This document shows, one piece after another, positions 1-47,768 of a stretch of DNA of 47,768 nucleotides; position 1 is the first letter of the stretch, and every line of letters starts with the position of its first letter. The notes below the pieces were generated by a model that did no database searches, was not told where the DNA came from, and worked only from the letters and a program-made list of their open reading frames with translations. A program made the position numbers and the translations under genes. Location: the sequence record SRR20825010_6613. The stretch is one strand, 5' to 3'.

Positions 1-26
1 TGATCAGAAATGATCGGGTTTTTTTA
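1..26 (+). terminator. Intrinsic terminator of an upstream gene (truncated at window edge)
   Basis: TGATCA-GAAA-TGATCG hairpin followed by GG and a T run. Confidence 0.6.
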
Positions 27-142
27 TGCCCTTTGGGTTACAATTGAGTGTAATAGGTCTCAGCGAGACGCTTCAACCAGTAGGTTTTTTACACCTATTT
101 AGTATGACATGCCCAAAATTGTTACTTACAAAAATTGATTAT

Positions 143-1045
143 TTACTCCCCTTCATCAGGTAACATCTCAATGTCCTGAATCAATACTTTTTTAGAAATG
201 GCTTGGCCGGTGAGCGTGGCGGCTAATCCTCCCATAGCGGTTTCTTTGTAGCGGGTTTCCATACTTTGCCCTACTTCGCCCATGGCTTCAACACATTCGT
301 CTACTGGAATAACAGCATTTACATTGGCCAGCGCTATTTGTGCCGAACTGTTGGCAATAGCGGCTGCACTTGCATTTCGAACTACACAAGGCACTTCAAC
401 CAAACCAGCAACAGGGTCACAAATTAAACCTAACATGCACTGAATGGTAATGGCCACCGCATTAAATACTTGGTCGATTGTTCCGCCTAAGCAATACACA
501 ATCGCACCAGAAGCCATGGCTGCCGCACTTCCAGTTTCCGCTTGGCAACCACCTACCGCACCAGCAATAGATGCTCGTTTTTCCATGATCAACGCAATGC
601 CTGCGCTTACTAAAAGCCCTTCATGAATTTTACGGTCAGGCACATCGTGTAACTCTTGGAAGGTAACTAGAACACCTGGGATAATGCCCGAAGCACCTGC
701 GGTGGGAGCTGCTACAACGCGCCCCATGCATGAGTTCACTTCCTTGGCCGCCAGTGCTCTAGAAATCAGCACCTGAAACTCCCTACTCAAAACGGTTACA
801 GGATGATTGTACACTTTCTTCGCTCCGTTATTGATCATACCTGAGCGCGAAGTCATATCTTCGGTGAGTCCCGTTTGTACGGCTTCTTTCATCACCGTAT
901 AAGCGTTATCTAAACTCGCCCAAATAAACTCTTCAGTACGTTGCTTTTGTTGCACCTCGTATTCAATTACGGGCTCAAAAAGCTTCATGTCGTTGGCCTC
1001 ACAATAGGACTTCCAACCTTTAAAATCATCGAAAAGAAAGCTCAT
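143..1045 (-). CDS. sdaAA: L-serine dehydratase, Fe-S dependent, alpha subunit
   Basis: Motifs VAAPTAGASG, GAVGGCQAE and LGLICDPVAGLVEVPCVVRN. Confidence 0.92.
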   Translation of the reverse strand: MSFLFDDFKGWKSYCEANDMKLFEPVIEYEVQQKQRTEEFIWASLDNAYTVMKEAVQTGLTEDMTSRSGMINNGAKKVYNHPVTVLSREFQVLISRALAAKEVNSCMGRVVAAPTAGASGIIPGVLVTFQELHDVPDRKIHEGLLVSAGIALIMEKRASIAGAVGGCQAETGSAAAMASGAIVYCLGGTIDQVFNAVAITIQCMLGLICDPVAGLVEVPCVVRNASAAAIANSSAQIALANVNAVIPVDECVEAMGEVGQSMETRYKETAMGGLAATLTGQAISKKVLIQDIEMLPDEGE

Positions 1046-1063
1046 AACTGTATACCTTTTTTA

Positions 1064-1071
1064 CAAAGCTA
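1064..1071 (-). promoter_or_regulatory. Bacteroidota -7 promoter element (TAGCTTTG) for sdaAA
   Basis: Matches TAnnTTTG, 18 nt upstream of the ATG. Confidence 0.55.
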
Positions 1072-1122
1072 AGGGAATTTAAGCAAAGGATGGAATAAGT
1101 CTTGACTAAGCTAAAATGACAT

Positions 1123-1833
1123 TCATCTGTGCTTTTCGAGAAACTCTCTAAAGGTCAATCGATAGGTTTGACTTACAGGGAGGTACTCATTATTGAGTCT
1201 CACTTTGTCGCTTGCCACCACCTCAATATGCTTGGTATTGATAATATAAGATTGGTGAATTCTTACGAAAGCCTTTTGAACAAGATCTTGCTCCAAATCT
1301 CTCATATTCATCAGACTCATAATCTTTCGATTTTTGGTGATAAACATCACATAGTCCTTTTGGCCTTTGATATAGAGAATGTCGTTCAGTTTTACTTTCA
1401 CCAAATCTCGCCCATCCTTCACAAAAAGGAAGTCGTCTTGGGGTGAATTGTTTAAGGAAATGGCAGGTTTTTCAATTGGAAAAGAAGTGAATGCCTTGTT
1501 GACCGCCTTTAAAAAACGAGTAAAATCGAAAGGCTTGAGCAAATAGTCGATGGCATCCAATTCGAAACCATCAATCGCATATTCAGCAAAAGCGGTAGTG
1601 AAAATCACTTTAGGTCGATTACCAAGCGTTTTCAGCAAATCAATTCCACTAAGGCCTGGCATTTTGATGTCCAAGAAAATTAAGTTCGCCTGATTGTGAT
1701 TGAGGAAGGAAAGTGCATCTAAACCATTAGAGAAATCACCCAAAACGGAAAGCTGTGGAACTCGACTACAATAGTCTAGCAGCAGTTTACGAGCAAAAGG
1801 CTCATCATCTATGATTACGCAACGAATCTTCAC
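1123..1833 (-). CDS. LytTR-family response regulator
   Basis: Receiver domain (IIDDE, FLDIKMP, DYLLKP) plus LytTR domain (FVRIHQSYIIN). Confidence 0.93.
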   Translation of the reverse strand: MKIRCVIIDDEPFARKLLLDYCSRVPQLSVLGDFSNGLDALSFLNHNQANLIFLDIKMPGLSGIDLLKTLGNRPKVIFTTAFAEYAIDGFELDAIDYLLKPFDFTRFLKAVNKAFTSFPIEKPAISLNNSPQDDFLFVKDGRDLVKVKLNDILYIKGQKDYVMFITKNRKIMSLMNMRDLEQDLVQKAFVRIHQSYIINTKHIEVVASDKVRLNNEYLPVSQTYRLTFREFLEKHR

Positions 1834-2858
1834 GCTAAGTCTAAGCTAAGTGAAATACTGAACTTTTCCTTTTCAGGCCGAATTTCCAAGCGATGCTGAT
1901 GAGGATAACTCAAGACCAATCGCCTTTCCACATTCTTCAAACCAAAACCCGAAGGCGCATCCTTTTCTTTCTGGGCAGGATTCACACTATTTTCAACCTC
2001 AAAAATCAGCTGTTGAGGAGTAGAAGAAAGCTTCACCTTGATCCAATTTTCGATCTGTTGGTCGCTGATACCGTGCTTGAAAGCATTTTCTACAAAAGGA
2101 ATAAAAATCAAGGGTGTAATTTCAATTTGCTCATCCACCTGACTGGTGTCAAAACTCAGTTCAAAGCGATTATTGAGCCTAATGCCTTCCAATGCCAAAT
2201 AGTCTTTGATATAATTGATTTCCTTTGAAAGCACCACTTTAGGTTTGTTCGAATCATAAATCATGTACCGCATTATGTTGGACAGTTTTACGATCACTTC
2301 GGTGGCCTGATCACTTTTAATTTGCGTCAGATAACTTAGATTATGGAGTGTATTGAACAGGAAATGGGGATTGATTTGTGCTTTCAGATAATTGAGCTCA
2401 GCCGTTAATTTCTGATTTTCCAGTTCGCGTTTTTTGTTCTCCAATTCAAACCAGTCTACCGCAAACTTGATCATCCCCGTGAAAATCATAAAGCTCATTT
2501 CGTCCCAAAGTGTACTTACAAACCTTGCCCAGCCAAAAGTTTCATAGTAATCAGAAGGCGGATATTTGATCAACACAGCGTTTTCTGCCAATACTTGGAA
2601 GAACATTACCACAGTAATGGCCAATATCAATTTGAGCAAGTATTTCTTGATGTTCTTACTTCTGAGCAAATCAGGTAGAATGAAAAAATAATGGGTATAA
2701 CTCAGAATAATGTGAAAGGACATCGGTAAAGCGATCCGCACAAAGGCCGTTTCAGCAGGCATAAAAACCGTGAAGTCATAGAATTTATAGCTGAAGAAAA
2801 GCAGCCAAAAGCTGAAGTTCAGCCAAAAAATACGATTCCTTAAAAAGTTGGGCTTCAT
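1830..2858 (-). CDS. LytS-type membrane sensor histidine kinase (likely start 2858; ORF open to 2906)
   Basis: N-terminal TM helices, LKAQINPHFLFNTL, ENAFKHG, GFGLKNV; 4-nt overlap with the regulator. Confidence 0.92.
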   Translation of the reverse strand: MKPNFLRNRIFWLNFSFWLLFFSYKFYDFTVFMPAETAFVRIALPMSFHIILSYTHYFFILPDLLRSKNIKKYLLKLILAITVVMFFQVLAENAVLIKYPPSDYYETFGWARFVSTLWDEMSFMIFTGMIKFAVDWFELENKKRELENQKLTAELNYLKAQINPHFLFNTLHNLSYLTQIKSDQATEVIVKLSNIMRYMIYDSNKPKVVLSKEINYIKDYLALEGIRLNNRFELSFDTSQVDEQIEITPLIFIPFVENAFKHGISDQQIENWIKVKLSSTPQQLIFEVENSVNPAQKEKDAPSGFGLKNVERRLVLSYPHQHRLEIRPEKEKFSISLSLDLA

Positions 2859-3048
2859 TGGCCCTAAAGTATCTATTTTCGCTGATTTTGAGAAAGATAC
2901 CATCAACTCTTGGTCAAGTAATCGATGATTGGTAAGTTTTAATCTACATCTCGGCTTCGACTACCTTAAAGGTACTTATTGTCGACTTTTTCATTCAGAG
3001 GATATATTCATTCAGTCTTCTAAAAAGAAAAATGGGTCTTTAGCATCC

Positions 3049-3792
3049 ATGAAAAAGACAACACAAATTCTAATCCTTATTTCCATGATTTTCTCATGGC
3101 AGCTAAATGCTCAAATCGTTGATACCATTCACGTAGGTAATCATTTTAAGATGATAGATCATCTGGAAATGGGTACAACCAAGGACATTATTTTTACCGA
3201 AATGGCTGGAGTAGTCCGCTCTGTCAGCCTAAAAACCAAAACCACGGAAAAAGTAAGCATAGACGGTATTGATTACTTGGCCTTTAGGCATAGCTGGACT
3301 ACAGGAAGCCAAGAGACTTCTGGTGATTTTTACTACCTCTGCGACCCTAAAACACTCGCACCTATTCAGCACATTAGAAATACCAAACCTAATGGCAAAG
3401 AGGCTTTTAGCTTTCAGGGAATGAAGATTATTGGGTTAGACTCAGCAAAGGAGAACTCAAAAAAGGACTTCAACCTTAACCTTGCGGAGCCAACTTATAA
3501 CTGGGAGATTGACTTGGAAACTTACTCATTGCTCCCAATGAAAATGGGCTATGAAGCAGTAATGAATTTCTATCACCCGGGCGGAGCTACCCCAGACTTC
3601 TATCGGCTAAAAATTATTGGTTCTGAAAAGCTCTTATTACCTGATGGCAGAGAAATGGATTGTTGGATTTTATTTACGGACTATGGCGGTACACAGCCCA
3701 CAAAGTTTTGGTACACTAAAACGAATCAAAACTTTATAAAAATGGAAGGAAAATATAAGCAACTGACAATTCGGAAAGAGCGGATATTTTAG
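3049..3792 (+). CDS. Secreted hypothetical protein (DUF3108-like, beta-rich)
   Basis: Signal peptide [22 protein letters not shown] from ATG 3049; C-terminal KIIGSEKL...DCWIL...KFWY pattern. Confidence 0.6.
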
Positions 3793-3805
3793 AACGAACA
3801 ATTCC

Positions 3806-3813
3806 TATCTTTG
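3806..3813 (+). promoter_or_regulatory. -7 promoter element TATCTTTG directly before hemE
   Basis: Perfect TAnnTTTG, 4 nt from the ATG. Confidence 0.65.
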
Positions 3814-3817
3814 CGGC

Positions 3818-4858
3818 ATGGAATTGAAGAACGATCTGATTTTACGTGCTGCCAGAGGCGAAAAGACTGAAAGAACTCCAGTATGGTTAATGCGCCAGGC
3901 AGGCAGAATCTTACCTGAATATCGTGCAGTGAGAAATAGCCTTAGCGGATTTATTGAGTTGGTGAAAAACCCTGACTTAGCAGCCGAAGTTACCATTCAG
4001 CCTGTCGATATTTTAGGCGTAGATGCAGCCATTATTTTCTCCGACATTCTCGTAATTCCAGAAGCCATGGGCTTGCCTTACGAAATGATCGAAAAGAAAG
4101 GGCCTTGGTTTCCGAACACCATAAAGTCTGAGGCAGACTTGAAAAATATCAGAATTGCGGATTCTTCTTCCGACTTAGGGTATGTCATCGATGCCATTAA
4201 AGTAACCAAAAGGGAATTGGCTGGCCGCGTGCCTTTGATTGGCTTTGCCGGTGCACCATGGACTATTTTCTGCTATATGGTAGAAGGCCACGGAAGTAAG
4301 ACTTTCTCCAATGCCCGAAAAATGCTATACACTCAACCTGCTTTGGCCGAAAAGCTAATGCAGATGATTACTGACAGTACCATTACTTACTTGAAAGCGC
4401 AAATTGAAGCAGGTGCCGATATTGTTCAGGTATTCGATTCTTGGGCAGGTATTTTACCCGCAGATCAATACGAACAATTCTCGATGAAATACATTCGTCA
4501 GATTTGTTCGGCCATTACCGAAGTGCCTGTTACCGCTTTTGCCAAAGGAGCTTATTTCGCTAGAAAATCAATGTCTAAATTAGACTGCGAAACCATTGGT
4601 TTGGATTGGAACATGGACATCAAAGAAACTCGTGTGCTAATTGGTCCAAATAAAACTTTGCAAGGTAATCTTGACCCTTGTGCGCTTTACGGTTCAAGTG
4701 CCGAAGTGGAAGCCGCTACCAAAAAGATGCTGGATACTTTTGGACCCGACCGTCATATTGCCAATTTAGGGCATGGTGTTTACCCAGATATTGATCCTGA
4801 GAAGGTGAAAGTATTTGTAAGCACAGTGAAGGAATATAGCACAAGGATGAGGGGCTAA
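3818..4858 (+). CDS. hemE: Uroporphyrinogen decarboxylase
   Basis: [38 protein letters not shown]. Confidence 0.97.
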
Positions 4859-4906
4859 GCTCAGTTATATGCGCGATTCTGCCAAGCCTATAGCTCTTTA
4901 ACGTTC

Positions 4907-5275
4907 ATGAACAAAACAATAAAATCGATCACGACTGGAATATTGTTTTGTATATCACAACGTATAGGTGAATCCGTTTTAGGGTTTGTAATTACGGACA
5001 TCAGAAACGCAAGTGATGTGAATTTCGGAGGAGCAATTCAATTTGCGTTTATTGGATTCTTACTTTCAATTTTACCATACCTCATAATATTCCCATTGGT
5101 GAACGTGCTAACTAAAAGTAGACTAAACAACTCACATATATCAGCGGGAATCAACTTGTTTGTTTTGACCTACTTCTATTTATCGGGGCTAATTCAGAAA
5201 GACCCGATTTCTTTCATATTAAGCTCTCTCCTCATGAGCATTCTATTAATCGTTATCGCACGAAAAATAAATTAA
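4907..5275 (+). CDS. Hypothetical membrane protein (~4 TM)
   Basis: 122-aa hydrophobic ORF filling the gap; no recognisable motif. Confidence 0.6.
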   Translation: MNKTIKSITTGILFCISQRIGESVLGFVITDIRNASDVNFGGAIQFAFIGFLLSILPYLIIFPLVNVLTKSRLNNSHISAGINLFVLTYFYLSGLIQKDPISFILSSLLMSILLIVIARKIN

Positions 5276-5318
5276 AACAAGGTCGCTTAAAAAGACCTGC
5301 ACTTTTGGAAAGCTATTA

Positions 5319-6314
5319 CTAATTTAGAATCTTATTGTCTTCGGCTTCTTCCATCAAGTCTGCTTTATTGATGGGCACTACGCCTACATGTTCGCAGACC
5401 AGACCGCCTGCTAAATTGGCCAAGGCCGCAGCCTTTTGAGCTGTCATCCCTACAGCTAATGCACAAGCCATCACACTGATCACCGTATCACCAGCACCAG
5501 AAACATCAGAAATATGACGGATATGGGCAGGAATCAAATGTGTTTCGCCATTGTCTTTAATGAAAACCCCATATTCAGAAAGGGTCACCATCACCATTTT
5601 GGCGTTCAATTTAGATTGAAGCAAAGTGACTCCATCACGAACTGAATCCATGTTTTTAGGATCCACTTGAATGTTGAGGCCTTCCCTCAATTCTTTCAAA
5701 TTGGGTTTAAAAAGGGTCACCCCTTTATAGTCCATAAAGTTGCGCTTCTTTGGGTCAACCACGGTAGGAATATTCAATCGAGAAGCTTCCTTAACGGTTT
5801 CCTCAATGATGGTGGCGTTGATTACTCCCTTGTCGTAATCTTCAAAAACTACTACATCGCAGCTGGGCAATAAGCGCTTGATATTGGCCAATAACTGTGC
5901 TTGTTCAGTAGTACTGAGTTCCTTATCGGTTTCGGTGTCTACCCTAAGCATTTGATGGGCTCCAGCCAAAATACGCTCTTTCACAGTAGTATCTCTTTCA
6001 GAACTAGTGATAATTCCGCTGTTCGGAATTCCCTTTTCGTCTAGCCTGCTTAGGAAAAATTCTCCGTCTAAATCATTGCCCACAATGGCGCAAGGAACTG
6101 GTGTAGCTCCCAATGCTTGAATATTCAAAGCTACATTTGCAGCACCTCCCAAACGTTTCTCCTTCTTTTCTGTAAGCACAATGGGCACAGGCGCCTCTGG
6201 CGAAATTCTAGACACTTTGCCAAACACATATGCGTCTACCATTACATCTCCAATCACCAGAACTTTAAGTTTGGAGAAGGCATCGAAAAGAGCTTGAACT
6301 TTTGAGAAATCCAT
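5319..6314 (-). CDS. Heptose-7-phosphate kinase-like PfkB protein (RfaE/HldE domain I only)
   Basis: GDVMVD...RISPEAPVP, GGAANVA, VVDPK, DVSGAGDT. Confidence 0.88.
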   Translation of the reverse strand: MDFSKVQALFDAFSKLKVLVIGDVMVDAYVFGKVSRISPEAPVPIVLTEKKEKRLGGAANVALNIQALGATPVPCAIVGNDLDGEFFLSRLDEKGIPNSGIITSSERDTTVKERILAGAHQMLRVDTETDKELSTTEQAQLLANIKRLLPSCDVVVFEDYDKGVINATIIEETVKEASRLNIPTVVDPKKRNFMDYKGVTLFKPNLKELREGLNIQVDPKNMDSVRDGVTLLQSKLNAKMVMVTLSEYGVFIKDNGETHLIPAHIRHISDVSGAGDTVISVMACALAVGMTAQKAAALANLAGGLVCEHVGVVPINKADLMEEAEDNKILN

Positions 6315-7513
6315 TAAGAAAGTTTAGATACTGCTGTTTTAATTCTAGTGATTGCCTCGCGTAAATCTTCTTCAGACGCTGCATAAGACAAACGTATGCA
6401 ATTAGCATCGCCAAAAGCATCGCCAGTTACCACAGACACCTGCGCCTGATCTAAAAGGTAAAGACTTAAATCGTCTGCGTTATTGATAGTTACTTTTCCA
6501 TCAGTTGTTCCGAAAAGTGCAGTTACATCCGGAAAGAAATAGAAAGCACCGGTTGGCAAGTTGGTCTTGAAACCTGGCACTTCGTCCAATAAGGCTTTTA
6601 CAAGATCTCTTCTTCTTAAATATTCCTTCGACATTTCTACTGTTGGCCCCAAGTCCGTAGTAAGCGCGGTTAAGGCTGCTCTTTGGGCAATGCTGCAGTT
6701 GGCAGAAGTAATTTGTCCTTGAATTTTATTGCAAGCCTTGGCCAACCAAAGCGGAGCACCTAAATAACCAACTCTCCAGCCCGTCATAGCAAAACCTTTG
6801 GCCATACCATTGATGGTCACCGTTCGGTCTATCATTGCCTCTATCGCTCCGATACTCGCATGTGCACCTGTATAATTGATATGCTCGTAGATTTCGTCAG
6901 CAATAACTATAATGTCTTCGTGTTTTTTAATCACTTCGGCAATCGCGGTTAATTCTTCAAGTGTAAACACTGAACCCGTTGGGTTACATGGCGAAGAATA
7001 GATGATGGCTTTGGTTTTTGGCGTAATTGCTTGCGCCAATTGCTCTGGTGTTACCTTAAAGTCCGATTCGATACCGCCTTTTACATATACAGGTACACCG
7101 CCTGCCAATTCTATTAGTGAAGAATAACTCACCCAGAATGGGGAAAAAACTACCACTTCGTCACCGTCATTCAATAAAGCTAAAAATACGTTGGCGATCG
7201 ATTGCTTAGCTCCGTTAGAAACCACAATCTGATCAGGCGAATAATCTAAGTTATTCTCGTTTTTGAATTTAGCGGAAATCGCTTGTCTTAGATCTAAATA
7301 ACCATTTACTGGAGGATAAGCGAAATATTTACCTTCGTCAATGGCCGCTTTGGCACCTTCTTGAATATGCTTTGGAGTTTTAAAATCGGGTTCTCCTAAA
7401 CTCAAGCTGATGACGTTAATACCTTTTTCTTTGAGCTCACGGGCTTTGGCTGCCATGGCTAATGTGGCCGATTCGGCCATGTTTTTTACTCTATCAGATA
7501 CCATTGTAGACAT
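6314..7513 (-). CDS. Class I PLP aminotransferase (aspartate aminotransferase-like)
   Basis: GEPDF, NPTG, DEIY, AKGFAMTGWRVGY; -7 element TACTTTTG at 7534-7541. Confidence 0.9.
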   Translation of the reverse strand: MSTMVSDRVKNMAESATLAMAAKARELKEKGINVISLSLGEPDFKTPKHIQEGAKAAIDEGKYFAYPPVNGYLDLRQAISAKFKNENNLDYSPDQIVVSNGAKQSIANVFLALLNDGDEVVVFSPFWVSYSSLIELAGGVPVYVKGGIESDFKVTPEQLAQAITPKTKAIIYSSPCNPTGSVFTLEELTAIAEVIKKHEDIIVIADEIYEHINYTGAHASIGAIEAMIDRTVTINGMAKGFAMTGWRVGYLGAPLWLAKACNKIQGQITSANCSIAQRAALTALTTDLGPTVEMSKEYLRRRDLVKALLDEVPGFKTNLPTGAFYFFPDVTALFGTTDGKVTINNADDLSLYLLDQAQVSVVTGDAFGDANCIRLSYAASEEDLREAITRIKTAVSKLS

Positions 7514-7754
7514 GCGATTAATTCAATGTGGGGCAAAAGTAGCTATTTATAGATTGTTGTACCAAAAAGGAGTTGGAATGTTCTTCATTTCTACAAAATG
7601 TTGAATCAAAACGACTGAATATTTCTCGTTTGTAGAAAATATTACCCCAGCCTGTATCCATACATCAACAGAAAAACAGGCTTTACATTAGAATTTCGAA
7701 TGATTCTTCGGTTTGGCACGATTATCACATATAGACTTACCAAACGACATGGTT

Positions 7755-8216
7755 ATGAAAACTTTAGAAACTAGCCCGGAAAAATTGAAAAGAGTAATTC
7801 AAAAAATTGCTGACGCAGCAAAGATTGCCCACTTCATGAACAAACTTTCAGTATCAGAAGATTCTAAGGATTACTTCGCCATTCACGAAAATAATTTATC
7901 AAATACACGAGCGCTGCTTTTCAAAAGCATTGGTGCTTCCACTAAAGACCTACACATATTGTACGGATCTAATTGGGGACCAGCTTTAGTCTATGCTCAA
8001 ATTCGTTTTTGGAAATACAACGATCTAGAAATGATTGATGTATTAAAAAACAAAGTAAACAATGCTTTGGCAGAATTAGATGAAGTAGCTTCTGTACCAC
8101 ACGAAGCTATTAAAATGGGTGATTTGAATGAAGCTTCAAATAACTTAAGCATATTATTGTCAGCCTTGAACACCCAGCGATTTTATGCATCGGGTATGTT
8201 AAGCGAAATCAATTAG
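7755..8216 (+). CDS. Hypothetical helical protein (ORF open from 7713)
   Basis: Standalone ORF followed by a strong terminator; no motif recognised. Confidence 0.65.
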   Translation: MKTLETSPEKLKRVIQKIADAAKIAHFMNKLSVSEDSKDYFAIHENNLSNTRALLFKSIGASTKDLHILYGSNWGPALVYAQIRFWKYNDLEMIDVLKNKVNNALAELDEVASVPHEAIKMGDLNEASNNLSILLSALNTQRFYASGMLSEIN

Positions 8217-8239
8217 GCTTTTAGCCGTAGCTATAGATG

Positions 8240-8278
8240 ACGAAGGGCGATCGAAATGATCGCCCTTCGTGTTTTTTA
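8240..8278. terminator. Intrinsic terminator between convergent genes
   Basis: ACGAAGGGCGATC-GAAAT-GATCGCCCTTCGT, 13-bp stem, then T run. Confidence 0.85.
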
Positions 8279-8293
8279 TTTAAGTAAATCGAT

Positions 8294-8899
8294 TTACTTG
8301 TACTCAGAACGGGTCATGATGCTTCGACCCAAAGTAATTTCGTCAGTATATTCTAATTCTCCGCCCATCGGAATTCCACGGGCTATCGAGGTAATCCTCA
8401 CCCCAAATTCTTTAAGTCTTTTCGTAATGTAAAAAGCGGTGGTATCGCCTTCCATTGTGGGGCTTAGTGCCAAAATCACTTCTTCAATTTTAGGTTCGCT
8501 GGTTTGAATGCGCTCCACCAAAGAGTCGATGTGGATATCACTTGGACCTATGCCTTCAATCGGAGAAATCACTCCCCCCAATACATGATAAAGCCCTCTG
8601 TACTGAGCCGTATTTTCAATGGCCATTACATCAGGCGTGTCCGTCACCACACAAATTGTAGTTAAATCGCGCTTAATGGTTCGGCAAGTACAATCGGTAG
8701 TGTCAGAAATAATATGGCAGGTGCCGCAGTACTTTATTCCATCGCGCAATTCATTGAGCGCAGTGGTCAAATGGGCCGTACTGATGGGGTCTTGTTTTAA
8801 TAAATGAAGTACCAGCCTTAAGGCGGTTTTCTTTCCTATCCCCGGAAGTTTAGAGATTTCCTCAATGGCATTGTCGACAATTTTGGGAGGGAAGTTCAA
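8294..8899 (-). CDS. recR: Recombination mediator RecR
   Basis: LPGIGKKTA HhH, Cys cluster, TOPRIM YHVLGGVISP, EGDTTA. Confidence 0.96.
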   Translation of the reverse strand: MNFPPKIVDNAIEEISKLPGIGKKTALRLVLHLLKQDPISTAHLTTALNELRDGIKYCGTCHIISDTTDCTCRTIKRDLTTICVVTDTPDVMAIENTAQYRGLYHVLGGVISPIEGIGPSDIHIDSLVERIQTSEPKIEEVILALSPTMEGDTTAFYITKRLKEFGVRITSIARGIPMGGELEYTDEITLGRSIMTRSEYK

Positions 8900-8926
8900 G
8901 TTGAGCTATGATGTAAGTCTTTCTAA

Positions 8927-9208
8927 TTATAATACAGTGGCCGTAATTCCGGCAGAAAGAATACTTTCACACATCGGCTTTAACTCTGTAAAAGAGCCAT
9001 TTTTTACTGTGCATTTCCCTTTATAATGAATCAGCATTGTACACTGTTCTGCTTGTTCAGCAGTGTGTTTACACACCTTGATCAAAATATTAATGACATG
9101 TTCAAAAGTGTTGAAGTCATCATTGAAAACTACCAAATCACATAATTCCTCATCTGTAGTTTTCTCGAGCAACTCGACTAACTCTTCTTCTTGATAGCTG
9201 AAATTCAT
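8927..9208 (-). CDS. clpS: Clp protease adaptor ClpS
   Basis: LVVFNDDFNTFEHVI...IHYKGK; -7 element TACATTTG at 9224-9231. Confidence 0.9.
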   Translation of the reverse strand: MNFSYQEEELVELLEKTTDEELCDLVVFNDDFNTFEHVINILIKVCKHTAEQAEQCTMLIHYKGKCTVKNGSFTELKPMCESILSAGITATVL

Positions 9209-9343
9209 GTTGTTAAATTTTTACAAATGTACAAAAAAACACTTGCCCGATAAACCCTCACTTTGTCAAAATGGTTCGGACGCCTTTTTGGTGTCCACAG
9301 TTTTTTCACGGATATTCAAACTTTAATTTATTAGTTCTTCGGT

Positions 9344-10813
9344 ATGAACCCCACTTTAGTCATTTCAATCATAGGCGGTTATTTTTTACTGCTCATCCTT
9401 ATTTCTCGATATACCTCGAAAGGAGCCGATTCTGCCACTTTTTTTTCGGCCAATAAGCAGTCGCCTTGGTATTTGGTGGCCTTTGGAATGATTGGAGCAT
9501 CATTGTCTGGCGTTACCTTTATTTCGGTTCCGGGCGAAGTAGGGAATAGTTTCTTCTCTTATTTTCAGGTCGTATTGGGCTATGTGGTGGGTTATATTAT
9601 CATCGCTACGGTACTCATTCCGCTGTACTACCGCCTAAACCTAGTTTCTATTTATACCTATTTAGAACAGCGTTTTGGGTTTTGGTCATACAAAACGGGT
9701 TCGTTTTTCTTTATGCTTTCTCGCACCATTGGGGCTTCCTTCCGCCTGTTTTTAGTGGCCAGTGTACTTCAGATTGCACTTTTCGACAGCTATGGTGTTC
9801 CTTTTTGGGTTTCGGTACTGGTCACCATCGCCCTCATTTGGGTCTATACTTTTAGAGGGGGAATAAAAACCATTGTGTGGACAGATACACTGCAAACCTT
9901 CTTTATGCTTTCCGCTGTGGTGGTCACCATTTATATTCTTACCAAAGAAATGGGCATTGGGATTGGCGATGCCATTACGCAAATCCAGGAAAGTGATTAC
10001 TCCAAAACCTTCTTCTTTGATTGGAACAACAAAAATGATTTCTTCAAACAGTTTATTTCTGGGGTATTTATTGCCATTGTTATGACGGGCTTAGATCAAG
10101 ACATGATGCAGAAAAATCTGACCTGTCGAAGCTTGAAAGACGCCCAAAAGAATGTATTCTGGTTCACTATTGCATTGGTTGCCGCCAACATACTTTTCTT
10201 GGGTATGGGCGCCTTACTCTATTTATACGCTGGCCAAAATGGAATTGAAATCCCGACAAGAACAGATGATTTTTATCCTTTAATCGCACTGAATCACCTC
10301 GGTACTTTTGGAGGAATTGTCTTCCTATTGGGCATTGTGGCTGCGGCTTACTCCAGTGCAGACTCTGCCCTCACTTCGCTTACCACAGCATTCTGTGTCG
10401 ATTTCTTAAATTTTGAAAAGAAAGAAGAGTCAGTAAAGAAACCGATTAGACTTAAAGTACACTTGGGTTTTTCTGTGTTACTTTTCATCGTCATCATTAT
10501 CTTCAATGCCATTAACGACAGCAGCGTAATTAGCGCTATTTTCAAAGTAGCTGGCTATACCTATGGTCCGTTATTAGGCCTTTTCAGTTTTGGCATGATG
10601 ACCAAGTTGAAAGTGAGAGACAATTTGGTGCTGCCCGTTTGTTTGCTATCGCCTGCTATCTCTTACCTGGTAGATATGAACTCGGCAGCCTGGTTCAACG
10701 GCTTCGAATTTGGATTCTTTATCCTGATTTTTAACGCAGGCCTTACCTTTTTAGGAATGTTAATGATATCGACAAAGAAATCAGCGACTGACTTTTCTCC
10801 TCTTAAAAATTAA
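9344..10813 (+). CDS. Sodium:solute symporter (SSS) family
   Basis: SLSGVTFISVPG, GGIKTIVWTD, many TM helices. Confidence 0.9.
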   Translation: MNPTLVISIIGGYFLLLILISRYTSKGADSATFFSANKQSPWYLVAFGMIGASLSGVTFISVPGEVGNSFFSYFQVVLGYVVGYIIIATVLIPLYYRLNLVSIYTYLEQRFGFWSYKTGSFFFMLSRTIGASFRLFLVASVLQIALFDSYGVPFWVSVLVTIALIWVYTFRGGIKTIVWTDTLQTFFMLSAVVVTIYILTKEMGIGIGDAITQIQESDYSKTFFFDWNNKNDFFKQFISGVFIAIVMTGLDQDMMQKNLTCRSLKDAQKNVFWFTIALVAANILFLGMGALLYLYAGQNGIEIPTRTDDFYPLIALNHLGTFGGIVFLLGIVAAAYSSADSALTSLTTAFCVDFLNFEKKEESVKKPIRLKVHLGFSVLLFIVIIIFNAINDSSVISAIFKVAGYTYGPLLGLFSFGMMTKLKVRDNLVLPVCLLSPAISYLVDMNSAAWFNGFEFGFFILIFNAGLTFLGMLMISTKKSATDFSPLKN

Positions 10814-10828
10814 GAAGGGATATAAAAC

Positions 10829-10862
10829 AGAAATGAGATGACGTCTGATTCATCTCATTTCT
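10829..10862. terminator. Hairpin, probable bidirectional terminator
   Basis: AGAAATGAGATGA / TCATCTCATTTCT 13-bp inverted repeat between convergent genes. Confidence 0.75.
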
Positions 10863-10883
10863 ACTCAATTCTTCAAAGAAAGA

Positions 10884-11627
10884 TTACTCTTCCCCAACAA
10901 TTCTTTTTCTCAATTTAACCACACGGTCTTTGCTACGCTTTCTCATGTTGAGGGCTTCAACCGATAACGAGAAGAAAACCGCAAAGTAGATGTAACCTTT
11001 TTCAATGTGTTCGCCAAGACCTTCGAGTACCAGCATAAAACCAATCAAAATCAAAAATGACATGGCCAACATTTGCAGCGATGGATGTTTGTTGATAAAA
11101 GCACTGATTTTTCCTGCAGAAGACATCATTACAATCATTGCCAAAGTAACTGCAATGATCATGATTAAGATATGCTCGGTAAGGCCCACTGCGGTTAGAA
11201 TAGAGTCAAAAGAGAAAACGACATCCAAAGCAACTATTTGAAGGATCACTTTACTGACAGTAACGCTTTTACTCTTTTTTACGTGATGCTCATCTCCTTC
11301 TAAAGTATGGTGTATTTCGGTGGTACTTTTTCCGATCAAAAACAGCCCTCCCAAAATTAAAATCAAGTCTTTTATGCTCACCGCATGTTCAAGCACGGTG
11401 AACAAAGGTTCTGTGAAACCGATGATCCAGCTTATCCCCAAAAGCAAACCAATACGCATGATCAAGGCCAAGGCCAATCCAATATTTCGGGTTTTCTTAC
11501 GGTCAGCTTCTGGCAGACGATTCGACACGATCGAAATGAAAATGATGTTATCGACCCCAAGAATAATCTCTAAAAAGGTAAGGGTTAAAAGTGCGATAAG
11601 GCCTTCTGACGTTAGTAATATTTCCAT
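10884..11627 (-). CDS. TerC-family membrane protein
   Basis: LEIILGVDN, DVVFSFDSILTAVG, KGYIYFA. Confidence 0.92.
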   Translation of the reverse strand: MEILLTSEGLIALLTLTFLEIILGVDNIIFISIVSNRLPEADRKKTRNIGLALALIMRIGLLLGISWIIGFTEPLFTVLEHAVSIKDLILILGGLFLIGKSTTEIHHTLEGDEHHVKKSKSVTVSKVILQIVALDVVFSFDSILTAVGLTEHILIMIIAVTLAMIVMMSSAGKISAFINKHPSLQMLAMSFLILIGFMLVLEGLGEHIEKGYIYFAVFFSLSVEALNMRKRSKDRVVKLRKRIVGEE

Positions 11628-11643
11628 TCCTAGAGTTCTGTGT

Positions 11644-12555
11644 TTATTGTTGAGCGAGAGGTACGTAGTTTTCTTTGGCGTAATTAAGGATGGTTTTATT
11701 GGTAAACCTCCAAACAGCCCTTTCCATTTCCTTGCTCTTTTTGTCCAATGTAATATAAAGCTTGAGGTTAACGGTATCTTTTAGAATATGGAAAATCCTT
11801 AAGCTGAATTTTTCAAGATTGATACTCGGAAACTCTGATTTAAGCGCTTTGACTATGTACTCCTCAAGATCGTCTGGATTACCCAAAGTTTGCCTGTCCA
11901 TTTCAAAATCAAAGCTTAGTTTTTTGAAATTCTTTTTACTCGTGTTCACCACATTGTGGGTAACGAGCAAAGTGTTGGGCACATAAACAATTTCATCTTC
12001 ATCATTCAATAAAACCACATTGAGCAAAGTAATGTCCGTTATTCGGCCACTGAGCTCTTCTATGACAATATAGTCGTTCAGCGAAAGCTGATTGGAAAAC
12101 ATCAGGATGAATCCGTTGATGGTATTGGCAATATAATCTTTAGAAATAATAGCAATGGCTGCCGCCACAATACTTATGGAAGTGAAAAACTCCTTAGCAT
12201 CCAGTTTGAAAAAAGCCAACAATGCAATCAGTAAAATAATAACATGGAGAATGGCTGAGATTCCATTGATTCCTAAGATAAAGTTATCCTTAAAATCAGT
12301 CCCTTTCTTTTTTCGCTTGAGGTAGAAATACACCATCAAAATACGACCAAGTGATACGAGCAGAATCCCCGATATATAATAAATACCAGCCAATACGAAC
12401 GGTTTAGCAAAGAAACTATCTTCTTCAAACTCACTAGTATACCATGTAGATATCACCACCAGTAAAATCAATTTCAGGAAGAAAAACAGCCGTCTCCTTC
12501 CTTCCTTTTTTGCCTGATCAATTGGCTTATTTGCTTTTACTCTCGTCTTAATCAT
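11644..12555 (-). CDS. MscS-family mechanosensitive channel
   Basis: TM region then KDYIANTINGF...GRITDI...VYVPN. Confidence 0.82.
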   Translation of the reverse strand: MIKTRVKANKPIDQAKKEGRRRLFFFLKLILLVVISTWYTSEFEEDSFFAKPFVLAGIYYISGILLVSLGRILMVYFYLKRKKKGTDFKDNFILGINGISAILHVIILLIALLAFFKLDAKEFFTSISIVAAAIAIISKDYIANTINGFILMFSNQLSLNDYIVIEELSGRITDITLLNVVLLNDEDEIVYVPNTLLVTHNVVNTSKKNFKKLSFDFEMDRQTLGNPDDLEEYIVKALKSEFPSINLEKFSLRIFHILKDTVNLKLYITLDKKSKEMERAVWRFTNKTILNYAKENYVPLAQQ

Positions 12556-12602
12556 TAATATAAATCTGTTGCAAAATTAAAGGAATTTCGAACCAAAAAA
12601 GT

Positions 12603-12941
12603 TTAAAGTTCTAACTCTTTAATTGGCTCCCAATACACCTCCTTAAAACCCTCAATTTTATCATCGTTGACTTTTACTCCTTCGGCTTCCAAACGTTCTT
12701 GCATCAGGGTAGGTGTCTGAAAATGATGGCGACCGGTTAAAACGCCAGATCGATTTACCACCCTATGGGCAGGAACATCGCTAAGTCCGTGCGCTGCATT
12801 CATCGCCCAGCCCACCATTCGGGCACCACTCTTAGTGCCTAAGTATTGGGCAATGGCTCCATATGAAGTAACTCGCCCGGCAGGAATGAGTTTAACTACT
12901 TCGTAAACATTATTGAAAAAATTAGTGTGGTCTTTCGCCAT
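12603..12941 (-). CDS. MGMT-family / alkyltransferase-like (ATL) DNA-binding protein
   Basis: IPAGRVTSYGAIA...ARMVG...PAHRVV; likely start 12941. Confidence 0.88.
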   Translation of the reverse strand: MAKDHTNFFNNVYEVVKLIPAGRVTSYGAIAQYLGTKSGARMVGWAMNAAHGLSDVPAHRVVNRSGVLTGRHHFQTPTLMQERLEAEGVKVNDDKIEGFKEVYWEPIKELEL

Positions 12942-12974
12942 GAGACAAATTTGGACATTAAGATTTATGGAAAC

Positions 12975-13004
12975 AAAAAATGGCACCCGTTACGGTGCCA
13001 TTTT
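12975..13004 (-). terminator. Intrinsic terminator of the NSS transporter gene
   Basis: AAAATGGCACC / GGTGCCATTTT stem with an A run on the left. Confidence 0.8.
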
Positions 13005-13027
13005 CATTAAAGTGTTTTGGGTTTCAA

Positions 13028-14419
13028 TTACCCACCTCCACCAAAAATACCAAATACGCCCATCATGTTGAGGAGCACAATTAGTATAACCAGCGGACAT
13101 ACATATCGGATGAAAAACACAAAGGCATTTGAAGCAAATGTATTGGGTTTCCAGCCCGGTGCCCCCATGTCAATTTCTGAAACAATGTTCTTGATTGGCA
13201 TTTTCCACGCCACATAAATACAAGTCACCAAGGCCACCACAACAATAAAGAAGGTGCCGAAGAAGAAGTCGAGAATATCTTGAAAGCCAGTATAGGTCGA
13301 TCCAAAAACACTGACACTCATTTCTGAGAAGAAAGCTGAGCCCCCTTGCGAAAGCGCAGAAGGAATACCTACAACAAAAAGTAAGATACCCACTACCCAA
13401 GCCGATTTGCTTCTGCTCCATTTTTTCTCATCCATAAAATAAGAAGCGGGTACCTCTAACATAGAAATAGAAGAAGTAAGCGCGGCCACCATCAGCAATA
13501 AGAAGAAGAAAGCCCCAATAATGGCGCCTCCGGGCATATGATTAAAAATATCGGGCAATACTTGAAACACCAAAGTTGGGCCAGCAGCAGGGTCCTTTCC
13601 GAAAGCAAAAACCGCAGGAAAAATCATGAAACCAGCAAGCAATGCTACACCAGCATCCATAAACCCAACCCAAATACCACTACTAACAATATTGGCTGTT
13701 TTAGGTAAATAAGAACCGTACGTAATCATAATACCCCAGCCTATACTCATAGAGAAAAAGGCTTGCCCTAGCGCCACCAAAAAGGTCTGTCCAGTTATTT
13801 TACTAAAGTCAGGATTTAGATAGAAGTCCACTCCTTTCATTGCACCAGGTAAAGACATGCTTCGAATAGCCACAATGAGAATTAATAAGAAGAGTACTGG
13901 CATTAATATTTTAGCTGCCTTTTCGATTCCTCCAGAAATTCCTTTTCGGACAATCAGAATGGTGATCAATGTAAACAAAGCCATCAATGGAACTGTGTTC
14001 ATTGGGTTGGCCGCGAATTCTTCGAAAGGAACTTGACTACCACTCAGCGATTTGAAAATATAGCCTATCGTCCAACCAGCGATATTTCCATAATAGGAAA
14101 GCACAAAAAAGCTGACCGATAAAGCCATGATGGCTCCTAATCCCATAAAAACAGGGTTGGCTCCCGTGTCTTTAAATGCACCAATGGTGCCCTTCTTTGT
14201 ATACCGACCAAGTCCCATTTCTGTAAACAGCAAAGGCACTCCAATAAGTATTACACAAAGCAAATAAACCAAAACAAAGGCCCCGCCTCCATTCTGGCCT
14301 GTGATGTAAGGAAACCTCCAGATGTTTCCTAACCCAACAGCTGAACCAGCAGCAGCCATAATAAACCCAAATTTGGATCCCCATTGGCCTCTGCTCTCAT
14401 TACTAACGTTAACCGCCAT
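13028..14419 (-). CDS. Neurotransmitter:sodium symporter (NSS/SNF) family transporter
   Basis: GSAVGLGNIWRFPY, NGGGAF, QAFFSMS. Confidence 0.94.
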   Translation of the reverse strand: MAVNVSNESRGQWGSKFGFIMAAAGSAVGLGNIWRFPYITGQNGGGAFVLVYLLCVILIGVPLLFTEMGLGRYTKKGTIGAFKDTGANPVFMGLGAIMALSVSFFVLSYYGNIAGWTIGYIFKSLSGSQVPFEEFAANPMNTVPLMALFTLITILIVRKGISGGIEKAAKILMPVLFLLILIVAIRSMSLPGAMKGVDFYLNPDFSKITGQTFLVALGQAFFSMSIGWGIMITYGSYLPKTANIVSSGIWVGFMDAGVALLAGFMIFPAVFAFGKDPAAGPTLVFQVLPDIFNHMPGGAIIGAFFFLLLMVAALTSSISMLEVPASYFMDEKKWSRSKSAWVVGILLFVVGIPSALSQGGSAFFSEMSVSVFGSTYTGFQDILDFFFGTFFIVVVALVTCIYVAWKMPIKNIVSEIDMGAPGWKPNTFASNAFVFFIRYVCPLVILIVLLNMMGVFGIFGGGG

Positions 14420-14653
14420 ATTCTTAAAAATTGAGTTGAGTATTGAAAAAAATAACGTAGAATATTGAGAATTTTCTTCCTAAAAACCTAGCAGTTAGAC
14501 ACCTGTGGTATCGGTATTTTTATAGCTCTATTTACCGTAAATCAAGTTTTAGAATAGAAAATGAGCTTAAGGTTTGGGTTTTAACCTCAAAAAACTACCT
14601 TGTTGGGCTGGAAAAACGATTTCTCTTAAACTTTAAACAAAACTTACAGGTAA

Positions 14654-16168
14654 TTGAGCACGCAAGAAAAACCAGAAGAATTTAGTAATCGGTGGGGAAT
14701 TATTTTAGCCGCTCTAGGGATGGCCATTGGCGCTGGTAACCTTTGGCGCTTTCCGAGAATAGCCGGAGAGTACGGTGGCACATTCATTATTTTATGGATG
14801 TTCTTCCTAGTTGTATGGTCCATCCCTCTACTTATGGCCGAGTTGGCAATAGGTAAATACTATAAAAAGGGAACCATAGGTGCTCTTGGTAAATTAGGGG
14901 GCAAACGATTTAATTGGATGGGTGTATTTGTTACACTCGTCACCATGGGAATTGCCTTTTATTACTCGGTGGTAACAGGCTGGTCTTTTAGGTATTTCCT
15001 ACTCAATACTCAAAACTTAATAGATTATATTTTTGGCTCAGGGACAATGAATGCAAAATTCGCAGATCCTAATGTCAACTACATGGACAACTTCTGGGCT
15101 CAATTATCTAACTCCAGCTGGCAAGCAGTCCTCTGCTATATGTTTACAATCGCCATAGCCATATGGGTTTTGGGAAAAGGGATTAAACAAGGGCTTGAGA
15201 AAGTAAACAAAATACTTATCCCAACGCTGTTTATTCTACTCATGGTTGTTGCAGCCTTTGCCATACAATTGCCAGGTGGAATTGAAGGGCTTGAGTACTT
15301 ATTTACAATTAATGTTGAGCTCTTCAAAGACCCGAATATTTGGATTCAAGCCATTACCGATTCTGCGTGGAGCACAGGTGCGGGCTGGGGCTTAATGATT
15401 ACCATTGGTTCATTTTCACGAAAGAAAGAAGACGTAACGTTGAATACGTTTTTAGGCGCTTTTGGAAATAATTCGGCAGCGCTTCTGGCGGCTATGGCAA
15501 TTCTACCTGCCGTATTCGCAATGTCAGCCACAGCAGGCGATGCTATTGATTTCTTACATGGCGGAAATACAGCTTTGGTATTTACAGTACTCCCCCAACT
15601 ATTTTCTCAAATGACTGGGGGGCCATTCTTATCTTGGATTTTCTTTGGGGCATTTGCCATGGCAGCTTTTAGCTCTATTCTTCCAATGATGCAATTAATC
15701 ATTAAGAACTTAACTGACTACAGTATATCTAAAAAACGTGCAGCATTGATTACTGGTGCAGCTTGTTTTATTATTGGCTTCCCTTCTGCGTGGAGCTTGG
15801 CCATATTCGAAAACCAAGATTGGGTTTGGGGTGTAGGTTTATTGGTGAGTGGGATATTTATATCATTTCTCATTATGCGTTATGGCCCAACTAAATTTAA
15901 GCGAGACTTTATTGATGATAATTCAGATTTCAAAGTTTCTGCTAAATACTTCTCCGCCATGATCTACTTCATCTTTTTCGCTGGCCTATTCTTGGTCTAC
16001 TGGTGGATGGATCAAGGGTACAGCGAGTACCCTTGGTTCGATGCTGACGGTAATTGGAATGTTTTCGATACGTTTAGTAACGCTTCAATCGTAACACAGT
16101 GGGCCATTGCCCTCATCGTTGCCATTGTATTTAATGGATGGTTTTATAAAAAATTCGTGAAAAAATGA
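14654..16168 (+). CDS. NSS/SNF family transporter, divergent paralog (TTG start)
   Basis: GMAIGAGNLWRFPR, YGGTF, SAWSTGAGWG. Confidence 0.9.
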   Translation: MSTQEKPEEFSNRWGIILAALGMAIGAGNLWRFPRIAGEYGGTFIILWMFFLVVWSIPLLMAELAIGKYYKKGTIGALGKLGGKRFNWMGVFVTLVTMGIAFYYSVVTGWSFRYFLLNTQNLIDYIFGSGTMNAKFADPNVNYMDNFWAQLSNSSWQAVLCYMFTIAIAIWVLGKGIKQGLEKVNKILIPTLFILLMVVAAFAIQLPGGIEGLEYLFTINVELFKDPNIWIQAITDSAWSTGAGWGLMITIGSFSRKKEDVTLNTFLGAFGNNSAALLAAMAILPAVFAMSATAGDAIDFLHGGNTALVFTVLPQLFSQMTGGPFLSWIFFGAFAMAAFSSILPMMQLIIKNLTDYSISKKRAALITGAACFIIGFPSAWSLAIFENQDWVWGVGLLVSGIFISFLIMRYGPTKFKRDFIDDNSDFKVSAKYFSAMIYFIFFAGLFLVYWWMDQGYSEYPWFDADGNWNVFDTFSNASIVTQWAIALIVAIVFNGWFYKKFVKK

Positions 16169-16290
16169 GTCAAGCAGCTATAATAGGAATGGTAATTTGT
16201 TTAACGATTACATTCGGAGGTTTTATCACCTTCTTGATGATCGCTCTTAAATCTGATAAGAAAAAATCTGCTGTCGGTGATAAAAATTAA
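16165..16290 (+). CDS. 41-aa single-TM protein, MetS-like NSS transporter small subunit (absent from ORF track)
   Basis: Hand translation MSQAAIIGMVICLTITFGGFITFLMIALKSDKKKSAVGDKN; ATGA overlap with the NSS stop codon. Confidence 0.8.
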   Translation: MSQAAIIGMVICLTITFGGFITFLMIALKSDKKKSAVGDKN

Positions 16291-17192
16291 TTTCCAAACA
16301 TTTGCTCTGAAATAATAGCAATTCCTTCATCAAAAGTATGAGGCTCGTACCCCAAAACGGTGCGGGCCTTTTCTATTAACAAGCCAGTTTTCGGAGGTCT
16401 TTTCGCGGTTTGAGTAAAGGTTGATGCATCGGCCTTTTGCATAGTGGCAGTATTTAGGTTGAAGAACGCAGCGGTCTTAACTGCCATTTCGTAAGGCGTC
16501 AGTAAATCGCTGCCGCTAATATTGAAAATGCCTTTCGCTTTCTGTTCCGAAATTAACAAACAGCCTTTGGCCAAATCTTCTGCCAAAGTGGGGCTGCGCC
16601 ATTGGTCATCCACCACCTTGATTTCTTTACCAACTTCCAAGCTCTTCTTCACCCAAAGAATAATATTAGAACGACTCATGTCATGCGCTATTCCGTACAC
16701 CAAAACGGTTCGAACTATGGCCCAATCAATTTTACTTTCTTCTAAAATACGTTCAGCGGCTAGCTTACTTTCACCATAATAGCTGATAGGTTTCGCTTCG
16801 GCATCTTCATCGTAAGGGCCGCTCTCTCCATCAAATATGAAATCCGTAGAAAGATGCACAAGAAAGGCATTGCTCCTTCCGCAAGCTTCCACAATGTATT
16901 TAACGGCAGTTACATTTAAGTCCCGACAAGCCTCCTTTTCCAATTCGCATTGGTCTACGTTGGTCATAGCTGCAGTGTGAATGACCACATCAGGTTGGTG
17001 CTGCGCGATTACTTCAAGTACTTGGTCACGATTAGTGATATCAAGGGATTGAAATATGTATTTATCTTCTGGAATAGGCAGTCGGTTGGTTCCTCTGGCA
17101 GTCGCCACCACTTGATGGATTCCTTCATCTAAAATAAGTTTGACCAGTTTTTGGCCTAGCAATCCATTAGCACCTGTGACTAGAATTTTCAT
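16287..17192 (-). CDS. dTDP-4-dehydrorhamnose reductase-like SDR (RfbD/RmlD family)
   Basis: ILVTGANGLLG, AAMTNVD, STDFIFDG, YGESK. Confidence 0.85.
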   Translation of the reverse strand: MKILVTGANGLLGQKLVKLILDEGIHQVVATARGTNRLPIPEDKYIFQSLDITNRDQVLEVIAQHQPDVVIHTAAMTNVDQCELEKEACRDLNVTAVKYIVEACGRSNAFLVHLSTDFIFDGESGPYDEDAEAKPISYYGESKLAAERILEESKIDWAIVRTVLVYGIAHDMSRSNIILWVKKSLEVGKEIKVVDDQWRSPTLAEDLAKGCLLISEQKAKGIFNISGSDLLTPYEMAVKTAAFFNLNTATMQKADASTFTQTAKRPPKTGLLIEKARTVLGYEPHTFDEGIAIISEQMFGN

Positions 17193-18079
17193 TGCTCCTT
17201 TTTAGGGTATTCTATTCCGTACTTTTTCGTGATTTCCTTTTTCGACATTTCGACCACGGAAATAGTCATTCGAATGTCTTCGGTTGGCTTGTCTCTTCTG
17301 TTGGTTTCTACAGAAGCAATTTTATCAATTACATCCAAGCCTTCTACCACCTGACCAAAGACAGTATACTCACCATCCAAATGAGGAGCACCACCAATTG
17401 TGGTATAAGCTTCCTTTTGTTGTGCTGTAAAACCAGGGTCTACTTGTGGGCCAAATTCCTCTTCAATCAAATCCTTATAGCCAAAAACTAAATCTCTTTG
17501 AGCCTGTTGGAAATCATAAGTTGTGTCTTCCTGGTACTTGTTTACATGGTAGTTATACTTCTCATTCAACTCAATGTATTTGTCCATTTTACGCATGCGC
17601 CCAAAAAAACCATCGAGTTTCAAATATTCCCTTCTCTCTGCTCTTATTTTTAAACCAGCTTCGTCATATACTTCTCCATCCACAATATAGAATTGAGAGC
17701 CACTTGATTTCTTCTGAGGATTAATATTATCCCCCGTTCTGGCTGCAGCTAAAGCTCCTTTTACGTGAATGTATTTCTCTGGATAAAACTCTGCATCAAT
17801 TCTATAATCAGCATCCTCCTCCTGAGTTCCAGTAGAAAGATTTCCGGTCTGAATCATAAAATTTTCAATGACTCTATGAAATATCACAGAATCGTATTTG
17901 CCTTCTTTTGCCAAGCTTAAAAAATTAGCTTTGTGTAAAGGAGTCTCGTCATACAACACGGCTGTCATATCTCCATAAGGAGTTGAAATCACAACTATCT
18001 CATCCATTTCCGTATCGCAGGCTGAAAAGAACAGGCTGAATGTAAGAAGGAGCACTACGTTTAAAAAGGCCTTTTTCAT
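17189..18079 (-). CDS. Cyclophilin-type PPIase, lipoprotein
   Basis: Lipobox FSAC; FHRVIENFMIQ, SSGSQFYIV, PHLDGEYTVFGQV. Confidence 0.9.
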   Translation of the reverse strand: MKKAFLNVVLLLTFSLFFSACDTEMDEIVVISTPYGDMTAVLYDETPLHKANFLSLAKEGKYDSVIFHRVIENFMIQTGNLSTGTQEEDADYRIDAEFYPEKYIHVKGALAAARTGDNINPQKKSSGSQFYIVDGEVYDEAGLKIRAERREYLKLDGFFGRMRKMDKYIELNEKYNYHVNKYQEDTTYDFQQAQRDLVFGYKDLIEEEFGPQVDPGFTAQQKEAYTTIGGAPHLDGEYTVFGQVVEGLDVIDKIASVETNRRDKPTEDIRMTISVVEMSKKEITKKYGIEYPKKEQ

Positions 18080-18085
18080 CGCTAA

Positions 18086-18958
18086 TTATTGATAAACTGC
18101 ACCGTATTTTTTCACTATTTCAGTTCTTGGCATTTCTTCTACTGAAATGTACATGCGTACATCTTCATAGGGCCTATTGTTTGGATCAACTCCCACCGAA
18201 GTTATCGAATCAATTACTTCCAAACCCTGAATTACCTGACCGAAAACTGTATACTCATCATCCAAGGGAGGGTAGCCACCAATTGTCGTGTAAGCCCCTA
18301 CTCTCTCTGCTGGCATTTTTATCGTGATTCCAGTAGCTTCACTTAATTTATCTGCCAATTCCATTGCCTTAATCCTAAAAGTCTCGTCTCCTCCTTCGTT
18401 GAAAGAATCTTCCAATTCTTTATTTAAAGGGTTATCTGGATCGTTCCTTCTCAAAGTGGATATTGATTGCGACAAAGCTTGCATGTCCATTCCTGTTTCT
18501 TGTTCAGAAAACACTCTGCCTTGAACAATAAAAAATTGACTACCACTTGATGCCTTCTCCGGATTTACTTGATCTGGCTGTCTGGCCGCTGATAAAGCCC
18601 CTTTTTGATGGAAAAAGCTTTTTACAAATTCGGCAGGCACTGTATAACCCGGTCCACCTGAACCTAAACGAGTACCTGGCTCAGCATCTTTTGAATTAGG
18701 GTCTCCACCTTGAACCATAAAACCAGACATTACCCTATGAAACAAAAGGCTATCGAAAAAGCCTTCATTGGCTAGTTTAATAAAGTTCTCTTTGTGTTTT
18801 GGGGTTTCATCATAAAGAATGGCCTTCATTTCACCCATGTCTGTTTTGATGGTTACCAAAAAATCATTGCCTTTTACTTTCTCTTCGCCCGCCCCTCCGC
18901 AAGAAGCGACAACTGCAATTAGTAAGGCCACTGCGGCCAGTTGTAGATACTTTTTCAT
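18086..18958 (-). CDS. Cyclophilin-type PPIase, lipoprotein
   Basis: Lipobox VASC; FHRVMSGFMVQGGD, SSGSQFFIV, YTVFGQV. Confidence 0.9.
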   Translation of the reverse strand: MKKYLQLAAVALLIAVVASCGGAGEEKVKGNDFLVTIKTDMGEMKAILYDETPKHKENFIKLANEGFFDSLLFHRVMSGFMVQGGDPNSKDAEPGTRLGSGGPGYTVPAEFVKSFFHQKGALSAARQPDQVNPEKASSGSQFFIVQGRVFSEQETGMDMQALSQSISTLRRNDPDNPLNKELEDSFNEGGDETFRIKAMELADKLSEATGITIKMPAERVGAYTTIGGYPPLDDEYTVFGQVIQGLEVIDSITSVGVDPNNRPYEDVRMYISVEEMPRTEIVKKYGAVYQ

Positions 18959-19884
18959 TCGATAGATAGTTCCGTTTTTATGGATTTCAATATGCGATCT
19001 CCGCCCGAAGATAATACTTCTTCTGCAAGTTTTTGTCCTATTGATTCGGCATCTTTTAGCTTACCTATGAACACTTTACGGATCATTTCCTTTCCATCTA
19101 GACTCACTATTCCCCCTGTCATTTGCAGGCTATCGTCTTTGATTTGCGCCAAACCAAATACAGGGATTGAGCAGCCACCATCCATGGTTTTCAAAAATGA
19201 TCGCTCAGCCAGAAGACAAATCTCTGTAGGCTTATGATTGAGTGCTTTTCTCACTACGTCTTTTTTTGTTTTACTCAGTCCCTTGTGAACCTCTATGGCA
19301 ACAGAACCTTGACCAACAGCAGGGGTAAACTCTGTCAAACTCAGTTTCTGAGCAATCTTATCTTCATAACCCATTCGGTGTACCCCAGCATAAGCAAGCA
19401 ATAAAGCATTGCATACGCCTTCTTCCATTTTAGCTATTCGAGTTTGGAGATTTCCTCGCACTGGAACCGTTTTGATATGGGGGTAAAAGTGCTTTAACGT
19501 AGCAATTCTTCTGGTGGAAGAAGTGCCAATTATCAAATCTCTATTCTTGAGAGAAGCTTCTTTATTGTTGCTAATCAATACGTCATTGGCCAATTCTCTT
19601 TCCGAAAAAGAAATCAACTCAAAGCCATCAGGAAGGGAGGACTGCATATCCTTAGCACTGTGTACGGCAATATCAATCGTACCATTGGCCAACTGCTCTT
19701 CAATTTCCTCTGTAAAAACCCCTTTGCTTCCAATTTTTGAAATGGAAACATCTAAGATCTTATCCCCCTTGGTTTCTATGGTCACAATCTCGGTTTCTAC
19801 GCCAGCTTCCACCAGCTTATCCTCCACAAAGTAAGCTTGCCAAAGCGCCAGCTTACTTCCTCGCGTTCCTATTCTTATTTTCAT
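18955..19884 (-). CDS. hemC: Hydroxymethylbilane synthase
   Basis: IGTRGSKLALWQ, AVHSAKD, GTSSTRR, RGN, GGCSIP. Confidence 0.97.
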   Translation of the reverse strand: MKIRIGTRGSKLALWQAYFVEDKLVEAGVETEIVTIETKGDKILDVSISKIGSKGVFTEEIEEQLANGTIDIAVHSAKDMQSSLPDGFELISFSERELANDVLISNNKEASLKNRDLIIGTSSTRRIATLKHFYPHIKTVPVRGNLQTRIAKMEEGVCNALLLAYAGVHRMGYEDKIAQKLSLTEFTPAVGQGSVAIEVHKGLSKTKKDVVRKALNHKPTEICLLAERSFLKTMDGGCSIPVFGLAQIKDDSLQMTGGIVSLDGKEMIRKVFIGKLKDAESIGQKLAEEVLSSGGDRILKSIKTELSIE

Positions 19885-20792
19885 TAAGCGTTCAATTTTG
19901 CTTTCGGCCCTCTCTTCTTAGGCTGATTATTCTCAATAAATTCAACGATGGTTCCTGCAATATCAATTCCTGTAGCTTTTTCAATTCCTTCTAAACCTGG
20001 TGAAGAGTTTACCTCCAACACTAACGGTCCTCGTGAAGAAGGAAGCATGTCCACACCCGCTACAGAAAGTCCCATGGCGTTGGCTGCTTTAATGGCTACA
20101 GATTTTTCTAATCTAGAAAGTTTAATGACCTCTGCCGAACCTCCTCGGTGAAGGTTCGAACGGAATTCGCCTTCCATTCCTCTTCTACGCATGGCGCCTA
20201 CTACTTTTCCGTTGACCACGAAAACGCGTATATCTGTGGCTTTCGCCTCCTTAATAAATTCTTGTACTAAAATTCTGGCTTTGAGACCGTGAAAAGCCTC
20301 AATTACCGATTGCGCTGCTTTACGGGTTTCAGCTAAAACTACCCCCAAACCTTGGGTCCCTTCTAATAGCTTGATAATTACTGGTGCTCCACCAACATGC
20401 TCAATTAAAGATTTTTCTTCTTTGGAATAATTGGTGAAGGCAGTTCGAGGCATAGGCAAACCTGCTCCAGCTAAAATCTGCATCGATCTCAATTTGTCTC
20501 TAGAACGAACTATGGCTTGAGAGTCGGTGGTACTAAAAACACCCATCATTTCAAACTGACGAACAGTGGCGGTTCCATAAAAAGTAACGGAAGCCCCAAT
20601 TCTAGGAATTACAGCATCGATCCCCTCCACCTTTTCACCCATGTAATACACAGCCGGGCCAACATCTTCGATAACAAGGTCACACTTTAAGTGATCAAGT
20701 GTGACGGCTTCATGCCCCCTGGTTTCAATCGCTTCTACCAGCCGTCTTGTACTATAGAGGGCTGAGTTTCGAGAGAGCACTGCAATCTTCAT
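19884..20792 (-). CDS. rimK: RimK alpha-L-glutamate ligase (ATP-grasp)
   Basis: [38 protein letters not shown]. Confidence 0.95.
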
Positions 20793-20809
20793 TTTTTCTA
20801 AATTTTAAG

Positions 20810-21277
20810 TTATTCGGCACTATTGGCCTTGATACTTTTGTGTGTAAGAAGAAGCGAAAGGTCCTTTTTACTTACGTCCACAATAAAACGATTCGTGAGC
20901 ATCTTTCGCCCTAATAGTATAGGGAATTTCATCTTGCTGCGGTCCGATAAAGAGAACTCCGCATTAATGCGTCTTCTCATTAATACCACCGATGTTTTAA
21001 TGATAAATCGCTCTTCGGTTACTCCGTTCGAGCTTCGTATTTTCTTCTTCTTAAAGTTTGTGGTCGAAAACTTTCTCGCCTTCTTTTCATGAATTTTATT
21101 GGCCGACAGTTGAAAGGTAAGTGTAGGCACACCATCTACCTTGGTAAGTTTCACCTTAGAACAATTAATAGATGATGTATAAGCACCAGTATCAATTTTG
21201 GCCTCCACATCTTTTAGTCCAAATTCTGGCAGATGGATAAAATCTTGCCTTCCAATAAGCTGTAACGGTTTCGACAT
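20810..21277 (-). CDS. RimK-associated retropepsin-like protease (RimB-like)
   Basis: AKIDTGA, IRSSNG..EER, LSDRSKM.FPILLGR; directly upstream of rimK. Confidence 0.85.
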   Translation of the reverse strand: MSKPLQLIGRQDFIHLPEFGLKDVEAKIDTGAYTSSINCSKVKLTKVDGVPTLTFQLSANKIHEKKARKFSTTNFKKKKIRSSNGVTEERFIIKTSVVLMRRRINAEFSLSDRSKMKFPILLGRKMLTNRFIVDVSKKDLSLLLTHKSIKANSAE

Positions 21278-21278
21278 C

Positions 21279-22409
21279 CTACTTTTTAGAACGTGCAATT
21301 TGGGCAATCGCTAGAGATAAATCAAGGAAGAGAATTTTTGGGTTGGCATTTCGCTCTATATGATAACTTGCTTCTTCAATTTTCGGAACCGCCTCTGCAA
21401 TTTTTTCAGCATTAAACACTTTTCCAAAATTGGCTACAAAGCCTTTTTCAGCATCGGGAATCCGCTCAAGTTCGGTCACCTCATACTGATGAATCAGTGT
21501 ATCGCGCATCACCTTACTTCCTGTATTGAGCAGCCCTTTCTGAAACTCTTTTCCTCCACTCTGAAATTCATCGGCCATTTTCACCAAAGCCTGAAAATCA
21601 AAAGTAAAGCAAAGACGCATCCACTGCTTAAACTGAACTCCCATGGCATCTTGACCACCTTGAACCAAGTGTAATCCTTCGCGCATATTGCCTTCGGCCA
21701 AATAGGTGATTTCCTGAGCACGTTCGGCACTAAGGCCATCTATCTTACTCACAGTTGAAAGTATATTCTCATCTGTAAAAGAAGGAATTTTCATTAACTG
21801 GACCCTTGAACGAATGGTGGTGAGCAACTTATTCTCATCATTCGACACCATTAAGAAAATGGTTTTTTCTGGTGGCTCTTCTAATACTTTTAGGATTCCA
21901 TTGGCCGCATTGCCGTTCATTAGCTCAGGCAACCAAATGAGCATTACCTTATACTTGCCCTCAAAAGCCTTGAGCGAAAGGTTCGTAATAATATTTCGGC
22001 TTTCCTGTCGCGGAATAATCAACTGCTTGTTTTCCCAACCGAAGTGAAAGCTCCAATCGCTTACATTTCCGTAAGGTGACTTTAAGAGGTAATCCCTCCA
22101 CTCTTTCAGAAATTTATCACTGGTAGCGTCTTCCCTTTTTATCTTAGGGGTTGCCGCAGTTGGGAACACAAAATGAACATCGGGATGGATGTGTTTCGCC
22201 TGTTTTGTACAGGAAGAGCATTCTCCACAGGCGTCACCCTCCTGCTTATTAAGGCAATTTAAATAGTTCGCAAAAGCAAGGGCCATAGGCAAATTGGCCG
22301 ACCCTTCAGCCCCCAAAAAGAGCTGTGCATGCGCCACATGATCTGCCTTAACGGCCTCAATGAGCTTGTTTTTAACTTCTTCTAAACCTGGTATGTCTTG
22401 AAAACGCAT
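21279..22409 (-). CDS. holB: DNA polymerase III delta' subunit
   Basis: HAQLF, CGECSSC, HPDVH, AANGILKVLEEPP, TIRSR. Confidence 0.92.
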   Translation of the reverse strand: MRFQDIPGLEEVKNKLIEAVKADHVAHAQLFLGAEGSANLPMALAFANYLNCLNKQEGDACGECSSCTKQAKHIHPDVHFVFPTAATPKIKREDATSDKFLKEWRDYLLKSPYGNVSDWSFHFGWENKQLIIPRQESRNIITNLSLKAFEGKYKVMLIWLPELMNGNAANGILKVLEEPPEKTIFLMVSNDENKLLTTIRSRVQLMKIPSFTDENILSTVSKIDGLSAERAQEITYLAEGNMREGLHLVQGGQDAMGVQFKQWMRLCFTFDFQALVKMADEFQSGGKEFQKGLLNTGSKVMRDTLIHQYEVTELERIPDAEKGFVANFGKVFNAEKIAEAVPKIEEASYHIERNANPKILFLDLSLAIAQIARSKK

Positions 22410-22411
22410 GT

Positions 22412-23566
22412 TTATTTTTTATCCCAAGTTCTATATTGAGCGGTAATTTCAAAAATTCGGTCGATGATCTCCTTTTCTATATCATCAAAAGTCATCCCTC
22501 TGCGCTGCATTACTGCTTCGGCTACTTCGTAAAACTTTCTAGGTTGGAAGGTAATTAAACCCGAAGACCCACCCCAAGAGAAAGAAGGAATAAAGTTCTT
22601 TGGAAAGCCAGCACCAAAAACATTGGCACCAACGCCCACTACCGTGCCGGTATTGAACATGGTATTGATACCACATTTGGCGTGATCTCCCATCATCAAA
22701 CCGCAGAATTGTAAGCCTGTTTGCACAAAACGTTCGCTGGTATAATTCCAGAGCTTAACAGGCGCGTAATTATTTTTTAGGTTTGAAGTGTTCGTATCGG
22801 CACCTAGGTTACACCATTCGCCAATCACGGAATTCCCCAAAAAGCCATCGTGCCCTTTGTTCGTGAACCCAAAAACAACCGAGTTACTTACTTCGCCACC
22901 CACTTTAGAATAAGGCCCAACAGTACTATCGCCTTTAATCTTCGCCCCCATATTTACATGCGATCCTTCACACAAAGCAAAGGCTCCGCTAATAATGGCG
23001 CCTTCATGGACTTGCGCATTCTTGCCTATATACACTGGGCCGTTTTCAGCATTAATAATGGCTGCACGAATAGAGGCCCCTTCTTCCAAAAACACATTTT
23101 CTTTACCATAAACCACCGTGTGTGGATCGGTGATAGGCTGAGAAGTTCGGCCTGCAGTGATTAGCGCAAAATCAGCTTCAATTTGTTCTTTATTGAATTG
23201 AAAGATCTCCCAAGGCTGGTTGATCATTCTAAATGCGCCTTCAAAATTCACCTTTCCCGTTCCATTTCCAGAAACAGCCAAAACCGTGTTTTCAGATATT
23301 AATTGAGTATCGACAGCTAATGTCAAAATCGCCTCGGATAATTCTTTTGATGGACACAATGCTCCATTCACTTTTACGTTTGTTCGCAAGGCTTGGAACT
23401 TCTTTCCCAAATACTCTTGGGTTTCGAAGCCGATGTGAAAGCCATATTTCTCCCATTTTTCGGCAATGGTAAGAATCCCTATGCGAATGCAGGCCACTGG
23501 TCGGGTAAAAGTAAAGGGGAGAAGATTCTCCCTGATTTGGGGCGGATCGAAAAGATTGATGTGCAT
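22412..23566 (-). CDS. GlmU-family sugar nucleotidyltransferase / hexapeptide-repeat protein
   Basis: LLPFTFTRPVA.IRIGILTI N-terminus and left-handed beta-helix repeats; -7 element TATTTTTG at 23571-23578. Confidence 0.8.
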   Translation of the reverse strand: MHINLFDPPQIRENLLPFTFTRPVACIRIGILTIAEKWEKYGFHIGFETQEYLGKKFQALRTNVKVNGALCPSKELSEAILTLAVDTQLISENTVLAVSGNGTGKVNFEGAFRMINQPWEIFQFNKEQIEADFALITAGRTSQPITDPHTVVYGKENVFLEEGASIRAAIINAENGPVYIGKNAQVHEGAIISGAFALCEGSHVNMGAKIKGDSTVGPYSKVGGEVSNSVVFGFTNKGHDGFLGNSVIGEWCNLGADTNTSNLKNNYAPVKLWNYTSERFVQTGLQFCGLMMGDHAKCGINTMFNTGTVVGVGANVFGAGFPKNFIPSFSWGGSSGLITFQPRKFYEVAEAVMQRRGMTFDDIEKEIIDRIFEITAQYRTWDKK

Positions 23567-23651
23567 GTAGCAAAAATATAAAAGGCTTTCGATTAAGTAT
23601 CAATTCTGTGATTATATCTCACGATTACCAAGAATTTGGAAATTAAAATTA

Positions 23652-23690
23652 TTACTCTACATTTGTAGAGTAAACTCTAAATACGTAGAG
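23652..23690 (+). promoter_or_regulatory. Tandem BlaI/MecI/CopY-type operator overlapping the -7 promoter
   Basis: Perfect palindrome TTACTCTACA-TT-TGTAGAGTAA containing TACAnnTGTA and TACATTTG; degenerate copy CTCTAAATACGTAGAG. Confidence 0.85.
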
Positions 23691-23691
23691 C

Positions 23692-24060
23692 ATGAATTTA
23701 TCTAAAAGCGAAGAACAACTCATGAATTATTTGTGGAAGCTGAAAAAGGCGTTCATGAAAGATTTACTCACCGAGTTTCCAGAACCAAAACCCGCCACCA
23801 CTACTGTGGCAACGCTATTAAAAAGAATGAAAGACAAGGGCTTTGTGGATTACAAGCTCTTCGGAAACTCACGGGAATACTACCCTTTGGTACGCAAAAG
23901 CGAATATTTTTCGCAGCACCTCAAAGGGTTTATCAAAGACTTCTTTAATGACTCGAGTACTCAGTTTGCCTCGTTTTTCACCAACGAAACTGATTTAACG
24001 ACAGAGGAATTAGAAGACCTTAAAAAGGTGATTGACGAACAAATAAAGAAGAAACAATGA
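23692..24060 (+). CDS. BlaI/MecI/CopY family repressor
   Basis: LSKSEEQLMNYLW, TTVATLLKRM..KGFV; coupled to an M56 gene. Confidence 0.93.
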   Translation: MNLSKSEEQLMNYLWKLKKAFMKDLLTEFPEPKPATTTVATLLKRMKDKGFVDYKLFGNSREYYPLVRKSEYFSQHLKGFIKDFFNDSSTQFASFFTNETDLTTEELEDLKKVIDEQIKKKQ

Positions 24061-26084
24061 TCACAGGCTTATTCGAAATCTTCTTGTGCTTATTAGTGCT
24101 CTTCGGTATTTATAAGCTGGTTTTAGAGCAAACAGCGCTACACCGAGTGAAAAGGTTTTACCTTCTCTTCGCTTTGCTTTTCTCACTGACCACGCCTTGG
24201 CTTAACCTAGAGATAGCCTCCGACAAAATCATAATTCCAACTGGAGAAATGATTTCGGAGACGATTTATAGCGCGGTAACCAATGATGAAGCAGTAACTG
24301 AAGAAACCACTAGCACATCGCTATTATTAATAGAATCAAAACCTAAATCAAGCATCAGCCATGCGGCCTGGGTAGTTGGTGGGCTCTATTTTACAATTGC
24401 ATTAATTCTTGTCGTCCGGTACGGTAGAAATATCTACAGGCTTTTTCTTAAGGCGAAACAGAACACTCGAGTTCCTTATAAATCGGCTGAAGTGGTGCTT
24501 CTTCGGCAGCCTACCATTCCTCATAACTTCTTGAAATTCATTTTCATGCATAATGAAGACTATAAAAAGGAGGCATTGAGGGAACAGCTTTTAGCACACG
24601 AACTTGGTCACGCGCAACAGCGACATTCTTTAGATATTCTTTTGGTCGAGTTACTTCAAGTGCTCTTCTGGTTCAACCCAATGTATTATTTCTATGCCAA
24701 GGCCATTCGGCTGAACCACGAGTATTTAGCAGACGCGATGGTACTTGGCAAGTTCAACGACATCGCAACTTATCAGCGCCTACTGCTCAAGTTTGCTAAC
24801 CGCAATCATAGCACAGAAATGAGCTTAGCATGCCGTTCAAATTATTCATTAACAAAAAAAAGATTCAAAATGATGACACAACAAACCTCTAAAATAGCTG
24901 TTCTGGTACGTGCAACTATTTTGCTGCCGCTCTTGGCAATCACCACGCTTTGCTTCAGTTTAAAAATGAAGGCCGAAGCCATTATCGGTACAAATGCAAG
25001 CGAGCTTATTTCCACTATTGAAAACTCTATTTTTCAAGAGAACAAGCCCGACATACTACCATTGGCCGAAACCGATATTTCTAGATTCACCTCAGGTCAT
25101 GGTATGCGCACAGACCCTATAACTAAAAAAGCCAAAATGCACTTCGGTGTTGACTTCGCAGCAAAAACAGGGGTGCCAGTAATTGCTACAGCCTCGGGAA
25201 CAGTAGAAAAGGTCGAATCTCTGTCAGGCGGTTATGGCAAATACATTCAAATTAAGCATGACGACCAATACCAAACCCTTTATGCGCAGCTCAGTGAAAT
25301 GGATGTTCAGGTGGGTGATAAGGTAGAAAAAGGACAACTGATAGGAAAAGTAGGCAACACGGGGATGAGCACAGGCCCACACCTCCACTACGAAGTTATT
25401 AAAGATGGCAAGAGGGTTGATCCGCAAGATTACTTTACAATAACTCGTCCAGCTCCGCCTACTAAAAAAGCCCAAAACAGTTCAAGCAAACCGGCACCGC
25501 CCACGAAAGCTCAAAACAACACAAACAGGCCCGCGCCTCCTAGAATAATAGAAAACGGAAAGATAACAGACCCAAAGAACGCTGCACTATACGACCTAGA
25601 AGAACGAAACTTTGCTGTAAATTTTGGAAATGGGTTCAAATATGAAGGAGTCATTTATGATGATAACAAAGTCGTTTTCTTAAGGAAGAATGAGGAACCA
25701 ATCATTAAGAATATGGATGACTTATCGGCTGAGCAAGTAGAAGAGTTAAAATCCCTGACTTTACCATCTCCCCCTCCCCCTTACCGTGGAAGACTTCAAC
25801 TCCCACAAGAAATTGTAGACAATTGGAGTGACCCTACCATGTACGGAGTTTGGATTGACAACAAAAAAGTAGACAATTCTATAATGAGTAATTACAAGGC
25901 CTCTGATTTTGCCAACTACTTTAAAAGCTTTTTACACCCAAATGCCAAAAAAGGAAAAATCTATAGCTATCAGCTTGACCTTACCACCAATGAGAAATAC
26001 GAAAAGGATAAAATTAGATCAGCAGCACAGTATACTGAATGGAAAAAAACAACCAATGCCTCTCTCGCTAAGCTAGATTTCTAG
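24057..26084 (+). CDS. BlaR1-like peptidase M56 fused to an M23 domain and a C-terminal domain
   Basis: HELGH, FWFNP, EYLAD (M56); HFGVD and STGPHLHYEV (M23). Confidence 0.9.
   Translation: MITGLFEIFLCLLVLFGIYKLVLEQTALHRVKRFYLLFALLFSLTTPWLNLEIASDKIIIPTGEMISETIYSAVTNDEAVTEETTSTSLLLIESKPKSSISHAAWVVGGLYFTIALILVVRYGRNIYRLFLKAKQNTRVPYKSAEVVLLRQPTIPHNFLKFIFMHNEDYKKEALREQLLAHELGHAQQRHSLDILLVELLQVLFWFNPMYYFYAKAIRLNHEYLADAMVLGKFNDIATYQRLLLKFANRNHSTEMSLACRSNYSLTKKRFKMMTQQTSKIAVLVRATILLPLLAITTLCFSLKMKAEAIIGTNASELISTIENSIFQENKPDILPLAETDISRFTSGHGMRTDPITKKAKMHFGVDFAAKTGVPVIATASGTVEKVESLSGGYGKYIQIKHDDQYQTLYAQLSEMDVQVGDKVEKGQLIGKVGNTGMSTGPHLHYEVIKDGKRVDPQDYFTITRPAPPTKKAQNSSSKPAPPTKAQNNTNRPAPPRIIENGKITDPKNAALYDLEERNFAVNFGNGFKYEGVIYDDNKVVFLRKNEEPIIKNMDDLSAEQVEELKSLTLPSPPPPYRGRLQLPQEIVDNWSDPTMYGVWIDNKKVDNSIMSNYKASDFANYFKSFLHPNAKKGKIYSYQLDLTTNEKYEKDKIRSAAQYTEWKKTTNASLAKLDF
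25446..25543 (+). repeat. Three PAPP linker repeats inside the M56-M23 gene
   Basis: RPAPPTKKAQNSSS-KPAPPTKAQNNTN-RPAPPR. Confidence 0.8.
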
Positions 26085-26110
26085 AAAAGCCTTAAAAGCT
26101 CAAATGCACA

Positions 26111-26146
26111 ACACAAAAAGCCCCGATAAATCGGGGCTTTTTGTGT
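26111..26146. terminator. Bidirectional terminator
   Basis: ACACAAAAAGCCCCGAT-AA-ATCGGGGCTTTTTGTGT between convergent genes. Confidence 0.9.
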
Positions 26147-26147
26147 G

Positions 26148-29100
26148 CTAAAAATCTCCAATCATTACTTTTATGGAATAAGCGCCTCTTTTGGAAGATG
26201 ATATATGTAAAACATATACACCACTTACCAAGTTGGGCTTATTCACCTCCACTTCATTTCCATTAAAATTTTTAACAGACCAGTGTGACTTCCCATCCAC
26301 ATCAATTAAGTTCAATTGATGTTTTTCATTCAACGGATTAGGAAATTTGACTTTAAATATTCCTTTTGACGGGTTCGGGTAGATAAGTACAAGTTCATTT
26401 CTCAATAGCCCATCATCCAAAATAGATGTAGCCGCCACTGGCTCCGAAACTACAGAACAGCCTTCGCCTGTGGTCACGCGAACAGTATAATTACCGTCAT
26501 CCGACACCTGCAATGTGCGGTTGGTTTCTCCTGCCAATTCCACACCATCTTTAAGCCATTGATATGTCGCCCCATCGGGTGCAGTAAGCATACTTCCTTC
26601 TACCGTTATTTGTGTTCCTGGTAATTCATTCACAACAAATTCAAAAGGCTTTGATGTATTTGCACAGACACCATTATCAATCACTTTCACAGAATACATG
26701 CCGGCATCACTGGCCTCGTAAGTTTGAGAATCAGCACCAGCAATAGCCTCTTCGTTTAGAAACCATTGATATTGATCAAAGCCTGCGCCAGCATCCAACA
26801 AAGTTAGACCTTCACCACAAACCGAGCTATTACCGGAAATAACTAAGTCATTATTACACGATTTATACTCTCCTTTTCCAGACAATTCAATAACATAATC
26901 TCCCAAACTGGTTTGAATGGTTAAGCCACCATCATAGTCGTTTTCATCCAACGGATTAAAATCTACTAAAATTTCACTGCTCTGACCTACAGCGATTTGA
27001 CTTGGAGGGTTGGAAACTGAAAACACATTATTGTCAGTACTAAACCCAGTTATGGTTAATGGTGCATTTCCATAATTAGTCATGCTAAATTTCGCAATTC
27101 CCAACTCAGTAACTTTCACTGTGTCAAAATCTAACTTTTCTATAAGTGGGCGCATCAGCGCTTCATTAGTTAACTGCATCTTAAAAACGCCTCTACCTTC
27201 AGACGCAGCATAAACGAATTTACCATCACTGGAAAATTCTATATCTCTCAATATTCTAGTTTCAAGCCCTGTATTGGTTAGATTCCAGGAGGCACCTCCA
27301 TCTAAGGAAAGATAGACTCCAGACCACCAGTCTGCAGCCATTATAATATTGGCATCTAAAGGGTGAACCGCCAATGCTCCAAACAAACTATTTACTTCAT
27401 CAATAGCCACAGTCATTGGTGGGCTAAAGGCTTGAGACCAATTAGCTCCTCCATCAACGGTTTTCCAAAGCCCGTAAAACCTTGTGCCAACATGGATTAT
27501 GTTCGGATCTTGTTTTGATATATCCAAGCTATATAAATTTCTCTCAGGCAGATTGTTTGTAATCTCGAGCCAATTACTACCACCGTCTGAAGACTTAAAT
27601 ATTCCCCCTGAACGTAAGGTTATAAATACCTTGTTTTCATCATTCGGATCAACTCGAATTTGCGTCACATTAAGCTTCCCTCCCAAACCATTGTTAATCA
27701 CCTCCCAAGTGCCCGCTTTACCTCCTTCAGTAGATTTAACCATTCCATAACTGCTCTGAAAATCACCTTGAAATCCATCGTAGCCAGCGCCTCCGGATAC
27801 AATTGTGGAGTTACTTTCAGAAACTGCGGGGCCAGAGTCTATCCCCTGATAAGCAAAGCCGGCATAAACCACACTGGGTTTTGAAGGAGCAAAAACGATT
27901 TTCCTTGCACCATTTCGATCTTCCACATCCAGTGGATCAACTGATGATGGGTGGCGATAAACCATTTCCCAACTTTGTCCTCTATCCTTAGACTCAATTA
28001 TAGTGGCTTGATGCTCATCAGAAACAAACAAATGCTTATCATCAGACGGATCAATCACAATGTCATACCATTCAGGGAAATCAGCTGCTCCGAATTGAAC
28101 CCCTTTCCAGAAGGCACCACCATCGGAAGAAACGAATGGCCCACTCCTTCCTATTGAAGCTACTACGCTATGATCTTGGCGGCTAACACTGATACTGTGC
28201 ATCTGAGCTCCCGTGTAACCATTACTTAGAGATGCCCATGTAACGCCTGCATCAATACTTTTAAAAACTCCTCCTCCATAGTTATTAATAAAGAGAGTGT
28301 TAGGGTCATCAGCGTCTACGGTCATTTCAATCGGGACTCCAGCAACTATACCTGAAGGCCCCCAAGAGCGGCCAACCTCAGTTTGTTGTTTCCATGTTTC
28401 TCCCGAATCTTCACTTCTCATAATTACGGCCTCGTTTGCTGCATAAACAATAGTTGGGTTTGATGCGCTAAATTGAATGGCAGTGAATTTCCCAAGTGGC
28501 TGTCCGTCACTATTATTAAGCAGTTTAGCCTGCCAGGTACTTCCACCATCAATGGTTTTATAAATACCTCCCCTTTGTCCCTTAAGGAGTTCCGCATTGT
28601 TACCCGTTCCTACTATGATCTTATTTAGGTCTGAAGGGTCTGCGTGCATTCCACCAACAAATAGGCTCGACATTCCCTGATTGGAGTTTGTCCAAGACGC
28701 ACCATTATCATTACTTATTACAATACCGTCACCGGTAGTGTTGAAGGCTTCTCGATCAAAAATACCTGTTGCCAGAACCAATCTCGTTGGATTTACATTT
28801 GAAGGAACTGCCTCCAGCCATCTGGCCAAACTATTTCCTTCCCATGCTTTTGTCCAATTCGCACCCCCATCTATACTCTTATACAAAATTCCTTTCACCT
28901 TAGAGAATTCATCCCCTCGAACAGCTACATCGTACTCGCAACTCATGAAAACGGTTTTAATGTTATCAATCTTTACGATCGTGAAATTTCTTATTGTTAA
29001 GCCCTCATCTTCAGCAATGCCGCTCACCTTAGAGTCATAGGTCGCTCCTGTATCTGTTGATTTATAGACACCACGGCCACCTTGTGTACCCACCCAGATT

Positions 29101-29393
29101 TCGTTAGGGTCAAATGGGTCAATTGTTAGTGAAAAAACGGGGATTGCATCACCGGTCTGCCCTGTTCGCATATCAATCCCATTATTTGATGATACCCAAG
29201 AAGCGCCTCCGTCTACAGATTTATTTACGCCACTAAAAACGTCAGTCACAAACATGACATTTTTATTCACTGGATGGATTCGAACATTATAGCCAAGACC
29301 ACCAATTGGACCACCAGTTTTTTCCCAAGGATTTTGGGCGTTTAATAAATTGGAAAACAATAAGCTGATCAATAGATAGCTAAAAAATCGCAT
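26148..29393 (-). CDS. T9SS-secreted BNR/Asp-box beta-propeller protein with Ig-like domains
   Basis: Signal peptide; many (S/T)xDxGxxW boxes; TNYGNAPLTI Ig-like domain; YQW domains; IYPNPSKG...GVYVL type A CTD. Confidence 0.88.
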   Translation of the reverse strand: MRFFSYLLISLLFSNLLNAQNPWEKTGGPIGGLGYNVRIHPVNKNVMFVTDVFSGVNKSVDGGASWVSSNNGIDMRTGQTGDAIPVFSLTIDPFDPNEIWVGTQGGRGVYKSTDTGATYDSKVSGIAEDEGLTIRNFTIVKIDNIKTVFMSCEYDVAVRGDEFSKVKGILYKSIDGGANWTKAWEGNSLARWLEAVPSNVNPTRLVLATGIFDREAFNTTGDGIVISNDNGASWTNSNQGMSSLFVGGMHADPSDLNKIIVGTGNNAELLKGQRGGIYKTIDGGSTWQAKLLNNSDGQPLGKFTAIQFSASNPTIVYAANEAVIMRSEDSGETWKQQTEVGRSWGPSGIVAGVPIEMTVDADDPNTLFINNYGGGVFKSIDAGVTWASLSNGYTGAQMHSISVSRQDHSVVASIGRSGPFVSSDGGAFWKGVQFGAADFPEWYDIVIDPSDDKHLFVSDEHQATIIESKDRGQSWEMVYRHPSSVDPLDVEDRNGARKIVFAPSKPSVVYAGFAYQGIDSGPAVSESNSTIVSGGAGYDGFQGDFQSSYGMVKSTEGGKAGTWEVINNGLGGKLNVTQIRVDPNDENKVFITLRSGGIFKSSDGGSNWLEITNNLPERNLYSLDISKQDPNIIHVGTRFYGLWKTVDGGANWSQAFSPPMTVAIDEVNSLFGALAVHPLDANIIMAADWWSGVYLSLDGGASWNLTNTGLETRILRDIEFSSDGKFVYAASEGRGVFKMQLTNEALMRPLIEKLDFDTVKVTELGIAKFSMTNYGNAPLTITGFSTDNNVFSVSNPPSQIAVGQSSEILVDFNPLDENDYDGGLTIQTSLGDYVIELSGKGEYKSCNNDLVISGNSSVCGEGLTLLDAGAGFDQYQWFLNEEAIAGADSQTYEASDAGMYSVKVIDNGVCANTSKPFEFVVNELPGTQITVEGSMLTAPDGATYQWLKDGVELAGETNRTLQVSDDGNYTVRVTTGEGCSVVSEPVAATSILDDGLLRNELVLIYPNPSKGIFKVKFPNPLNEKHQLNLIDVDGKSHWSVKNFNGNEVEVNKPNLVSGVYVLHISSSKRGAYSIKVMIGDF

Positions 29394-29505
29394 ATCGAAA
29401 AAATTGTGATTAAAGAATCAATAAACATAACAAGAAACAACTGCACAGTCAACCCAAAGTCTACTCAGAGGTTCTTTGTGAAGTTGAATCGGACACTAAA
29501 AAATG

Positions 29506-30807
29506 CTATTTTGAAGAAGCATATGGAGGCGTATACCCCCCAATACCCGCATCGTAAAGTGATTTTTTAAGGAATAGTGTGATTAACGCAATCTCAGTTG
29601 AAGTAAGATTCAGAGGCTTGAACAATGGGGACAACTGGTCTAGATGAATTTCCTTACTCTGAGCTTCACCCATATTAATATAATGGATTACTTCATCAAT
29701 AGAGGTGAAAGTAGCCCCGTGGCCAAAAAAAGCTGCATCTGCCAAGTTATAGAGTTGAGGAGTTTTAAACTTGTACATATCTTCGGGCCTTCGAGTAAAA
29801 CCGCCCCTTCCAAGTCTTTCATTTTTGAAGCCATTCGTTCTGTATGTTCCAATGCCTTTGAGTTCCCCCATTCCTAAAGCATGAAAGTCGACATTGCCTA
29901 ATGCGGGGTTCGAATGACAACTAACGCAGCCTCCTTTACCAAAAAAAAGTATCGCTCCCTTTTTTTCATTTCTGCTCATCGCCTTACGTTCTCCATCGAG
30001 CCATTTTTGAAAAGGAGCCTGATCAGTAAGAAGCGTTCTTTCATACGCGGCTATGGCAAGTGCAGCAGCAAAATCGCTATGGCGTTCTTCCTCATCTAAA
30101 TCAGGGAAGGCAGCAGCAAACAACTCTTTATATTTGGGATATTCTGAAAAAAAATCTTCTCCCAAACCCAATCTATGAACCTCAAAAGCAGCAATTGCCT
30201 GTGATTCCAAGCCATCAAAACCTAGATGATTTACAGCTGCTGGGACACTATTTTTCCACTCATTTTCTGTTCCAATATTAGACCCCTTTGCTCCAAACTG
30301 GCCATCCCAAAATACAGTTTCACTAAAAGCTGAGTTAAGAACAGTAGGGGATTTACGCATTTGTACGTCTATCTCTCTTTCTCTATAGTTAGGGTTTTTC
30401 ACTCGATCCTCCCCTCGTTTCCCAAAACCTATACCGCCATCGCCAATGGATTGGCGCGTTGCCACTTGAAAAGCAGCTCCGGCATTGTGGCAGGTTGCAC
30501 AGGTATATGATCTATACGAAAGCCCTTCTATCAAAGGTTTACTTCCCAAAGCAGTATCATGAAATAACAGCCTACCCAAATCAACCTTCGCATTTGTTAA
30601 AGGGTTTTTCGGATCTTGTGGAATGGCATCTAAGTTAGAAGGTGAAGGAAGCTTAAAGTATAACGCCCCGTTTTTGCCCCCAAGTTCATCCAGCCTACTC
30701 ATCAATCTTTGATCAATCCCGTGACTATAATCAGGAGCCATAAAGAGCTGCCTCAACAGTGAGACCATGAAGATCAATATTGATAAAAAAAATAGCTTAG
30801 ATTTCAC
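29506..30807 (-). CDS. Di-heme cytochrome c peroxidase / MauG family
   Basis: KVDLGRLLFHD, CATCH, FWDG, CVSCH, FKTPQL. Confidence 0.88.
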   Translation of the reverse strand: MKSKLFFLSILIFMVSLLRQLFMAPDYSHGIDQRLMSRLDELGGKNGALYFKLPSPSNLDAIPQDPKNPLTNAKVDLGRLLFHDTALGSKPLIEGLSYRSYTCATCHNAGAAFQVATRQSIGDGGIGFGKRGEDRVKNPNYREREIDVQMRKSPTVLNSAFSETVFWDGQFGAKGSNIGTENEWKNSVPAAVNHLGFDGLESQAIAAFEVHRLGLGEDFFSEYPKYKELFAAAFPDLDEEERHSDFAAALAIAAYERTLLTDQAPFQKWLDGERKAMSRNEKKGAILFFGKGGCVSCHSNPALGNVDFHALGMGELKGIGTYRTNGFKNERLGRGGFTRRPEDMYKFKTPQLYNLADAAFFGHGATFTSIDEVIHYINMGEAQSKEIHLDQLSPLFKPLNLTSTEIALITLFLKKSLYDAGIGGYTPPYASSK

Positions 30808-31014
30808 ATCGTCAAAATGACCAAAAAGCCTTAAGGATCAAAAAAATCAAACCTCAAATAATCGACTTAACCTACTATTTCTATTTTAATAGTAATCCCA
30901 TTTCAATTAAGGTACATTATGTGTACTCATAAGCTACTATTGTGGTAGCCCTTGCAATCAAAAATCAATCGCTTGGTTACTTCTGTTGTATGGCTTTGTC
31001 GAGTAACCTATAAT

Positions 31015-31049
31015 AAAACAGGCTACCCAAAATGAACAGCCTGTTTTTT
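31015..31049. terminator. Terminator downstream of the SSS gene
   Basis: AAAACAGGCT / AGCCTGTTTT inverted repeat. Confidence 0.75.
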
Positions 31050-31053
31050 ATGT

Positions 31054-32835
31054 TTAGAATGTCAATTTCTTCCAAGTCCGCAGCAGTAGCAAAACACTTA
31101 CCAGCGTAACCGACAATAGTATTGCAGCGGTTGAAATGTTACCATAAAGCAACATACCTACGCCAAATAGCGCACTGTACACAATGATAATTCCTAAGAA
31201 CATGGCGAGTAAATCAATGCTAAAACGACCAACTTGTGCGTCTAAATGAATACCTTCCTTTTGAGCTATTTTCTTGAATCCATTCCAACCTATACCATAA
31301 GGTTTTACTGAATTGAAGAAGGTAGCCAGTTTATTATAATCAGTTGGTTTGGTCAGTAAAGTAACAGCTACCCAAGCAAAAGTGGTTATACCTACACTCC
31401 ACAATAATTGATAATCATTAGGTATTGCAAGCATAAAGTCAGGCCCTGTTTTATCATAAAAAAGTAGCGCCATGATGAACGAAACCACCATTGCTGTAAG
31501 TTCAGAATAAGCATTAATACGCCACCAGAACCAGCGGAACAAGAATACTGCACCTGTTCCTGCTCCTACTTTCAGCAGAATATCGAAGGCTTCGTAGGCA
31601 CTCGTAAGTACCAGAGCAAATAGGGCCGCGAAAATCATTAAAACCACAGTAGATATTCTTCCAATATTCACCAATTCTTTTTCACTTGCTTCTGGCTTCA
31701 CAAACCTTTGGTAGAAATCATAGGCCACGTAAGAAGAACCCCAATTAAGATGTGTTGAAATCGTAGACATAAAGGCCGCGATCAATGAGGCAATCACAAT
31801 TCCCAAAAGTCCCTTAGGCAAAGTGAGTAGCATGGCTGAATAGCCTAAATCATGTCCCATTTTTCCTTCAGAAATATTTGGGAAGGCAGATCTTATTGAT
31901 TCTAAATCTGGATAAACCACCAGCGAAGCCAAGGCAATTAAAATCCATGGCCAAGGGCGTAATGCGTAATGCGTAATATTGAAGAGCAAAGTAGCCGAAA
32001 CTGCATTTTTTTCATCTTTGGCCGAAAGCATTCTCTGGGCAATGTAACCACCGCCACCGGGTTCGGCTCCAGGGTACCAGACACTCCACCATTGAACGGC
32101 CAGCGGCATTACCAAGAGTGTGATGAATAGTTCTCTATTATTGAAATCAGGGATCAAATCAAGTTTTGGAGCCACATTCGGGTTGGCCAAAAGCTCGGTT
32201 AAACCACCTACTTCAGGTAGATTGATGATGTAAACGGCCGCAGCTACTGAGCCTACCATGGCGACTAAAAATTGCAAAAAGTCAGTAAGAATCACGCCCC
32301 TTAATCCGCCCATAGAACTGTAGGCCACAGTAATTACCGAAGCGTATAACATGGTTTTCCAAGGCTCTAAACCAAACATGATCTCCCCAATTTTAATGGC
32401 AGCCAATGAAACCGAAGCCATAATCATCACATTGAAGAAAACACCTAGATAAATCGCACGGAAGCCCCTTAAGAAGGCCGCCTCTTTTCCACTATAACGT
32501 GTTTCATAAAATTCTAAATCTGTAAGTACGCCCGATTTTCTCCAAAGTTTGGCGTATACAAAAACGGTGAGCATACCTGTGACCAGAAAAGCCCACCAAA
32601 CCCAGTTACCTGCCACACCATTTTGGCGCACAATATCCGTCACCAAATTTGGAGTGTCAGCCGAAAAAGTGGTGGCAACCATAGAAATCCCCAATAACCA
32701 CCAAGGCATATTTCTGCCTGAGAGAAAAAATTCTTTTGAGCTCGTACCGGCCTTTTTAGATACTTTAAGGCCGATTAACAAAAAAATGACAAAAAAACCG
32801 AGGATGATAATCCAATCGAGTGTCGCTAGCTGCAT
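31054..32835 (-). CDS. Sodium:solute symporter (likely start 32835)
   Basis: FFLSGRNMPWW...SMVATTFSADTP, GGLRGVILTD, AAFMST. Confidence 0.9.
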   Translation of the reverse strand: MQLATLDWIIILGFFVIFLLIGLKVSKKAGTSSKEFFLSGRNMPWWLLGISMVATTFSADTPNLVTDIVRQNGVAGNWVWWAFLVTGMLTVFVYAKLWRKSGVLTDLEFYETRYSGKEAAFLRGFRAIYLGVFFNVMIMASVSLAAIKIGEIMFGLEPWKTMLYASVITVAYSSMGGLRGVILTDFLQFLVAMVGSVAAAVYIINLPEVGGLTELLANPNVAPKLDLIPDFNNRELFITLLVMPLAVQWWSVWYPGAEPGGGGYIAQRMLSAKDEKNAVSATLLFNITHYALRPWPWILIALASLVVYPDLESIRSAFPNISEGKMGHDLGYSAMLLTLPKGLLGIVIASLIAAFMSTISTHLNWGSSYVAYDFYQRFVKPEASEKELVNIGRISTVVLMIFAALFALVLTSAYEAFDILLKVGAGTGAVFLFRWFWWRINAYSELTAMVVSFIMALLFYDKTGPDFMLAIPNDYQLLWSVGITTFAWVAVTLLTKPTDYNKLATFFNSVKPYGIGWNGFKKIAQKEGIHLDAQVGRFSIDLLAMFLGIIIVYSALFGVGMLLYGNISTAAILLSVTLVSVLLLLRTWKKLTF

Positions 32836-32917
32836 AATAAATTGATTTGTTAAATTGACTCGTCTTGTCTTTTTCGACAACTTCGAGCCAACAATAATAA
32901 TTAAAATAGAGGACATT

Positions 32918-33808
32918 ATGGATTTGACTTTGGTAGTACTGGCTGCAGGCATGGGAAGCCGTTATGGTGGGAATAAACAATTGGACGGAATTGGCCCTAA
33001 TGGCGAGATCATTATGGACTATTCAATTCATGATGCCATAAATGCTGGATTTACTAAAGTGGTATTTATTATCCGCACCGATTTGAAAGATGCTTTTGAT
33101 GAGCATTACAAAAATAGATTCAACGGAAAGATCAAAATGGAGTATGCTTTTCAGAATGAATACACTGAGCATACTGCTGCATACGAGGCGGATAGAAAAA
33201 AACCTTGGGGAACAACCCATGCGATTTTAGCTGCCAAACATCTCATCAATGAGCCTTTTGTAGTGATTAATGCTGATGACTACTACGGGCAGGAATCTTT
33301 TAGCGAAGTGGTCACTGCTATGAAGACCCTAAAAGAGAACGAATACTTGATCATAGGCTATAGCTTGGTAAATACTCTTTCGGATCATGGAACAGTGAAT
33401 CGTGGCGTTTGCCAAGTGAGAGAAGACATGACGCTAACTGGCATCAAAGAAACTTTGGCCATTAGTAAAACGGGTGAGGATATTACTTATGAAGAAAATG
33501 GAACAAGACATTCGCTTGCTCCAGATACTTACGTATCAATGAATTTCTTAGGCTTTCCAGCCTCTGCCCTTCCGCTTTTCGAAGAAAAGTTTGTGGCCTT
33601 TGTAAAGGAAAATCATAGCAATCCTAAATCAGAATGTTTTGTTCCTGCTGAAATGGACAACTTAATGAATGAAGGCAAAGCCACCATACGCGTAGTACCT
33701 ACGTCTGCTTCTTGGCTGGGAGTTACCTATCAGGAAGATAAGCCATTTGTGGTGAGCGGAATCAGTAAAATGATTACTGACGGGAAATACCCAGAAGAAA
33801 TAAAATAA
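32918..33808 (+). CDS. Sugar-phosphate nucleotidyltransferase (likely start 32918)
   Basis: LAAGMGSRYGGNKQ, KPWGTTHA, INADDYYG, WLGVTY. Confidence 0.88.
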   Translation: MDLTLVVLAAGMGSRYGGNKQLDGIGPNGEIIMDYSIHDAINAGFTKVVFIIRTDLKDAFDEHYKNRFNGKIKMEYAFQNEYTEHTAAYEADRKKPWGTTHAILAAKHLINEPFVVINADDYYGQESFSEVVTAMKTLKENEYLIIGYSLVNTLSDHGTVNRGVCQVREDMTLTGIKETLAISKTGEDITYEENGTRHSLAPDTYVSMNFLGFPASALPLFEEKFVAFVKENHSNPKSECFVPAEMDNLMNEGKATIRVVPTSASWLGVTYQEDKPFVVSGISKMITDGKYPEEIK

Positions 33809-34836
33809 TGAATAGTGCCTTAGAAGCATTGAAGGCATTCCAATTAAAAGGGGCGATCGAAAAGGTTGCCCCTTTCGGTTCTGGGCACATTAATGACACC
33901 TATAAAGTAGAAACCCGTTGCGGAAACTATCTGCTTCAGAAGGTAAATACCAATGTTTTTCAGGACAGAGAAACACTAGAGAACAACCTCAAGCTTTTAC
34001 AAAGCTTACGGTCCAATGTTTTTGCGAAACATATCACTACTAAAAACGGAACCTGTTTTCATTTAGACCAAAGTGGTTGCTGGAAATTGCAAGAATTTGT
34101 GTTAAATACCTATGGGCCAACCACGGCTAATAATCTAAATTTGGTTGAAGAAGTGGGTAAAGGTTTTGGCATGTTTACCAAGGCAACTGCTTCACTGAAC
34201 GCTAAAGTCTTTGATGAAGCCATTCCCAATTTCCACAATCTAAATTGGCGCTTGGAACAGTTGAGTGAAGCCACTAATTCAAACAAAGCGAACCGAATAA
34301 AATCAGCCGAAAGTCTCATCGACCAAATAAATAGTTTTCGATGGATCGTTGATCACTTCAATAAGCTTGTTGAAAATGGCTTACCACTCAGGGTGTGCCA
34401 TAACGACACAAAAATTGATAATATTCTATTGAATGTTGGCAGTAATGAGTTCAGGCATGTGATTGATTTGGACACCACAGGTCCAGGTTATGTGCTATTT
34501 GATTTTGGCGACATGATGCGCACCTTACTCACCCCAACAAAAGAGGCGGAGCTAGATGTAAGTAAAATTGAAATCAGAGAAGGCTATTTAAACGCTCTGA
34601 GGTCGGGTTATCTTTCTTCTTGCAGTGAATCGCTTTCTCCCCTTGAAGTTGAAAATTTAGAGTTCGGAGGCTTATACATGTGCTACATGCAGGCCGTGCG
34701 CTTTTTAGCCGACTACCTGAATGGTGACACCTATTACAAAATAAGTTTCTCTGAGGAAAACTACATCAGGGCTAGAAATCAGATGGCTTTGCTTCAACTT
34801 ATGCGCACCAAAATTTTCAGCGGTAAAACCAATTAA
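33808..34836 (+). CDS. APH-fold sugar kinase (N-acetylhexosamine 1-kinase-like)
   Basis: GSGHINDTY, HNDTKIDN, VIDLDT, DFGD, RFLADYLNGDTYY. Confidence 0.8.
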   Translation: MNSALEALKAFQLKGAIEKVAPFGSGHINDTYKVETRCGNYLLQKVNTNVFQDRETLENNLKLLQSLRSNVFAKHITTKNGTCFHLDQSGCWKLQEFVLNTYGPTTANNLNLVEEVGKGFGMFTKATASLNAKVFDEAIPNFHNLNWRLEQLSEATNSNKANRIKSAESLIDQINSFRWIVDHFNKLVENGLPLRVCHNDTKIDNILLNVGSNEFRHVIDLDTTGPGYVLFDFGDMMRTLLTPTKEAELDVSKIEIREGYLNALRSGYLSSCSESLSPLEVENLEFGGLYMCYMQAVRFLADYLNGDTYYKISFSEENYIRARNQMALLQLMRTKIFSGKTN

Positions 34837-34942
34837 GAGCTAGTGCTTTTTTGGTGGGGTTATTACCGTTGAACAGAAATGTCGGTTTCCTGCTCTTGAG
34901 AAAATCGTTAGTTTTATTCGAACACAAGCAAAAAACTATCCT

Positions 34943-35518
34943 ATGAAAAGAGTTATTCTCACCTTATTTGTTCTTTCCACATTGTTCTCGGCCAACCTAA
35001 TGAATGGCCAAACATGGAAAGTAGATCCAGCGCATTCGAGCATATTATTTAATGCAAAACACTCGGGAATTTCCTTTGTGAATGGAAGATTCGAAAAGTT
35101 TGAAGCCACTGTTGAAGGCGGAACAGCAGAAGATTTTACCAATGCGAAAGTGACTTTTACTGCCCAAGTACAAAGCATCAATACAGGAGTGGATGGAAGA
35201 GATAACCACTTGAGGTCTGCTGATTTCTTTGACATGGAAAACCACCCAACCGTTACATTTAAAAGTACTTCTTTCACCAAGTCTGGTGACGGGATGTATA
35301 AAGTAGTGGGTGATTTAACCATGCGAGGTAACACAAAACAAGTGGAGCTGATGGCACAGCATATTGGGTCTATTGACACACGAGATGGAGGTAAGAAAGT
35401 AGGTTTTCAAATTAAAGGCAGCGTAGACAGAAATGAATTTGGCGTTTCTGGCGCAGGTGGGTCTGTCGCTCCAACAATTGAGATTATCTGCAATGTAGAA
35501 ATGGCTACGCAAAAATAA
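34943..35518 (+). CDS. YceI-family lipid/polyisoprenoid-binding protein
   Basis: Signal peptide; WKVDPAHS, RDNHLRSADFFD, GDLTMRG. Confidence 0.93.
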   Translation: MKRVILTLFVLSTLFSANLMNGQTWKVDPAHSSILFNAKHSGISFVNGRFEKFEATVEGGTAEDFTNAKVTFTAQVQSINTGVDGRDNHLRSADFFDMENHPTVTFKSTSFTKSGDGMYKVVGDLTMRGNTKQVELMAQHIGSIDTRDGGKKVGFQIKGSVDRNEFGVSGAGGSVAPTIEIICNVEMATQK

Positions 35519-35540
35519 ACCTATTCAAAAGATACTGAAA

Positions 35541-35571
35541 GGCTGTTTCATTTAATGAAACAGCCATTTTT
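35541..35571 (+). terminator. Intrinsic terminator
   Basis: GGCTGTTTCAT-TTA-ATGAAACAGCC followed by T-rich tail. Confidence 0.8.
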
Positions 35572-35584
35572 GTTATTTTTGGTC

Positions 35585-36091
35585 ATGACTGAAAAAACTG
35601 CTGAATATTACATTGAGAAGCTGAACCTTTTAGCTCATCCCGAAGGAGGCTATTATGCTGAAAATTATCGATCGGAAGAAAGCATCGAGAAAGACGCACT
35701 CCCAAGTCATTATCCATCCGCCAGGGTTTTCGGAACTTCAATTTACTTTTTGCTTACTCCCAGTAGCGTTTCCAATTTCCATAGGCTTAATTCAGACGAA
35801 ATTTGGCATTTTCATGATGGAGGTGCTGCTTGCATTCATATGCTTTCACCAGATGGGAATTTGGTTTCTAAAACCATCGGTAAGGCCTTAGAAAAAGGTG
35901 AAATTTTCCAAGTGGTAATTCCAAAACACCATTGGTTTGCTGCGGAAATCGTTCAAGGAGATTTCATTTTAGTAGGCTGTACTGTCTCACCAGGTTTCGA
36001 GTTTGAAGACTTTGAATTGGCCGATCGCTCGACTTTAGCTTCCGCTTATCCAGATCATAAAACACTGATTGGGCGTTTTACGAAAGCATAG
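35585..36091 (+). CDS. Cupin_5 (DUF985) protein
   Basis: [37 protein letters not shown]. Confidence 0.92.
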
Positions 36092-36140
36092 TTGTGTGCT
36101 GCACGAATTTGCAGCGAAAAATAAAACCAAAAACAACAAC

Positions 36141-36461
36141 ATGCTTTTAACAACAACCCCAACTATCGAAGGTCACACCATTACAAAATACCATGGCGTA
36201 ATTACAGGCGAAGCCATTATTGGTGCCAACCTGTTCAAAGATATTTTCGCCAGCATTACCGACTTAGTCGGTGGTCGTTCTGGTTCCTATGAAAAGGTGC
36301 TTCGCGAAGCAAAAAATAATGCAATGCAAGAATTACAATATAACGCTCAAGCAATGGGCGCCAACGCAGTAGTGGGCATTGATTTGGATTACGAAACGAT
36401 AGGTCAAAGTTCTAGCATGCTTATGGTCACAGCCAGGGGAACTGCGGTAACTTATCAATAA
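36141..36461 (+). CDS. YbjQ / UPF0145 family protein
   Basis: [28 protein letters not shown]. Confidence 0.92.
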
Positions 36462-36488
36462 TACTCACCGATTGGTGTTTTTTATCCC

Positions 36489-36521
36489 AAAAGCCTCGGT
36501 CTCAAGTAGGTCGGGGCTTTT
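36489..36521 (+). terminator. Intrinsic terminator
   Basis: AAAAGCCTCG / CGGGGCTTTT stem with G-U pairs. Confidence 0.65.
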
Positions 36522-36625
36522 CCTTTCCCAAACCTCGGTAAACTTTTAGCATTTCTAAAAGTTACTAAAGCATAGTTAACACAGCTCGATGGTCGGACAT
36601 GTTTACCCTAATTAAGAAATAAATT

Positions 36626-36832
36626 ATGCTTTATAAATTCTTAGAAAATCCTTCAAGCCATTTCGATTCAGTTGAATACACTCCGGTGGTTCAACGGTCA
36701 ATCTTTAATGCCGATAACCCTGATGATAGCGACTTCCTTTCTAAAAACTCCGATTTGATATGGGGGATACTAGTTGGTGTTTTGGCAATAGGTTTTATTT
36801 GGTACACCTTTTTTAGGAAAAAGAAAAGATAG
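36626..36832 (+). CDS. Small C-terminally anchored membrane protein
   Basis: 68 aa, one TM helix then RKKKR; A-rich translation start region. Confidence 0.55.
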   Translation: MLYKFLENPSSHFDSVEYTPVVQRSIFNADNPDDSDFLSKNSDLIWGILVGVLAIGFIWYTFFRKKKR

Positions 36833-36841
36833 CCACCTTAA

Positions 36842-37066
36842 CTAGATAGACCTAAGATACAATTGCTCCACTTTATCTCTCGCCCAAGGCGTTTTACGCA
36901 AAAAAGTAAGGCTCGATTTGATGGATGGATCATGGGTAAAACAACGAATATTAATTCTATCGCCTAGTTCTTCCCAACCATATTTTTCCACCAATACGGC
37001 AAGGATATCGGCCAGTTTTATTCCGTGGAGGGGATTATTCGGTTGGGCTTCTTTTGGGTTGGTCAT
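36842..37066 (-). CDS. DUF2132 (VF530) family putative DNA-binding protein
   Basis: NPLHGIKL...YGWEEL...[19 protein letters not shown]; likely start 37066. Confidence 0.9.
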
Positions 37067-37228
37067 AGTTATGGCTCTTATTTCTTTCTTTCCCTGAGGC
37101 ACGAAGGGTCTAGTCTGATTAGCTCCTTGGTTTCCATTCAGGATGAAAAGCATTGTGCAATAAAGTGCTTTACATGCTAAAATTGAATAAACAAAAAATA
37201 GCCTCGACATGAATGCCTAGGCCTTTAT

Positions 37229-38374
37229 CTAAATTTCAGAATCTCTATAGAAACTACTGATGTTACCGATAATTTGATCGTAGATTCGATCTACAAAACC
37301 GATGAATAAAGTTTGAGGTGGAGGCGGAGGTAATTCTTTACCTTTGCTCATTTCTATTTCATCGCGGTTCAGCGCCCTAGAATCTCCGTTAAACGAGGCC
37401 CATTCGTGTACCCAAACATCTTTGCTTGGCAACTTACGATTGGTCAAAATTCGGTTAGTATACGCATCTCGTATTTCGAAATTCATGACCCCTTGTGACG
37501 AAAGTGTTTTCCGGTTTACAGTCAATTGGGCTTTTACAGTATTGTAAACATCGTGCTTCACGCCTTTGTCGTCAGTAAACTGCCCAACCACTACACTATC
37601 GCGTTTTATTTCTTTAGTATTCGACTCAATCAAAGTTTGACCCAGTACAAAATCATCAAACTGCATCGATACGATTTGGTCGGGTTGCAAATTAATTTGC
37701 TCGGCTTCATCAACAGTGAAAAACTGAATGAATCTGCCTTCACTGAACCTGTCCAAATACTCGATAATTTGGTTTTCGAAGTATTCGTTAGTCAACTCTA
37801 AGCTGCGAGAATGAACTGGAATAGGTTCGATTAAAACTCGAACAGTGCCCATGTTTCTTGCGTCAGTCAACAAACTGTCAATGTTGGGCACGTTTCTATC
37901 AAAGTTGAGTGCAAAATTGAAATGCTTAAAAGCCCTTCTTCCGCCTTCAACAGTATTGGTCGCCAAAGCACTATTGCCCAGTTCTACTTGATAATCTGCC
38001 GCTTTTCTAGCGGCATCACTTTCTTCAGTGATATAAGATTTAGGCATTACCAGTGATAGGCAAGCTGGGCATCGCTGAATTTGACGATAGTAACTGTTCA
38101 GCTGCTGGTACTGGTAATAAGTCGCTTCCCATTTATTTGGATCATTATTTACAGCCAGCATCCGGATGTAATCCATATGATAGTTGGTAGCCAAACGGTA
38201 ACCCTCAATCAATACATCTTGTGACTTCTTATTGTCTGGGTTCGATTGTAAACGATTGATGGCACGGTCTAAAGCCGTTTCGTAATTACCTTTTTCAAGT
38301 GCATTCTTCCCTGTAGCACAGCTTACGATAGTCAGCACCATAAGCGCCAAAAGTGAGTGTAGAAAATTTTTCAT
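37229..38374 (-). CDS. Hypothetical lipoprotein with TPR-like N-terminus
   Basis: Lipobox IVSC; helical repeats then a beta-rich region. Confidence 0.75.
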   Translation of the reverse strand: MKNFLHSLLALMVLTIVSCATGKNALEKGNYETALDRAINRLQSNPDNKKSQDVLIEGYRLATNYHMDYIRMLAVNNDPNKWEATYYQYQQLNSYYRQIQRCPACLSLVMPKSYITEESDAARKAADYQVELGNSALATNTVEGGRRAFKHFNFALNFDRNVPNIDSLLTDARNMGTVRVLIEPIPVHSRSLELTNEYFENQIIEYLDRFSEGRFIQFFTVDEAEQINLQPDQIVSMQFDDFVLGQTLIESNTKEIKRDSVVVGQFTDDKGVKHDVYNTVKAQLTVNRKTLSSQGVMNFEIRDAYTNRILTNRKLPSKDVWVHEWASFNGDSRALNRDEIEMSKGKELPPPPPQTLFIGFVDRIYDQIIGNISSFYRDSEI

Positions 38375-38424
38375 AAGCTTTATTGTTTGGTTGAGTTAAT
38401 CTCTATTCCAAATCCAATGCCAAA

Positions 38425-39171
38425 TTAGCGTTTATTCTCCTCATCTAGTTCAATGATCTTAGATTTCATCATTTCATAAACCTGAGCTTTCAGGGCCGGA
38501 AGGTCTTTTTGAGTCATATTTTGGGTTGAAATTGGAGGAAGAAAATAATTATGAATGAGTCCTGGCCTCAAGCCCAATTGACCCTTAGGCATCAGCCTTT
38601 TCGCATTGTAAATAACCAAAGGCATAATGGCAGTACCCGTATCAATGGCTAATCTGAAGGGTCCATTATAGAAGGGAAGCAGTGGTTCATCTGTATTGTT
38701 TCGTGTACCCTCTGGTGCTACTATAATGGATAGGCCTCGATTTAAGTTCTTTATCAATTTCTCCACACTCCTCTTTCTACTTTCTTCGCTGGTTCGGTCT
38801 ACCCAAACGGCAAAGCCACTGGTAATAAATCCGAAGATTGGGATTTTAGCTAGTTCCTTTTTTCCCAAACCTTTTAAAGAAACAGGAATGGCTCTTGGAA
38901 TGGCTGGTGCGTCCAAAAAGGAAGTGTGATTAATGGTGAAAATATAGGGCTCCCCACGCTTAATCAACTTTCGGTTATGTGTTTTAAAATGGATAAAAGA
39001 AAACACAGAAAATAAGAAAGCCCAAACACGAGCAAAAAAATAACTGAAGTTGTCCAGTTTATCATTTATCAATTTGGGGATTACTATAAAAGGAGACAGG
39101 GCAATCATGATGGCTACAAACCAAATGGCGCACCAAACGGTGAACAGTATTTGAATCCCTTTTTTCAGCAT
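38425..39171 (-). CDS. plsC: 1-acyl-sn-glycerol-3-phosphate acyltransferase family
   Basis: NHTSFLD, PEGTR, N-terminal TM. Confidence 0.85.
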   Translation of the reverse strand: MLKKGIQILFTVWCAIWFVAIMIALSPFIVIPKLINDKLDNFSYFFARVWAFLFSVFSFIHFKTHNRKLIKRGEPYIFTINHTSFLDAPAIPRAIPVSLKGLGKKELAKIPIFGFITSGFAVWVDRTSEESRKRSVEKLIKNLNRGLSIIVAPEGTRNNTDEPLLPFYNGPFRLAIDTGTAIMPLVIYNAKRLMPKGQLGLRPGLIHNYFLPPISTQNMTQKDLPALKAQVYEMMKSKIIELDEENKR

Positions 39172-39236
39172 AAAATCTTTTCAGAAGAATTAGCTAAAAT
39201 AGTTTTTTTATGTGGAATGCGTCATTAGATTTGAGT

Positions 39237-39353
39237 GGAAATTTAATGAACATTGACCATGGTTATTCATCCAAACCATGACTCAATTTAAAGAAAAGGA
39301 TGAACTTCACTCTTTACTTGCAGCCCACACCCTCACAGGTTTGGGCTTTTTTT
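39237..39353 (+). ncRNA. Candidate structured RNA (sRNA or attenuated leader)
   Basis: TAGATTTG -7 element at 39226-39233; two hairpins with complementary loops; terminator at 39322-39353. Confidence 0.5.
39322..39353 (+). terminator. Intrinsic terminator with no + strand CDS directly upstream
   Basis: AGCCCA-C-ACC...GGT-T-TGGGCT followed by T6. Confidence 0.75.
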
Positions 39354-39387
39354 GTGGATTAGTTTAACTTGAGGCAAATCTTGATTT

Positions 39388-40278
39388 ATGAAATTCGGAA
39401 GCGTTGAAAACCCAGAGAATATTGATTTTACGTTGCCGCAAGACCAGCCAGCTACGGCCAAGGTTTTAGGGAAATCAAAGGCTAAGGATAAACCCAAGAT
39501 TTACGTGGGCTGTGCCAAATGGAACAAAACCGATTTAAAGGGCTTTTATCCAAAAGGCACCAAGGACGAGCTGACTTACTATGCTACGCAATTCAATAGT
39601 ATTGAACTGAACGCCACTTTTTACAATTACAGCGCAGAACAGTTTGAAAACTGGCATGGAAAAACGCCTGCCGATTTTAAGTTCTTTCCTAAAATCAATC
39701 AAATGATTAGCCATAGAAAGCGATTGAATGATGCGGATCGCTACACAGAAGACTTCGTGAATGCCTTATCAGGCTTGGGAGAAAAGATGGAGCAGACCTT
39801 TCTACAATTACACGATAACTTTGGACCCAAAAACTGGGATAGATTGGAACAGTTTATAGTAAATTTTCCCAAAGGAATTCCCTTGGCAATAGAGGTAAGG
39901 CATACCGATTGGCTTAATGACCCTGAAATGGCTGACCGATTTTATGCGCTTTTAGAAGAAAACAATGTGACCAATATTATCACCGATACTGCTGGTCGAA
40001 GAGATTTACTTCACATGCGTTTGACTACACCCAAAGCATTTATCCGATACGTAGGTGCTAACCATGAAAGCGATTATGCGCGCTTAGATGATTGGTTTGA
40101 TCGAATCAAAAACTGGATTGAAGTGGGAGGATTGGAAGATATTTACTTCTTCGTTCATCAAAACCTTGAGAAGGCCTCGCCTTTGCTTTCTGCTTACTTT
40201 ATTAAGCGACTGAATAACGAACTTGGCTACAGTCTACATGTGCCTGAACAGCAAGGCGGGCAGACCAATATGTTTTAG
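39388..40278 (+). CDS. DUF72 (YecE-like) protein
   Basis: YVGCAKW, FNSIELNATFY, FKFFPK, ISH, AIEVRH..W. Confidence 0.9.
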   Translation: MKFGSVENPENIDFTLPQDQPATAKVLGKSKAKDKPKIYVGCAKWNKTDLKGFYPKGTKDELTYYATQFNSIELNATFYNYSAEQFENWHGKTPADFKFFPKINQMISHRKRLNDADRYTEDFVNALSGLGEKMEQTFLQLHDNFGPKNWDRLEQFIVNFPKGIPLAIEVRHTDWLNDPEMADRFYALLEENNVTNIITDTAGRRDLLHMRLTTPKAFIRYVGANHESDYARLDDWFDRIKNWIEVGGLEDIYFFVHQNLEKASPLLSAYFIKRLNNELGYSLHVPEQQGGQTNMF

Positions 40279-40309
40279 TGTTTAAGATATTCACAATGGG
40301 AGGCCTAGA

Positions 40310-40777
40310 CTACCAGTACTCGAAAATTCTAGATATTTTCCCATTTTTGAATTCGAAAAGCGTCATTTGTAACTCGCTTCCAACAACACCATTGTCGCTC
40401 TTTTCCACAAACCTTTTTTGAACAACGACCGCATTAAGTCCAACGATTTTGTTCTCAATCTTCATGTCTACCACGGTTCCGTCATAACCTCCATTTTTCT
40501 GATTTTTCACATAGCCATCGTATAAAACCTTTCGCGTATAAGTACCTCCATATTTAGGATGCACATAGGCGAAATCATCAGTAAAGAGTTCAAATACACG
40601 ATCTATGTCAGCCATAATAGAGTTGGCCTGAAAAATCTTAAGGTTTAAATCGTAGTAAGATTTGACCACCGTATTTAAGGAGTCTTTATGACTCTGGGTG
40701 GCCTCTTGCCCGTGGGCAGTAAAAGAGAGTAGGAGCAAAAAACAAAAATAGATAGCACTTGATTGTCTTCTCATCAT
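40310..40777 (-). CDS. Secreted NTF2/SnoaL-like protein
   Basis: Signal peptide; ELFTDDFAYVHP, FEFKNGKISRIFEYW. Confidence 0.8.
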   Translation of the reverse strand: MMRRQSSAIYFCFLLLLSFTAHGQEATQSHKDSLNTVVKSYYDLNLKIFQANSIMADIDRVFELFTDDFAYVHPKYGGTYTRKVLYDGYVKNQKNGGYDGTVVDMKIENKIVGLNAVVVQKRFVEKSDNGVVGSELQMTLFEFKNGKISRIFEYW

Positions 40778-40864
40778 CAAAAAATAGGTTGAATGTTGAA
40801 TACAATTGAACACGTAGTTAACGACCAAAAGGTTAACTAAATTTTTAAAGTTCAACTACAATTT

Positions 40865-43471
40865 TCACTCATTCCTCAAGCAGTCCACAGGGTTAATTCT
40901 CGCAGATTTAAGCGTTTGAAAACCTACGGTAAGCCAAGAAATCAACAAGGCTGAAGCACCAGCCAGTGCAAAGAACCACCATTTCAATTCGATGGAATAA
41001 GCAAAGTTATGAAGCCATTCGTTGGAGAAGTAATAGCCAATAGGAATAGCCAAAAAGATGGAGATCAATACCGTTTTGGTAAAAGTAGCAGAAAGCAATT
41101 TCACCACTACTACCTGACTTGCTCCCAATATTTTTCTAATTCCAATTTCCTTGCTTCTTCGTTCTGCAGTGAAAGCCGCCAGCCCAAAGAGGCCCAGACA
41201 GGAGATGATAATGGCTACAGCCGCCATATAATTTGATAGCTGTGCTACTTTATTCTCAGTGCTATAGAGTGCACGATAGTCATCATCTAAAAAGGAAGGT
41301 TCAAAATTATATTTGGGGTTCAATGTCTTGAAAACTCTTTCGATTGCCTGCATGGAGGCAACCTCTGAGCCTTCGCGAAGCTTGATGAAAAATTGCTTAC
41401 CCCGGCCTCTAAACCTGAAAATTAATGGTTCAATTTTTTGGTGCAGCGAACCATATTGAAAGTCTTTTACTACACCAATAATGGTCCTGGTTTCGTCATT
41501 GCCATAAACTATTTTTGTGCCTACAGGATTTTCTAAGCCCATGAATTTAACGGCAGACTCATTCAAGAGAATATCATAAATATCATCATCAAAATCTTTT
41601 GAGAATGCCCGTCCTTCTACCATTTGTAAGCCCATGGTCTCAATAAAATTGTAGCCAATCATGGGTGACATAAACAGGTGATTGTCATCTTCTTCTCCAT
41701 CTTTCCAAGAGAAACCACTATTGCTGTCATCACCTGAAAGAAAATCTCCAGCGAGATTGGTAGCACTAATTACACCCGGGATTTTCATCAGTTCTGTAAA
41801 GAAGAGCTGAGGGTTATTATATCCTTCACTTTGATCTCTAAAGGTTATAATGCCGCTTCTGTCGTAGCCAAGTTCCTTGTTTTGTGTGAATGCTATTTGC
41901 TGGTTAATGACGATGACGCTGATAATAAATATGACTGACAAGCTGAATTGGACAATCACTAGGCCTTTTCTTATCCACTCTTCCCCGCGAATGTTAGAAA
42001 GTGTTCCTTTCAGAACAGCTATAGGTTTAAATCCTGATAGGTAAAAAGCGGGATAGCTACCGGCTAAAATTCCAGTGAGTCCAACAATCAAAAGCATCTG
42101 AGCTATATATTCTTGAGGTCTAAATTCGAGCAACTTACCAGTAACCACATTGAATTGAGGTAGTATCAAAATCACAAGCCCAATCGAAACTGCCATAGAA
42201 ATGAGCGCAAGTAAGATTGACTCACTTAAAAACTGCATAATCAGTGCAGACCTATTTGCTCCGATTGCCTTTTTCACACCCACTTCTTTCATTCTTTTGG
42301 AGGCTTGGGCAGTTGAAAGATTCATAAAGTTAATACAGGCGATGGCCAGTATGAAGATGGCGACAAACGTAAATAAATGGACATTTTCGATTCTACCTCC
42401 TGTCAGTATACCGCTTTTATACTCACCATACAGATAGTTTTTAGAGTATTGTTGAGCAAATAGAGTGAAGCGATCGTTGGCCGTTTTGCCATTCATGAAT
42501 TTTGCTATTTTTTGATTGAAAGTATCAATGTCAGTATCTTCTCTAAGCACTACATAAGTCTCTGCATAGCCACCATTCCAATGCTCAGCCCATTCTTCTA
42601 CATCAATGAGGTTTTGGTAATTCAGTACTACATTAAATTGCTTAGAAGCATTTTTTGGCGGGGCTTTGAAGACACCAGAAATTATAAATTCTTTATCGAA
42701 AAAACGATTTTCCCAAGCGATTGTATTCCCTACGGCCTTTTCAATGCTTCCAAACATACTCAAGGCAAGGGCTTCAGTGATAACCACCGAACCTTTGTCT
42801 TGAATCACTTCTTTAGCGTTGCCAATAACCATTTCATAAGACATTACTTCAAAGAAATTAGTACTGGCAAAGAGGCCATTGGCGTCAAAATTATGCTCCT
42901 TAAAAGACAAAACCCCTCTTGGTCTAAAAAAGCCATTACCCACCCTAACTGCCTCTTCCACTTCAGGGAAGTCTGCCAAAAGTGACTCTGCCAATCTACC
43001 AGACGTATAGTCCCATGTGCGGATATCATCATTGATCGAAAAATTGGACATGATCCAATAGAGCTGTGCATCCTTTGCATGAAAAGTATCCACTGATCTT
43101 TCATCTTTGACCCAGAGAAAAATTAGCAGTGCCGCTGCCAAGCCAGTGGAAAGTCCAATAAGGTTGATGAAAAAGGTGCTTTTATGTCGCTTAAACCCTC
43201 TTAGGGTAATCAATAAATTGTGTTGTAACATACCGATAAAATTGAGTTGATGATTTCCGCCAAGCCCTCTGACCAAAGCAGGGCGCAGCAGTTTTAAGAC
43301 TTCACGATTGTAAAGCCTTCTGGATTTTTTGACCGAGTACTGCGCTAGATTTTCAGCGAATACTTCCTCCATATCGCCCTCTATTTCTTCCAAAAAGTCT
43401 TTTTTCAGGAAGAAGCGTAGAAGCCTTAATGACCAGCGTGGAGGCTGAATATCGTTTTGCTTGTTGTTCAA
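40865..43471 (-). CDS. MacB/FtsX-type ABC permease with N-terminal prefix domain
   Basis: PPRW...EEIEGDMEE prefix, IACINFMNL, EIGIRKILGAS, NPVDCLRNE. Confidence 0.92.
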   Translation of the reverse strand: MNNKQNDIQPPRWSLRLLRFFLKKDFLEEIEGDMEEVFAENLAQYSVKKSRRLYNREVLKLLRPALVRGLGGNHQLNFIGMLQHNLLITLRGFKRHKSTFFINLIGLSTGLAAALLIFLWVKDERSVDTFHAKDAQLYWIMSNFSINDDIRTWDYTSGRLAESLLADFPEVEEAVRVGNGFFRPRGVLSFKEHNFDANGLFASTNFFEVMSYEMVIGNAKEVIQDKGSVVITEALALSMFGSIEKAVGNTIAWENRFFDKEFIISGVFKAPPKNASKQFNVVLNYQNLIDVEEWAEHWNGGYAETYVVLREDTDIDTFNQKIAKFMNGKTANDRFTLFAQQYSKNYLYGEYKSGILTGGRIENVHLFTFVAIFILAIACINFMNLSTAQASKRMKEVGVKKAIGANRSALIMQFLSESILLALISMAVSIGLVILILPQFNVVTGKLLEFRPQEYIAQMLLIVGLTGILAGSYPAFYLSGFKPIAVLKGTLSNIRGEEWIRKGLVIVQFSLSVIFIISVIVINQQIAFTQNKELGYDRSGIITFRDQSEGYNNPQLFFTELMKIPGVISATNLAGDFLSGDDSNSGFSWKDGEEDDNHLFMSPMIGYNFIETMGLQMVEGRAFSKDFDDDIYDILLNESAVKFMGLENPVGTKIVYGNDETRTIIGVVKDFQYGSLHQKIEPLIFRFRGRGKQFFIKLREGSEVASMQAIERVFKTLNPKYNFEPSFLDDDYRALYSTENKVAQLSNYMAAVAIIISCLGLFGLAAFTAERRSKEIGIRKILGASQVVVVKLLSATFTKTVLISIFLAIPIGYYFSNEWLHNFAYSIELKWWFFALAGASALLISWLTVGFQTLKSARINPVDCLRNE

Positions 43472-43472
43472 A

Positions 43473-43799
43473 TTAGCTGGTGGCTATGTTGGGCATTGCT
43501 GACCAAAGTTGAGTGCGGATGTCTTTCATTTCTTTCAAAATTCTGTGCGCATAAGGGGTAGCACTGTAAATGCGCTTGCGCTTTCCGCCACGTTTTTGGG
43601 TGGCTTCCCCAAATTCAGAAGTTAAGAATCCTTTCTCTTCCATTCGTTTTAAAGCAGATTGAATTGATCCTACGCTTAACTTTTCTTTCAGTCGATCTTC
43701 GAGTTCGCGCTTAATTTCTACCCCGTAGGCTTCGGCTTGAAGCACGACCACTGTCATGAGTACCAGCTCTTCAAACTCTCCTAATTTGGTCTTCTTCAT
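43473..43799 (-). CDS. PadR-family transcriptional regulator
   Basis: LGEFEELVL, AYGVEI, LKRMEEKG, RGGKRKR. Confidence 0.92.
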   Translation of the reverse strand: MKKTKLGEFEELVLMTVVVLQAEAYGVEIKRELEDRLKEKLSVGSIQSALKRMEEKGFLTSEFGEATQKRGGKRKRIYSATPYAHRILKEMKDIRTQLWSAMPNIATS

Positions 43800-43808
43800 G
43801 GCTATATC

Positions 43809-43857
43809 ATTCGTAATTGCAGTAAATATAGATAATTATTTTATTCGTAATTGCAGT
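43809..43857. promoter_or_regulatory. 15-bp direct repeat, candidate PadR operator
   Basis: ATTCGTAATTGCAGT at 43809-43823 and 43843-43857. Confidence 0.65.
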
Positions 43858-43937
43858 TTTTATAAAAAGAGTTTTTACTATAGGGGCAGGGCTTATCTAA
43901 ATAGCGAATGAATCAGAATAATGGCAGGCTCTAAAGT

Positions 43938-43965
43938 CTTCCCCATTGGGGAAGGTTGGATAGGG
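43938..43965. repeat. Palindromic REP-like element
   Basis: CTTCCCCA-T-TGGGGAAG followed by GTTGGATAGGG. Confidence 0.5.
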
Positions 43966-44002
43966 CTTTTTTTTAACCGCAAAGAATGCTGAGTCCGGTG
44001 TT

Positions 44003-44079
44003 AGACTGCTTCGTGCCTCGCAGTGACGGTACTGGGCTAATCCAGTTCGAACAGTCATGCCGAACTTGTTTCGGTATCC
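44003..44079. repeat. Inverted pair of CGTC-type REP palindromes
   Basis: (-) CGTCACTGCGAGGCACGAAGCAGTCT and (+) AGTCATGCCGAACTTGTTTCGGTATCC. Confidence 0.8.
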
Positions 44080-44130
44080 CTCAAAGGTATTGGAGGAGCA
44101 ATTCTTCAACTATTAGCTAATTGAACTTCT

Positions 44131-44493
44131 TTACGCTGAGAAGAATAAATAGATACCAGTAGCTAGATTAAAGATAATACAGACCCAACCTGCATAGACT
44201 TTTAATTTTACACTGATCATCATAGAAAACACATAAACCCAAGCTGAGATAATTCCTGAGAATATAGGGCCGAAAAGCCAAAGAAGACCACCTAATCCAG
44301 CACCTTCAGGAATGTTGGCGCTCATTGAGATAGCAAATGATACAATGACTGAAAGCATAATCCCCATAATGAACTTGGCCGTAAGATCGTCAAAGTACTT
44401 TTCTTGGTCGGGAGATTTTCTCTTGTCTGAAAAAATCAACCTCGATACCATCAAGATTATGGTCGCTAAATACCCAATGATAAAGTAGATCAT
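44131..44493 (-). CDS. Hypothetical membrane protein (~4 TM)
   Basis: 120-aa hydrophobic ORF. Confidence 0.6.
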   Translation of the reverse strand: MIYFIIGYLATIILMVSRLIFSDKRKSPDQEKYFDDLTAKFIMGIMLSVIVSFAISMSANIPEGAGLGGLLWLFGPIFSGIISAWVYVFSMMISVKLKVYAGWVCIIFNLATGIYLFFSA

Positions 44494-44566
44494 TTGGTCA
44501 AGTTCGTATTGTTGGTCGATGTATCATCAAGATAGTGAAAAGACATTTAGGGTATGATGATGAATG

Positions 44567-46054
44567 TCACTTCCTCCTAAAATAAGCCATCACGATATCT
44601 CGGACATCGTTTTTGATGCGATTGAAATCTGGAGGGGCGATGGCCTGGTTTTGATAGTCTTTGATAAACTCAAGATTGGCTTCACCACCGCTGAGAACAA
44701 AATCAGGGAGGACCATTTTATAGGTTTTAGTAGAGGAAAGTTTAGCGTCTTTGATATACCAGCCGTCTGCTTTCTTTTCAGCATTCGCCAATTGCAAATA
44801 ACCACCAATACCTACATTGGTTACGGTTCCAATTTCTAAAATGCGTTGTACTACATCACCTTTTACATCGATTATTGAAATTCCACCACCAAAGGGGAAA
44901 GAGCGAAGAATATCATACTCTGTAATGGTGCCAGTAAGTTGATCGTCCAAACGAATAGAACCTGAATTGAAAATGGCCAAATCGGCTTTGGGCACGGCAA
45001 ACATAAAGGCCTCAGCCGTCATAATTGGGTAGTTGGTTGGGCGATAACGAATACTGCTTTCACGCCCATCGAGGGTGTCCCTTGTGATCATTACAATTTC
45101 ATTGGGCGTATACCCCATGTTCGCCATGCTTTCATTGGAAATATTCACCCATTTATCCACCAAGGTTTTTACTTCAGGGTCTTCTGTGACATTTTCATCA
45201 ATTGGTACCAGCTCGGAACTAATGCTGGTTTTACCAGTGGTTTTATTGTAACTCACTCTATGGACATACACGGTTTTTGCGTTGGCATCGGCTTTGGTCA
45301 TCAACGTATTTCCATACATATATTTCATATGGGCGTGGTCGTGGCCGCCTAAAATAAGGTCGAGTTCAGGCACAAAATAAGTGGCCAAAGAATCGTCTTC
45401 TACTTTCTTGAGGTGCGTAACACCAATGAAAACCTCTGCTTCTTCCTTCACCTTGTTATACACCGCTTTCACCGACTCGTATTTGTCCGTATAAGCCAAA
45501 TAGGGAGCGTTGTTGAAGGGTAGTGTTGAGCCGAAAAAAGCAATATCAACGCCATCTACAGACTTCATAATATGATCGGGAAAGGCCTTTCCTTTTTGTG
45601 TCCATGCATTGTTTTTGCCCTCTACCGCATGAAGTACATTTGTAGTCGTCCATTCAAAGTCAGATTCATCAATTCTGGCCTGTATCTTATTTTCCTTGAG
45701 GTCGAATTCATGATTGCCAGGCACCACAATGTCTACACCCACGGCATTCATCACTTCTACCATGTGCTTGCCTGCAATCTTTTCACCTTCGTAAGTGAGG
45801 GTGCCAATAAGCGAAGGGCTTACAAAGTCTCCTGAAAGGATGGTGAAAACATTCGGATTTTCCTTCAATAGATTTTTTCTGACTGTGGCTACACGGGCCA
45901 TTCCACCTACTTTACCGCCTTCTAATGGCGCAATTTCATAGACATCGTTCATTTGAAGCAGAATGAAGTCTACAGTATCAGAAGATTTCTTAGGCGAACA
46001 GGCACTTGAAAAAATAAAGAAAACAGACAGAAAAAAAAGCGAAAATCGTTTCAT
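44567..46054 (-). CDS. Metallophosphatase / 5'-nucleotidase lipoprotein
   Basis: Lipobox SSAC; NDVYEI, GDF, GNHEFD, GGHDH, NSGSIR. Confidence 0.9.
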   Translation of the reverse strand: MKRFSLFFLSVFFIFSSACSPKKSSDTVDFILLQMNDVYEIAPLEGGKVGGMARVATVRKNLLKENPNVFTILSGDFVSPSLIGTLTYEGEKIAGKHMVEVMNAVGVDIVVPGNHEFDLKENKIQARIDESDFEWTTTNVLHAVEGKNNAWTQKGKAFPDHIMKSVDGVDIAFFGSTLPFNNAPYLAYTDKYESVKAVYNKVKEEAEVFIGVTHLKKVEDDSLATYFVPELDLILGGHDHAHMKYMYGNTLMTKADANAKTVYVHRVSYNKTTGKTSISSELVPIDENVTEDPEVKTLVDKWVNISNESMANMGYTPNEIVMITRDTLDGRESSIRYRPTNYPIMTAEAFMFAVPKADLAIFNSGSIRLDDQLTGTITEYDILRSFPFGGGISIIDVKGDVVQRILEIGTVTNVGIGGYLQLANAEKKADGWYIKDAKLSSTKTYKMVLPDFVLSGGEANLEFIKDYQNQAIAPPDFNRIKNDVRDIVMAYFRRK

Positions 46055-46165
46055 GAAGATGTGGTTTTACAATTGGAATAAAGTTAGTAAAAATGAAGTT
46101 TAAACTAGCACTTTAAAGAGTTTTAACCACAAAGATTATCGAGTTTCACGAAGGTAAATCGAAGA

Positions 46166-46194
46166 GCAATCGCTCGGTTGCACCGAGTGATTGC
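46166..46194. repeat. REP-like hairpin, copy 1
   Basis: GCAATCGCTCGG-TTGCA-CCGAGTGATTGC; 21 bp identical, in inverted orientation, to 47495-47515. Confidence 0.75.
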
Positions 46195-46208
46195 TAGCGT
46201 TTTGGCTT

Positions 46209-46421
46209 CTACCCAGCTAATTCATCACAATAAAAACCTTGGCTGGTCAATATAGTAATGACGGTTTCGGGGGCGACTTCTTCGGTTTCAACACGTAGGA
46301 TTTTATCGCAGTCTTCTAGATCAAAGTTCCACTCCTCGCTGGGCAATAAGATATTCAAAAATGAGCCCACAGCCTGGGCTTGTTTTTTACTGACTACGGA
46401 AGTTTTAAAGACATGAACCAT
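46209..46421 (-). CDS. Small HMA/ferredoxin-fold-like protein
   Basis: VFKTSV...WNFDLEDCDKILRV...GFYCDEL; likely start 46421. Confidence 0.7.
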   Translation of the reverse strand: MVHVFKTSVVSKKQAQAVGSFLNILLPSEEWNFDLEDCDKILRVETEEVAPETVITILTSQGFYCDELAG

Positions 46422-46458
46422 GGTAATTGTTTTTCTAATTTTGGAGTGATGTGGCAAT

Positions 46459-47034
46459 TCATTGGTTAATCAATTCTTCATAAGTCGATTTGAGTCGCTT
46501 GCGAAGAAACTTTACAGCGTAATGTTTTCTAGAGAGCAGCGTGTTTACGGCAATGCCAGTAATCTCAGCGATTTCCTTTACAGGCAAACCTTCTAATTCG
46601 GTAAGTTCAAAGATTTCGCGTTGCTCAATAGGTAGCTCGGTAAGCACTTGCTCTAATTCTTCCCACATCAGAGAGCGGATATAGACATTGATGGGGCTGT
46701 CTGACTCGTCTGTTTGAGGAAATAGCGTTGCATAAACGTCTAAGGATTCATCGCCCTCGGGTTCCATAAGAAAGCTAGTTTCCTTCTTTTTCTTCTTTTT
46801 ATTGATAATGAGGTTTCGAGCAACACGAAATAGCCAGCCAGAGATATTCTCTATCGGATTGTGCGTTGTGTCCATTGTTTGAACGAACTGGTAAAACACA
46901 TCCTGAGCAAGATCTTCAGCATCTTCTGTGGTAGGAACTCTGTTCTTTATGAAAGAGCGGATTCGAGGCTGATGCTCCTTAATCTGTCTTTCTAAGTCTT
47001 CCCTATATTCGTTTTTATTCACGGTCAGGACCAT
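46459..47034 (-). CDS. ECF sigma factor
   Basis: DAEDLAQDVF, WLFRVARN, LPIEQREIF, EIAEITG, TLLSRKHYA. Confidence 0.93.
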   Translation of the reverse strand: MVLTVNKNEYREDLERQIKEHQPRIRSFIKNRVPTTEDAEDLAQDVFYQFVQTMDTTHNPIENISGWLFRVARNLIINKKKKKKETSFLMEPEGDESLDVYATLFPQTDESDSPINVYIRSLMWEELEQVLTELPIEQREIFELTELEGLPVKEIAEITGIAVNTLLSRKHYAVKFLRKRLKSTYEELINQ

Positions 47035-47413
47035 CTTTTTCTTTTACGTCCGAATCGGAAAAACAATCATTTTTATGCTCCATCCATTGCGCGAACTTCC
47101 TTTTCTTGAACCATTCTTTGCGCTCCTCGGGGCTCATGGTCTCCCATTCTTCGCGACCTGAATGAGTTCTGCATTTTTTACGATGAGAACGCTTTCCTTT
47201 ACCTCCCATTCCTGAAAAGAGGATTCTCGAAAGGATGAACAGTCCTAGTGCTTGCCAGAAAGTGATGGTGGTGAGACCGAAAAGATCGGGCATTAACCAG
47301 TTCCATAAAAGCATGATCACAGAACCAAACAAAAACAACGCTGCTGCGCCAAACACAGGGAAAAAAATGTATTTGTACTTATATATAAATTCCTTCTTTC
47401 TCATTTCGATCAT
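47015..47413 (-). CDS. Hypothetical 2-TM protein with basic C-terminal tail
   Basis: MLLWNWLMPDLFGL..ITFWQALGL..LSRILF; overlaps the sigma gene start. Confidence 0.75.
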   Translation of the reverse strand: MIEMRKKEFIYKYKYIFFPVFGAAALFLFGSVIMLLWNWLMPDLFGLTTITFWQALGLFILSRILFSGMGGKGKRSHRKKCRTHSGREEWETMSPEERKEWFKKRKFAQWMEHKNDCFSDSDVKEKDGPDRE

Positions 47414-47494
47414 TAATTATGTTCTCTTGTATAGGTAGACAACTGAGAGAGAGAAATATTTTAAGGGGGCAGGATTTTTTTGAGAATTGGGGTA

Positions 47495-47522
47495 CAATCA
47501 CTCGGTGCAACCGAGTCACTGC
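47495..47522. repeat. REP-like hairpin, copy 2
   Basis: CAATCACTCGG-TGCAA-CCGAGTCACTGC. Confidence 0.75.
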
Positions 47523-47544
47523 ATAAAATAAGTTTCAAACAAGC

Positions 47545-47625
47545 AGACCCTGAGACAAGCTCAGGGTGACTGCTAGTATGAGCAAAGCCTGTTGGAACCG
47601 TCATGCTGAACTTGTTTCAGCACCC
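47545..47625. repeat. Inverted pair of CGTC-type REP palindromes
   Basis: (-) AGTCACCCTGAGCTTGTCTCAGGGTCT and (+) CGTCATGCTGAACTTGTTTCAGCACCC. Confidence 0.85.
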
Positions 47626-47671
47626 CTCGAAGAAACTGGAGGGCTTTATTAACCAATTAATCCGGCTTTAT

Positions 47672-47768
47672 TCAACCAACAACACCTACAGAGTTCGATA
47701 AATCTATTAACTCAGGATTCTCGGATTTAATGAGGTTCATTTTCCAATCTCGATGCCAGTTTTTGAGT
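47672..47768 (-). CDS. C-terminus of a small GIY-YIG nuclease (runs off the window; absent from ORF track)
   Basis: Hand translation LKNWHRDWKMNLIKSENPELIDLSNSVGVVG*, matching the LKxWxRxWKxxLIxxxNP tail of standalone GIY-YIG proteins. Confidence 0.75.
   Translation of the reverse strand, partial: LKNWHRDWKMNLIKSENPELIDLSNSVGVVG

Follow-up and report, generated by a model that had tools for sequence, protein, structure and literature searches.

Our analysis identified a small-RNA gene in the 216-nt spacer (39172-39387) that separates the divergent acyltransferase and DUF72 genes of the window, i.e., the whole stretch of 47,768 nucleotides (sequence record SRR20825010_6613) analyzed here. Comparison of homologous sequences gives good support to the gene and to the secondary structure of its RNA, which represents a previously undescribed sRNA family of a known type. 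We favor the view, with a probability of roughly 60%, that it is an independent small-RNA gene whose core acts in trans through a 16-nt seed, in the manner of GibS, and to which a 5′ pseudoknot module was added in one genus. This genus appears from its sequences to be Roseivirga, and two of the genus loci are 100% identical over ~650 nt to Roseivirga records; the family is taken to be the Cyclobacteriaceae in the GTDB sense. An earlier sequence-only reading of the same DNA had proposed either a stand-alone RNA of ~115 nt or a riboswitch or attenuator of the DUF72 gene. All of its coordinates and sequences proved correct on rechecking against the window, and the stand-alone RNA is supported by the presence of its own −7 box and its own terminator.

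Table 1. Features of the small-RNA locus and of the genes next to it in the window
Feature	Position	Strand	Remarks
PlsC-like acyltransferase gene	38425-39171	minus	PF01553, E-value 5.6e-24; context, outside the RNA
Conserved block CTAAAATAGTTTTTTTATGT, putative shared divergent promoter region	39195-39214	none	nearly invariant in the 25-sequence genus alignment
Small-RNA −7 box TAGATTTG, TAnnTTTG type	39226-39233	plus	sequence and genus alignment
Small RNA, predicted transcript of ~116 nt	39238-39353	plus	covariance model R1 match at 39234-39355, 108.4 bits
Single-stranded A/U-rich 5′ leader GAAAUUUAAUGAAC	39238-39251	plus	common to the short forms of the genus (L304, L128)
Hairpin P1 (hairpin 1)	39252-39287	plus	covariation among 45 distinct sequences; RNAalifold agrees
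Pseudoknot 5′ strand UUCAUCC, in the P1 loop	39266-39272	plus	complementary to 39298-39304
A-rich linker from P1 to the pseudoknot 3′ strand	39288-39297	plus	length differs by 1-4 nt among clades
Pseudoknot 3′ strand GGAUGAA	39298-39304	plus	duplex energy −7.7 kcal/mol
Single-stranded 16-mer TCACTCTTTACTTGCA (family consensus TAACTCTTTRCTTGCA), presumed seed	39307-39322	plus	core invariant in the genus
Intrinsic terminator	39323-39353	plus	stem-loop 39323-39346 (8 pairs, one C/U mismatch) and seven U (39347-39353)
DUF72 gene	39388-40278	plus	PF01904, E-value 1e-49; downstream neighbor in the window

The −7 element that had been noticed in the sequence is confirmed, and we place the presumed 5′ end of the RNA ~5 nt after it. 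Transcription from this point to the intrinsic terminator would yield an RNA of ~116 nt with its predicted 3′ end within the U-run. In the window the terminator ends 34 nt before the ATG of the DUF72 gene, again as had been noted, and no clear promoter lies between them. Upstream of the −7 box of the small RNA, the conserved block at 39195-39214 is T rich and carries on the minus strand the octamer TATTTTAG (39202 to 39195), which matches TAnnTTTG in 7 of 8 positions ~24 nt before the acyltransferase ATG; the consensus as quoted in PMC7366714 suggests that the block has a promoter role. A sigma-70 promoter scan returned 0 sites, the sigma-70 model being uninformative for Bacteroidota, and the plus-strand terminator was not listed by a simple terminator scan.

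Every genome of the genus in our set contains the RNA once. When 61 related genomes were searched by BLAST with the spacer, 25 of the 36 genomes of the same genus and none of the 25 from other genera gave a match, and a covariance model built from 25 sequences gave exactly one match per genome in 36/36 genus genomes. The RNA region has 70-75% DNA identity in distant members of the genus, in which the adjacent acyltransferase protein has 51-60% identity; conservation is therefore higher in the spacer than in the adjacent coding gene.

Folding of the single sequence was no better than chance (minimum free energy −27.4 kcal/mol, z = −1.05, 30 of 200 shuffles at least as stable), and it is the comparison between homologs that carries the structure. 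We fitted 49 sequences to the covariance model, giving 45 distinct rows: the window, 24 BLAST loci, 3 genome-contig loci, 11 metagenome loci, and 10 loci fetched by coordinates. The metagenome scan had returned 28 loci, 16 of which are RNAs of the window type, and five were dropped as identical to other rows. The alignment leaves out a split contig (L006/L026) and the short form L305, which has the sequence of L128, and includes the short form L304 with gaps at hairpin 1 and the pseudoknot. Among the homologs thus collected the structure is both conserved and covarying: 92.9% of the cells of all 23 pairs are paired in the 45 distinct sequences, compared with 68.8% in shuffles, and the covariation score of 0.674 (0.204 when shuffled) exceeds that of all 500 shuffles, slid partners reaching at most 0.115. 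Hairpin 1, proposed earlier from one sequence, is real, with changes on both sides in 9 of the 9 modelled pairs and 89.6% of the cells paired. Its conserved core pairs 39258-39264 with 39274-39280 and encloses the loop ATTCATCCA (39265-39273); the outer ATTGA/TCAAT pairs are limited to the clade of the window. The terminator has changes on both sides in 8 of 9 modelled pairs, and 92.3% of its cells are paired. G-U pairs are abundant in the stems and fit the plus strand only, and we read the RNA from this strand because they would become A-C mismatches on the other.

The loop of P1 is exactly complementary to GGATGAA through its TTCATCC, as the sequence-only reading had pointed out, and the pairing between this loop and GGAUGA is conserved in the genus. 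The pseudoknot core is paired in 44/44 distinct long forms. One of its five pairs has a change on both sides, being C-G in 41 sequences and U-A in 3 (L016, L022, and L157), whereas the relatives L206 and L211 keep C-G; the other four pairs never vary and are therefore uninformative. The double change probably reflects a single event, and we regard it as suggestive but not decisive. The partner segment had been drawn as the loop of a second hairpin, in a kissing interaction with the first. The potential pairing of hairpin 2 does exist in the window (39289-39316) but is not maintained across the genus, where it is paired in 68.9% of cells compared with 67.9% in shuffles, with no covariation. Since hairpin 2 is unsupported, the loop-3′ pairing that stood is better described as an H-type pseudoknot with a single-stranded 3′ segment than as a kissing loop. 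Loop-length rules for H-type pseudoknots make the contact between the P1 loop and GGAUGA sterically plausible, and we consider it likely that the loop and the 3′ segment join across the A-rich linker in this way. The upstream ATGAA (39246-39250), put forward as a competing partner, can form 4 pairs in most sequences, but with 82.7% of cells paired it falls below the shuffle mean of 85.8%, and it shows no double change.

How far does the RNA extend beyond the genus? Model R1 gave six weak matches in 149 genomes, sharing only the 16-mer and the terminator; in these matches from outside the genus, a terminator hairpin and a T-run come immediately after TAACTCTTTRCTTGCA. The exact 16-mer occurs in 85 of 401 genomes of the family (87 matches, mostly one per genome) and in 25 of 132 genera, compared with 4 matches for the reversed 16-mer. 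Among 280 genomes that represent 21 further families of the order, one carries it, and the reversed control has 3 matches there. Outside the genus, its carriers are members of Algoriphagus, Belliella, Aquiflexum, Shivajiella, Anditalea, Ekhidna, and Marinoscillum and records named "Cyclobacteriaceae bacterium." A scan of genomes of all species yielded at least 120 loci with the 16-mer, and a hairpin of −11 kcal/mol or stronger lies right after the motif in 58 of the 120 listed. Among the first 80 listed, the hairpin-bearing loci belong to records of the Cytophagales type, together with three contigs of metagenome-assembled genomes that are labelled Limnohabitans and have Algoriphagus-like sequence. 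The others of these 80 are scattered chance matches inside genes of other phyla, mostly with neither the hairpin nor TAnnTTTG. The 16-nt segment, which is the most conserved part of the RNA and common across the family, had been overlooked in the sequence-only reading.

We compared 71 distinct short forms, which were chosen for a hairpin of −11 kcal/mol or stronger and are not independent evidence on the presence of a terminator. In 54 of the 71, the 16-mer is preceded by an exact TAnnTTTG whose end lies 15-22 nt upstream, and with a relaxed motif the number rises to 66. The RNA predicted from this unit measures ~55-65 nt and comprises a short leader rich in A/U, then the 16-mer and the terminator. 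Because the 16-mer sets had been selected by motif, we added a motif-free sample, obtained through the ortholog of the acyltransferase. The unit lies beside this ortholog in 15 of 29 other genera, with terminator hairpins of −14.9 to −19.3 kcal/mol in the 15 synteny-derived units. Seven of their 16-mers are exact, three begin with TCACTC and share the A-to-C change of the window, one inserted C is found in three, and three have one or two substitutions. Leaders and terminators differ freely among these units, and the 16-mer has 0-2 changes. The 16-mer is predicted to be largely single stranded, with a mean unpaired probability of 0.82 in the 71 short forms and of 0.65 in the long forms, rising to 0.79 when the pseudoknot strands are engaged.

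Short forms also occur within the genus, in 2 of its 36 genomes (L128/L305 and L304). They lack the hairpin-pseudoknot module, and their leader GAAAUUUAAU(G)AAA(A)C runs directly into the 16-mer; the module is thus an addition of ~55 nt. It is absent from all other genera examined. Taken over the family, the sequences indicate that the 16-mer is the deepest conserved part of the RNA and forms an ancient core with the leader and the terminator, the pseudoknot domain being a genus-specific addition.

For the survey of neighboring genes we took flanks of 1.5 kb around 58 loci, of which 24 belong to the genus and 34 to other genera. The acyltransferase gene lies upstream and divergent in 40 of the 58 (by tblastn, upstream in 21 of the 24 genus loci), and its linkage is lost in the other 18; in loci of the Ekhidna type, the unit follows a same-strand PALP+CBS gene with the 16-mer unchanged. 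The RNA usually sits next to a lipid acyltransferase gene, which is a hint, though not a demonstration, that it may function in envelope homeostasis. Downstream, ribosomal protein S1 is encoded on the same strand in 14 loci, all of them non-Roseivirga; an Asp/Glu racemase follows in 8 loci, DUF72 in 7, a beta-propeller protein in 4, a convergent gene in 16 (12 of the 24 in the genus), and other genes in the remainder. The unit is independent of its flanking genes, the downstream families being unrelated to each other. Because these neighbors change around an intact unit of promoter, seed, and terminator, we conclude that it moves and persists as a block and is not a leader of DUF72. The pattern that a cis element would show, with homologs always preceding DUF72, is not seen, DUF72 being downstream in just 7/24 genus loci and 0/34 loci of other genera.

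The RNA matched no known family. A cmscan of the whole window with Rfam 15 gave 0 families at the gathering score, in agreement with the novelty suspected earlier. A permissive scan of 39100-39450 yielded nothing above noise and had VrrA as its best match, with 21 bits compared to a gathering score of 50 (E-value 0.22), which rests on the generic terminator, and 13 homologous loci from other species gave 0 matches at an E-value of ≤0.01. No published work on the RNA was found in the literature on Roseivirga, Cytophagales, Algoriphagus, and Bacteroidetes sRNAs, supplements being outside the scope of this search; the papers retrieved were unrelated or dealt with Bacteroides and general topics, and the 16-mer motif, searched as text, retrieved an unrelated primer only.

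The best-matching known system is from the same phylum. As described in PMC7366714, high-confidence intergenic sRNAs of Bacteroides thetaiotaomicron are defined by a transcription start site and a terminator, and GibS acts through a 5′ seed that is conserved and single stranded. The RNA of the window resembles the GibS-type sRNAs presented there in that it is intergenic, has a −7 box of the sigma-ABfr type (TAnnTTTG) and a low G+C content, carries a presumed seed, conserved and for the most part single stranded, ahead of a Rho-independent terminator, and belongs to a phylum without Hfq or ProQ (PMC7366714); this likeness is one of layout and description, not of sequence alignment. Unlike GibS as it is described, it belongs to another order and family, its 16-mer is conserved family-wide, and a 5′ pseudoknot domain has been added in the genus.

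Two other systems offer further parallels. In RydC of enterobacteria, a pseudoknot leaves a short single-stranded seed exposed, and the RNA controls a membrane-lipid gene in an Hfq-dependent manner. The RNA of the window likewise has a probable pseudoknot beside a presumed exposed seed and usually lies next to a lipid acyltransferase gene, but the seed of RydC is 5′ of the pseudoknot whereas here it is 3′ and adjoins the terminator. MicF and ompC are an sRNA and a gene encoded divergently, which recalls the divergent orientation of our unit and its conserved envelope-related neighbor across many genera; in contrast to that pair, the linkage to the acyltransferase gene is positional and is lost in 18 of the 58 loci.

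Action in trans through the 16-mer is, in our analysis, the most likely mechanism and the best available, if unproven. We read the 16-mer as a trans seed because the layout of the unit, with its own −7 box, an accessible conserved segment, a terminator, a single copy, and independence from its neighbors, matches that of the high-confidence sRNAs of B. thetaiotaomicron as PMC7366714 describes them. The ancient core found in many genera, i.e., the A/U-rich leader, the near-invariant 16-mer UMACUCUUURCUUGCA, and the terminator, would be made as an RNA of ~55-65 nt whose seed base-pairs with mRNAs. The alternation between A and G at one position of the 16-mer would fit base pairing, as either base can pair with U. 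In the genus, the module of ~55 nt between leader and seed would place the loop sequence UCAUCC in contact with GGAUGA just 5′ of the seed. We hypothesize that this pseudoknot protects or stabilizes the 5′ part of the RNA, keeps GGAUGA from other pairing, and leaves the seed open.

The searches for targets and transcripts have to be read against this proposal. In the window, the only match to the anti-seed is the RNA gene itself. Five genus genomes contained 148 matches (G-U pairs allowed, at most one mismatch), including the 5 RNA genes, compared with 99 for the reversed control; this excess is modestly above the control and is not interpretable. Nine of the closest matches were examined. Seven of these are in open frames at S-K-E-L-type codons of unrelated genes, two are orthologs of each other that lie antisense to a gene, and none of the nine is located at a start codon. 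A 13-nt perfect complement in a lipoprotein-like open reading frame of the genome G033 was rejected as a target, being kept only in G026 and decaying in the other 28 of the 30 orthologs examined. The neighboring genes were also discarded as targets: around the starts of the acyltransferase, DUF72, and racemase genes, the seed formed duplexes no better than those of controls. For the acyltransferase, duplexes in the genus loci shown had −7 to −10 kcal/mol and the controls −9.0 to −10.5 kcal/mol (36-locus averages); a mean of −15.0 is an artifact because the upstream region of the short forms overlaps the RNA gene. The S1 leaders had no conserved site complementary to the seed. The absence of a target is weak evidence because energy-model scanning did not extend to whole genomes. 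As for transcripts, two metatranscriptome runs contain low-depth contigs of relatives over 39068-39235 and 39068-39303 and a separate piece over 39343-39380; RNA-library contigs of relatives also cover the start of the acyltransferase gene, and such low-depth pieces are unable to reveal a short RNA.

Could the RNA instead be a cis-acting leader or attenuator that controls the gene downstream, here DUF72, by conditional termination in the manner of a riboswitch? Several small riboswitches are built as a pseudoknot with a terminator behind it, the spacing from the terminator to the DUF72 ATG is short and contains no clear promoter, and in L262 and L034 the racemase gene starts only ~15-17 nt after the U-run. 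With a same-strand gene 15-34 nt past the terminator in some lineages, read-through into that gene is therefore possible. We nevertheless consider control in cis very unlikely. DUF72 is rarely the gene downstream even in the genus and has decayed to remnants in L005 and L020, where the RNA is intact; the gene in its place is often convergent, and the downstream families are unrelated. In the short forms the terminator is preceded by only ~30 nt, which would not accommodate an aptamer, hairpin 2 does not covary, and no Rfam riboswitch matched. Moreover, no conserved anti-terminator pairing between the 16-mer and the terminator is possible, because the former is fixed while the terminator stems vary freely. 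A related idea keeps the action in trans and makes the pseudoknot module a compact sensor that was grafted onto the ancient sRNA, with formation and melting of the pseudoknot gating the exposure of the 16-nt seed. The trigger might be a ligand, temperature, or a ribosome reading the short frame that opens with the AUG and terminates within the loop, and if this were true the RNA would be a riboswitch-like, sensor-gated, trans-acting sRNA. The invariant UCAUCC/GGAUGA, next to P1 pairs that covary freely, could be a sign that the sequence itself matters in addition to the structure. The module does resemble the preQ1-II, SAM-II, and fluoride riboswitches, which are small H-type pseudoknot aptamers, in that the loop of a hairpin reaches over an A-rich linker to pair with a 3′ segment and an intrinsic terminator follows. 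Unlike those aptamers, it fails every Rfam model and has no constant downstream gene, and 2 of the 36 genus genomes and all other genera do without it; we regard sensing as doubtful. That the AUG at 39247 starts a tiny peptide (MNIDHGYSSKP in the window) is hardly credible: among 44 distinct long forms, 41 have the ATG, and 31 of those 41 carry TCATYC in frame 0, but the open reading frame ranges from 3 to 28 codons (five have ≤4 codons), the frame of the loop splits 31/9/1, and three forms lack the ATG. The paired double substitutions in P1 fit an RNA structure and not codons, and other genera have no AUG. A small-protein gene is rejected on the same grounds, as the reading frame is unconserved among the 44 distinct long forms.

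Two other explanations were weighed. The pyrimidine-rich 16-mer could be, instead of a seed, the recognition site of a protein, for example ribosomal protein S1 or a different binder of single-stranded RNA, with the RNA acting as a decoy or sponge. All 16 positions are conserved, which is longer than most seeds need, the searches made found no conserved complementary target, and the S1 gene is the same-strand downstream neighbor in 14 of the 34 non-Roseivirga loci. Known sponges, however, carry many sites, whereas each of these RNAs has one copy of the motif; the linkage to S1 is absent in Roseivirga, and the A/G variation described above would preserve pairing with U. We consider protein binding unlikely. 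We are more skeptical still of the idea that the RNA gene works locally, its promoter competing with that of the divergent acyltransferase gene or its RNA pairing as antisense with a long acyltransferase 5′ UTR. The acyltransferase gene is the divergent neighbor in most of the surveyed loci and in 15 of the 29 genera of the motif-free sample, and in the short forms its promoter must overlap the RNA gene because its ATG is only ~13-25 nt from the −7 box of the RNA. On the other hand, the Ekhidna-type loci and several others place the unit elsewhere with the same 16-mer, in the former case after the PALP+CBS gene; loci of the genus carry a distinct −7-like box, which is conserved and stands 24 nt ahead of the acyltransferase ATG, and the duplexes of the seed with the acyltransferase start region stay within the range of the controls.

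Under the preferred reading of an independent RNA that acts in trans, the unit has implications for a little-explored part of the phylum. To our knowledge, the small-RNA biology of Bacteroidota rests almost wholly on gut Bacteroides, and we know of no sRNA described in environmental Cytophagales. Its single copy in 36 of 36 genomes and the near-unchanged 16-mer across genera make the RNA a candidate core regulator in these bacteria. The coexistence of a minimal and a pseudoknot-bearing form would also provide a natural experiment on the effect of a structured 5′ module in bacteria that lack Hfq and ProQ, for which the short forms in 2 of the 36 Roseivirga genomes could serve as built-in natural controls for the role of the module. 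The ~55-nt module was either gained in the genus or lost twice, and it is flanked by a repeated AUGAAAC.

The S1 gene, the same-strand downstream neighbor of the RNA unit in 14 loci outside the genus, has a 5′ leader of its own. In the region that we considered, the final ~70 nt ahead of the S1 gene ATG, a hairpin presents the loop ..AUGACUCU.., which is complementary to a stretch ~10 to 15 nt upstream of the AUG, and the loop and pre-AUG strands covary among genera (GACUCU/AGAGUC, GACCCU/AGGGUC, and GAUCCU/AGGAUU). Judging from sequence, we regard the loop and the pre-AUG stretch as a candidate pseudoknot in the rpsA leader. Four of these leader loci were scanned against Rfam and gave no match at an E-value of ≤0.01.

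In several unrelated genera, the gene on the same strand downstream of the RNA unit encodes a murI-like Asp/Glu racemase, which at L262 and L034 starts only ~15 to 17 nt past the U-run of the unit. The DUF72 gene downstream of the RNA gene is split or reduced at three loci: at L003 tblastn finds it as two pieces divided at residue ~174, at L005 its last 31 residues are left, and at L020 fragments. The RNA gene is intact at all three.

Features of the window and loci of the downstream neighbors
Feature	Location	Strand	Assignment
122-aa ORF	window 36842-37210	-	VF530 DNA-binding domain, PF09905, E 1.7e-34
ORF	window 37229-38374	-	no Pfam match
ORF	window 40310-40855	-	no Pfam match
Racemase downstream of RNA unit	L259, L262, L280, L034, L061-L065, L016, L022	same	Asp/Glu racemase
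S1 leader	L033, L036-L039, L041, L042, L045, L046, L048, L050-L052, L056		

Two genomes within the family contain the exact 16-mer of the RNA unit twice, each time on separate contigs (C21 and C43 in G322, C14 and C58 in G415), and from these matches the RNA gene may be duplicated in both. The short form, which lacks the hairpin-pseudoknot module, occurs in 2 of the 36 genus genomes (L128/L305 and L304), and a repeated AUGAAAC lies on both sides of the module's insertion point.

Three MAG contigs (L075, L099, and L114) are titled “uncultured Limnohabitans sp.” They carry an Algoriphagus-type RNA unit together with the start of the acyltransferase gene and are probably misbinned.
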